A stretch of 63,558 nt of DNA, counting the filler, from Elsinoe ampelina (lineage: Eukaryota), in assembly GCA_010093995.1 (NCBI GenBank). It is 7 parts of 7 records of this genome, joined end to end, with 100 filler letters (N's around TTAATTAATTAA, not from the genome) between each part and the next. Parts side by side here need not be neighbours in the genome. Positions count along the whole stretch, not along the records: positions 10,020 to 19,935 come from ML992575.1; 6 more parts are not named here. The stretch is one strand, 5' to 3'. Positions within the stretch are counted from its first letter, which is position 1, and each line of letters begins with the position of its first letter. Position numbers and translations under genes: made by a program. Positions 1-63,558 of this stretch are shown one piece after another. Under the pieces are notes generated by a model. That model was not told the DNA's origin, did not search any database, and worked only from the letters and a program-made list of their open reading frames with translations.

Positions 1-190
1 TGCCTTAAAGAAGAAAAGACTAGCAGCAACAATAGAGGAGTAGAGGATATTATAATTGCCTCCTGTACTGCCCTTGAAGGTTTCTTCGCACAGCTAGAGC
101 AATAGTTAGTTATAGAAGAAGGACACTTACGAGCTATAATTTAGTAACGTTAGTATATACTAACTGGTCTATTATACCTTTTTTTAGCTT
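1..190. mobile_element. AT-rich RIP-like repeat remnant, family unresolved
   Basis: TpA-rich and CpA/TpG-poor composition, with an abrupt switch to ~50% GC after a T-run near 180-186. Confidence 0.45.
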
Positions 191-355
191 CAATTTCATT
201 CAAATAGACGGCGTTGTCAAGCTATTCGACTCTATATTCTCTCTAGACCTCCAGCCAGCCAATTTTGGTGAGCAGAAGTCGGTGAAGAGTACCGCCAAGC
301 CCGGGGTGGCTCGGTTGAACTCAAAACGACTGTACTGCGCACCAATGCGTCCAGA

Positions 356-1183
356 TATAAGCGCCTTCGGTCTGTGCACCATCAAAGCTTCACCCGCGAC
401 CCTGTAGGAACAAACACCCCGGATGTCCTTGCGTAGTTCATCCTCCCAGTGATGGAAGAACTAATCGTTAACTTTGATAATCCGGTTGACCCTGAATGGT
501 GCGCAATTGCGCCGATGCGCCCTTCATTGCTCACATCGCTGTGGCTGAGTGGGCTTCGCGAAGGCCAACTTGGCTCTGTACTATTGGTGACGACAAACCT
601 GAAACGTTTACACTGGGAATGGGAATACGATGCGGTGTACAAACATCCCCTCAACCAACCCATTCTTGATCTTGACACATCGTATGCTGCACTAGGTCAT
701 GTTCGCCACTCGTTGAGAGAATTGGTGATTAAAGCTGACTGTCCACTGCAAGACGATATAGCTCAACCCTGGCTTGAAATTCGAGGATCGCCAACAAGTT
801 TGATGCATTTCACTCTTGATCGATTGGAGATCCCACTGCCCTTTTTGGTCACTTTCAAGTCGACCAACCGTAATCGACTTGAGGAGGTGGTCCCTAGGAC
901 TGTCAAATCGCTGATCATAGCGGCTGATTTAAATCCGCATCTCTCCTTTCCTCGTTCTGGCGCTCATCATCAAATCAACCTGAACGAATGGGACGATGTC
1001 TTGCTATGCGATGTTGTGGAAGAGTGGAGCAGGTGTTGGCCTCACCTGTATGCGGAGCTCAATCACGTCACTGTGCCACTTCAGCATATACATTGGGATC
1101 CCACCCATGCCGATACGCTGAGGCTGGCAGCAAGACTTGAGCTCTTGTCGAAGCAGACTGGGGTGGAAATCAAGCTGGATTGA
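356..1183 (+). pseudogene. Truncated, interrupted F-box/LRR-like protein gene, paralog of 6540..7994
   Basis: ORF 449-1183 aligns by eye with the C-terminal half of the 484-aa protein (LDRLEIPLPFL vs LRRLEIPLPFL; LGHVRHSLREL vs LGQVRESLQQL). Similarity continues upstream through an in-frame TAG at 434-436 (NTPDVLA*FILP vs RTPDLLPLFLLP). Confidence 0.65.
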
Positions 1184-1959
1184 AACAGATTCCACAACTA
1201 GCCCCCGTCCATAGCAACGGCATATGCGGAAGGTCCACGCACATCACAAACCGATTCCAAGCTTGCCGGTAGCCTTAAGGTATCGCCGATATGCTGACGC
1301 AGTCCGGCCACATTTTGTTAGCCATGTGATGCTATACATGCTCGCGTGAGCTATAACGTGCTCGGAAATGCGACAGTCTCGGCAACATGGTCATTTATTG
1401 AAGGACGCATGGGGCTGTGATGCTTTCTTGCACGACCAATGCATCAGGGTCATCACTGAAGGGACCGGATCACCATATTCTTTGTCGACTGTTGCCGGGG
1501 GTCTGGTGAGCAAAGATCAGGTCCAACAATGTACCTGAACATACATCAATGCATATTCTCGATGTGGTCCCGAGGTCATGCAACAGAATTAGAACAGCGA
1601 CAACATCATACATCTTGGTCATGGGGTTGTCCGGGGTCCTTTGGCAGTGCCTCAATCTTAGTGACCGCGTTGAACGACTTGCATGGTCATCCCATCTCAG
1701 CCACAACGGCGAAACACCCAAAGAAGACAAGCGAACTCGAGGCGCAGGAAAGCAGATTTCGGTTCCTCCAACGTCGACCGTTGCTATTGTTGCCCTCCGC
1801 ATGCATTCAACCAGTACCACATTGTTGTCAGTCTCTAAGTCAAAGTAGGTGTCTCCTGGCCTTCTCGAATCTCGATTCCCTCACCACCATAATTGCCATC
1901 CCACTACCAGACCTGCATCAACCCGTTCAACCACATCTCACACTCTCTGAATCCTCGTC

Positions 1960-2577
1960 ATGGCAGCAGCGGAATACTACGACCCTCGCTTCACTCTCCC
2001 AGCATGTTACCAACATGTCCTTGACTCCCGCGCCGGCGGCGACGGGTATGAAGAAGCCACACCCACTCCGAACCCGCTGCACGCCGCCGCGACGGCGCAA
2101 TACCAGCAACACTTTACCAGCGGAGCACACATACAGGCCGCAAACAAGCAGTCGGATGAGAAAGCAGCCAGCGGAGGCATGGGCGGGATGGCTCTGAAGA
2201 TGGGCATGTCGATGCTGAACAAGAAAGGGAAGAAGCAGGGCGGTGGTGGAGGTGGTGGTAAGGTGGGCATGGGGGCATTGACGGGAGCGATGGGTGGTGT
2301 AGACTTGGGATCAATGCTCGGAGGGAAGGAGAAGCATAACTATGAGGTCAAGTCTGAAGAGGTGGGGAGTGAGAGCGAGGAGGGGGAAGAGGAAGACGAA
2401 GAAGAGGAAGAAGACGAAGAGGAAGAAGAAGAGGAGGAGGAGGATGAGGAAGAGGAGGGAAGTGGAAGTGGAAGTGGTAGCGGTGATGAAGAAGAGGAGG
2501 AGGAGGAAGAAGAGGAAGAAGAGGAAGAAGAAGAGGAGGAAGAGGAGGAGGAGGGCAGTGGGAGCGATAGTGATTGA
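1960..2577 (+). CDS. Hypothetical low-complexity protein (Gly/Met-rich middle, long poly-Glu tail)
   Basis: 205-aa ATG-initiated ORF; GAG/GAA runs kept in frame with synonymous variation. Confidence 0.55.
   Translation: MAAAEYYDPRFTLPACYQHVLDSRAGGDGYEEATPTPNPLHAAATAQYQQHFTSGAHIQAANKQSDEKAASGGMGGMALKMGMSMLNKKGKKQGGGGGGGKVGMGALTGAMGGVDLGSMLGGKEKHNYEVKSEEVGSESEEGEEEDEEEEEDEEEEEEEEEDEEEEGSGSGSGSGDEEEEEEEEEEEEEEEEEEEEEEGSGSDSD
2377..2552 (+). repeat. Imperfect GAG/GAA trinucleotide tract (poly-Glu) with a GGAAGT (Gly-Ser) spacer
   Basis: Purine-rich repeat visible directly in the sequence. Confidence 0.85.
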
Positions 2578-3147
2578 TGTTCGAATGTCGTCCGTTTCTC
2601 CATCGTGAGGCGGTCGATTTTAGCTTCGCTGACATCCTTGCCTCAAGATGCTATTCGCGATAGAATGATTTGCTCCTATACCGATTCTGTAGCAGCTCAC
2701 TCGTCCATCTCATGAAAATTCAAACCACATCTCCCCGAACAGTTCGATAGGCGTAGCAAGGATTCCCGGCCCATCGAAGCCTTTTCGGGCGTACCGCCAC
2801 CGCGCGCCCGCGTTGTCCTTGACCGAGCTGCTTCAGAAGCTTTACTTGACGGCTTGGAATCCGTGCACCTTTGAGATCGAGTGCAATGCTATGCATGTAT
2901 AAAATACAAAGCGAAATCGGAGATGGAGTTTGATGTCCGAGAAGGGCGAGCTTTCGCAAACTGACGCCATCGACCTGGCCGGAGGTGGGGTGTGAATGGT
3001 GGGGCATCATGCAGGTCAAATGGCCGCCTCTTCCGACAGCAAACTACCTTTACCCGACAGCACTTTTCTCCCTCCTACTTGAACCTCTGCAATCGCACAA
3101 TTGAAGCTCGAACACTCCATACTACAGCTGTACAAATCCCACCAACC

Positions 3148-3937
3148 ATGACCTCCAACGCCCCCGCCCACTGCTGCACCGTCGGCGTCAAACACACCGG
3201 CGAAGCCAAAGGAGAATTCAAGACCATCGGCGACAGTGAGCCCCCCCTTCCCTCCCACAATCCCCCCTCTAACCCCCTCCCCAGCTGAAGTCTACTTCTC
3301 CCAACCCTCCTCCCCCACTGACAAAGCCATCCTCGTCCTCACCGACGTCATCGGCCACCGCTTCATCAACGCCCAACTCATCGCCGACCAATTCGCGGCA
3401 AACGGCTACCTCGTCGCCATGCCGGACCTGTTCCACGGCGACCCCATCCCGCTCAACCGCCCCGAAGGCTTCAACATCATGACCTGGCTGCAAGGGCCGC
3501 CGGGCCACTTGCCCAACCGCGTCGACCCCGTCGTGGAAGCCAGCATCAAGGAGTTGAGGGAGAAGCACGGCGTCAAGAAACTCGCGGCCGTGGGGTACTG
3601 TTTCGGCGGGAAATACGTGGTGCGTTTCCTCGCGGAGAACAAGGGGATTGACGTGGGTTACGTGGCGCACCCGAGTTTTGTAGAGGCGGATGAGTTGAAG
3701 GCCATCAAGGGCCCGTTGTCGATTGCCGCGGCCGAGACGGATGCGATTTTCCCGGCCGAGAAGAGGCATGAGAGTGAGGTGATACTCAAGGATGTGAAGC
3801 AGCCGTATCAGATCAATCTATACTCCGGGGTGGAGCATGGGTTCGCGGTGAGGGCGGATGTGGAGGACAAGCCGAAGAGGTTCGCGAAGGAGTTGGCCTT
3901 TGAGCAGGCCGTGGAGTGGTTCAACTTCTACTTGTGA
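3148..3937 (+). CDS. Dienelactone hydrolase family protein (AIM2-like), 2 exons
   Basis: ATG 3148 (MTSNAPAHCC). Intron 3236-3284 (GTGAG..CTAAC..CAG). Nucleophile motif GYCFGG, AETD and HGFAVR catalytic motifs. Confidence 0.92.
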
Positions 3938-4127
3938 GGGATCGCAGGGTGCATATCAGGAGGGAAGGTATTTGCCGTCCATATACCACGCAAACCATGT
4001 AGATAGACACGATGATCACGAATCAGACGTACAGAGTTTCAACACTCTAAATTTTCCTTTTTTGGTCGCCAAAGCAAAGATCTAACTCGCTCAAAAAGCA
4101 TCACGTCCTCCCTCGGACCTGCCTGCC

Positions 4128-6227
4128 CTACACTCCCATCTTCTCGCTCGTGGCCATCAGACTACCGATGAATGTCGTAATCAACCGGCTCCGCACCGCG
4201 CAAATGTCCTCCGGCACCAGCCAAATGGTGGCTCCCATCTTTCTTGCAATACTGATGGCCAGCTTTGCATTGGCGTATGCCTCCTCGTCTGACCTGCCAG
4301 ACGCCACAAGATCGTAGTCGACGTAGGCGCTCTTCATGCCGTTCAGCACATCCAGCAGGAAGATACCGTTGCTCAAACTGTTATCCTTGAAGCTCCGTAT
4401 CGCGCTGCTCTTGCCGCCCTTCTTGCTCATGCCGTTGGCCCAGCTGACCATGTCGGCGTCTGACAGATCGCGCTTACCCATGCGTTTCGCGAGAGCGTCG
4501 AGTGTGTTGAAGATATCCTTCCGCATGAGCTGCCATACCATGCCCAGAGTGAGTGTCCGTTGGCCGTCTGTGATATCTGCACCTTGTATACCAACCAACG
4601 AGAAGCGGTTTTGCTTGCCAATCTCGACTGCGTAGTTGGTATTTTCCACAGCCTTGAAGCGAGACATTTCGGCGCCAGACGCAGGAGGCTTGTTGACATG
4701 TCTGAGGTTGACCGAGCCTGGAATAACCTTGTCGTATGCCTGCAGAAGTATAGTGCCATCTCGCAAGTCGTCAAAGAAGGATACGACCGTAGGCTGTACG
4801 TCCAACGAATTGAGCCAGAGGGTGAACACACGAGCTTCGCGCTCCCCTTCCGCATCAAAGTCCTCGATATCTGCCTTCTCTTCCTCGGTGATCGGGTCCA
4901 GACCGGGGTGGTTATTGAAGAGGTTGGCAACGAATGCCAGGTTGAGCTTGGGGTTACCAGCTACTAGTGATGTTGGCGTGAGGAACTTCCTGCAGTCGAG
5001 CTTGTCGGCGTTGTCCAGCACTTGCTCTGCGCGTTGTAGAAGATCGCGGGTTTGCAGGGGGCCTCGCGAGCAGATTTCGGGCTTCAGCTGGTTTAGTAGT
5101 ACCGTGTAATTCTCGCCGTCCTTGACGTCAGTCGAGAAGTTGTTGACCCTGCGAAATGTCAGTCAGGGCCTCCGATCCTCAGCGGTCGCACTCACGTCCG
5201 GTTCCACTTGGCATTCTTCAAATGGTAGTTGAACCACCGCAGCAGAATCTGCTCTGGCGGTAGGCGCAAGAATTGCTCGAGTGTCTCATCCTCCTCCAAC
5301 AGCCTGTATAGCTCGGGGTGGAGCTTGATGTCGATCTTGCCGAGCAGACCTCTTCGGATGACTTGCCAAATCAGACCAAGAATCAAGTGCTCGCGAACCT
5401 CGATGATATCCTGACTGCCAATGTTGACCACGGAACATCCGATGCCCTTCGCGGACTCGATAACGATGTTGTTGTTCTCGGTCATGTGGAAAGCGTTCAA
5501 TGTCTTGATCTTCTTGCCCGGCCTGTTCATAACCCGCTCGTCAATCGTGTCCGGTACACTGTCGTTGATCAACTTGGCCAGCACGAGACCATCCTTGCAC
5601 TGATCGAACATCTCAAAGGTGTCGGTCGCGAAGGGGAGCTTGTGGCCAATGTCTGGATCGCCGGCAAGTACGGCATTGATGTGTCGCGTGAACTCGGTCC
5701 TCTCGTCTTCATTGATGGTGTGGGTGGAGCTTGCTGTGGCGCCGCCAACGTGGATGCGACCTCCGCCATGACCACTGGAAGCAGGCTGGGGTGACCCAGG
5801 TGCTTGTCCAGCGCTACTCAGGCCGCGCGATCGTGTGGGACCAGTTGACATGCGCTTTTGGGCCGGCGAAGAGTCGCGGAGTTTGGAGATGAGCTGAGAT
5901 TGTCAGCGACTGTGTGATCATGCCACATTCTGACACTGACATCGACATAGTCGTCCAGTTCTACCCTGCGCGAGCTATCCAATTCGACCTCTTTCAGCGC
6001 TTGGCGCACAACATCGTAGGACTGTCTCTCCGAGTTCTGCGTGGCCTTAATCACCGTGCCCTCATCCAGATAGCCTTTGTCGTCGACATCGAGCTTCCTG
6101 AAAGCATCTTGCAGCTGAAAGATCTCGTTCTGCTGGAATTGGGGATATTTTCTTGCGACGTATTAGCAGGTGGGCTGGCGGGGTATTTCGTTTCAGCTGC
6201 TTACTTTTGAAGTTTGAGTACGTTCAT
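4128..6227 (-). CDS. SAC6: Fimbrin (EF-hand plus calponin-homology actin-bundling protein), about 4 exons
   Basis: MNVLKLQK start at 6227. Motifs HTINEDERTEFTRHIN, PPEQILLRWFNYHL, EGEREARVFTLWLNSL, SIARKMGATIWLVPEDI. GT-AG introns near 6152-6204, 5894-5937 and 5149-5195. Confidence 0.95.
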
Positions 6228-6539
6228 GCTTGCGATTGTGCTGTGAGGGATGTGTTGGAGGAGATGGACAAAAAGGGTAGCGCTGTCGCAGAATTGGGTC
6301 TCGACAAGACCAGGATTGATCAACCCGAAAGATGCTGCCTGGGAAGGGTACGCGTATGATGAATGACGCAGTTGGAGATGAGAGAGGCAAGCGGGACACA
6401 GCCCTGAAGAGCAGGGAACCGTCGGGTGTTTCAACGCCGACCTTGGATCTGCCGCCGGCTCCTGCTGCACCGCCCCACGCCGCCCGAAATTCACATCAGT
6501 TTCTACTCGGTCATGTATATCGGGGCTTCATTCACTTCT

Positions 6540-7994
6540 TCAACCTAATTCTGAAATATCACTGTCCGGAAAGGGACCAATGTACTCCGATCGATAGCGA
6601 TGCGGGTTCTGTGTTAGCACAATCTTCAAACCATGTGTTTCGCCCAGCAGTCTGAAACCTTGCGCTAGGTCCTCAAGGTCCTCTACGTCCTCCCACGCAG
6701 CTTGGAAGAGACAGAGATGAATGGTATGCAAGTCTGGACAGCGACTCCGGTGTTGACGCAGCCAAGTAGTCAGAAGTTGTTTGATATCCCTGAGCTCCCA
6801 TTCATCCTGCTCCCTTTCCCATCCGACCTCGTAGTCATACACTGTGTACGGGTAGAAGTTGTCGGTGATGACAAGGGTGTGCAAATTGACAGGCATGATT
6901 CGTTCAAGAGGCGCTCTTGATGCTGGGCTGAAGCCGGCCAGAAAGGGCAATGGTATCTCCAATCTCCTCAATTTAAGCATCTCGCAAAGACCTTCCATAT
7001 GGCCTGTAATGTGAAGCAGAGGCATCTCAGGGCCGTCCTGCTCACACCTTGCGAACACCATCAATTGCTGTAGTGACTCACGCACCTGACCTAAAGAGGC
7101 AGCCATCACCTTTAGATCTAGTACGGTGTTATCCGTATGCCTCGTCCAAGGTCTGTAGTACCATGACCACCTCAAATTCTGCAGATTTGGCATGTTGGCA
7201 AGCACATCCCCGAGCGCTTGCTCTCGAATATAGGCCAAGTCGAGGGTGGTGATGCTTGAGGGACGTATGGTCTCCAGAGGCCATTCGATGATACTTGGAC
7301 CATCGAGACACAGTGACATGCTTGTCATCTTGGGTAGGAGAAATAGTGGTAGGAGATCAGGCGTACGAACGCCAATCATTGAGATGTCATTATCCAGTAT
7401 CGTATTCCATGTGACCGTTTCGAGATGAGAGAAGTTTGAGAGCTCTGTATTAGACTCCCTTCTTACGATCGAACGCAATAGGAACCCTAGAATGACATTG
7501 CTCTTGGTGAAGTTGCGGTCGAGGACAAGCTTGCGGAGACTGTGCAAGCGACCTAGCATCAACGTAACAGCTGCGTCCATGGATCCCTTCTGAAGTTCCG
7601 ACAGCCAGTGATCCACGAAAGAAAGTCCTGAGCTGACAACAGCGGACACGATTTCAGAATCGACTTTGCCAGATATCGGAATCGCCGGTGGTCTGTCCCC
7701 CCTGGATGGTGCCTTATGCAAGTCCGAGCCGAGAAGCTGCACAGTCCGTACGTGGCCGGCCAGTTCCGGACGTCGAAGGATCACATACAGAAAGCTCAGG
7801 ATTGGCGGCGTGTGATCGACTGTCCACTTCCATTCGATGTTACTGTAGAGGTAGGGCTCCGAGTCTCGCCGCATTGATTTGCTAAGCAGAGTGAGCGTAC
7901 GGATGTCATCTCTGTCGAGCATCTCCAAGACAGCTGTGCCACTATCACCGATGCAATCCCATAGTGATGTCCTCGGTATCCGGGTGGTCGGCAT
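6540..7994 (-). CDS. Fungal F-box-like / leucine-rich-repeat hypothetical protein
   Basis: 484-aa intronless ORF. N-terminal F-box-like segment (LTLLSKSMRRDSEPYLYSNI), then LxxL repeats (LHSLRKL, MPNLQNL, LKLRRLEI). Confidence 0.7.
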   Translation of the reverse strand: MPTTRIPRTSLWDCIGDSGTAVLEMLDRDDIRTLTLLSKSMRRDSEPYLYSNIEWKWTVDHTPPILSFLYVILRRPELAGHVRTVQLLGSDLHKAPSRGDRPPAIPISGKVDSEIVSAVVSSGLSFVDHWLSELQKGSMDAAVTLMLGRLHSLRKLVLDRNFTKSNVILGFLLRSIVRRESNTELSNFSHLETVTWNTILDNDISMIGVRTPDLLPLFLLPKMTSMSLCLDGPSIIEWPLETIRPSSITTLDLAYIREQALGDVLANMPNLQNLRWSWYYRPWTRHTDNTVLDLKVMAASLGQVRESLQQLMVFARCEQDGPEMPLLHITGHMEGLCEMLKLRRLEIPLPFLAGFSPASRAPLERIMPVNLHTLVITDNFYPYTVYDYEVGWEREQDEWELRDIKQLLTTWLRQHRSRCPDLHTIHLCLFQAAWEDVEDLEDLAQGFRLLGETHGLKIVLTQNPHRYRSEYIGPFPDSDISELG

Positions 7995-9919
7995 CGCTGG
8001 TATCAGATCCTAGCTCTCGAATTCGGAGGTCTACTCAAGAGGCTGGTTGGAACTTAAGCATCACCCAGGCAGTTGGCTTTTGGCATCGACATGAACGTTC
8101 CACGTACTTTCCTTGAGGTGGATTTCGTTAACGATGAGAAGACTGCGGTCGTCATCATCTACGTCGTGGACGTTTGCCCAGTCATGTAGAAAGGAAATTG
8201 GCCTGTGCCTGACCGCTTTCGGTGCCAAGCCACCGTCCTCATCACGCATCGGGCACCGGCTTGGCACGTATGACCAGCTCGAAACCTATATTGGTCACGT
8301 TGCCGGGCTTCTGCAGCCTAGGGCGGCTGTTCACTCCAAAAGCTAACTGGCCTAGGAAGTGGATCATGCCGATGTGGTGTTACAGAGATGGCGTTACAGA
8401 GATGGCGTTACAATGGTAGATGTTCGTGCTCGCCCTATCGTGCAAAAAGGAGTATTCAAAGTGATGCCGGATGGTCCACTGAGGAAACAAAGCAGCAGAA
8501 GAAATCGTGCTGGCTCTAACCGTATCTGCGACAGGTACAAGACAATAAGTCTTCCACTGAAAGTGCAAAAAGATCTCACCGCAGTGATGTGTGTATTCCC
8601 GAACCAATCGTAAGAGGAAAGGGAAGATGGCTTTGTGCAAGGTTTAGATATCATCCACTCGACTTTGGCGACCGACAGTTAAAGTCGCCGCGGTCGAGTT
8701 TCGAACCCTCGCGCCTCTACATTATATGGACAGAGACCCAAACTCGTTCGTCTTGCGACGAATTGGTTTGATGAGCAGCGCTGAATCAGGAGTACACTGG
8801 GCTCAACCACAAGGGAAGAGGGCAGCTAACTGACTGGGACATCCTGATCGCTGGGACAACAGGCCCATGGGAAATAATATATAGTATGTGGATGCAGGCG
8901 TGGTGTCTTGCATGTGACGGTCGCACGCCAAATTCCACTTGCAAGAGACGAACTCACCTTGACGACTTTGACACATTCACGAACCAGCCGACGCAGTAGT
9001 TGACAACATCATAGGTCTGTCCAGGTGAGTGCAACGGTGAGCATAGTGAGTTCCGATCGCGATGGCGCCCTGAAGTATCATCGAGCACGTCAAGATTCTC
9101 CAATGCCTTGCAAGAAGAGCCTTGGTTTTGAACAGACGGTCATTGCAAAGAGAGCGGCTTCTTCTACCGGGATTCTGGCTTGCGAATCATCAGCCAGAGA
9201 AGAACTGGCATCGGTCTATTGCAAGACCATTCGGACCCAGACAGTGACTTCAAGAATCGACAAAGTTGTCTTTATGACGAGGCCCCCAGCTCTGTTGTGT
9301 CCAAAGGCCACTTCCACAATATCGGTGTTGTAACTTGGTACGTCCAGGCTTGTGCTACGCCCGGTCTGACCTCTAGAATATGCGCAAGGTGGCCTACGAC
9401 TCTTCAGCATGATCGATGAGTTCTAGTAGATCTCGAGCCAGAGTTCGGATGGCTTGACACTTCATCAAGTCCCGGTAGGTCGGAGTCGAATTGAGACGTC
9501 GAACAGCAAACAGGATGCCCTGGCCATGACACGGATGTCCGATGGCTGACAGGATCCGAGCGAGATCCAGCTCAATATGATGTCTGAGCACTAACATTGG
9601 GTCTAAGAGACCTTGTGGATCCTCCTTTGCCACTAAGACCTCTGGATGTCCGTGGTGTCCAGCAGGTCCGGAGACACAGATCAGTCAAGCCGATCGCTAT
9701 CTGGAATGTCGTTCAAGATCGTGACACACCTTAGAACCAATGATCGACAGCACGAGTACGGTGTGGATGATGGCGATGCAGATAGTACGATAGATGGAGG
9801 AACGAGGTCTGAAGTGTGTTGTAATGGAAGGCTGGTACAGCTTCTCTGGTACTGAAGAACTGGTACTGATGAGTCAGCGCACGCACAGTAGATAAATCGG
9901 TTATTGTAACTCTCTGAAT

Positions 9920-10019
9920 NNNNNNNNNNNNNNNNNNNNNNNNNNNNNNNNNNNNNNNNNNNNTTAATTAATTAANNNNNNNNNNNNNNNNNNNNNNNNN
10001 NNNNNNNNNNNNNNNNNNN
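9920..10019. other. Artificial contig linker N44-TTAATTAATTAA-N44
   Basis: Identical 100-nt spacer carrying a six-frame-stop 12-mer. Confidence 0.98.
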
Positions 10020-10483
10020 AATAAGTGTTCTAGCTATTAAGGTGTTAGTATCTATAGTTATTTATCTCCTTATTAATACCTAAATCCTATAGTTATAGTT
10101 AAGGCAGTTCTTAATAGATTCTAATACTTAAAAAGCGAGATAGTAGAGAATTAACTAATAAATAGAGTAGGAAAGCAACTAAGTAATATACTTATATAGG
10201 GGTAGTTATACTAGGCTTATAACTGTTAACTTGTGTAGGGGAGGAAAAAGGATTAATTACTACCTAATCTACTAAACTAAGGTAGATTATAACTACATAA
10301 ATACTTAACCTAATAAACTAAGAGATAGATAAATTAATAGAACTCCTAAGTAACAACAGATTAAGACAATAACTATCTAATTTAATTATGAATTAGTGGA
10401 GTAGTAGATAAGTATTCAGTTCCACTAGGGGATAAACTGAATCAGGGTCCTTCTTAGCGCTCTAGCTTATACCTCGGTTGACA
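10020..10483 (-). mobile_element. 5' end of a RIP-mutated Ty1/Copia retrotransposon (5' LTR 10224-10483, PBS-like site 10213-10223)
   Basis: 260-bp TGTCAAC...GTTAACA segment matches the LTR at 30261-30519. It is followed on the minus strand by GTTATAAGCCT, a RIP form of the Copia-type PBS GGTTATGAGCCC. Confidence 0.8.
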
Positions 10484-10787
10484 AGAACCTTAATCCACTC
10501 GTACCACGACATCTTCCTGAACCGACTTCCGACTTGGATAGTAATAATTTGTACCGTCCCTGTATCGCAATCATTGATCGAGAAAGTCGGATCTGCGTCG
10601 ACCTTGGTCTTTGACCACGAGATTACCGAGACTAGAGACCTTGTGCAAATCCGTTTCTTTTCGGAACGTCCCTGAGGCGAATGTGACATGGCCATTACAC
10701 ACACAAGTGTAGCAGACGGCTGTCGGAGACGCTGACATGGATGAACTAACTACAGCCGGAAACAAAGAACTCATTAGGATGAGATTG

Positions 10788-10794
10788 TATATAA
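10788..10794 (+). promoter_or_regulatory. Candidate TATA box of the LPMO gene
   Basis: TATATAA about 100 nt upstream of the ATG. Confidence 0.4.
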
Positions 10795-10884
10795 GGCACA
10801 TTCTTTCTTCCTGGGATATGTTTGGAAACTACCAGCAAGCTTATTCCATTTGACCATCAGATATTTGACACCACAAACCCACCA

Positions 10885-11673
10885 ATGAACAGGATGAAGA
10901 ATCTATCGATTTTGGTCAGTCTACTAGCCACCTCGGCGGCTCATACGATCTTCCAGGAGATGTATGTAGATAGTGTCTCTCAGGGCCATCTTTTTGGTAT
11001 TCGGACCGTCCAGTCATCTAATGTGAGAAGACGATCGGCAATCCCCTCCAATCATACTTACCTTTGTCAGCCGCTCAAGAACGTGTCTAGTCCCGACATC
11101 ATCTGCAATGGCGCTGTGAACAATTTCACCCAGAACCCGGCGGCAGACGTCATCACCTTGCCCGCCGGAGCAACCATTACCACAGAATGGCACAACAAAC
11201 TTCTTGGTCTCGACCCTAGCAACCCAGATGATCCTATCGCAAAGACCCATTTGGGTCCGATCCAGACTTACATGGCGCCGATTGGTGACATCTACGATAC
11301 CGACGTCGAGAGCCTGGAGTGGTTCAAGATCTACCAGGACGGCGTGACCTTGAACAATACGTGGGCCACTCAGAAGATGATGACCGCGGCTGGCAAAGTC
11401 ACCCACGCCATCCCAAGCTGCATCCCCTCGGGCACATATTTGCTGAAGGCGGAGATTGTAGCCTTGCATGCTGTTGGTGATACCGGGAAGAATGTCGAGA
11501 TCTTCACCGAGTGTGCTCAGGTCAATATCACTGATGGTGGAAATGCTGCGCTACCTGGTTTCAAGTTCCAGGAAGGATATACGCCAAGTACGCCTGGACT
11601 GGTGTTCAACGTCTATACCTCGCCCCCGAACCTCGACTATCCATTTCCGGGGCCAGAAGTCTTCACCTGTTAG
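10885..11673 (+). CDS. Secreted AA9 (GH61) lytic polysaccharide monooxygenase with an atypical copper-site motif
   Basis: Signal peptide ending ATSAA, mature N-terminal His (HTIFQ). Motifs IICNG, TEWH, HLGPIQTYMA, WFKI, IPSCIPSGTYLLKAEIVALH, ECAQV, YPFPGP. 48-nt intron 11023-11070. Start could also be 10894. Confidence 0.92.
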   Translation: MNRMKNLSILVSLLATSAAHTIFQEMYVDSVSQGHLFGIRTVQSSNVRRRSAIPSNHTYLCQPLKNVSSPDIICNGAVNNFTQNPAADVITLPAGATITTEWHNKLLGLDPSNPDDPIAKTHLGPIQTYMAPIGDIYDTDVESLEWFKIYQDGVTLNNTWATQKMMTAAGKVTHAIPSCIPSGTYLLKAEIVALHAVGDTGKNVEIFTECAQVNITDGGNAALPGFKFQEGYTPSTPGLVFNVYTSPPNLDYPFPGPEVFTC

Positions 11674-12414
11674 AGTTGTAGGATAGTGCTTGCAAAGACT
11701 GGGCGGGATCAGATGTGAGGAACCAGGAGGATAAGACGGTTTGATATATGTTGGAGCAATGGCAAATCGACTTTGCGACCATTACTCGTGTCCAAGCCTA
11801 ATCAGACGAGCTTTGGTGCCCTCTGTATCGTAATATGATCTTGAAGATGGTAAATCAGAAGATGAACAAGATAGGAAAACGTAATGTCGGTCGGAAAATG
11901 CAGACAAGAAGAGTAGGAGAGCAGAGAGGACCCGTAACAGAAAAGAAGACATCCAATGTTTCCGGCAGCTCGGTTCCAGCCGCAGAGATTGCGGAGCGGA
12001 CCGCTTGTGGAGATTTGTTGTGGACCAATGACGTCCGCACGCGATTCGGCGACTGGCCAAGAGACCAAGACAGATAGACACGACTGCCAGCCCTGCACGA
12101 CATGGCATTGCGGCCTGCGCGTGGGATGCGGACAGAGACAATCCTCCAGATGACCAGATCCAAATAGCTAGTGGCCCGTACGACGACCCGCTGAGACAGA
12201 CACTTCCTACACGCCAAAAGGACCCCCACATGTTCCCACCTCAACATCCGGCACCGTGGCCAGCTCTTCCAGCATCCTCCCTGTGCATAATTCTAATAAC
12301 GCCTTTGAGCTAGTAGAGCTTCCGCCTCCAGCACTACGAGACCGACAGTCACGCCAGTCGTACCGGAATCAGAAAAGGCACGAGAAGCTTTTGGAGCTTC
12401 TGCCTGTCGTCGAC

Positions 12415-15022
12415 ATGAAATTTTCACATAGCATACAATTCAATGCGGTACCGGATTGGAGCAGCCACTACATCGCATACAGTAACCTGAAGAAGTTGAT
12501 ATATCAGTTGGAGAAGCAGGTACACCGAGGGAAACCCGGCGGCGACGATGCCGAATCTTCTCCTCTCCTTAATGGGAACTCGGAAGACCCTGACAAGGTC
12601 TTTTTGCGGTCGCTGGACAATGAGTTGGAGAAGATTACCAAATTCTTCAAATCGAAAGAGACCGAGATCAATTCCGAAGTAGAGGGCCTTCTCCAAGACG
12701 AGGAGGACTTCAATCACGAGCATGAAGGATTTGAAGGCACAGATGCAGCAGCGGCGCGGCGACCGAGTCTGTTCCAGAGAGCACGACAGGGCAGCATGTT
12801 CAAAAGCTTCACAGGCAACCAGCGGCGGAGAGGTAGCACCTTCGGCAGTCGGGAAAGAGAAGGTATACCCGAAGAAGATGAGAGTGAAGAGGAGGATATG
12901 AATGAGCGAACTCAGCTGCGGAAAACACGATCTAGGGACGAGGACATGAGCGCGAGCGGCAATCTGAGTGACTTTGGTCGAGCCTCGACAGAGATGCTCA
13001 GGCGCAAATCGAGCATGCACGATGCAGAGGATCAAGCCTTGTCGTTATTATACGATGAGGGCATCACCCTCAAGAAACGAACCATCAGTCTCTATACCAG
13101 TCTCTGTGAGCTGCGGTCCTTCATACAGCTCAATAAGACTGGTTTCAACAAGGTTCTGAAGAAGTACGACAAGACGCTTGACCGAAACCTGAAGAGCACG
13201 TACATGAAGAAGCAGGTCGAGCCAGCGTACCCATTCCTGGAGTCGTCGACGGGCAAAATCAATGAGAACATTGCCAAAATGGAGAGAGCGTATGCCGACG
13301 TGGTAACAAAAGGAGACGTGGAAAAGGCTCGTCAGGAACTGAGATTGCATCTGCGAGAGCATGTCGTGTGGGAGCGAAACACAGTCTGGCGAGAAATGAT
13401 CGGCATTGAGCGTAAAGCACAAGCTGCGAATCTCGGAATACGACAGACCATGCTTGGTCACGACACGGATCCTCGAAAGGCAAGACTGCAGGGTGACGAT
13501 CAAGAGGTTGCAACTAAGGAGGTCGAAACTCCAATTGGACGTTATCGATGCCCTCGATTCCTGCTCAGCTCGACTTTCTACACTCTCATGATCATCATTG
13601 CCATCTTCTTCGTCCTACTCCTGGTACCGATCATGAAGAAACCCGAACAGCAAAATTGCTTGGCTTTGGTCATCTTTGTTTCATTACTATGGGCCACCGA
13701 GGCGATTCCGCTGTTCGTCACTTCGTTACTGGTGCCCTTCCTGGTGGTGGTTCTCAGAGTTGCCAGGTCCGACGATAAGCCACATCACAGGTTAGAGTCG
13801 AAGCCGGCAGCGACATATGTCTTTGCTGCCATGTGGACTCCAGTTATCATGCTCCTCCTTGGTGGCTTCACAATCGCAGCGGCCCTCTCCAAGTACAACA
13901 TCGCCAAGATGATGGCAACTTTTGTGCTGAGCAAGGCCGGTACCAAGCCGCGGACTGTACTCCTCACATCCATGTTTGTAGCCATGTTCGCCAGTATGTG
14001 GATCAGCAATGTTGCAGCTCCAGTACTGTGCTTTTCCATTATCCAGCCAATTCTACGGAACCTCCCATCGGACAGTAACATGTCCAAGGCACTTCTTCTC
14101 GGCATCGCTCTGGCATCAAATATGGGTGGTGCTGCCTCGCCGATCGCCTCGCCTCAGAACCTCATTGCTCTGCAAAACATGAATCCACAGCCAGGCTGGG
14201 GCGTGTGGTTCTTCATCGCTTTACCAGTCTGCATCATCTCGATTGTCTTGATCTGGATCCTGCTCCTCGTCACCTTCCGACCGGATCGCAACACGACCAT
14301 TGTTCCCATCAGACCCATGAAGGATAAGTTTACTGGTATCCAGTGGTTCATCAGCATTGTCACGCTTCTCACCATCCTGCTCTGGTGTGTGTCACATCAG
14401 CTGCAACCAATCTTTGGCGACATGGGTGTCATCGCCATTATTCCGATCGGTCTCTTCTTTGGTACTGGCATCCTCACCAAGGAAGACTTTAACAACTTTC
14501 TGTGGACCATCATCATCTTGGCCGCAGGTGGTCTTGCTCTTGGCAAGGCCGTGGCCTCTTCCGGCCTGCTTCACACCATTGCAGGCGCCATCACCGAACA
14601 AGTACAGCACCTGAGCCTGTATTCTGTCCTCTTGGTGTTCACCGCATTGATCATGGTGGTGGCGACTTTCATCTCGCACACTGTTGCGGCACTGATCGTG
14701 CTACCTTTGGTTCAGCAAGTTGGTCAAGGCATGGCCGAACCGCATCCCAATCTTCTGGTCATGGGCAGTGTGCTCATGGCTTCGGCTGCAATGGGTCTCC
14801 CAACGAGTGGCTTCCCTAACATGAGTATGTCCCAATCCATACGCTCAATTGTATATCACCATCTAACATTTCACAGCGGCGATCATGATGGAAGATCCCC
14901 AGACTGGTCAACGATATCTGAAGGTGCGGCATTTCCTCACAAGAGGTGTACCAAGCTCGCTCATGGCGTTTGTCGTAATTGTTACCATCGGATATGGATT
15001 AATGCTAGCGGTCGGGTTTTAG
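12415..15022 (+). CDS. PHO91: SPX-domain low-affinity phosphate transporter (Pho87/Pho90/Pho91 family)
   Basis: MKFSHSIQFNAVPDWSSHYIAYSNLKK and LNKTGFNKVLKKYDK SPX motifs, followed by an SLC13-type multi-TM domain. Intron 14825-14876 restores SGFPNMTAIMMED; stop TAG 15020-15022. Confidence 0.92.
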
Positions 15023-15297
15023 ATAGACATTATCGAGTACTCAAGCTCACTATGGATTGAGAGCGCGATGAGTTTGCAATGAGCATCAGACAAAGCAGTT
15101 TACCACAGCCCGTGAAACAATACCGATCATTTTGCAAATTTACCTGCCACAGATGACATTGGTGCCAATTACATTTCCGTTCATAAGGTACATCACTTCG
15201 CCCGATTGAATACTATGCTATGCCCCAGTCCGATTCTGACTCCCGATGTAAGATGCCCAGTACCCGTGCCTGAGCATTCCGAGGTCGAGCATCATCC

Positions 15298-17946
15298 TTA
15301 TGCGGTCCCGACCAAAGTCCCGCCACCAACTCGCATGCCAACAAATCCCTTTCTTTGCCTTCCAGTCCTGCCTCGTCCCAGCCAGTTGTGTTTCAATACA
15401 CCAGTCAAGCGCTCTAATACGCCTTGACCCTGGTCACCTGTCTGCACGCCGGCCAGAATACTAACGCACTGGAGCATCCTGGCTACCGTCTCGGTCACCT
15501 GAGCACTCGAGACTTGCATTCCACCCGTCAGCGTTATGGTCGATGTAGATGTGAGCAGTGACGCCGTGGTCGGCTCCGGTACGGATATGGCCGAACGAGA
15601 TCGTGAATGGCCCGTTCCGATCTGACCAGACGAGGAAGGTGTCGAAGTTCCTGGAGTTGACGTCGCTTGTGGTGGCGGATGAAGCGGAGATGGTAGATGA
15701 GGAAGAGAAGTGCCGAAGCTACCTGCTGAGGTATTTGACGTGGCTCGAGAGCGATTGGAGCTAAAGACACCTGACTGAGATGGTGATGAGTTTGCGGCTG
15801 CGTCGAGCAAGGTGGATGTCTGAGACGAGTAGGAACTGAGGCGAGGCGATAGAGAGCCTGCCGAGGTAGAAGGGCGCTCGGCGCCTGGTGCAGTTGGGTT
15901 AGATCCACCGCGAGATCGAGAGGCGATGGAGTCTGAGGGCCCCGCATTGATACTATCCAAGCTGAGGCGAGAGAAGATCATGAGTAAGGCATCTGCGCGA
16001 GGTAGAAGTACAGTGTCCCGGAAGGAGATAAGTGTCATTCGTCGTACGTCGAGCTCTTCTCCCAGAGAGGGCAAAGCCTTTGCATTAGCTCCCCCTGCCG
16101 AGCCCGGTCGTTCTTCTGATCGAAAAGTGTCGGGCATTGCACCCCAGAATTCTGCTGCTTCACGGGTGGTCATGATAAGACCATGACCACGGAATTCCTG
16201 GTCAAGTGGGAGGAAGACAGCTTGAATAAAGGGCAGGACCACGCAATAAATCATCTGCCACATCTCCGCGAGATTAGGGACGAGCCGTTCGTCAGGCAAG
16301 TTGCGGAGTGTCTGCGCTAGAGATGCGAAGCCTGTCTCGAGGAACTCCCGAAGATCTTCGACGAGGACATGTGGTGCCCGCTTTTGAACACATCGTCTGA
16401 TATGAACGGAGACGAGGAGATTGAAGTCTTCGACTGGAGTACGAATGTCCTCACCCTCGAAAATATTCAAGAGTCGTGCTTTGAGCAATGGCCAAGCGTC
16501 GTCAGGGGTGATGCCTGACAAACCCATGTTGTTGCCGAGATTGTTGAAGGCCGCCGCCGATGCTGTAGGATTTTGGTCAAAGGAAAATACACTTGCTGAT
16601 GTGCCTGAAGGAGGACCGAGGAATGAGAATGTCTCCCCAAGACTGCTCGGGCCAGAGAATTCTGACCGGTAGTCTGTATTGACGTTCATGCTTGAGCCCG
16701 CCATAGACATGCCTGATGATGCTGCCGCCTTTTCCTCCTTCCGCTTGTCCCGAAGACCTCTGCCACCGTGTCGAAGGTCGAGACCGGTGACAGATTTTGA
16801 GAAGGCAGAATTGGCCCCTGGAGATTGCGGAGTGAAAGAGTATAGTGAGGACGGCGCTGATGGATCAACTGCTTGTGAATTTGAAGAGGCTGATGAGAGC
16901 GGTAAGAATTTCTCGCCATGCTTGTGCTTTTGACGGGATAGGAAATGCGGCCGGTGTTTCTCCTTATCCAGATTGACTGCGGTGGAGGACGGGTTGGGAA
17001 CAAGCGTGGAAGTAGAGTTGTTGCTTGTGGTTGTTGAGTAGATGGATGCGCTACTTGACATGGTGCTGTCCAGAAGGCTGGTTGTGGATGTGCTTGCAAT
17101 GCCGGGTGGGAAACCGCGCTTGTTCGGGGAGGGGAGACTGGGAAGCTTCTTGTCGAGGTCTTTGTCTTTGTTGATGCCGATGGTCTTGGGTTTAGAGAAG
17201 AGCTTCATCTTCGACTTCTCCTTGCCTTTACCTTCCTTCTCCGGCACGAGCGGTGGCACGGGAGGGAGAAGTGAGTCGTCCATTGATGTCGTGCTGGCGT
17301 TGGGGATCGGACTCTTGGGATAGGCAACATTGGCGGCCGTCGTGGCGGTAAGCTTGCCATTCTCAGGGTTGCTCGGATAGTCGTGAGATCTTTGGTGATA
17401 TGGCGGGCTGGTGGCGGTCGGTGATGGAGCTCTTCGAGGTGGAGCGGTGCTCGTGTTGAGAGGAGCCAGCCCTGGCATGGACCGTTTACGGTCGTTCATG
17501 GACAGAGAAGCCGGGCCAAGATGGTTCATGGCTGTTGCAGCGGCAATGGCGGAAGCTGACAGGGTCGAAGCTGATGCTGTGGGTAATGATGGCTCGAAGA
17601 AGCCTTGGGAGTGTTGTCGCGGTCGATGTCCAATAGCGGCACCGCTACTCGCGGCGTGAGGTCGTTGGCCCCTCATCTGGTCCTCAATTGACACTCGCGG
17701 TGCAGGTCTCGAGAAGTTTGTCAGATTCGAGGATGATGCTGGTGCCGTGGCACCGCCGGCGGTCGATGGTCTTGGTGGCACCTGACTTGGATGAGCTGTC
17801 CGTTTGACAGCAGTCTGAGCCGCATGCTGAGAGTCATTGGACGAGAGGGAGGAAGCACTTCTGTGCGACGCTGTAGACTGTGATCGTTCCTGCGATGGTC
17901 GTGGCGGCGGGCGTAGGCCAGTCACGACATGGTTGGTGGGGTTCAT
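15298..17946 (-). CDS. HbrB-domain (Bit61/Protor-like, TORC2-associated) protein
   Basis: Long Ser/Pro-rich ORF with conserved core DDAWPLLKARLLNIFEGED...W...VLPFIQAVFLPLD...LISFRDTV...RMLQCVSILA. First ATG at 17946. Confidence 0.8.
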   Translation of the reverse strand: MNPTNHVVTGLRPPPRPSQERSQSTASHRSASSLSSNDSQHAAQTAVKRTAHPSQVPPRPSTAGGATAPASSSNLTNFSRPAPRVSIEDQMRGQRPHAASSGAAIGHRPRQHSQGFFEPSLPTASASTLSASAIAAATAMNHLGPASLSMNDRKRSMPGLAPLNTSTAPPRRAPSPTATSPPYHQRSHDYPSNPENGKLTATTAANVAYPKSPIPNASTTSMDDSLLPPVPPLVPEKEGKGKEKSKMKLFSKPKTIGINKDKDLDKKLPSLPSPNKRGFPPGIASTSTTSLLDSTMSSSASIYSTTTSNNSTSTLVPNPSSTAVNLDKEKHRPHFLSRQKHKHGEKFLPLSSASSNSQAVDPSAPSSLYSFTPQSPGANSAFSKSVTGLDLRHGGRGLRDKRKEEKAAASSGMSMAGSSMNVNTDYRSEFSGPSSLGETFSFLGPPSGTSASVFSFDQNPTASAAAFNNLGNNMGLSGITPDDAWPLLKARLLNIFEGEDIRTPVEDFNLLVSVHIRRCVQKRAPHVLVEDLREFLETGFASLAQTLRNLPDERLVPNLAEMWQMIYCVVLPFIQAVFLPLDQEFRGHGLIMTTREAAEFWGAMPDTFRSEERPGSAGGANAKALPSLGEELDVRRMTLISFRDTVLLPRADALLMIFSRLSLDSINAGPSDSIASRSRGGSNPTAPGAERPSTSAGSLSPRLSSYSSQTSTLLDAAANSSPSQSGVFSSNRSRATSNTSAGSFGTSLPHLPSPLHPPPQATSTPGTSTPSSSGQIGTGHSRSRSAISVPEPTTASLLTSTSTITLTGGMQVSSAQVTETVARMLQCVSILAGVQTGDQGQGVLERLTGVLKHNWLGRGRTGRQRKGFVGMRVGGGTLVGTA

Positions 17947-18425
17947 CTGAGGATCGTATGGTAGCCCCAACTGGGCCGTAAAATAGCCCGGCGGCCCAAG
18001 CGTTCAATTATCTACATGAATCACCATGCCCAGGTCGTTCAGAATTGCGGTTGGCGATGATCTGTCGCTGGAAAGTGGGTGGATGTTGGGGATGTCTCTA
18101 CCAAAGGACCCGGGGGATGTGAAATTCAGCCGCATCTCTCTTGAATGTCGGCGAGTCGGCGCTTGGTCTTCTCCGGCCCGACATGTGCCAAGATATCGAT
18201 GTCATTTTCGGATTTTTGGTGAAGCGCAAGATTCAAAGAAATCACCGTCAGCGATCATCTCGATCAAAGCATCCGCGTCACTCTCGCTCAGCCTCTCATT
18301 GTTGTTACTGTCTCTTGATTTCCGAGGGTAGTTGATATCCGAAACACAGCAGAACTCCGCAAGTCAAGCCAAGCTGAAACCCTCGACTCGTCCAGTCGCC
18401 GACAAGTCCTGAAGTCCTGCCATTC

Positions 18426-19781
18426 ATGGTATTTGCCCGTGTGGCAGATTACCTGGGTGGTACAGATCAATCTCAATCCCAATCACATAGCCTCTCTCTC
18501 GCCGAAGATGGCTCGATGCAATCACACGACCAGTCCAGCACTTCAAGATGGAAGGAAGAAAGTGTTTCCGCGGATATTGGGGATGAGATCGAGGAGCCCA
18601 GGCCACCTTTTATCCATGTGAGCGAGGGAAACATATGCTTGAGATCTCTCTGACATTTCGCAGGCAATGATAGCGGGAGGGACAGGTGGGATGATGGGAG
18701 ACATGCTCATGCATTCTCTCGATACTGTCAAAACCAGGCAGCAGGGTGACCCGCATATGCCACCAAAGTACACGAGCATGACGAATACATACACAACGAT
18801 CTGGCGACAAGAGGGTATACGGCGAGGGTTGTACGCGGGAGTTACACCCGCATTCCTGGGTTCTTGGTTCGGCACGGTCATTTTCTTTGGCAGCTATGAG
18901 TATGGAAAGCGCTTCCTGATAAATCACGGCGTTGCACCATCTGTATCATATTTCGCGGCTGGTATTGGCAGAATCTATCGCCGTACTACGCTCTGCTAAC
19001 AAATTCAGGCTGGTTCGCCGACTTGGCCGCATCTCCTCTCTATGTGCCGAGCGAGGTTCTGAAGACTCGACTACAACTTCAGGGCCGACACAATAACCCT
19101 CATTTCAACAGCGGATACAACTATAAATCGACATGGGACGCATTGAAGACTATCGTTAGAAAAGAAGGAGCAGCAGAATTGTTCTCGGGATACAAAGCCA
19201 CCCTCGCTCGCGATCTTCCCTTTTCGGCGATTCAATTTGCCGTGTACGAGCAAGAGCAGAAGCTGGCAAAAGCATGGTGTGGGCGAAAGGACATTGGTCT
19301 ACCTTTGGAGATCTTCACCGGTGCCAGTGCTGGAGGGTTAGCAGGTGTATTGACCTGTCCATTGGATGTGGTGAAGACGCGAATACAGACGCAGTTGGAC
19401 CCTGCGTTGACCGCGACCAAAAAGTCTTCGAAGCCCCTTAACACGGCCTCAATCCGTCATTCTCATCCTGCAGACGCCCCACTACGGCCTCACTCGAGTG
19501 GCCAGATGATGGCAGAGACAATCAAAAGCACCGCACAGCGACACATCTCAACCGGTGGGCCTTCTACCAGTCTTCGAAATCACGGCCAGATCACTCTGGA
19601 CACTGAGTCAGTCTTGGCCGGCTTGAGAATCATCTACAAAGCAGAAGGTTTTGCTGGACTGCTGCGCGGAGTCGGGCCCAGGGGTGTGTGGACCAGCATA
19701 CAGAGTGGTACCGTGTTGGTCATGTATCAGCAATTCCTCAAGCTATTTGAAGCGTACCCGCTGGTCAATGACGATGCTTAG
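18426..19781 (+). CDS. Mitochondrial carrier family protein (YMR166C/Mme1-like), 3 exons
   Basis: Three carrier signatures (HSLDTVKTRQQ, PSEVLKTRLQ, PLDVVKTRIQ). Introns 18618-18663 and 18962-19008. Start uncertain (18426 or 18516). Divergent from the HbrB gene. Confidence 0.88.
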
Positions 19782-19935
19782 GACTTGGCTGCTGGATCGA
19801 GTCTCCACCATAGAGCACCATTGTACATCGCAGACTCCAATCCATTGTAACATAGTAACATCACAAACTTGATGAACGAGGCGTCTTCTAGAACGGAACG
19901 TGTTAGCTGTGACCGGCGGCTTCAAAGCATAGATT

Positions 19936-20035
19936 NNNNNNNNNNNNNNNNNNNNNNNNNNNNNNNNNNNNNNNNNNNNTTAATTAATTAANNNNNNNNN
20001 NNNNNNNNNNNNNNNNNNNNNNNNNNNNNNNNNNN
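19936..20035. other. Artificial contig linker
   Basis: N44-TTAATTAATTAA-N44. Confidence 0.98.
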
Positions 20036-21070
20036 AGTTCTTCTAGTAATAGGCGGTATAGAGGCTCTATACGTAGTAGCTTAGCGCTGTCTTTAAGTAT
20101 AATACAGTTATTAAAATCCGGCCGATACTAAGGAAGCGTATTAGATTATTCTCTAGAGAAGATATTAGTAAACTTCTATAACTCCTCTAGGAGAACTACT
20201 ATAGGATCTAGTTCTAGCTTAGAGGCTATCTAGTAGTAGTCTTTAATATCTTTTACTAAGATTATAAACACCTTATTCTCTTAGTATTTAGCTACTAATA
20301 TAAAGGTAGCTACGCCGATAAAGGCGATAGTTAGCTCTTCTTATTTAGCATTACTTACGTAGGTAGGTACGTAGAAGAACTTATATATTAACTAAGTACT
20401 ATAAGAGACTAGCTTAAACTCTCCCTAATCTAGCTTAAAGTTTAACCTAAGAGCTAGTAGCTAATATTGTCTAGCTCGTCCTAACTTAGTAGCTAAACTA
20501 GAACTAAACTAGTTCTAAACTAAAATAGAGACTTTACCGAGCTAGATTCCTAGATCTAAGCTAGGTTTAGATCTAGGTTCTAGTCTCTTAATTAGCTATA
20601 GTAGCTCCTACTTAACAACGACTAGTATAGAATCTTCTTTATATATAACTTAGCTATATTTATAGTCGATAGTAGCCCTATTAGCCTTAAGCTAGCTAAG
20701 GCTAAGAATAATGTTAAAACGGCTAATATCTATAATACGAAAGGTAGTAAGAGCGTTTAGCTTACTAGAGATAGTAGTAGTAAGAGAGATACTATATATA
20801 ACTTATTCTATCGGAATACTATTATAAGCTTAAAGCTAGATAGAGCTAGCTAGTACTACTAGATAGCCGAAGCTCTTTAGCTTATTAAGGACGTTATAGT
20901 TAACTATAGCGCCGATAAGCGCGCTAGTGTTAATAAAGGCTTATAGTATAATAGTGTAGAAATAGTTATATAGGTCGTAGATAGTAATAGGAGTTATAAT
21001 AGCGGGGATATAGTAGCTAATAACGCTGTTTATTAACTTTACCTCTCTAGATCTATCTCGAATTGCCCTT

Positions 21071-21257
21071 TATAAGGGCATAGTATTAGGGCGGTACTTA
21101 GTAGTAGCTAGTCCCGCTTACGTAACGTACCTAGATATCCTATATAGCACTTACGCCTAGGACTTAATAGTAATTAGTTCTACTACTAACGGACTATTCG
21201 GTTAGATAGACGTTCTCTATATTACGATATATATAGCTTTAATATATAGCGTTAATA
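21071..21257 (+). repeat. 5' LTR of the nested Gypsy element
   Basis: Direct repeat of 27529-27715, differing mostly by transitions. Confidence 0.9.
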
Positions 21258-24200
21258 GTTCTAATTACTCTACCTATAGTTATAATCTATTAGACTCTAT
21301 AGACAACTAGAACTACATTAGCGAGGTACTAGCGCCTTACGTTATTAATGTTATAGAGATAGACTCTATTAAGTAGACTTCTCTAGAGGAAGAAAAGACC
21401 CTTATAGAGTAGCTACTATACCTATATGCCGAGCGTAAGCGTTTAGAGCTAGAGCTTAAGGCTTAAAGCCTCGAGGAAGAGATTAAGTAAATATACTATA
21501 TACGTAATATAGGATACTACTAAGTAGGCTTCGACTATAGCTCGCGTGCTTTTACTAAGCCTATAGTAAGTAATACTAGCATATAGAGTATATATAGTAG
21601 TAGTAGGCTATTCGTAAGGCTATTCTCTAGATAACCTTAACTAAGGAAATCTTATCTCTATTAGAGTAAGACTCTAAAAGAGGTAAGATTCTTTCTAAAG
21701 AATCTCGAGGTTATCTTTACTCTAGCCCTTAAGGCTTACTCTACCGACTAGTAGAAGGTACTATATAGAGTTATATTTCTTATAGGCGAGCTAGATAAGA
21801 TATAGTACTACCGCTACTACGTAGATAGCCTAAAAGACTATATATAGAAGCAATTCCGCTAGTTCGTATAGGACGTAGTTAATAACTCTATTAATTATAG
21901 AGTATATATAACTCTTATATATAAGGGAGCCTAATAATATAAGGGCTAATCTATCTAGGCCTTTACCTTAGAACTTACTACTCTTAAGGAGTAACTAGCT
22001 TTCTACTCCAAAGAGTAGAGAGTATACTATCTCCTTACTAAGCTATAGCCTACGCTACGTACTACTATTATTAAACACTATACTATTCTAGCTATACGCT
22101 AGGAGTTAGTCTCTTTAGGCTTACGTATTAAGTCTATAGACTATACTAGTAGTAAGTACGCCGTATAGGAAGATAAAAGTAACTACCTACGTAAGTATAG
22201 TAGTTATAGTAGCTCCCGAGAAGGATACTACTACTAGTCTAGTAGCGGCTCTTAAGCTTACTATAAGCGCGAAGCTACTAACCTACTTACTAAACAGTTT
22301 AGTAGTTAGAGGGGTTTCTCTAATAAGTAGAAGAGGGACGCTAAGTGCTATAGTTATAGTAAAACTAGTTATATTAAGCTAGAGTATAGGTCGAAGCACC
22401 TATAGAAGGATAGCGAGTCTTAGGCGGTACATAAGGTTACTACTATAGATAAGTCTAATAACTCTAAGTTAGGAAACTCTAAGGGCTTAGCTAAAGAGTA
22501 TAACTAAGCTCTTCTTCTCTCCTAATTAACGCTTATCTATCGCTGCCCTATTATAGCGCTATTATAGCGCCTATAGAGCGTAAAGACTATATATTTCTTA
22601 TAGATAATTATATAGAAGTTAATCTTATATCTTAGGTATTTACCCTTCGTTACGATTTACTAAGGGTTAAGTATACCTAGTATCTAAGTATATCTTCCTT
22701 TATAGGGTAAGCCGGATTCTACTACGGTATATACTAGCTTCGCGTATATCTAGTAGACTTCTATAGCGACCTTAGGGAGATAATTAGCCTCTTCTACACT
22801 ATAGACTTAGGACTAGGCCCTCTAGTTATCTTAGGGCGCCTATAGCGAAGAAGATAATATATAATTATAGATAGTACTATAGATAACTAGTTATATAGCT
22901 ACTTCTTATATATAGTTTACTTACGCAAACTAGAAGACTTTATAAAGGACCTTAAGAACGAGCCGAGAGTATATACTATAGTATAGACTCTATCTAAGGA
23001 GAGTACTTACGCTATAAGTAACTTAGCTCTTTCGCTAGAGTTTATAGAGTTCTTCGATATCTTTATATATAAGAACATTACTAACCTACTACGCCTACTA
23101 GGCGTAGAGTATATAATTAAGCTAGAGCTAGGTAAGAGGCCTTCGTTCTAGCCTTTATATAACCTTTTAGTTAAGGAGCTTAAAGTACTTAAGGACTATC
23201 TCGAGACTACTTAATTAAATAGGTAGATTAGGCGCTCTATAAGCGAGGTAAGTACTTCTATCTTATTTATGCCTAAGAAAGATAGTAGTCTACGCTTATA
23301 TATAGATTATTAAGACTTAAACGAGGTAACTATTAAGAATCGCTATCTACTTCTACTTATTAGTAAGACACTTAATTAGCTCGAGTAAGCCTAGTAATTT
23401 TCGAAGTTAGATCTTAAGGATGCCTACTATAGGATCCCTATTAGGCGTAGTAATAAGTAGAAGACTACGTTCCGTATATACTATAGCTATTTTAAGTATC
23501 TAGTTATACCCTTTAGATTAACTAACGCTTCTACTACCTTCTAAGCGTATATTAATAAGGCGCTAGGGGGGCTAGTTAATAATATCTATATCGTCTATCT
23601 AGATAATATTCTTATCTATAGTAACTTAAGAGAAGACTACGTACGCTACGTACGTAAGATTCTTATAAGACTACGAAAGTTTATATTATACGCTAGCCTT
23701 AAGAAGTGTAAATTCTTTATAAAGGAGGTAGAATTCTTAAGCTATATTATCTCTACTATAGGTGTCTCGATAGATCCGAGTAGAGTAACTATAATTAAGA
23801 ATTAGCTAAAGCCGAAAAGCTATTATAAAGTCTAGTAGTTTATAGGCTTTATAAACTTCTACTAGCGCTTTATATAGTACTACTCTAAGATTATTACTCC
23901 TCTCTCTAGCCTTCTTAAAGGCTCGGTTAAAGGTTATAAGTATAGCTCTTTTATATAGGGCATAAGTAAATAGTAGATATTTAAGAATATTAGGGACACT
24001 TTCGCGTATGTCTCTATTCTCTACTACTACGATCCTACGCTACCTTTACGTATTAAAAGCGATATATCGAAGTTTATAGTAGTAGCTATACTATCGTAGC
24101 TATTCGATAGTACTTAGCACTCTATTACCTTCTAGTTAAGGAAGATAATCTCTACTAAATATAACTACGAGACGTACGACTAAGAGCTATTAGTAATCGT

Positions 24201-27200
24201 ATATATATTTAAGTAATAGTAGTACTATCTCGAGAGTACCTCGTATATAATTTAAATACTTACTAACTATAATAATCTCTAAGGATTTATAAAGCTAAAA
24301 CAGCTAAATAGCTAATAAGCTTACTAGGCTACTTTCCTTACTACTTTTAACTTTATAATAAAGTATTAGGCAGGTACGAGGAACCTAGCTAATACACCTT
24401 TAAGGCGCTCTAACTACGTAGCGGAAAAGTAAGAGGTATTATACCTCCTCTCTACTCTTTAGAATAAGCTTTATATATAGGACTAAACTACTAACGTTAA
24501 GGAAGCTACTCTACTTATTAGATATATCTACGCTATATATAAGACTACCCTAGGACAGGCCTAGGCTACCTATACGCTATATAGTAGCAACTTCTCTTCT
24601 AAGAACTCCTAGGGGCTTATAACGACCTAGCGAGTTATAGTTATAGTAACTACGAGAGAGGATCCCTTTAAAGATCTATCTACTAACCTAATGTTAGTAG
24701 TAGAGCTACTATAAGAATAAGACTCTAAAATTATAAAGCTACATTCGTAAGCGAGAAGTAGTAGAGATAAGAGTAAAGCGCTATAGAATATATAAGATAA
24801 TCTTCTCTTCTATAAGGAGTTACTAGTTATTCTAAATAATAGCGTACTTAAGGCGTAGATACTACGTATATACTATAATAGCAAATAGGCTAGTTACTTT
24901 AGTAAGGATAAGACGCTTAAGCTTCTCTTATAGACATACTTCTAGCTAACTATAAGAAAAGATATTAATAACTATATATAGTTATACTAAGTTTACTAGA
25001 AGTATAAGGCGCGCCGCTACTACCTCTATAGTAAGCTACGTATACTACCTATACTAGATCACCTATAGCAAGAAATTATAATAGATTTTATTACTAACTT
25101 GCTACCGAGTAAGTAAGGTAATAGCGTCTATAATATAGTACTAGTAATTATAGACCGATATACTAAGATGTTACTATACGTTTCTACTACTAAGAAGTAT
25201 ACGTCTATAGAGCTTATAGAGATTCTATATAACTACGTAATTCGCTACTATAGTGTTTCTAGAGGAATAGTAAGCGATTAAGGATTAGTCTTTACTAGCT
25301 AGTTCTAGAGTAAATTCTGTTACGAAACGTATATAAAACATAGGCTTAGTATAGCCTTTTACCTGTAGATAGACAGTTAGACTAAGTAGTAGAACTAGAC
25401 GTTAGAATAGTACCTAAGGTGCTATTATATAGAATTATAAAACGACTAGGCTAAATGTCTATCTTAAGCAAAGTTTATAAGTAATAATAGTATTTATACT
25501 ATACTACGTATAAGCCTCTTCTAGATAATATATAGCTACTACCTAGAGTTAGAGGTAATAGCTATTAAGTCTTAGAATAAGACTTTAGAGGGAAGAGTAC
25601 TAGTAGTACTAGAGTTAGCGTAACGCTTATAAGATACATACGCTAAGCTAGTAGAGTAATAGAAAGAGACTTCTACCTACTAGGCTAAGTACTATAATAA
25701 GAAGTATATACTAAAGATATATAGCGTAGGTAACTTAGTACTACTCTCGGCTAAGAACTTATAGCTGCCTATACTAAAGAAGAAGATAGAACTATAATTC
25801 CTTAGCCTATTTTATATACTTAACATAATTAGATTATAGGTATACCGCCTAGCCTTACTAAGTTAGTATTGCATCTATAATATCTTTTATATATTCCTTC
25901 TTAAGCTATAGATAGGTAGAGCTAGTAAAGAGCTAGAAGAGAGTATACCTCTCGTAGATAAAGCGGATAAGTAGATAGTAGAGGAGATTCTAGGTAGGAG
26001 AGCTACAAAGAGTAAGGTATTCTACTTAGTAAAGTAGAAAGACTAGCCTATTAAGTTTAATAGCTAGGAACCTAAAGAGAATTATATAAATATAAGAGAG
26101 CTAATTACTATATATAAGTTATAGCCGAGAGCGCCTAAGAAGAGTTATAGAAGGCGTAGATTAACAAGTATATAAGTAGTTAGATTATATAAGTATATAA
26201 ACTAGTTAAAGGATAGACTCCTTATCTAGGGTAATATATTTTAATAAAGCGCTATACTTATACTAGCTAGATAAGTATTATCCTAAACGCCGTAAACTTC
26301 TATACTATATATAAGGCCTTATAGGTATAGCGCTAGAGACGCGTACCTAGCTCGTATATAACTACTCTACTACTCTTTATCCTTATTATTCTTCTTAACC
26401 TTATTCTTATTCTTAAAAAACTCTCCTCTAGCTATAATTCTATTAGAGTACTTAGTTAACTTACTAGTATTATATACTATCTAAGTATATTAGTTATAAG
26501 ATAGATATATAAGTGACATAGCTAATATATCTCCTATCTAACTACTACTAAGGTAGTTAAGGTCCTCCTAATCTTCTAAAGCTCTAATACCTTCTCCTAG
26601 TTAAGCGTACTATACGTAGTACCTACGTAGCTAGTATAAGACGTAGACGCCTCGCTAGTAACCTTGTTCTTATTAGTATAGTATACCTTTAACAAATCCT
26701 TAAAGTCCTTAAGAGTCTTATTAAGAGTTACGTAGTTCGTAGGTACATTATTATTATTATTATTAATCTTCGTAAGCGAGTTAAATATGTTATATATAGC
26801 TATATAGTTACTACGTAGGTAAGGTAGAAGTAGCTCGTAGGTATAGTAACTCTTAATATAGTAAGTATACTTCTTTTTAGTAAGAGTACTAAAATTCCTA
26901 CTAATATAGTTAAATCCTACTACGCGTTAGTTACGAATTATATTTAAATAGACTATACTTACCCTTATTAACGCCTATAGTATACCTATAGTAGAGGAAA
27001 GCTAGCGTAGGACCTACACTAGCGAGAGTTATATAAGACATACCTAAGAGAGTTATAGGGGACTAATAAGAGCTAGAGCTATATATATTATATAAAGAAG
27101 TAAATATTATAAGGTAAGTATAAGTTAAGTAAGAAGCGCTATATTAAAGTAGAGGTCTAAGAAAATAAAAATATATTTTAATATATAGAAGAGAGAAAGT

Positions 27201-27528
27201 AAGGGGCAATAGCGAGGTTATATATACTAACCTCTAGTGTACTATATCTTTGTTATAGCCGCTAGCGTAGAGCGCGTATCTTCTATAGTACTACTAGGAA
27301 TTTTAAGGAAAAGTAATATTATTACTACTAATTAGCTTTAATACTATAGCGACTAGATAAACGCTCCCTTTTAACCTAGACTATCGGGATTATAACAACT
27401 AAGTAGTATACAGTTTATATATAATACACTATAGAAAATGCCTTAAGGCCTATATTACCTTCGTTTATAATTATATATTTACGCGCTAGTAAGGAGCTAA
27501 GGATAGCTCCTCTAGAGAAGGAGGCAAT

Positions 27529-27715
27529 TATAAGGGTATAGTATTAGAGCGGTACTTAGTAGCGGCTAGTCCTACTTACGTAATATACCTAAATATTCTA
27601 TATAGCGCTTACGCCTAGGACTTAATAGCAATTAGTTCTACTACTAACAGACTATTCGGTTAGATAGGTGTTCTCTATATTACGACATACGTAGCTTTAA
27701 TATAAGGCGTTAATA
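27529..27715 (+). repeat. 3' LTR of the nested Gypsy element
   Basis: Direct repeat of 21071-21257, preceded by a polypurine tract. Confidence 0.9.
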
Positions 27716-29928
27716 CTCTTATTCTACTAGAGGATAGAACTCGTTCTCTAGCTACTTATTTCTCTAGCTAGATAGGCTAGTAGGCTTATAATCTATTTCG
27801 GAGTTGAACTAAGGCTAAACTAGATTTAGTTCGTAAGCTAAACTAGTATCGACTTAGTTACTTAATTTAGCTAAGCAATTCTAAAGCTACTATATCTCCT
27901 CTATAGCGCTAATACGTACGGGGCGTATTATAGTATAAGTAGCCTTCTCTAAGGCGCTAGCTATATACTTAGTAGAGATATAGTTAGGCTTACTATATAC
28001 GTAATAGGTAAGTATCTATATTAGATAGAAAGGCTATAGAGCACCTCTAGTAATAGAGTAGAAGAGAGCTAAAGCGGTAGGTATAGAAGTTAAATAGGCT
28101 ATACAAGTTAGTATAGTAGTAGTATAGCTTATAGCCGGTATAGAATATAAGGCTTAAGTAGGCTTAGTAATAAGGTTACTCTACTAAATGTTATAGTTAG
28201 TAGTATAAGCCTTTACGATAAAGGTAGAGAGATCGTTAGTATCGAAGTTAATAAGGGCGATACGTAGCTTATTAGATATCTTCTAGCGTAACTAGTAAAG
28301 CTATTTATCTTTAGTAATCTTAGCGTAGAGGGCGTATTTATTAAATTCGCTAATAAAGGAGTTAAAAGAGGCATTACACTAGAAGAGGCTAGCGAACTAA
28401 GCGCGCGTAGTAGCCTTATAGTTAAGGTCCTTAAAGTGCTAGGCTAAGAGGCTAAGGGTAGCTTTAACGTCGATAGTGTCGTTACCGGCGAAGTCTATAA
28501 TAAGAGTATAGGCTTTACTAGAGAGACGTAAGTAGAGATATATAAACTAAGTAGCCTCGGTAGGGAAGTAGTTAGTATTAGCACGTATCTTATTCTTTAT
28601 CTAGTGCTTAAAGACCTCGAACTACTCTAGAGTACTACTAGAGAATGTAGTAGAGTCTAGTATCTTCTCTAATAGTATAGTGCCGCGAGTAGAGAGGGCT
28701 AGCGTAGTACGTCCTATCTTAGCTCTTAGCTAGGCTAGTTTAGCCTTAAGTTTGCTAATGTCGGCGAGGTAGCGCGTAGCTTAGATAGTAAGGTTATCGG
28801 TAGTACTATTAGCTATATCTAGCTCGAGTAAGACATTATCTAACTAGTTATATAGGTTAAGAGCGTCGGAGTATACTAAGTTATACGTAGTAACCTATTT
28901 ATTATAGGTAGACTTAATAAAGGTAAAGGCCTTACGTAGAGTAGTTATATCGTCTATCTCTTATAGCCTCTTCTTAAGATCGGAGTTATTAAGGCGAATA
29001 AGGTCGTAATAGACTAACTAGACTAGTTTATCGTTATTATTAATAGGAGGTAAAGGAATCTTACTTACGTAATAGTCGTCGTCGCTATAGTTAGAGCGAG
29101 CTATACTTAGTATAGTTAGTCGTAAATAGAATAGTATAAAAAGTTAACGCGTAATAAAGAGAATATCGAAAGTTTAGCCTATAGCCTACTTCTTTTAGGA
29201 GTCTTCTATAACTTAACTTATTACCTTCTTCTTATGTTTATAGTATCGACCTATATAGCGGCAGCGAGGATCTATTATAGTGTACGCGGGAACTGTAGTT
29301 ATAATAGCTTCTTCTTTAATACTTTAGTTCTTCGTAAATAGGTAGTTATTAATAGTTACGTAAGTAGTAGAATAACTAGATAGTTTAATAGCTCTATTAC
29401 TTAGTCGCGGTCGTACGAAGTCTCGATATAGTAATTATAACTAGTAAGATAAGAGGTTAATTACGTCTATTTATTAAGATATTAAGACTTAGAAGAAGAA
29501 GAAGAAACTAGTATACAAAGTATATATAATATCGAGGGCGAAGCGGCTAGAAGCCTAGGCTACAATACTAAGATTACATAACTAATCTAAACTATATCCT
29601 AACTAAATCTAGTTCGTATCTATCTCGCATTATAAAGGGCCTTACCTTTAAGAAGACTAATAGACTATTAGTTAATATAATTAAGGCCTACTCTAACTTA
29701 GACTTTACTAGAGATAGATTAACTATAAGATCTATATCTAGTACTATTATTTATATACTTAGTATACTAGTTATTTAGAAGTTAAGGCTATAGAAGATTA
29801 TTATATTATTAAGTACTAAGGCTAAATACCTTACCCTTACTAAGACCTATAGAGAGATTAATTAGTTAAGAAATCTTATTATTAAACTTAGGCTACTTAC
29901 TAATATTTACCTTAGCCTAACTATAGTC

Positions 29929-30028
29929 NNNNNNNNNNNNNNNNNNNNNNNNNNNNNNNNNNNNNNNNNNNNTTAATTAATTAANNNNNNNNNNNNNNNN
30001 NNNNNNNNNNNNNNNNNNNNNNNNNNNN
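29929..30028. other. Artificial contig linker
   Basis: N44-TTAATTAATTAA-N44. Confidence 0.98.
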
Positions 30029-30519
30029 TCTTTACTATATTAATATTTATTATTATTAGCTAAAACAAGAGATTAATTAAGCTAGAGATCTATCTAGCCC
30101 TATCTTAGTAATATAGACACTATTAGTAGACACCTTAGCTAATGGATTTACTAAATTATTACTACCTAGGAGGTATAAGGCCTTCTTATAATAGCTATCC
30201 TTCGAGTTAGTAGTCTACTAACTAGCTATTACAGAGTTATAGCTACTTAGTAAAGGGGTGTGTTAACCGAGGTATAAGCTAGAGCGCTAAGAAGACCCTA
30301 ATTTAGTTTATTCTAAGGTTAAACTAAACACTATCTTACTATTTTACTAATCTATAATTAAATTAGATAGTTATTATCTTAATCTATTGTTACTTAGGAG
30401 GTCTATTAATTTATCTATCTCTTAGTTTATCAGGTTGAGTATTTATGTAGTTACAATCCACCTCAGTTTGGTGGATCAGGCAGTAATCAATCCTTTTTCC
30501 TCCCCCACACAAGTCAACA
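30029..30519 (+). mobile_element. 3' end of a RIP-mutated Ty1/Copia retrotransposon (RNase H end, PPT, 3' LTR 30261-30519)
   Basis: LANGFTKLL (~30135-30160) is a RIP form of the Copia ADGFTK motif. PPT AAAGGGGTG, then a TGTTAAC...GTCAACA LTR of 259 bp. Confidence 0.85.
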
Positions 30520-31259
30520 CTGTGGGGAGATCACGTGCACACTCGGTGCGGAGGAGATGCTTGGCAGCCTCGACTCGGATCCTTCGCTTCGACTTCTCGA
30601 AATACATTCCTTACATTCCTGGCGGATTTCATCATGCTCTCGCAGGGCGCTCTTCTTGGCGATCCTAACTATTCCGAGGAAACTTCACATGAGGCCAGCA
30701 GTGATGCGCTTCCTTCTTTGCAAGCCGGACCGACGAGGCAGCCCAAGGGATTTCCAAGTACCATACTGATACGTGGTCAACAGGGACTGTCGCACCTATC
30801 GACGGCATTTCTGCAGATGCTCGAACTAGGCTTACGTGTTGCCAGTGGTGATCGTTTGCAATCACTCCACAATGAACGAGAGCTGCAGCTCATTGCAGCT
30901 CATGACCTGCTCGCTTCGTACCATAGACTCTCCTGTCCTTCATACGGGGATTCGAAACTATGTTTGCGGATCCCATGCTCGTAGGTTGCGTCCACGGGAC
31001 TTGTATCGAAGGCGTCCACCTCAGGCCATTTCTCGCTTCTGCATGCATGGATTCGTCCTCCAACAAGCAGGTCGAGTAAAATGTGACATCGTACAGATTC
31101 TATCTACAAGCTCGCAGCTACTTAAGCTGTGATCTTCCCACAGAGCGAGCTGCATCATAACGCTACTACATTACAGAAATCAAACAGACGATCTACTTCG
31201 TCGGCCTTCAGATCTCCGTACCTCGACGATACAAGAAGCTCAAACGCCAAAGAATAAAT

Positions 31260-31424
31260 ATGCATTTCGCCTTCCGCGCCCTCATACTCGCCACCTTACT
31301 GACGACCGCCCTTGCCGGTCTGCCGGTTAACGTACCCCCGACAGAGACGCCTCCCGAGCCTGCACCTGTGGAGGACGACTTGCCATCAGCATGCCTGCCT
31401 GAGTTGGGCTGTATCGCTGACTGA
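31260..31424 (+). CDS. Small secreted peptide, 54 aa, 2 Cys (absent from the ORF track)
   Basis: MHFAFRALILATLLTTALA-GLPVNVPPTETPPEPAPVEDDLPSACLPELGCIAD*: classic signal peptide, A-rich start context. Confidence 0.6.
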   Translation: MHFAFRALILATLLTTALAGLPVNVPPTETPPEPAPVEDDLPSACLPELGCIAD

Positions 31425-32862
31425 GCTTCTCTTGGTTGATGTCGCTTCAGCGCTTGCATTTTGGGAGAGAATAGAAGGGGCCGGTAATACATAAGTTTGA
31501 TATGGAGCTGCTAGTACAACTTGGCGTAAAAGCGTTTGGGTCTTCCCCTCATTTCCTTGCTTCTATCTGAACCTCAATGTTCACCCCAGTGGTTCGTCAA
31601 GGCTATCAGGCATCGAATCCTGCTGGCATTTAGCAACACTTGTCAGTTTTGAGCTGTGAGTCCATGAGTGAATCCAGATTCCTCAACGACATCCCACGAG
31701 CTGGCTGTATCGCGCCTCGGACATTGGAAATTTGTGGGAATATCCCACACAGCCATCCTATTACGCAGCTCCGGCCGAGCAGTCAACCCTTTAGATGCAG
31801 ATGGATTGTCAGCATCCTCTTTCGTCCCCCAATCGAAAGCTGTCTAATCCTCGATAGGACGTATCTGAACACCATGCCACACGGCAGATTGACATCGAAG
31901 CCATTCCGCTACCACCCACAAGTACGCTCCGGACTCGGTTACACTTCCTCGTACCATCAGTCGCAGATCCTGCGGGACTATAAGAGATCATCTCATCGCA
32001 CAGCTCAGTCACGGCAAAACATCTCCACCATAGTCGTATAACGATCAAACCACTCCGGATCTGCACTTCTGCCAGGACGACCTGTCGAAATCCAAGAACA
32101 GTCACTTATCATTCTCCCCAGCTTCATCGCTAACAGAAGAGAGTCATCATGCAAATCTCTATCCTCACACGCTTTTTTACCCTAGCTAACAGTGCATATT
32201 ACTTGACTACTTCACTACAAGTGTAACGAGATCAGCAGCAGATCTAGATGATCGACTTGTTCCTCGCCACGGGGCCTGATCGCTTGTTTCAGCCTTGCTG
32301 GAACCCCAGTAGTTCATTCAGGCCCTCAACGATAAATGTTGGACAGCCCAATTGAGCCATTGTATCCGGAGACTTGTCGAGTTTCAGCTATATTGCTCTT
32401 CTTCAGCTCGATCCTCCTCCATCGTCCCCTTGTCTGACCGGACCATTCAGCGACCAGAATATCATGCTGCTTACCTCTACACAACCTTCTTCCTGGGGCC
32501 TATCATCCTAACAGTCATGTAGACGGTACATTACAATGACTTGTATCATCAGGGCCAGCCAATGCCACAGCAACATCTGTCGAACGCTACAAGGAACTCA
32601 CCCTAAACATCATCCTACACCTCACATCCAGCTCTAGGCCCTTCACTTGCCAAGCATGCCACTGTCATGGACCAGTGTCCGCTACCTCAACACGATCATC
32701 CCGTAGATTTGTACAGCTATAAGACCTCCAGAATGGCATACCTCCGTCAAGTCAGAAACCCATCACATCAACAATCCCACTCACCCAACCTCGCGACCCC
32801 ATCCCGGCGGTCAGTTCCTCAGATCAACACATTCCCCGGACCCCATCAAACAAACCCAAAAC

Positions 32863-33150
32863 ATGCGCTTCTCCGACCTCCTCGTCCCCATCTTCCTACT
32901 CGCCGTTCCAGCTCTCGCCGGAGGCCCCGCAGCCGACGACTGCGCCGGCAAAGTCTGCACCAGCAACGGCAAACCCGACCAGGTCCATCTGGACCCTATC
33001 ATCCCTCCGGAGGCCCCTTCTGACGTTGTGGGCAACTCGGATGCTACCTGTGCTGGTCTGCCTGAGAACTGTGGTGGTGGCAGGAAAGATACCTTGCCTA
33101 TGGAGTTGCCATTCAAGAGGAGCGTGCTTGGGAGGAGGTGGGTTGGGTGA
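32863..33150 (+). CDS. Small secreted cysteine-containing protein, 95 aa
   Basis: Signal peptide MRFSDLLVPIFLLAVPALA, 4 Cys, dibasic RK/KR/RR sites, CAAAACATG start context. Confidence 0.75.
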   Translation: MRFSDLLVPIFLLAVPALAGGPAADDCAGKVCTSNGKPDQVHLDPIIPPEAPSDVVGNSDATCAGLPENCGGGRKDTLPMELPFKRSVLGRRWVG

Positions 33151-33903
33151 GTGGAGAGTGTATAGAGGGGGACTGGGACAGGCTTAGGGGGTATGGACAG
33201 AGGGTTGCAGGGAAGGAAAGCGAGCGACCCTGGAGTTGAGCAGGGGAGAGGGAGGGGGAACGGCGGGAGAACCGACGGTGAGGAATAGGTCAAAGAATAG
33301 GAAAGTGCCGTCCCTTGTCTCTTTTCAATTTCTCTTTGCCATTACAAGAGCGCTACATTTTGCCAAAACACTATCTGGGTATGAATTGGGTCATTGGAGG
33401 GGAGGTCGCTGTTCGAGAAATTGTCAGCCCTGTGGCCCCCAGCCTGATCAGGGATAGCCTTTCTTGAACGCAGAGGATCTGACGTGCCTGTGCCACCATA
33501 CCTTTGGCTGATGCTCAATCCTGAATAGACCTGCCGATGCTCGTGTACTGGCTTCAGCTGAACTCCTTCTGCAAACATGGAACGCCAGCCACATCTCGTC
33601 CACCGCCATGACCGCACCGTCACTCTTCGATCCATGACTCGGTATGATCGACATCGAGAGCGTTTTATACTACAAGTATCGTCTATCATACCTGGCCCTC
33701 ATGGTCGGCCCATCACTGACCGTCCCCAGACCAACACATAATACCCCGAACATGGTTCATCAGATCTGCAGAGCAAACCGTAAGCACATCCTCACAGGAT
33801 CTCTTCAACAACAGGATAGCAGGGAAAATGCAGCATCAAGAAAAGCCTTTGGACGGAATAGAAGCAACCAGGTATCGAAAAGCCACCCCCACGTCATCCC
33901 AGC

Positions 33904-35570
33904 TCAATGCACCCCATTCGCGCCATTCGCGCCATTACCACTCCCATTGACCTCCAACCCCTCGACCAACTTCGCCAACGCCTCATCCTCGTAGTACACC
34001 CTCTCCCTCTCCACCCTCAACTTCTTATCCTCCTTGACCCTCTTCAACAACGCCTTCACCTCGGGATTCCCGCTGAACCGATCCGGCAAAATATCCCACA
34101 CCTTCGGGTTCGTGCCCTGAGTATGCAACGTCCCACACCCCGTCCTCGCGTACTCGGTCCAGAGAAACGTCCTACTACTCTCAATCATGATCGTCATGCC
34201 GCCCTCGAGGATCCGGCGGGGTTCGTTTTCCTGGACGCGCATCTCGGTGACGTACCCCGCGTCGAACCCCCCGTGGGGCGTGTGGCCCTGCTCGAAACTG
34301 CCTCCGCCGGGCTGGAAGTCGTCGGAGCGACCCAGGCCGTTGCCGTAGAGCGTGGCGAGGAATTCGCTCGCAGAGTTGCGGTGGAAGTACGGCAGGCGGA
34401 ACGTGTTGGACGCGACGTCCCAGCGCGGGCCGAACCAGAGGAAGTCGGCGAGGGCGGTGTTGGGTTCGCGGGATTTGGCGGTGAGGACCGTGTTGATGGA
34501 CGGGTCGGTGTGGTCGATGCTGGTGCTGTTTTGGGAGGCGAATTTGGTGAGGTCGTACTTGTAGGGGCACACGTTGCCGTGCCATGCCACGAGGTCGAAG
34601 GGGGAGTGGTCTTGCCCGATGGCGTTGTATTTGCCGTTGTTTTTGTTGACGATGGTCCAGTCGCCGGAGAGGTCGTCGTCGATGTGCGCGACTGGGTAGA
34701 GGAAGTCGCGGGGGTTGGCGAGGCCGTGGCCGCCGAGGGGCCCCAGGTCGGGGAGTTCCCACATGGAGCCCCAGATTTCGGTGATGTAGCCGCGAGCTCG
34801 AGGGGTGTTTTTGCCCAGCTTGATCTTGAAGCGGACGCCGCGTTGGATGACGCAGATTTCGCCGGGTGCGAGGTATATCATGCCCATCTCGGTTTGGATG
34901 TCGAGGTCGCCGAGCTGAGAGGCGATGAGGAAGTCACCGTCCGTGTTGCAGAATGCGCGGTTCTCCATGGATGCATTGATGCAGTAGATGTAGAGAGCGA
35001 TGCCCTCGCGGATGTTGGGGTCGCCGGAGCCAGCAAGTGTGTGTAGCCCATCGACAAAGTCGATCTTCTCGTCATCTTTTGGCAGGGGGAAGGGTGCCCA
35101 TTCGGCTTGCTCGGGGAGGGTGTCGACTTTTGGGTTCAAAGAGAGGAAGCAGTTCTGGATGTTGGCCTTGGATTCGATTGGCTTGAATCCGCCTGTCATG
35201 GTCAGTCTCTTGTCAGGATCTCGGCTACAGAGCGTGACTTACTGTGGGCTGCAGACGGCCTGACGCGGTACATGTAGGTACTGTAGTTGTGGGCTCGCGG
35301 GGCAGCGAATGCAGAGTAGGTGATGCCCTCTGTGTAGAGGCCAAATCTCGGCTCTTGCGGGTTGTTCTGCGCGACTGGCAACGTACCAGGAATGACCTCT
35401 GACATGTGACGATTCCCCCAACCATGCTGGTACTCGTAAGGATCACCCTCGCGAGTGTGCTTCTTGCGCATCAGGTCAGTGTAGTGAAAGACATTGTAGA
35501 CATCCGTCTTTGGCTTGCGTTCCTTGACGGGCTCCTTCTCGAGCTTGAGACGTTCTGCAGAGACGGGCAT
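33904..35570 (-). CDS. Homogentisate 1,2-dioxygenase-like protein (divergent HmgA homolog), 2 exons
   Basis: Motifs QNNPQ, YRVRPSAAH, ELPDLGPLGGHGLANPRDF, HSPFDLVAWHGN, DHTDPSI, PYFHRN, TPHG. Intron 35193-35242. Confidence 0.9.
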
Positions 35571-36664
35571 GTTGAATGGGTGGAAGTATGTATCGCTCTG
35601 AGTTGATCACGGACCTACTTGCAACGGGGGAGGAGGAAGTCCGAGCTATATAGCTTGCCCCAGCCGTGGGCATTGTGGAGCTGGACAGTATACCGGCAGA
35701 TGGGCAGCATCGTGGGATCACGGAGCTCTGCCCTCTGGGTGAACAGGAACACGGTTCGGACGTTGCAACCGCAAAGGGACGCGAGCTGTCGATGTCGTCG
35801 TGGGGCACTTTTTTTCTCCAACAGCCAGATTCAGAGAGGGAAATGCGGCTGAAGCACAACGTGGGGGTGAGTGGGGCCGGTCATCTGCTGTCGTCCTAAA
35901 ATTGGGGCCAGCCTGCCAGGCCTTCATTTGTCGTTCTCAGTGCGATCTTTGACATTGCTTCCACGACGAGATTCGCTTTCGATCCTTGGCATATATACGT
36001 CGAGGCTGTATGCTGACGGGGGCTGCTCGAGCTGGCTATCGACGCGATTTCTCTAGCACCACCATCGCACGTCCTTCGCAAACAGAGAATTCTCCGTAGC
36101 CCCAAGTGGCATCATCCACTCACGGTAGGGCTGCACATCCACCGATACAGATCTTATCGCTTCCTCTGCACGATACGCCGCGTGTTCTTGGCTGCACAGG
36201 TAGTTTCTTCAGCACACGGTGAAGTCATGTAGAGTGGCATGCCTGTTGCGCATCTCCACAGAAGCGGAAGATCTGAGCGCCCCACAACTATACAATCGTA
36301 AAGTATACATGTGGCTGCTTCTCGAATGTCGATCACGATAGATTGGAATTACCCCTTTACTGATCTTTGTGTGTCGTAGGCAGACGGAGTAATTGGTGAA
36401 TCCTCGGCGACTGTCATGGATAGGTAAAAAGTCATCGATATTGAACATGTATGAACAACCATGTCGGCCGAAGCGTGACTGGCTCCTTGGTATCGTCCGC
36501 TCCAAGGAAGAACTCCTCGAATAAACCGTGCCTTTATGCGCTGAAACTTTTGACAAGCTCCTTCCCCAGTCATTATCATTCAAGACATCAACAAATCAGA
36601 AATCCATCACAGAAGCATGTTGAAAAGCTTCAGCGATCCTTCCTCCGTCCTTCCGTAAAGTCCA

Positions 36665-38834
36665 CTACAGGTTATCCTCGAGAACGTCACTCATAATGTG
36701 GAGAATCCTGGAGAACGTCTTTGGCTTCCATGCGCCCATTTCATCCATCAAATGAGCAAAGTCGAGCAGCACCCGTCTGGCTGAAACATAGCCTGCAGCA
36801 GGAATGCCATTAAGAAGTATTGGTCCGCCAAAGTTGATAAAGTCTGAGGCGGCGGTGCGCTGGTGTGCATCGTACATGGCCGGGTTGGTGACGGGATCCG
36901 TCAGACCACAGTCGCCTACCAGGGTCCAGTCGACGTCCGCCATGAGGTCAAAGGGCTGCTGCTGTGGTCCATTGCCAACTGGCTCGTCCTGAGGAATCTG
37001 AAAGACGAAGAGTCCGAGGATGAGCGCCGCTGAGAAAAGAGCACTCAGGCAGTTCAGCATCATTGTGTCCGATACTTTGCGATTGCTAAGATAGCGATAT
37101 GTGTGGGCAGAGTGAATGGCAGCACGTCGGGCTGCTGGAGTCTTGGACCAAGTCGCAATGTCGGACAGTGCTGTAGCGCCTCGCGAAGCGCCGCTGCGAC
37201 CTGCTGCAAGCTCGAAGATCTGAATGTTAGCTGTCAAGTTGATGTTGAGATTGTGCCAGAGTATTGCAACATTGAGATCGCTATGTCTTCTCGACATGAT
37301 CGAGGCTTGAGCCAGCTGAACAATTGTCGGCACAAACGAGCATCCTCTAAAGTCGTGGCGATACGTCTTCCATGGAACGATGCGATCAAGGCCGTTCCAG
37401 TCGTCGATTTGTGCAAAGTACCTGTGTTGAGTATCGCTGACCATGTGCTTGATCACATTCAGCAGGCTGAACATGCTGAACGCCTGAATAGGATGTGGCT
37501 GAATTAAGACCGAGTCTAAGGAACCCTTCAGGTGGAATCCTCGAGGCTTGATTGTAGGCATCTCAAAGTTGCGGCCTTGCTGTATCAGTTGCCACCATTC
37601 TTCAGCAGACCTGGCGCTGAAGAGGTCATCATCCGCTGGTAGACTCATCTGAACAGCCTCCGGATGCACAAGAGGGTTGGCGCAAGAATTATTTGCCCAC
37701 CACCAGTCAGCACTAATCATACAGCTGACCAGTCTGCGAACGCTCTCGACACGGGCCCAAGCAGTCCATCGCTCGCGCAGATGGGCAGTGTCGGGTAGGA
37801 AATCTGACGATGATGCTTCGCCGGCATTGAACAGTCCTTGTCTCATGGCGACAGCGATAAGAGTCGAGTACAAGGCTTGGCTTTGTGCAATGAAGTCGAC
37901 ATCGGCTGAAAAGACTGCAAGCTGGAGGGTGAGGAAAGACGTTGCAAATGCGCACAACCGTTCCTCCATGGTAGTTCCGACCGATGCCGTTGCCACAAGC
38001 TCTTGCAATGCTCTGTGTCGTACGTCCAGGAAGGCCTTCTTGACAAATTTGCTGCCGCCACTGGTGCTCATCGTGCTCAGACCCAGCACAGTCATGATGA
38101 ACAGCAGAGCAGGTGGGGTCGAAGATGCTTGAAAGGTTGGCACGTGGATGAACGGCGCCATTGGATGGATACGCCTGAAGTAGATGTCGAGCGACATGTC
38201 GAGTACTTCGGCCGGCGGGAAGTTTGACTTTACAGACTGCATTGTGCTTGGAGGACCGCGAAGTCCGCCCGGTGTGGGTGCAGGAGTGCCGAATTCAATC
38301 TTGAGTTGATTGCGGACTGCTGAGTTGACTCCCCATCTGCTGTCGCCTCGATGGTCGTTGTAAGGCAATTTGGCCATGACATGATCGCAGCAGAATATGT
38401 TGACAGCGGAGCTTTCGCCGAGCTCCATCCACAATTTGCTGAAGAAGTGCGACTTTGCCACTTTCGCTCTCCATACCTCTTCGACGCGGGCGAAACGTGC
38501 TTCCGGGATGGAGCTGATGGAGCCAGAAGTGCTACGTGCGGCTTGCGGAGGTGATGGGTGAGACGTGGAATTACTATTGGTGTGGTGGAGAGGACCTCCG
38601 AATTCGGGCATTTGTAGCATGGAAAAGTCAATATCGTTGTCGGCTTGACTTAACCAGAATTGTAGCATGTCGTTGGCATTGCCGTCAAAGTTTGTCGTTT
38701 GGTAAGGAGACTCCATCTCTGCGTCCATCGAGTGTGATGAATGATCGGTGCGCAAAGGAGGGGGATTCATAGAGGCTCCGCCGTTCATGTGCAAATCGCC
38801 GTTGGAATGCTGAGGCGGTGGATTTTGTTGATGG

Positions 38835-38872
<38 letters not shown>

Positions 38873-39116
38873 GTGTGCTTGTTGCTGATGAAGCTGTTGC
38901 TGCTCATGATGTGACTGAGGCGGCAACATTTGCGGAGTGTACCCATGATTGCTGCTGATAGACTGGCGGTGCTGTATAGGTGGAGGCGGCTGAGGTGCTG
39001 ATATTGGAGATGGTCCTACATTAACCGGCGATGGTTGTATGGGAGATGGATTCGACATGGTTGGTCGGATCGGCTCAAAGCCGTTTGATATGCTCGGTAT
39101 AGACATCTGTCGGAGC
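36665..39116 (-). CDS. Fungal-specific transcription factor (Fungal_trans-type domain); 5' part and DNA-binding domain cut off by the contig end
   Basis: FPPAEVLDMSLDIYFRRIHPMAPFIHVPTF, WTAWARVESVRRL, LPADDDLF motifs; poly-Gln region. The frame stays open to the linker. Confidence 0.85.
38835..38869 (-). repeat. (CAG)n microsatellite encoding poly-Gln
   Basis: About 11 perfect TGC units on the + strand. Confidence 0.9.
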
Positions 39117-39216
39117 NNNNNNNNNNNNNNNNNNNNNNNNNNNNNNNNNNNNNNNNNNNNTTAATTAATTAANNNNNNNNNNNNNNNNNNNNNNNNNNNN
39201 NNNNNNNNNNNNNNNN
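39117..39216. other. Artificial contig linker
   Basis: N44-TTAATTAATTAA-N44. Confidence 0.98.
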
Positions 39217-41600
39217 ATTAGCTAAGGTAGACAATTTTACTACCGCTAACGATAATACTAATAGTAGAATAGATAGTATAAGTAATAACTTTAGAGATAT
39301 TACTACTTATAGTTTAAGTAATAAAGAGGTTAACGAGAAAGAAGGGTATAATAAGGACAAAGATCTACTATATAACGTTACTAAGGTTAGAGGCTAGTAT
39401 TCTAAGTATATCTAGTTAATAGCCTCCGAGTAATAATGCTCTTATAGTATCTATACTAATACCTACTCTAAAGCACTTCCGCACATACCTTCCCTATTAC
39501 TATATATAATTCTACCTACTAATACTAATAGTCTCTCTTCGTTAGCTACCCTAAGAAAGCTTATTCCCTTACCTACTAGTATCTTTAATATAACTATATT
39601 TATATCTATATTAGTTATGCTAGATCTACTTATAAAAACGTTAACGAGGAAATTATATAGATTAACTATAATATAAAGGCTAAAGCTATAACTAATCTCC
39701 GCGCTACTTCCTTTATTATTAACCTTAATAACTATCTCTACTATAGTACCTACGACCTTAGCTAACTTATTACTAACACTACTCTCTATGCTATTACTAA
39801 TATCTACCTTATTATGCTCTTAACTTCCTTACTAGGTTTAAGTCTAATAATAGTTAGGTTACTTTCTAGGATAATACTAATAGTAAAAAGAACAACAAGG
39901 GAGATACTTCTACCGCTAGTACCGATAGTACTACCTAGAGTAGTAATATAACTACTAGTGTAGCTAGAGGTAATATAAACACTTCTACTTTAAGAGCTTA
40001 TATATACTATTATTATAGTTAATTTTAGTTACTTATAGGAAGAGGTAACATAATTAAGTCTTTATAAAGTATAAGTCTATATTATTAATAACTATCTAAA
40101 GCTATTAGCCCGCTAACGCTTTAACTATGCTACCTTAATTAGATTAGTTATTAGAAGAAATACTATTATTACTATTGTTAACGTAATCTAACTCCTTCTA
40201 CTTACGTTTAATATTATAGCGTATAGTAAAGAGTAAGAGTAGATCTACTCTTCTATTAAGAATAAGACAATTAATAGTATACTATATGTTAATTAGGTTA
40301 AAGATGTTATTAGTCTATAAGATATTATACTAATATTTGTTAGATTATAGAGAAAGATTAGATTAGAAACACCTATAAAGTTATAAGGAATATCATAAGT
40401 ATAGTAGGCTTTATAGCAAAGTACTAAACCTCTATAGTTATTATAGATATATTTAGCTTAGATTTTATAGTTATTGTTAAAGTTAAGATATATAAGAGTT
40501 ATATAGCGAATATAGGCTTTATACTAACGTAGGTATAAGGGCCTAGCGTAGTTACTAGGAGTTATCTTATAAGGCTAAAAGAAGATTAAATCTACTAGGT
40601 CGAGGTAGAGTTAAGCGTAAGAAGAAGACATTATAGAAGAAAGTATTAAACAATAAGAAAGAAAAGTTTAAGAGAAAGAAGGAGAAATAGTAACTAAAAG
40701 GTATATATATCTATTATTACCTATTATAAGAATAACAATATAGATAATAGCTATTATCTATTATAAAAAAACAATAATACTAATAATAGCTATTATCGAA
40801 TAATAGCTATTATTATACTAAGGAATATAAGTAGATTATTAGCTAAGTTACTTCTTTCTCTCCTTAGGAATATTTAAATAACTATCTAGTATACCTTTAC
40901 GTCGCTATAGTATAACTTATACTAATAGTTGCTAGAATTTAAGCAAATCTACTACTATATCTACTACTTACCTCTCTATTATTCGTTAGGCCGATATTAC
41001 TTACTATAAATTTATTAATAACCTTTAGGTAGAGATTAAGGCTCTAGATAGTCTTACACTTACTATTAACTAGTAATCTAATAGTATTAAGGCAATCCGT
41101 AACTATACTATAAGTTAGTAGGAAGACTAAACTACCTAGAACTAATTATTCTAGTCTTAGACTCTGCCTAATAGCTTTAGTACTCCGGTTTACTAGTTAA
41201 GGGTTATAATTTATATAAGGGTAAACTTGCTAAGGATAGAATATCCTCTAGATAAAGTAGATAATAAGATAATAAAGTATTAGTTCTAGGTAGTATACGG
41301 CTTACTAGCTAAGTATGTAAAATAGGCTTATAGGGGTTATATAAATAATATTAATTAGGTTAATCTTCTATAAATTACTATTAGGTCGTAATTGTATATA
41401 AGGGTTAATAATTAATAACTTTTGCTTCTCTCTAGTATCCTTTACCTACTATAACTTTAAGTGTTTAGAGCGGAAAAGTAATAAGAGTTATAGGATATAG
41501 TAGTTACTATAAGAATTTACTATAAGAATAGTAACTCTAGTACGGTGCTAGTAAGGGTACGCTAAGGACTTAATAGCACTATACTACTTATCTACTAACC
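39217..41600. mobile_element. Heavily RIP-mutated repeat DNA, family unresolved (possibly DNA transposon fragments)
   Basis: Extreme TpA enrichment and no ORFs; palindromic ATAATAGCTATTAT units at ~40744-40815. Confidence 0.5.
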
Positions 41601-44600
41601 TAACCTAGTACTATACTATATCTAGAATATATACGACCTAACTTGTACTTAGTGCTAGTATAGTGCTATTATAGCTATAGTATAGAGCTAGTACTAGTAC
41701 TACTAAGCCCTTAGTAGTACTACGCTAGCTAGAGGCCGACCTAAACCCTAGTGTAGTACTAAACCTAAAGGAGCCGACTCTACTCTAATAGTTATACTAT
41801 ATAGATTTACTAAAGAAGGTAATAGACTAGAAGATATTAGATTTGTTATATTATAATAAAATTCTAGCGGTAGTAGTATTAGAGGCGTTAGTTTTAAGAA
41901 CTATCTACTTTAAGTAATTAAAGTACGTAAGGATAGGTATACTTGTAATAGCGTGCTTTATACGATTAAATATAGTAGTTATATAAAGACTAGTATAGTA
42001 ACTAGTATAGTAAGTATACTACGCTAGCTTACCTCGGAGATACTATTCTCTATAGAAGAATAAAACACTCCTTACCTATAGAATAGATCGAGTAGAGATT
42101 AGTCTTATAACGATCGAAGGTATACTTATATAACCTCTGTTCTATATCTATATACTTATCTTTCTAGCTTATATATTCTACCTTTATTATAATTCTAATC
42201 TCTCTTATATTCTATTAGATAGAGCTATATAGATAAGATAGTACTCTATACTTAGTGCTAGTAGAACGATTAACTACTACTAGAGTAGTACTAGTATAGA
42301 TAAATCCCTAATAGTTTAGCTATTAGCGAGATATTTACTAAATTAGCTACGACTCTAGAGATAACTCCTATTAAAGATTACTAGGCTAAGGAAGGCCTAG
42401 TACTAAGGCTATACTATACTAATATAGCTCCTATAGAAAGCCTAGCTAATATAGGAAATAATACTATATATAAAGTGCTTTTTACTTATATTACTTAGCT
42501 CGAGAATATACTTAGTAATTACTCCCTAGCTATAGTACTAGGTTTACGTAGTTATTTTAATAATATATAACTTAACGACATCTACCTAATAAATCTATAA
42601 ATTATAAGAGAGTATATACTAAACTTATACTACCCTAAGGCCTTAAAGTCTACTATTATAGTAAGAGTTAAGGAATTTATATATATATATAATAACGTCT
42701 TTAAGATAGTGCTAAATATCTACTCTAAAGAAGTTACCTAGTGCTATATAGCTACTAGCTACCTAAAAGGTTAGCTTAGCTATAATTAGGACTTATATAC
42801 TAAGAGTACTAGTACTATACTCTTATAGAGCCTAATATAGTTCTAGCTTTAGAATTAGGCCTAGAGTTCTAAAAACTATAGTAATAGCTACGTAATAAGG
42901 TTCTTTACATTATACTAGTAAAGAGAATAGTTAATTACTAATTTCTATATATTTCTCGATAGTTATAAGCCTTATATTAAGATAGTGCCTCTCCTAGATA
43001 ACGTCTACTATATATAGCTTATTGCCTATACTATACTAGAGCTACGCTTAGAAGTACTCTATTAGGAGAACTTACTCCTAATTAAGGTAGAACTTCTAGT
43101 ATATCTATCCTACTTAGAGTAGAACTTACTAGACTACTTTAACTCTATATATAGGTAGTATAAGTATAACACTAGAGATAAGACTAATACCTTTACTAAA
43201 AGGCCTTATTATAATAAAGACTATAAAGGTTAAAAGAACTAGTAGAGTAGTACTAATACTACCTCTATATCTCTCTAGTCTAGTACTACTTACTCTTATA
43301 ACATCTATAAGAGTATAGACTATTAGGTACTAAACTACCCCTAGAAGAACTCTACGAGATAGATAATATCTTTATATTTACTAGTCTTAAGTAGTCCTAG
43401 TATAATAGAGATAGTATACTAGATTTATACTAATGTAGTAATTAACCTACCTAAAGGCTCTATTAAAGGGATAGCTCTAATAGATAGTAGCGCTAATAGT
43501 AACTTTATTAGCTAGTATTTTACTATATGCTATTATATTACTATTTACCCCTTAGTAGTATACTAAATATATAGCTTAGATAAACACGAATTAACTACGT
43601 ATAGATATACTAAGTTAGTCTTCGTAGTTAAGGATAATAAAGAAGTAATAAAGACATTACACTAGTAGTTTAAAAGCGTTAATATAACTAGTTACGACCT
43701 TACATTAGGCCTACCTTAGCTATTATTCTATAAGCCTAAGATTTAGTAGAGTATTAAAGTATAAAAGTATTATACTTACGCTATATAAGTATTAATTCTA
43801 GATATACTTTTCTTCTCCTAGGAGCTAAACTAGTCTAATATATAACTCTATCTAGTATATATATACCTAGATAAACCTAGTGCTCTAATTCTACTATACT
43901 AGCTTAATAACTATATAGACGTTTTTAATAAGAGTATAGTAATAGTACTACTAGGTAATAATTTTACCTACTCTATCGATATTAAAGAAGGAGAATAGCT
44001 ACTCTAGAGGCCTATCTATTCCCTTAGTAAGAAGGAGCTTTAGGTACTTTAAGAGTATATAGATAAGAGCTTAGCAACGAGTTAGCTCTAGTATAGTACT
44101 AGCTCTATAGAGTCTCCTATCCTATTTATTCCTAAGAAGAATAGTTTACTATGCCTATATATTAACTACTATAGACTAAATAATGTTACTATTAAGAACT
44201 ATTACTCTTTACCTCTAATTACTAAGATACTTAATTATATTAAGGGCATATACTTATTTAGTAAGCTAGACCTTATAGACACTTACTACTAGGTATATAT
44301 CTAGTATAGTAATAAATAGAAGATAGTATTCTACTATTACTATAGCTACTTTAAGTATACTATTATGTCTTTTAGCCTTACTAATACTCTAGCTATATTC
44401 TAGACTTATATATACTAGTACTTAAGTAGCTTAGTAGACTACTACTATATTATATATCTAGACGATATTCTAATCTATACTAGTAATAAGTGAGAGTATT
44501 ACTAGGCTATTAGGAGTATACTAGACTATCTATATAAGAATAGTCTCTATATAAAACTAAAGAAGTATATCTTTAAAATAATATAGGTAGTATTTCTAGG

Positions 44601-46920
44601 CTATATTATTAGTAGTAATAGCGTTATAATAGAATAGCCTAGAGTATAAGCTATTATTAACTAGCCTACCTCTACTAGCCTTAAGAAATTATAGACCTTT
44701 CTTAGATTTACTAATTTCTACTATCGATTTATTAAGGACTTCTTCTATATAGTACTACTACTAACTATACTTATATAAGGGTTAGTCTAAGGAAAGTAAG
44801 TAGGCCTATTTCTATAGAGTAACGATATAGTATAGGCCTTTAATAGACTTAAAGCTACCTTTATATAAGCACCTATACTACGTTACTTTATATTAAGTAA
44901 GCCCCTCTAGCTCGAGACTAATACTTTAGATTTTATACTCTCTAGAGTAATATCCTAGTAAAATAAAGGTACTACCTCTATATAATACTAGTACCCTATA
45001 GTATTCTAGTTCTAGAAGCTATAAGGTATAGAACTAAACTATACTACTTATAATAAGGAGCTTCTTACTATTATAGAGGCTATATAGTACTAGTATTAGT
45101 ACCTACTTAGCGCCTCTACTCTAGTTAAAGTTCTCTCTAACTATAATAACCTTAGGTATTTCCTAATTACTAAGAAGCTTTTATAGTACTAGGCCTACTA
45201 TACTAAAGTACTAGTATAGTTTAATATTATTATCTAGCACTATAGTAGGAGTACTAACTTAGCTAATAGCCTATTATATAGGCCTAACTACTATAAGTAT
45301 AAAGAAGATATATAAGAGAAGTACTATATATTAGTCCTTCTCTTAGAGTAAGTATTATAAATATAAAGTAAAGGAGTTACGCCTAGACCTATTATAGATA
45401 AGAAACCTAAGGCTAGTAGAGCCTAGGTAAATAGTAATAAAGCTAGTATAGCTTATATGTCTTAAACTACTCCTCTACGTAATATACTTATATAATTCTA
45501 GTATATCTTTAGAGTAGTGCCTATAAGTCTACCTATTACCTTAGGAGTACTATAGCTATACTAAGAAGAGTTAGAGCCTCTAGAGTAAGAAGAGTAGTAC
45601 CTAGGGAGTACTTATATAGACCTTTCTCTAAGCTTAACTAGTAACATTAAATTAGAAAGATATATATCTACTCTAGTATTCTAGGATATACTACTACTTA
45701 CCTAAGAAATACTAGAGAGCTAAGGGTATAAAGAGAGTATAATACCTATACTATCCTAGGATACCTCTAGTAGAGAGTCTACTATAATTTTAGACTAGAG
45801 GTAGTAGATTATATACCTCTATACTACGTAAGTACTAGTAAATAAGACTACGTATACTTCTTCTACTTCTACCTTACTTTAGGACCTTATTTATATAGTA
45901 TAGTAAAAGAATACCTTTACTTATAGTAAAGAATAGAAACTTTTAAAAGAGAAGACCTTAACTAGTAATAGTACTACCCCTAAGTAGAGCCTATCTAGTA
46001 ATAGCTTACTCTAGAATAGAAATAGAGTATATATTCTAGAAGAAGTTACCTTAAGAGTAGAGCTTATATAGTATAATTATAATAACCTCTTAGGAAGTTA
46101 CTTTAGCTATATAAAAACTTACCTTAATATAAAGAGAAAGTACTAGTAGCTAGGTATATCTATTATAACGAAAGTATATATTAAGCACTACGATAGCTAC
46201 TAAAGGTATAAGTTAACCTAGTATAAGCCTTATAGCCTCTTATAACCTTTACTAATTTTGCCTATACTTAAGGCCTTATAGTACTAGTTACTTAACTTTA
46301 TTACTAGCTTACTACTAGTAGAGCTCTAGCCTAGTATTCTCGTAGATATAATTGTTATATATATCTATTGCTTATCTAAGTTTAGTATCTATACGCTAAT
46401 ATTGACTAAGCTTAATACTAGAGACTTTACTAATCTATTTAAAATAGATATTATAACGTTATTTAGTACACTAAAAACGCTAGTCTTAGATAGAGAGTCT
46501 ATCTTTACTAGCAAGTTCTAGAGTTTACTATACTAGTGCTAGAAGGTATAATATAAGCTTAGTACTAGTTTCTATCTATAGATAGATAGCTAAATAGAAA
46601 GGTAAAACTAGATACTAGAGTAGTACCTACGCTACTTTATAGACTATTACTAGATAGACTAGCCCTACTAGGTTAAGTAGGCACAATTCGTGTATAATAA
46701 CACGTACTAGGCATTACTCTATACTACGCTAGTATAGTTCTTATTTATATAAGAGATATATATACCTAACAATATTAATATACTAGCGCTACTAGGTTAC
46801 GTACTAGTATATAACCTATTAGTTAATAAGTAGGTATAATCTATTACTAAGATATATATAGAGCTCGTATAACACTTATATAAAGTATAAGAAGACTAAG
46901 TACTAGCCTATAATAGAGAC
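41600..46920 (+). mobile_element. RIP-mutated Ty3/Gypsy retrotransposon body, truncated after integrase (boundaries approximate)
   Basis: Protease ALIDSSANSNFIS (~43474), RT PKKNSLLCLYINYYRLN (~44131) and IYLDDILIY (~44452), RNase H LETNT (~44911), integrase NFITSL / LDRESIFTSKF (~46290-46520). No chromodomain or 3' LTR seen. Confidence 0.85.
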
Positions 46921-48019
46921 TAATATTAAAGCCTTATATTAAAGCTATATATATTATAATATAGAGAACGCCTATCTAACTAAACAGTCTATTAGTAGTA
47001 GAACTAATTACTATTAAGCCCTAGGCGTAAGTGCTATATAGGATATTTAAGTGTATTACGTAGGCGAGACTAGCTACTAATAAGTACTACTCTAATACTA
47101 AGCTCTTATAATTACCTTCTCCTCTAGAAGAGCTACCTTTAGCTCTTAACTAGAAGTATATAACGTATAGTATTATTTAGAGGTAATATAGGCATAAGGT
47201 AGTTAAGGCATTTTTATAAAGGCCTTATATATATCTTATATACTGTCTAGTAGTAGTAGTCCTAGAAATCTAGTTCCTAGAGAGGTATTTATCTAGTTAC
47301 TATAGTACTAAAGCTAATTAGTAGTAATAATATTACTTTTCTTAGAACTTCTAGTAGTATTATAGGAGATATATGCCTTATACTAGTAGCTATAACAAAG
47401 ATATAGTATACTAGAGGTTAGTCTATATAATCTTATTATTCTCTCTTATATTCTTCTTTTCTACCTAAAATATATCTATATTTTATTAACCTTTTACTAT
47501 ATAAGTGTATTACCTATAACTATTATATTATCTAACTCTAGCTCTCCTATAGCTAATACTTGTAATATAAGGTCTACTAGTACTTAGGGAGCTATTACTA
47601 CTAGTACTAACTCTATAACTCTCTTACTTCCTAAAGAGAAGACTAATATCTATACTAGGTATACTAATAGCGTTACTAAGAGTAAGCTAGTAAAGCTCTT
47701 ATAAGAGATATAACTAATTTATAGTAGGTTATATCTATACTAGAGGTAACTTTAGTATCTTCTTCTATTATAAGTATAAATACTATACCTATAGTAAGTA
47801 TATATATAAGCTACTACTATCTATTCTACGTAATATATATATTAACGCCTTTAATATAGTTACTAAGCTTAAGGCCTCTAACTAGGCTAGTATTACTATA
47901 GCTAAGAAGCGTATATATACTATAGTCTATAAGAATACCCCTAAGGTTAAGAAGTTTAAGACTATACTTAAGGTATACTATACTAATAAGAATAAGGTTA
48001 TTAGCGAGGTCTTAACTTC
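46921..48019. mobile_element. RIP-mutated repeat of unresolved family abutting the Gypsy integrase
   Basis: RIP composition; pol-like similarity is lost abruptly at ~46920. Confidence 0.5.
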
Positions 48020-48119
48020 NNNNNNNNNNNNNNNNNNNNNNNNNNNNNNNNNNNNNNNNNNNNTTAATTAATTAANNNNNNNNNNNNNNNNNNNNNNNNN
48101 NNNNNNNNNNNNNNNNNNN
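48020..48119. other. Artificial contig linker
   Basis: N44-TTAATTAATTAA-N44. Confidence 0.98.
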
Positions 48120-49100
48120 CCCCCTCCAACACCTCCGCGACCACCCCGAAATCATCTCCACCTGGCTCCCCTACAACGGCCTCATCCTCGCCGCCCTCTG
48201 CATCCTCACCTTCCTCCTCCGGTACTACCTCATCGAACCCCTCGCCCGCCACCTCTACGGCACCCGCTTCTCCACCCTCTCCCCTCGCAACCAACGCGGC
48301 GTCATCAACCACATGGTCGCCGGCTCCATCAAGCTGTGTATCATTCTCGTGGCGGCGTATCCTTTCTTCGCCGTGTTGATCAAGCGCGACTTTCATTACC
48401 CCGCCGCGCCGGGGAGTAAGGTCCGCTTGGGGGATCTCATGGTGGTGGTGGTGGATATGGTGAGCGCCATGTATGTCTTTGAGTTGTTCTACAGGGAGAC
48501 GGTCAGTCCGATTGGGGTTTTTCATCATGTGGGCGCGATTATTATTGCGCAGACTTCGGTGGTGTTGGGGTTGGATGAGGCGCATAGGGTGGATGCGCAG
48601 ATTGAATTTGCGTTGGTGTTGCTTTGGGGTGTGTATACTGTGGCGCTTGATGGAAGGGGTTGCTGACAGGGATAGGTGTCTTTGATGTGGTGGCCGAGTT
48701 TTGGCCGCATCTGGCTATGCTTATTTATCGCTATCGTCCAGATGCTCATAGGAAGAACGCCACTTTGTTCTTGAGCACCGCATATACAGAGCTGGTTGGA
48801 TCGACGGTCGAGACGGCATTAGTCATGACGCTCTTCGGGTCGTTGTGGGATCAGTGGACCATAGCATTCAAGATCTCGACGCCGATTCTGCATGCGTTGT
48901 TCACGGGGGCGCAGTTGTGGAATGCGAGGGTGTTCTGGGGACTGTACAAGTCGAAGAAGGCAGCGGCGGCGAGGGAGAGAAAGGGTGGGAGAGAGGAAGG
49001 GAAGATTGATGGGGAGCCAAAGGAGGAGGGTGGCATGCAGGGTATCCTGGGAGGCGCAAGTGTTGAAGTCGGAAGTATTAATGAACAGAGGAGGGATTAG
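48120..49100 (+). CDS. Multi-pass membrane protein (possibly TLC-domain-like), 5' truncated, 1 intron
   Basis: Open frame from the contig start with several hydrophobic helices; MYVFELFYR..SPIGVFHHVG motif. Intron 48629-48675 joins LLW-GVFD. Confidence 0.75.
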
Positions 49101-49632
49101 TGGTGCGGTTGAAATCATACCATTCGCTGCCATGTGTCCGATCGATGATCCAATGATGCTCCCAATTGCTTTGACGGCGATGAAGGGTTTGTGCTTAGCA
49201 GGTACTGCTTCTTGGCACGTGTCTGGCGAAGCGCTTGTGAGTCGTCGACAGGGCGTTGGTGCTGGCGTGAGTTATGCGCTAAACAACGAGGGACTGATCC
49301 GGCCGAGGACATGCGCACAGAAAGCACATCTGCAGTAGTCATGTGATGGTTTGACTAGTGACCTCCGACCAGTTTGCCGGCTTTTCAGTAGGATTGTCGT
49401 TGGTTGGCCCCGTCCGTGGCTTTCACTTGCCAAGTTTGCCACTCCGCCACATCTGACCATGACAACATCAAATCTTACAATTGTATACATTTTTCTAATG
49501 CCTGAACACCTAGCTACGGCATTCAAACATAAATTGGTCATTGTGCCAAGCCTCTGCTTCAGTATCGCTCCAGTCTTCCAAATTGCTCCCTTCAGAACCC
49601 CATTAGCCTCAGGAGGTCGCCAACGACGTCGC

Positions 49633-51161
49633 CTATCGTGTATATTCCTTCTGGAGTAGCTTCGCGACTAAATTTAGTTGCTGGTTGCTCGTGCATACAA
49701 AACAGTCAGTAGAGCTCAAATAAAGATGGAGGAATGGCCAGAAAAGCTCAGGCGACAATCAAGACCATTACCGAGCCTCCCAAAACGACGATGGGGTGAC
49801 AAACCTTCGTAGATCTTGCCTATGAGGCTATCCCTGAAAAATTTCTCCGCAAGACCCTCTCGGACGAATCCCATGCCTCCCATCCATTCCACTGCTTGTC
49901 CAGAGACGCGGCCAGCGACCTGGCTGGAGTAGAGCTTCGCCATGGCAGCATCCTTGACGAAGTCTTCTCCGGCCTCCTTCTTCCTCGCAGCGTTATATAC
50001 GAGGGCTCGGGCGGCGCAGATCTCGACCCAGGCCTGAGCCAATTGGTGTTGCATGCCTTGGAATTCACCCACCAGCTTGCCGAATTGCTTCCGGTCATTC
50101 CAGACATAACTGGCGGCATTGCTGAAGGCGCCGAGGGCGAGACCGGTCATTTGTGCTCCAATACCGATACGACCTTCGTTAAGCAAGCCGATTGCATACT
50201 TGTAGCCATCCCCTTCCTTACCAATAAGGTTGCCCAGAGGAATTTCGACATCGTCAAAGTTGATAACACAGGTGGATGATGCCTTGATGCCGAGCTTCTT
50301 CTCCTTCTTTGCGATCGAGAAGCCCTTGGTCTCTTTTGGCACGATGAAGGCCGTGATACCCTTGTAGCCCTTGGAGGGATCGAGGTTGGCGAAGACAATG
50401 AAGAAGCCGGCCTCCATACTGTTCGTGATCCACATCTTGCTACCATTGAGTCTGTACCCGTTTGAAGACTTCTCGGCACGAGTGGCGAGCGCAAAAGCAT
50501 CGGAGCCCGAAATGGGTTCGGAAAGACAAAACGAGCCTACTCCAGGTCAGCGAGGGAGCCCTTCCTTCAACCAGGCCCATCCATGGCAGCGAGTGGGCAC
50601 AAACCGATGGTGTTCGTGGCCAGCTTCGGTAGCCACTCCTTCTTCGACTCTTGACTTCCGTACTTTATGATGAGGTTGTTGACGAGCGTATTGTGTACAT
50701 CCACCATGACGCTGACACTAGGGTCCACCCTCGCGAGCTCTTCAATCGCGACAATCGCGGCGGTGAAGTTCATGCCAGCGCCACCGAACTCTTCCGGAAT
50801 CTCGATTCCCATCAATCCTTGCTCGAACGCTCCTTCAATGATTGCCGGGTCCATCTTCTCCGCCTCGTCCATCTCCCGTACCTTGGGCAGGACCTCTGAC
50901 GTCGCCCACTTCGACACTTGCTCGGCCATCATCGTCTCGGTCTCGGAAAAGTGTGTGATCGGTGTCGGGAGGGGCTCGCTAAGGTCTGAAGGCGTTGCCA
51001 TACGCTGTGGCGCTGTAGAGGAAAGGAGACGAGCACTGAGAGAATGAGCAGTCGCTCGAACGGGCAGTACAGGAGACTTACTTTGGTCGTGCGGAAAGCA
51101 TCTGCCTCCGAAGAGGAGATGCTCGTGCCAGAGGGCGCAGAGAACGTGCTATTGAGGCCAT
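49633..51161 (-). CDS. Mitochondrial short/branched-chain acyl-CoA dehydrogenase, 4 exons
   Basis: Arg-rich presequence. Motifs GSFCLSEP..GSDA, GSKMWITN, KLGIKASST, LNEGRIGI, RKQFG, GGMGF, IYEG. Last exon TSNQQLNLVAKLLQKEYTR* at 49633-49694. Confidence 0.9.
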
Positions 51162-51953
51162 GATTGAAATGTGTATGAGACAAGGAGAGGAGAGCACTCT
51201 ACACCAAAAATGAACTCCGAATGTTAACGTTCGAGCGGCGGATTGGCATGTGAATTTGTTCCAGAAGCTCCGCTTTGCCGAGGGGCACGATCGCCCGCAG
51301 TACCATCTCCTTGGCAGATCGAACACTAATCAGCTTGCCGACAATAGCCGAGCGTCATTCTTCGGTGTCAACTCCGAGATGATGACTTCAATCTCTGTGC
51401 AAGCAGACCCAGAACTTCGCATTGACGCACGCTTGTGAATGGTGTGCTATGCAAGGGCTCACCAGTACTGAGACCGATTGGACCGAGAGGGAAAGGAACG
51501 ACAATAACATACCCACTTACCTGGCCGTACTTGTGAAGACTCATTTTCGACGAATGATCTGGTAGGACCTTCATCTAACACGTTTGACCGTATACAAGCG
51601 CGATAAGTTACGTCGTATGCCTGATACCATCACGAAATGTAACATGTATGTTGAACGACCAAAGTTCACGATGGGATGTGGTGGTTATCTAAGCAACACG
51701 CGACTTCCTCATTCAATGCAACTCGCCCACACACTTAAGAATCCGACCAGGATCATAGACTGTCCGCATCACTGCCACTCAACAATGCGAATCCTCGAAT
51801 GTGATGAAAAGGCCCATCAATTGCACCATAGTCATGATAACAGATTGCGCTTGTTGACCTGGAGACCTACCAGCATGACCTCCAATGCCAGCATGAAGGC
51901 CTTGCAGGCGATTCAGCCAACGCACCTGACAGGTATGCACGTAGCACCGCTGA

Positions 51954-53104
51954 ATGGCTCTCTCATTGCTCACAAATGTTCGTGTTTCCGAGGAGCAGCG
52001 CAGGACCAATGAGCACACAAGCGATCTTCATCAGGCAGCATTGCATGATGAAGCAGCAGACATTGTCCTGTCAGGTCAAGTCACCGATTGCAAGTACATA
52101 TTCGCCTTCATCAACAAGCTCTCGAAGATCAATATTATACTACACACCGAGTTTGCGGCAGCATGGAAACAGAATGATGTTACTCGATTGCCGCAGAAAG
52201 TTCAGGTCCGCCTGGTGTCTGGCAACTCCAGAGATCCACCAACTCCGTACTTGTGGCGTTGCAGGCAGACAGCTGGATGCACCAAATGATGTTCGAATCA
52301 TGGGCTGCGCGATATGCACGAGCTAGATTGCTCGCCTGAGTACGTGTCGAAGGACCAGGAGAAAACGGCCAGGAACGCCTTACACCTCGCCTCCAAGCCC
52401 CTAACAGGCAGTGATAGCGGGGAATTCAAGTGCGATCGACTCGGCTGCAATCACATGAGACAAGCTTGCAGAGACTATACCAGCACATTTCTGAGGTTCA
52501 CATCTTCACACCACAGCGCTGCACTGTTTCAAGATGCGACCCCGACAAGGTCTACGACACCCCGTCAAAGTGGAAGAAACACAAGCAGACCCATGGTGGC
52601 CGCTGCTCTGCACGCTGCGGTCATCCCGACTGCGAAGACGATGGTAGGACCTACAAGACCACCGACCAATTGAACCAACATCTCAAGGACAAGCATAGCA
52701 TCACCGAAGCCGAAAAACGCATCGTCTACTATCCTGGTATCACAAAACAGGTTTGGACGGTGCACCAGGACCGCGTCATGCAGCCGTGCAACAACAAAAG
52801 ATACAGGACCGAGCAGACCATAGTCTCCCATCTCGGAATTCAGCACAAGATCGGCCGAGATGAAGCCAATTCATTGGTGGACAAGCATGCGACATAGGAC
52901 ATCAGTGTCGAGCCAGCCAAGACAAAGGAGACATCGAAGAGGGAGGTTGCAGCCAAACGTGCTGAAGCTGAAGGGAAGCGCCTTAGAGGTCAGGGCAGGA
53001 AGGAGCGGAAGCAGAAGCGTTCAGCGGACCAAGCATTCTCTAACAACAGCAGCGAGGACTTCGGCCTGGGGAATTCGGATCGGCAGAGCCTTTCGGAAGG
53101 TTAG
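51954..53104 (+). pseudogene. Degenerate multi-C2H2/C2HC zinc-finger protein gene
   Basis: Finger spacings run across a TGA at 52287-52289 and a frameshift near 52449. Intact fingers CTVSRC..HKQTH and CGHPDC..HLKDKH. A further TAG lies at 52895-52897. Confidence 0.6.
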
Positions 53105-53150
53105 CAAGCCACATGCCTCGTTTATTACACTATCTCCCATAATGAGGTCC

Positions 53151-54421
53151 TCAATAGGGCTTGAACCTCTCCTTCTCTCTTTTCTCCTTCTTCCGCCGTT
53201 TCTTCTCCTTCTTGCTTTCTGCCTCATCCTCTTCGATCTCCATGCCATCTGCTCCGGCATCTGGCACAGCCCAAACTCTCACCATTCCATCCTCTCCACA
53301 ACTGATCACCGTCTTGCTCACCTCGTCAAGCAACACATCCCGCACCACCTCCTCTCCATGCCCGTCCGGCAACGACAACGCCCTCGAATGATCAAACCGC
53401 CACTTCGTCTTCCCCTCTCCCCTTACCAACGGAGTCAACCTCAACGTCTTCTCCTCCAAATGCCCGCTCGCCACCCACGTCTCCCCTGCACTCTGTAGGA
53501 TCTGCGCTACATAGCTTGCCTTCAGCTCCTCCCTCACGTCTCCATATGCTGTCAAGAGAGAATGGACATCCTCATTCTCCACATCCTCGGGCTTGCTGAT
53601 CTCATACACAGACAGGGCTTCGTCAGAGCTGATGGCGCAAATCTCGTCTTGTGAAAGGTGAGAGGCGAGATGTACGGCCGCGGAGTGGTTGAAGATCTGC
53701 TGAATGGCGTCGTCTTCTTCCGCTTGGGTGGTGTCGAAGAGAGTAAGAAGTGCGTCGGTAGAGGAGGACAGAAGGCGGTTGGTAGATGACGGGGAGAAGG
53801 AGAGGGTGGCGATGGTGTCGTTGTGGGATTCTAGGTATGATCGGAGCGGAGAGGTGATGTTGCGGACGTCCCTGGCAAGATCAGCATCACTTCATAACGG
53901 CAGTCATTACTAGGCTGAGGTAGAATCCAAGAGAAGACCTCGTGGTACACCAAGGGCAGGAGAAGAAACTTACCATACGTATACACCCACATCTCCTGGA
54001 CCATCCTTTGTGTTCTCCGTGCCAGCCGCCACGAAGTTGTCATTCACTGCAATCGCGGATATGCCTTGACCATTTGCTGATTTGAATCAGTCTTGTGCAA
54101 GCGGCCAGACGAATGTGTTTACATACGTATCGACAAAGTGCTCAGCGACGCTTCTTTCCTTTCATCCCAGACCTTTACTAGCCCATCTCTGCCAGCTGTG
54201 GCCAGAGTCTGCGAGCCCGTTACAGCAGTCAGGCTCGTGACCGACTTGTGACATTTGGAGATCTTATGCTTGACTTTGAGTGTGGTAGGATCTAGGAGTC
54301 CGATCGTGTCGTCAGATGCTATACAAGCAATGCTGTTGGACAGTCGGGCGAGAGCATAAATATAGGTATCCGGCGGCAGCGATACATTCGACGTGGCGGT
54401 CTGTTTTGCCACCGAAGCCAT
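53151..54421 (-). CDS. WD40-repeat protein (WDR89/YNL035C-like), multi-exon
   Basis: TAGRDGLVKVWD, SHNDTIATLSF, GHGEEVVRD..SCGEDGMVRVW; basic C-terminus ending RFKPY. Confidence 0.85.
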
Positions 54422-54835
54422 GACTTTTTATCTTGTGTGCAGTATCGACCTCGAATTCTTAGAGTACTCGTCATAAGCACGAGAGAAATATCTGACCCAT
54501 TGTTGCTTTTGTGCTGTAGAGTATGGTTTGCGACGGTGGACAAGGAAGAGACTTCGACAACGACACAAACTTTGTCATTTCATCGCACATCATCAAAAAT
54601 CATCGAACTCCCGAAGAACCTTTCCAGGAGTCTTTCATACGCTGTATGGACTCATACTTGAAGCCAGACGACTGATTAAAGAGCTTTCACGCAAGTGGCA
54701 GTCAGATTGACCCGCTAAAGTTGCCTGGTCTCGCGCGATATATCGTCCACCAGACGCACACAGAGATACGACAGCGACCACCGAGGTGCAATCTGGGTCC
54801 GAAGTACATGCTCGGTATTTCAGGAGCAGTGTAAG

Positions 54836-55843
54836 ATGCTTTCATTCCTTTACAAGTCCATCAACCGGCTCCTGCCATTCGCCACTCCCGGAACGCCTCT
54901 CACAACAGACCTCATCCACCTGGTAGTATTATGCGGCCTCTTGTACTACGCACCACAAATACAGACTCTCATCAAAGACAAATTTCTCAGTAACTCAGAC
55001 ACCACGCAGACACAATCACAACACGAGGTTCCCGCTGACCATGCTGCCACCAACGACCCACCACCAGATGCACCCGAGCCTCAAGCAGCCGCCCTGCCAC
55101 CGAACCACACAGCCATCAACGCCAACCCACCCAACATCGCCCAACCCGACACCCTCCCCGACACAGCCCCAGCACCACCCCCCGCCGACCCCGCCCCAGC
55201 AGACGGCGCCCCCGGCCCCGCCCACGCCCACGCCCCCGGCCCCGACCCCTCCAGCATCCGCAACCGCCAAGTCGGCGCCAAAAAAGCCAAATCGCTCGCG
55301 CGGCGCGACCAACGACGAGCGTACAACGAATTCCAACGCTCTCAAGGGGAAGCCCAACGGGCTCGAGAAGCCGAGGGCGCTGCGGAGCGAGAAGCCGCGC
55401 TGGCCGAGGAACGGGCGCGGAGAGCTGCTGTTGAAGCTGAGTTGCGGGAGGCGGAGAAGAGGGAGAGGGAAGAAAGGAAGGAACGAGAGAGGAGGGAGGA
55501 GGCGAAGGAGAGGCGGGCGAGGGAGGTTGCGGTTGGGATTGTGAGGGATGCGGTGAGGGAGAGGGGGTGGGTTGATCTTGGGGAGGTGGCGGGCAGGGTG
55601 GGGAGGGGGAGGGAGTGGTTGGAGGGGTTGGTGAGGGTGGAGGGGATGTTGGGGGAGAGGGAGGGGGAGGTGACGATGGTGACGGGGGAGGGATGGTTGG
55701 TGAGGGTCACGGAGGGGGATATGAGGGAGGTGTGGAAGATCCTGGAACAGCGGGCCAATATCAGGGATGCAGAAACCGTTGGTTTGGACGAGGTGGGACT
55801 GCTTCTGGAAAAGACTTTAAAGGCGCAAGGCGGAGTTGCTTAG
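54836..55843 (+). CDS. Membrane-anchored coiled-coil protein, DDRGK1/UFBP1-like
   Basis: N-terminal hydrophobic anchor, VGAKKAKSLARRDQRR motif, E/R-rich coiled coil, C-terminal winged-helix-like segment. Confidence 0.7.
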   Translation: MLSFLYKSINRLLPFATPGTPLTTDLIHLVVLCGLLYYAPQIQTLIKDKFLSNSDTTQTQSQHEVPADHAATNDPPPDAPEPQAAALPPNHTAINANPPNIAQPDTLPDTAPAPPPADPAPADGAPGPAHAHAPGPDPSSIRNRQVGAKKAKSLARRDQRRAYNEFQRSQGEAQRAREAEGAAEREAALAEERARRAAVEAELREAEKREREERKERERREEAKERRAREVAVGIVRDAVRERGWVDLGEVAGRVGRGREWLEGLVRVEGMLGEREGEVTMVTGEGWLVRVTEGDMREVWKILEQRANIRDAETVGLDEVGLLLEKTLKAQGGVA

Positions 55844-56802
55844 CAGCATACTAGGCTATCGGCGAGTGATCGAGACTGGAACCGCCATCTGATGCAACGC
55901 TACCCATGTTCCTCGCAAGTAGAATCTGGCTCAGCGCCGCAAAACTCTGAATCTGACTTTGAGCAACCAGACTTGCCTTGGACTCCTGGATGTGGCTTCC
56001 CGGAATGTGCTGGTCAATTCCCGACTCTGAGGGTAAGATACCAATGATCTCGAAGAGGATCATACATTGGGGAAAGTCTTGTCCGTGGACATTCTGGACG
56101 TTCCGGCACTATCAGTCCACAAGTATTGGCTTCTACGGACCTTCTCCAATGGACACCATACGCTCTAGCCTCATCAGGCAGCAAATGCTCCACCCCTATC
56201 AGGCACCATGCTGTCCAGCCTCCGATACTTGCTGCCTACCCTTCGATCCTTTCCACCAAACTTACGAGCCATATAGTACGCCTTACTGGCTGGTTCCGAC
56301 CAGACGCCTTAGCCTTCAAGGCATCCTCAGACGACTTCATGGCGAGAAAATACAACGCCTTTCCAGTACGACCGGTTTCCTGGGCAGTGGCCCGATTTTG
56401 GGACAACGTGTCCCATCGCGCTTTAAACTGGCTCAGCCGAAGGTACACTCCCATGATGTCTGCAAAATGCGAGTCCTCTCGTCCTCCAGATCTCCCCACA
56501 CCCGCTACGTTGTAGGTTGAGAAGTTCGTTGTAACAAGACCCTTCCGCTCGATGGCCGAAGCAGGCAGAGAGAACCGAACTTAACAGACCGAGTCGCTTC
56601 CTTTCACTCGCTCATCAGTACATCTCTCTCCAAATGCTCTGTCGTTGATACGCGGTTTCTCCCAAACTCCGCCCCAGCGTACCTCTCGGGCACCAGTATA
56701 CTCGACCACCCTGCGCTCATCCTCCACCATGGGTGATGTGACGAAGTTGATCATGGTGGATGATCAGGGGCGCGTCGCATGAGCTTTACGGCCACCCTGC
56801 GC

Positions 56803-56902
56803 NNNNNNNNNNNNNNNNNNNNNNNNNNNNNNNNNNNNNNNNNNNNTTAATTAATTAANNNNNNNNNNNNNNNNNNNNNNNNNNNNNNNNNNNNNNNNNN
56901 NN
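56803..56902. other. Artificial contig linker
   Basis: N44-TTAATTAATTAA-N44. Confidence 0.98.
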
Positions 56903-59900
56903 ACAGCTAAAGCGTAGAGACGCTAGGACTAATTAAACTACTAGGGTTATTACGTGACCTAGCCCGACGTTTACCTAGTTCTCTATCTTCTCTAGTAGCT
57001 CTACCCCGGGGACTATAGAGTATATAGGTTACTAGCGGACGTGTACTCTATATTGCCCCTAACTCTCGCTATAGAGTATATAGAGTACATAGAGTACATA
57101 GTAAAAAACATATATATATAGGAGTAGTTCTTACCTTATATAAGTACTATAGTTAACCTCGTCTAGATAGCGAACACTAGTATTACTAAGGCTAGCCTTT
57201 ATAATACTATCTAATTGTACTTTATTATCTATAAGATATACCTTCTCTAACTCTTACCTTAGTACTATACTACTATAGAAGTAGAACTACCTTATTCTTA
57301 GCTTAGCTTAGACTACTAGTGTAGGCTATATTTAGACAGTTCGTAACATTTTAACTACCCTTACTATAGTATAGCACGCTACGAGGTTAATAAGTAACTC
57401 TTGCTCTAAGTTACTATTAGCATCTTTAATCGCTAGTAAGCTAGGAAAGCTTACTATTAACGACATGTCTACTACTAGTTTAACCTCGGGCAAACATAGA
57501 AGGTCTTTTAGTATAGAAGGACAGAGTAAGCCTAAGTTAGAAGTAGAACTCTTCTATAGGGACTACGCTTACTTAAGGCGCTTCCTTGTTTAACTTAAAG
57601 CCTTCTTTACCCTAGAGGGAGATAAGTACGCTAACGACGCAGCAAAGGTCCTCTATGCTAGGATACACCTTAAAGGCGCCGCCTTCGAGTAGTTTAAGCC
57701 TTATATAAGTAGCTACCTAGATAGATAACTAGGCCTAGATATAAAGGCTATTTTTAAGAGCTTTAGCATCTTCTAGGCAAAGATTAAGCAAGTCTTTAAC
57801 GTATCTAATAAGGAACGCGTCGCTATAATAAAGATCTAACAACTATAACAACGTAGGTCTATAGCCTAGTACTATTCCTAGTTCTAACAACTCGTAATGT
57901 ATCTAGACTAGAACGATAGTACTAAACACTTAGTATTCTATTAAGGACTAAGCAACTTAGTTAAAAACTAAATAATACCCGAGCTGCCTAATAGCCTTTA
58001 GGAATTAGTAGATACTATAATTATTATCGACAATAGACTTTATAAACAACATATAGAACGTTATAGAGAATATAAGATAAATACTAGATATACGCGTTTC
58101 TCTCGAAACTATAGAGACCCTATAGAACTTAATACTATACGCGAAGGCTACCTCTTATAGGTACAAGGCTATAGCTATAGAGGAAAGTTCCTTAGTAGAA
58201 AAGAGAGAGAGAAGTATAGATAAGACAACTTATATTTTAAGTATAAAAGACCTAGGCATCGGGCTAGGGACTACTAACAAGAGGCGCTAGCCGATAGATT
58301 ATATATAATAGTTGCTGGGCTAGTAGAGAAAAAGGCTAATACTACTATAGAAGACCTAACGACCTTTAGCGTAGGTAAGGAAACATAGAAGAAGTCTATA
58401 ATAACTCGAGAGGTAGTAGAATCCTCTCCGGATGTTATACTTAATATCTCTACAACTAATAGTAAATAACAAAGCTAATATATAATGCTATTATAGATAG
58501 TATATTACAATAACTCTTGTTATATTTACTTATTAGACAAGTAGGGATCTAGTTAGTTCCTATATAAGCTGTCTAAGTATAGGCAACTAACAAAATAGCT
58601 AGACTAGAAACTCGACCTAGAAGAGCTCCCTATAATTAGTAGTAATAGTAACTAACCTTAAAAGGTAGTTAGTAACAATTACTAATATACGATTATCGAG
58701 ATGAAGTATTAGAACGTAAGTACTATATAATAATATAGTAGCCTTACCTTTAGCTCTTATAGCGAACTATAAGGAAAGGTATATTATATGTCGCTCTAGA
58801 AATGTACAAATCTAAATTATAAATAGTACTATACTATCTACTTACACGATGTACTTAGAGAAGAGACTATTAGTCTTAAATACACTATAGACTTCTTAGT
58901 AATTAAAATAGATAGTACTATCCCCTATAGCTAAGTAAGAAAATATACTTAGTGTAGCCTTACTAACTATAACTATACTAGGGGTAGTAGCGACGAAGAG
59001 AAATATAACAAAGAATATACTAAATAACTATAATATAACAACATAGATAAGGACTTATCTAATAACAACAACGACGACAACAATGTGCTACTACTAGGCA
59101 GACGACTTAAAGTATACCTTATAGGGATATAGAGGAATTATATAATAATATACACCTACTACTAGAATAGGACACGACAAGATAAATCTATATAACTTGT
59201 TTTTGTCTTTAATGCTAACGCCTAGCTACACCTAGAAGAAATAGTTATACTAATATAGGTATATAACACTACTTAGTGTAACTAGTAGAGAATTATTAGA
59301 CTTTATAGTCACTAAGGGACTTAGGCGCTAGAAGTTTACCTTACTATATTAAATAGCGATAAAACACAACTTGCCTAATAGATATAGTACTAATAGTAGA
59401 TACGTGTAGAAAGGGATTAGCTACTTATCTAAGGAGCTATAATAACAAAAAACTAGCTAGTTGTCACCTAATAAGGCAAGACAATAACACTAGCTAAAGC
59501 CTTAATATAATAAAGATCTACACGTTAAACTACTTTATACTAGAAGTTAAAATATAAGAGAGTAAGGTAAGAGTAATAATAGATTCGGGAGCTAACTATA
59601 GCTACGTCTCTATAATAGTTACTAATTAGCTTAAACCTTATTAACACTAGAAGGAGTTACCTTACCTACTTACTATAGCAGATAGAACCCCTATAGAAAA
59701 GAACAGAAAAGTCACTTAGGAACTATAAAATGTTATAATTAAAATTAAAATATATATAGAAAAACGATTAATCGATATAGTAGATATATAGTATAATATA
59801 GTACTTAGCATAGACTAGCTTTAATAACATAATCTAGACGTAGACTAGATTAAAGAAACACTTGAATTTCCTAAGTATAATTATAGAACGTAGGGAGCAT

Positions 59901-62900
59901 AATTAGCTCTGCGGATACTAACTATAAGAATAGTATAGATACGACTAATAGTTAGAGCTATCGCTAGCGTAAGTAATTAAGCACTTCTACCGAAATATAA
60001 AGACTTCGAGGACTTATTTAAAGAAAGAAAAGATATTATAGCCTTACTCTAATATAAACTATAGAATTATAAAATACTCTTTAAAGAGAGTAAATCCCTA
60101 ATACACTATTAAGGTCTTATACTACTATTAAAACAAGAGGAGAATATTCTTAAGGACTATATCGATAAGCACTTACTTAAAGGATTTATATAACTATTAA
60201 AATTACCTATTGCGCACGAAGTGCTTTTTATACCTAAAAAGGATAGGATGTTATAAATATGTATTAATTACTAGAAACTTAATATACTTACTAGGAAGAA
60301 TTACTATCCTCTACTAAGAATTAACAAACTTTAAGACTAACTACTTAGAGCTAAATAGTTTACTATAATTAATATTAGAGACGCCTATTATTAAGTATAA
60401 ATAAAGAAGAGTAAGAAGTAAAAGATAGCTTTTAGGACGTAATAGAGTCTATATAAGTACCTTGTTATACCCTTTAGGTTAACTAACACTCCTATAACCT
60501 TCTAAGAGTTAATTAATAACACTCTATAAGAATACCTTAACAACTTTGTCTTAGCATATTTAGATAATATTATTATCTTCTTAAAGACGTATAATAAACA
60601 TATAGGACATATTTATAAAGTGCTATAGAAACTAAAAGAAAAAGACCTACTAGTAAAGCTCTCTAAGTACAAGTTTTAAAAACATAAGATACAATTTCTA
60701 AGCTATGTTATATCTACTAACAGCATCGGACCCGACCTAAAAAAGATTAAGTTAGTAAACGACTAGCTAGAACCTACTACAGTTAAGGAGGTTTAAGCGC
60801 TACTAGAGTTCTTTAACTACTACTATAAGTTTGTTAAAGAATTCTCTAAGGTAGCTACGCTAATATCTAACCTTATAAAGAAAGAAACTAGATTTATCTT
60901 CGATAAGAAATGTAAGTAGGCCTTTAAGGAGCTAAAGCTTAGACTTATAATAGTACCTATCCTAGCACTCTTCGACCTAGACTAATAAGCACTACTAGAA
61001 ACGGATGCCTTAGACTTTGTAATAGGAGCGTGTCTAGCGTAGAAGGACGCGGAAGAACAATACTACCTAATTGTATATTACTTACGAAAAATAACTAGAC
61101 CTAAACTTAACTACGACATATACGATAAGGAGTTACTTGCGATTATAGAGGTATTCTACAAATAGAGAGTATACCTAGAAGGAACGACCTTACCTGTGTA
61201 AGTCTATACCGACTATAAGAACCTATTATATTAGACAATAACTAAGGTTCTTAATAGACAACAGGTTTAATAGTTAGAAACACTTATAAGCTATAACTTT
61301 TAGATCTACTATGTTAAGGAATTAGAGAATAGTAGAGTAGATACTCTTAGCCGACAACTGGATTACTTAAAGAACATAATAATAATAGAGGCCTCTATAC
61401 TAAAGTAGTAAGATAGTGCTCTAGTCTATAAGCACCCGAAGGTAAAGTAGTTATATAGCCTTACCTAGGAGCTTACGTAAGAATAGAAGAAAGAAGTTAT
61501 TTAAATACACTATAATAACCTAATAGTAGAGCATAGTAGGATCGATAAGACTATTAAACTTATTATATAAAACTACCTATAGAAAGGACTCTAAAACGAT
61601 ATTAAGACGTATATTGCCGTATACGATATATGCTACAAGTCTAAGCACTTACGATACAAGCTATATAGCCTATTATAACCCTTACTACCACTAGATAAAC
61701 TATAGCAATTAGTTACGATAGACTTTATAGGACCTTTACCGCTATTAGAAGAACCTCTTATAGGTATAAAGTATAATAGTATCCTAGTCCTAGTAGATAG
61801 GTTTACGAAGTATTACTACTTTGTACTATATAAGACAATAGTAACTACCGAGGATATAGTCTTTACCTTCCTTCGAATAATTGTTTTATAATATAGAGTA
61901 CTACGAGACCTAATAACTAATAGAGATAAGCTATTTACGTCACAATTCTAGTAATCATTTATAGATCTAATAGAAGTTAAATATAAGCTATTAACCTCCT
62001 TTTATCTATAGACGGACAGACAAACTAAATAGGCAAATTAAGTACTAGAGTAGTACCTACGATACTACCTAAACTATAAGTAAGACTTATAGGCGACGCT
62101 ATTACTGCTCGTAGAGCTCGCTATTAATAATAGAAAGTTAGTAAATAGAATTTCACTATTCTACGTAAACTATAGAATATACCCGGATCTACACTATAAC
62201 ATACTCAAAATTAAGCTAATATCTAAGGACGCTAACATACTAGTAGCTAATATTAAGAAACTATATAACTAGCTATACTACGATATAGCATTTATATTAC
62301 AAAGAATAGTAGAGTTTGCTAACTAGAAGAGAATTATAGGACTAATTCTATAGGAGGGAGAGAAAGTTTACCTCCTTAGTAAAAACATTAAAACGAAGTA
62401 ACTAAGTAAGAAACTTAACTATACTAAGCTAGGACCCTTTAAGATCCTAGAAAAGAAAAACAAGAACGTATATAAACTAGAACTACTAAGACATATAAGG
62501 ATCTATCTAGTCTTTTATATATTACTACTAGAGAAAGCACTATAGAATACTATACCTAGACCTATCGAACTAGATAAAGAAACATAAGAGCTATAGTACA
62601 AGATCGAAAGAGTTTTATATTATAAACTTATAAAAGGAAAACGCTACTATCTTATTTACTAGAAGGGACATTAGTATAGCGAAGTAATATAGGAACTAGA
62701 GGAGTACCTTACCTCGTAAGTAATTCTAGATTACTAGATCGAGAACCTATCCTAAGTAAACCGACTAGACGGACCTAGCACTCTAAACACTAAATAAAAA
62801 CAAGGACGCCTAAGGAAGATTACTTAACTAATAGAAGCACCTTAATCGTTACTAAGTAAGAAACTCTAATCGGAGTTAGGCATAAATAATTACTAGTTCT

Positions 62901-63558
62901 ATAGTAGAATAGGATCTACTAATAATAGTATTTCCTTCTACTTTAAGACTTAAATATAAGTCTCTTCTAGAGAGATTACTTTCTCTACCTTGTCCTTTAA
63001 CTTTTATATCTCTTCGCATAGGTAAAGCTTATTACCTATAGCTCTTTAATAAGCCTCTTTTGCCTTTTTATAAGCTTCTTTAGCTTCCTTTCTAGTAGCC
63101 TTAGCTATAACTAATTCCTTTCGTAAATAAATATACTTAGACTAGAGACACTACTATTCTAATTTTGTCACTTAAATATTATAACCTAAGTAGTTACTCG
63201 CGATACACTAGCTATAAATACCTAACTGAATGTAGACTTTATAGTCTAACTCTTTTGACTTATAACAAAAGTAAGCTTATAGCATGTTAGTTCTAAATAA
63301 TTTAATAAACTCCGAGAGGTTCTTTCGTGTAGATATACTAGATTCACTATACCTTTAACAACTAGGAGGCATGTTTAGTACATAGCGCGTAAGGACAAGA
63401 AAGGATACTTACTTATTAGAACAACTCGATTAAGGGAGGAGAGTAATGTTATAAACTAGTAGGACAGCTAAAGCGTAGAGACGCTAGGACTAATTAAACT
63501 ACTAGGGTTATTACGTGACCTAGCCCGACGTTTACCTAGTTCTCTATCTTCTCTAGTA
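56903..63558 (+). mobile_element. Near-complete RIP-mutated Ty3/Gypsy chromovirus retrotransposon
   Basis: 5' LTR to ...GTAACA at 57348; gag from ~57466. Protease IIDSGAN (~59576), RT LAYLDNIIIF (~60551), RNase H ETDALDFVIGACL (~60998), integrase DFIGPLP (~61722), chromodomain (~62600-62710). PPT 63432-63446; 3' LTR starts TGTT at 63447. Confidence 0.93.

Follow-up and report, generated by a model that had tools for sequence, protein, structure and literature searches.

The canonical copper site of AA9 LPMOs carries the trio His-Gln-Tyr, namely a second-sphere His, Gln and an axial Tyr. The effects of exchanges at these places are given here as described in the accessible portions of the papers cited. 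In NcAA9C, the change of Gln to Glu lowers the potential, raises oxidase activity 5-fold in the presence of Tyr and destabilises the enzyme (PMC10472438). In MtPMO9E, Tyr168Phe halves the O2 reactions and leaves the H2O2 reaction and the geometry almost unchanged (PMC11725913, PMC13462859). The effect of Gln or Glu on productive turnover varies with the protein context (PMC12186267). Glu-Phe has been linked to low oxidase activity (PMC10472438, PMC11137697). Cellulose-active AA10s with Glu-x-Phe have Arg at the place of the second-sphere His, and many AA10s are without that His (PMC11137697, PMC10472438). ScAA10C belongs to this Arg-Glu-Phe type, in which Glu lies at the AA9 backbone position (PMC10472438, PMC11137697), and its Glu-Phe supports cellulose oxidation (PMC11137697). 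In AA10s, hole relay, which in AA9s falls to Tyr, is taken over by a Trp (PMC11087555). AA11 LPMOs such as AfAA11B (Glu-x-Tyr) are fungal and have a second-sphere Glu, but they keep the axial Tyr, have Asn for the third His and show high oxidase activity (PMC12186267).

In the literature searched, as far as it was accessible, the trio His-Glu-Phe occurs only as an engineered AA10 mutant of low activity, MaAA10B 'HEF' (Q219E/Y221F), in which oxidase activity and activity on PASC and chitin are lower (PMC11137697). Gln-to-Glu in MaAA10B raised chitin activity, only with Tyr present. A natural axial-Phe AA9 has been in print since 2026 (PMC13462859). The enzyme, PdPMO9A from the plant-root pathogen Pyrenochaeta sp., is of the His-Gln-Phe type and binds copper 1:1. 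Its oxidase rate is similar to that of MtPMO9E, and it left all 16 substrates of the panel unoxidised, whether supplied with O2 or with H2O2 (PMC13462859). Its authors propose H2O2-rich niches for axial-Phe enzymes (PMC13462859). A chitin-active LPMO of Podosphaera was set aside as a precedent, since it is not an AA9 (PMC8035642).

The window, that is, the whole stretch of DNA analysed, comprises 63,558 nucleotides from Elsinoe ampelina and is a chain of contigs with N-TTAATTAATTAA-N spacers at 9920-10019 and five further places. The ORF at 10885-11673 has AA9 (PF03443) as its only Pfam match (E 7.4e-48; 163.6 bits against a curated cut-off of 27.8). The gene and its upstream region are laid out as follows:

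10020..10483, no strand assigned: RIP-mutated high-copy repeat, upstream of and outside the gene (repeat search and RIP index)
10566..11888, no strand assigned: span of the X3 contig across the gene (contig alignment)
10885..10941, + strand: predicted signal peptide of 19 residues, ending S-A-A ahead of His1 (from the sequence; putative cleavage)
10885..11022, + strand: coding exon 1
11023..11070, + strand: intron of 48 nt, GT..AG, in frame and stop-free, in the L2 loop
11071..11673, + strand: coding exon 2, including the stop codon

An earlier note on this DNA had missed the in-frame intron; read unspliced, the ORF would give 262 residues. The spliced product has 246 residues, 227 of them in the mature single-domain AA9, and removal of the intron restores the usual spacing ahead of the first cysteine. 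The gene is transcribed and spliced, since one X4 contig (depth 6.3) runs across the joint 11022>11071, with 30 letters on its shorter side; none of the runs is recorded as RNA, their RNA label being a guess, and the X3 and X4 contigs give no strand. One contig of run X6 starts at 11071, where exon 2 begins. The X3 contig keeps the intron, which could reflect chance or unspliced RNA; if it were translated, the L2 loop would be 16 residues longer next to Asn27 and would gain a further Cys. The Ala-His at the end of the signal peptide falls at the same alignment position in orthologues and relatives, and the protein is probably secreted. An alternative start codon is the ATG at 10894. The spliced product is identical to the public record P0122, named Elsinoe ampelina, which was left uncounted as independent support because it is possibly the window's own annotation.

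The gene sits near the start of its contig (C75), so whatever lies left of 9920 is not necessarily close to it in the genome. On C75 it is followed by housekeeping genes, namely an SPX-domain transporter (12256-15060), an HbrB-like protein (15298-17970) and a mitochondrial carrier (19023-19781), and no carbohydrate-enzyme cluster was seen among ORFs of at least 200 residues. The upstream repeat matches at 40 of 40 scored places, 40 of 199 candidates having been scored, and it could affect expression of the gene. Its TGACA end lies 82 bases before 10566, the position at which the X3 and X4 contigs both start; this common start is a weak hint of a transcript end. A TATA-like TATATAAG is found downstream of 10566, at 10788-10795.

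Sequencing error and RIP were considered as sources of the unusual motif and were rejected. Runs X3, X4 and X6 belong to three studies, and each has a contig that spans both codons and shows 0 deviating letters there, so a base-call error is not the source. Four of 12 runs were compared (X2, X3, X4, X6); X2 was left uncounted as possibly the source, and stretches uncovered in the other three were not taken as evidence. The composite RIP index is +1.43 in the repeat and -0.50 and -0.69 in the exons, and the same E-I-F is present in two further species, E. fawcettii and Sphaceloma murrayae. Because other runs and two orthologues have the same motif, it is neither an error nor a product of RIP, and the suggestion that the protein is a natural AA9 variant holds, with conservation in three species. 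The earlier note had also argued that RIP leakage from a nearby LTR does not explain the motif; the absence of a RIP signal in the exons agrees with this, but only the TGACA end of the repeat fits an LTR.

By sequence and fold, the protein belongs to AA9, with the brace residues present. An AlphaFold2 model (pLDDT 76, pTM 0.79; 16-row alignment) retrieves in a structure search only AA9/GH61 matches among those listed down to rank 40. The closest solved relatives are NcLPMO9C (4d7u), NcLPMO9A (5foh) and MtPMO9E (9bjq), which share with it the Pfam family, a TM of 0.79-0.82 (0.82 for NcLPMO9C), the brace, the second-sphere His, the relay and the four cysteines; TM falls to 0.36-0.39 with AA11 and to 0.29-0.32 with AA10. 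These structures are of the C4 type. The residues that define the copper site and the substrate face are the following:

10942..10944, + strand: His1 (CAT), histidine brace; aligns with residue 1 of 4d7u, 5foh and 5tkf
11008..11022, + strand: L2 surface stretch V-Q-S-S-N, residues 23-27; alignment to 4d7u
11188..11190, + strand: Trp67, kept, corresponding to Trp62 of NcLPMO9C and Tyr62 of MtPMO9E, an electron or hole relay; by alignment, with the role as given in the accessible part of PMC11725913
11194..11196, + strand: Asn69, replacing the L3 substrate-face His; aligns with the W-G-H His of NcLPMO9C
11248..11250, + strand: His87, second brace His (HLGP); aligns with the HKGP His of NcLPMO9C
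11467..11469, + strand: His160, second-sphere His, kept; same alignment column as His of ALH in solved AA9s
11470..11496, + strand: rebuilt His160-Glu170 loop, one residue longer than usual, with Asn-Val replacing Gly-Ala; by alignment
11497..11499, + strand: Glu170 (GAG), at the Gln place; Gln in 116/118 other first-search relatives
11503..11505, + strand: Phe172 (TTC), at the axial Tyr place; Tyr in 116/118 other first-search relatives
11614..11616, + strand: Tyr209, kept, an aromatic residue that the C-terminal loop contributes to the substrate face; Tyr in 112/118 relatives

The codons for His1, Glu170 and Phe172 are as first read, and His1, His87 and His160 align with those of solved AA9s, which bears out the claim that the brace and the second-sphere His are intact; one copper would be bound in this brace, judging from the sequence. 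E-I-F falls on the Q-F/L-Y of NcLPMO9C (4d7u) and other solved AA9s. The register is set by the conserved Cys175, with Glu at -5 and Phe at -3, and the model places both residues on one strand; their side chains are predicted, from alignment, to lie at the copper. A register shift that would supply another Tyr or Gln was rejected on the sequence, since Cys175 anchors the strand; between His160 and Cys175 there is no Tyr or Gln. The loop that leads to Glu170 contains Lys167 and no Arg; among the other first-search relatives, the residues before Gln/Glu are Gly in 118/118 and Ala in 117/118.

The canonical trio is therefore represented by His160 alone, with Glu170 and Phe172 in place of Gln and Tyr. 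The earlier note had called the environment AA10-like, and Glu-x-Phe is indeed shared with the ScAA10C type; however, that type has Arg where this protein keeps the AA9 His, and it belongs to another family and fold (TM about 0.3). Because His160 stays, the site is better described as a His-Glu-Phe hybrid. The AA11 pattern of Glu, axial Tyr and no third His is also absent, given Phe172 and His160. LsAA9B (6rs6) has the AA9 fold and an axial Phe (Q-F-F), but Asn occupies the positions of the second brace His and the second-sphere His, hence it has no brace, while both brace His are present here. LsAA9B reportedly has an N-terminal Arg and no copper.

PdPMO9A resembles the window AA9 as a natural, plant-associated AA9 with brace, second-sphere His and axial Phe; as far as the published description allows the comparison, it keeps Gln and has no Trp/Tyr relay, whereas the window AA9 has Glu and Trp67 (PMC13462859). 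The MaAA10B mutant has the same trio (PMC11137697), but it is a bacterial laboratory construct of reduced activity, whereas the trio of the window AA9 is natural and accompanied by a rebuilt loop. Compared with canonical C4-type AA9s, the protein differs in Glu-x-Phe, in a longer His-to-Glu loop without Gly-Ala and in the L3 Asn, which takes a place held by His in 112/118 relatives. In the L2 stretch, the surface Tyr of relatives (position 25, 113/118) is lost, and Asn27 is present as in NcLPMO9C where relatives have Gly (115/118). Asp80 and all four cysteines are kept. Roles of such residues on the C4-type substrate face and in site stabilisation are given in the accessible portions of PMC5094447 and PMC13726380.

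E-x-F is uncommon in AA9, as the earlier note had supposed. In the first search (120 listed matches and the query) it occurs in 3 rows, all from the Elsinoe/Sphaceloma clade. A set of 270 rows was composed of this search, the best 150 of 1970 matches in a 50% representative library and three cluster members; as a biased sample rather than a count of the AA9 family, it contains Q-x-Y in 233 rows, Q-x-F in 14, E-x-Y in 6, E-x-F in 5 and other or gapped motifs in 12. Each substitution singly thus occurs in a few percent of the sampled AA9s. The two E-x-F rows outside the Elsinoe clade are both from Coemansia, and a search directed at that genus (38 matches) brings E-x-F to 21 of 350 rows in the same biased sample, 3 from Elsinoe/Sphaceloma and 18 from Coemansia, of which 7 include His1 and 11 start later. 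The 16 AA9s of the window genome comprise 12 His-Gln-Tyr and one each of Gln-Gln-Tyr, His-Glu-Tyr, His-Glu-Cys and His-Glu-Phe; from these states, Glu by itself is unexceptional and the Glu-Phe pair exceptional. Another of these AA9s, L016:1831-1851 (G000:C18:162380-162841), reads Glu-Phe-Cys, with an axial Cys (TGC) by its Cys anchor, and may be a true variant or a Tyr>Cys change confined to the strain.

The literature search found no natural His-Glu-Phe AA9 and no account of this Elsinoe gene; most subscription journals lay outside its scope, and figures or supplements of mutagenesis papers may tabulate Glu-Phe AA9s. In their accessible portions, two Elsinoe genome papers give AA9 counts only, a paper on Kickxellomycotina notes the presence of AA9 and nothing more, and Elsinoe goes unmentioned in the PdPMO9A supplement. 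The idea of an undescribed subclade stands in part: the clade is small and no description of it was found, but E-x-F recurs in Coemansia, and with PdPMO9A the characterisation of a natural AA9 with axial Phe is already in print (PMC13462859).

The orthologues are P0002 of E. fawcettii (205/227 identical, 90%) and P0003 of Sphaceloma murrayae (173/227, 76%), both with N-V-E-I-F; motif and length are the same in the three species. Of the 220 matches to a profile of the clade, the 120 that were listed include no fourth member, and metagenome contigs gave 7 loci at 28-51% identity and no further clade member. The three proteins form a clade with support of 100/99, on a stem of 0.67-1.45 changes per site with tips of 0-0.34. 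At 36 places where at least 85% of the 118 relatives agree, all three carry the same change; the L2 surface Tyr, the L3 His and the Gly-Ala ahead of Glu are among the places affected, and a few of the changes may be alignment shifts at indels. Their net charge is -11 to -13, compared with -2 for the canonical paralogue, so the window AA9 is more acidic than its own paralogue. S. murrayae and E. fawcettii each have three related paralogues, His-Gln-Tyr (P0011 and P0273, respectively), His-Gln-Phe (P0109 and P0272) and His-Glu-Phe, with identities between the two species of 81.9% for the canonical, 62.8% for the His-Gln-Phe and 77.5% for the His-Glu-Phe copies. In the window genome, the direct canonical paralogue is L008, and no His-Gln-Phe paralogue was found there, the best match being the window AA9 itself at 43%. 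A long stem followed by constraint fits a new function, and the best explanation is that the window AA9 is a duplicated AA9 gene of the Elsinoe/Sphaceloma scab fungi that has probably acquired a new job.

The two Phe clades join at support of 58/92 and 72/91, with a long-branch warning; the AU test rejects neither of the other two arrangements (p 0.14 and 0.57), and the likelihood of one of them is 2.37 higher. Only a shared one-residue insertion and the Phe favour a stepwise path. Given this weak support for sisterhood, the series His-Gln-Tyr > His-Gln-Phe > His-Glu-Phe is a possibility.

The His-Glu-Phe AA9s of Coemansia (Kickxellales; P0319, P0320, P0321, P0331, P0334, P0339 and P0344) resemble the window AA9 in their trio, but they keep Gly-Ala (G-A-E-x-F) and are of separate origin. 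In a tree of 25 chosen rows without the trait columns, they nest among Kickxellales His-Gln-Tyr sequences. A single origin of all His-Glu-Phe AA9s was rejected on the same 25 rows (AU p 3.3e-49). This independent origin suggests that Glu-Phe with His is a workable pairing. The genus also has Q-x-F copies, and several of its His-Glu-Phe AA9s have basic, Lys/Arg-rich C-terminal ends. Kickxellomycotina are described, in the accessible text, as having AA9 and GH5 alone among the main cellulase families.

The window AA9 may differ from canonical enzymes in redox behaviour or substrate. By analogy with the enzymes described above, it would be a peroxygenase of low oxidase activity that is fed with H2O2 and does not have plain cellulose as its target, a reading to which a rough probability of 0.55 can be given. 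Once a priming reduction has given Cu(I), Glu170 and His160 would keep H2O2 in place there. The missing axial Tyr would lower O2 turnover and cancel the oxidase boost of a Glu next to Tyr. The enzyme's own output of H2O2 would then be small, and supply would come from the host oxidative burst or from partner oxidases. In scab lesions, host defence and elsinochrome pigments make reactive oxygen abundant. Trp67 could take the hole-relay role. Going by the surface residues, the substrate may be guessed to be some beta-linked glycan, though not plain crystalline cellulose. Against this reading weigh the dependence of Gln or Glu effects on protein context (PMC12186267), the poor engineered His-Glu-Phe MaAA10B and PdPMO9A, which in the accessible account oxidised 0/16 substrates and has an oxidase rate not lower than that of MtPMO9E.

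The two proteins just named lend weight to the main rival proposal, which is rather unlikely: a redox-active, AA9-like copper protein that cleaves no glycan and makes or consumes H2O2, handles lesion copper or binds a wall polymer uncut. AA16 proteins boost AA9s and offer a precedent. The substrate-face Tyr25 and His69 of relatives are lost, and the engineered His-Glu-Phe AA10 is poorly active (PMC11137697). Tyr209, Asn27, Asp80 and Trp67 are nevertheless kept, matching substrate-face and site-stabilising residues of active C4-type enzymes. In addition, PdPMO9A is without a Trp/Tyr relay where the window AA9 has Trp67, and Glu for Gln retains a group able to position H2O2. The proposal keeps its standing because PdPMO9A, with copper and oxidase activity, cut none of its substrates.

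A bolder extension, with a rather small chance of being right, would make His-Glu-Phe AA9s a functional subtype with at least two origins (in scab fungi and Kickxellales), H2O2-only peroxygenases with a target new for AA9, e.g. chitin or chitosan in the cell wall of the fungus itself. The chitin gain of MaAA10B with Gln-to-Glu, the strongly acidic protein and the restriction of Kickxellomycotina to AA9 and GH5 point in this direction.

The chance is slim that the protein is an ordinary C4-type AA9 acting on cellulose or hemicellulose, with Glu and Phe offsetting each other so that its chemistry and role stay close to those of canonical paralogues. Its nearest solved relatives, the cellulose oxidation by Glu-Phe ScAA10C (PMC11137697) and the barely altered geometry of MtPMO9E Tyr168Phe (PMC11725913) would agree with it; yet the genome already has 12 His-Gln-Tyr AA9s of 16, including the direct paralogue, the long stem and the 36 fixed changes point to a shift rather than drift, and the net charge differs widely. 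That the gene is a duplicate in decay or without function, or that sequencing or RIP produced an artefact, is very improbable and largely refuted: the RIP-mutated repeat 400 bp away, the low depth of X4 and X6, the intron kept in X3 and the failure to retrieve an E. australis copy, though its canonical copy is in the collection, are outweighed by codons identical in three further runs, exons without RIP signal and a motif and length maintained in three species at a conservation near that of the canonical paralogue.

The window AA9 is real, expressed, conserved and rare, a member of the known AA9 family and not a new kind of system. How Gln or Glu and Tyr or Phe tune the copper of LPMOs is an active question, which has been studied with mutants that are mostly crippled. 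The His-Glu-Phe, His-Gln-Phe and His-Gln-Tyr paralogues of S. murrayae and E. fawcettii, together with a second, independent clade, provide a natural series. This series is suited to testing which other changes let Glu-Phe work in an AA9 frame, as well as the H2O2 dependence of axial-Phe enzymes. The finding may also point to a new substrate, or a new role, of AA9s in the scab diseases of grape and citrus.
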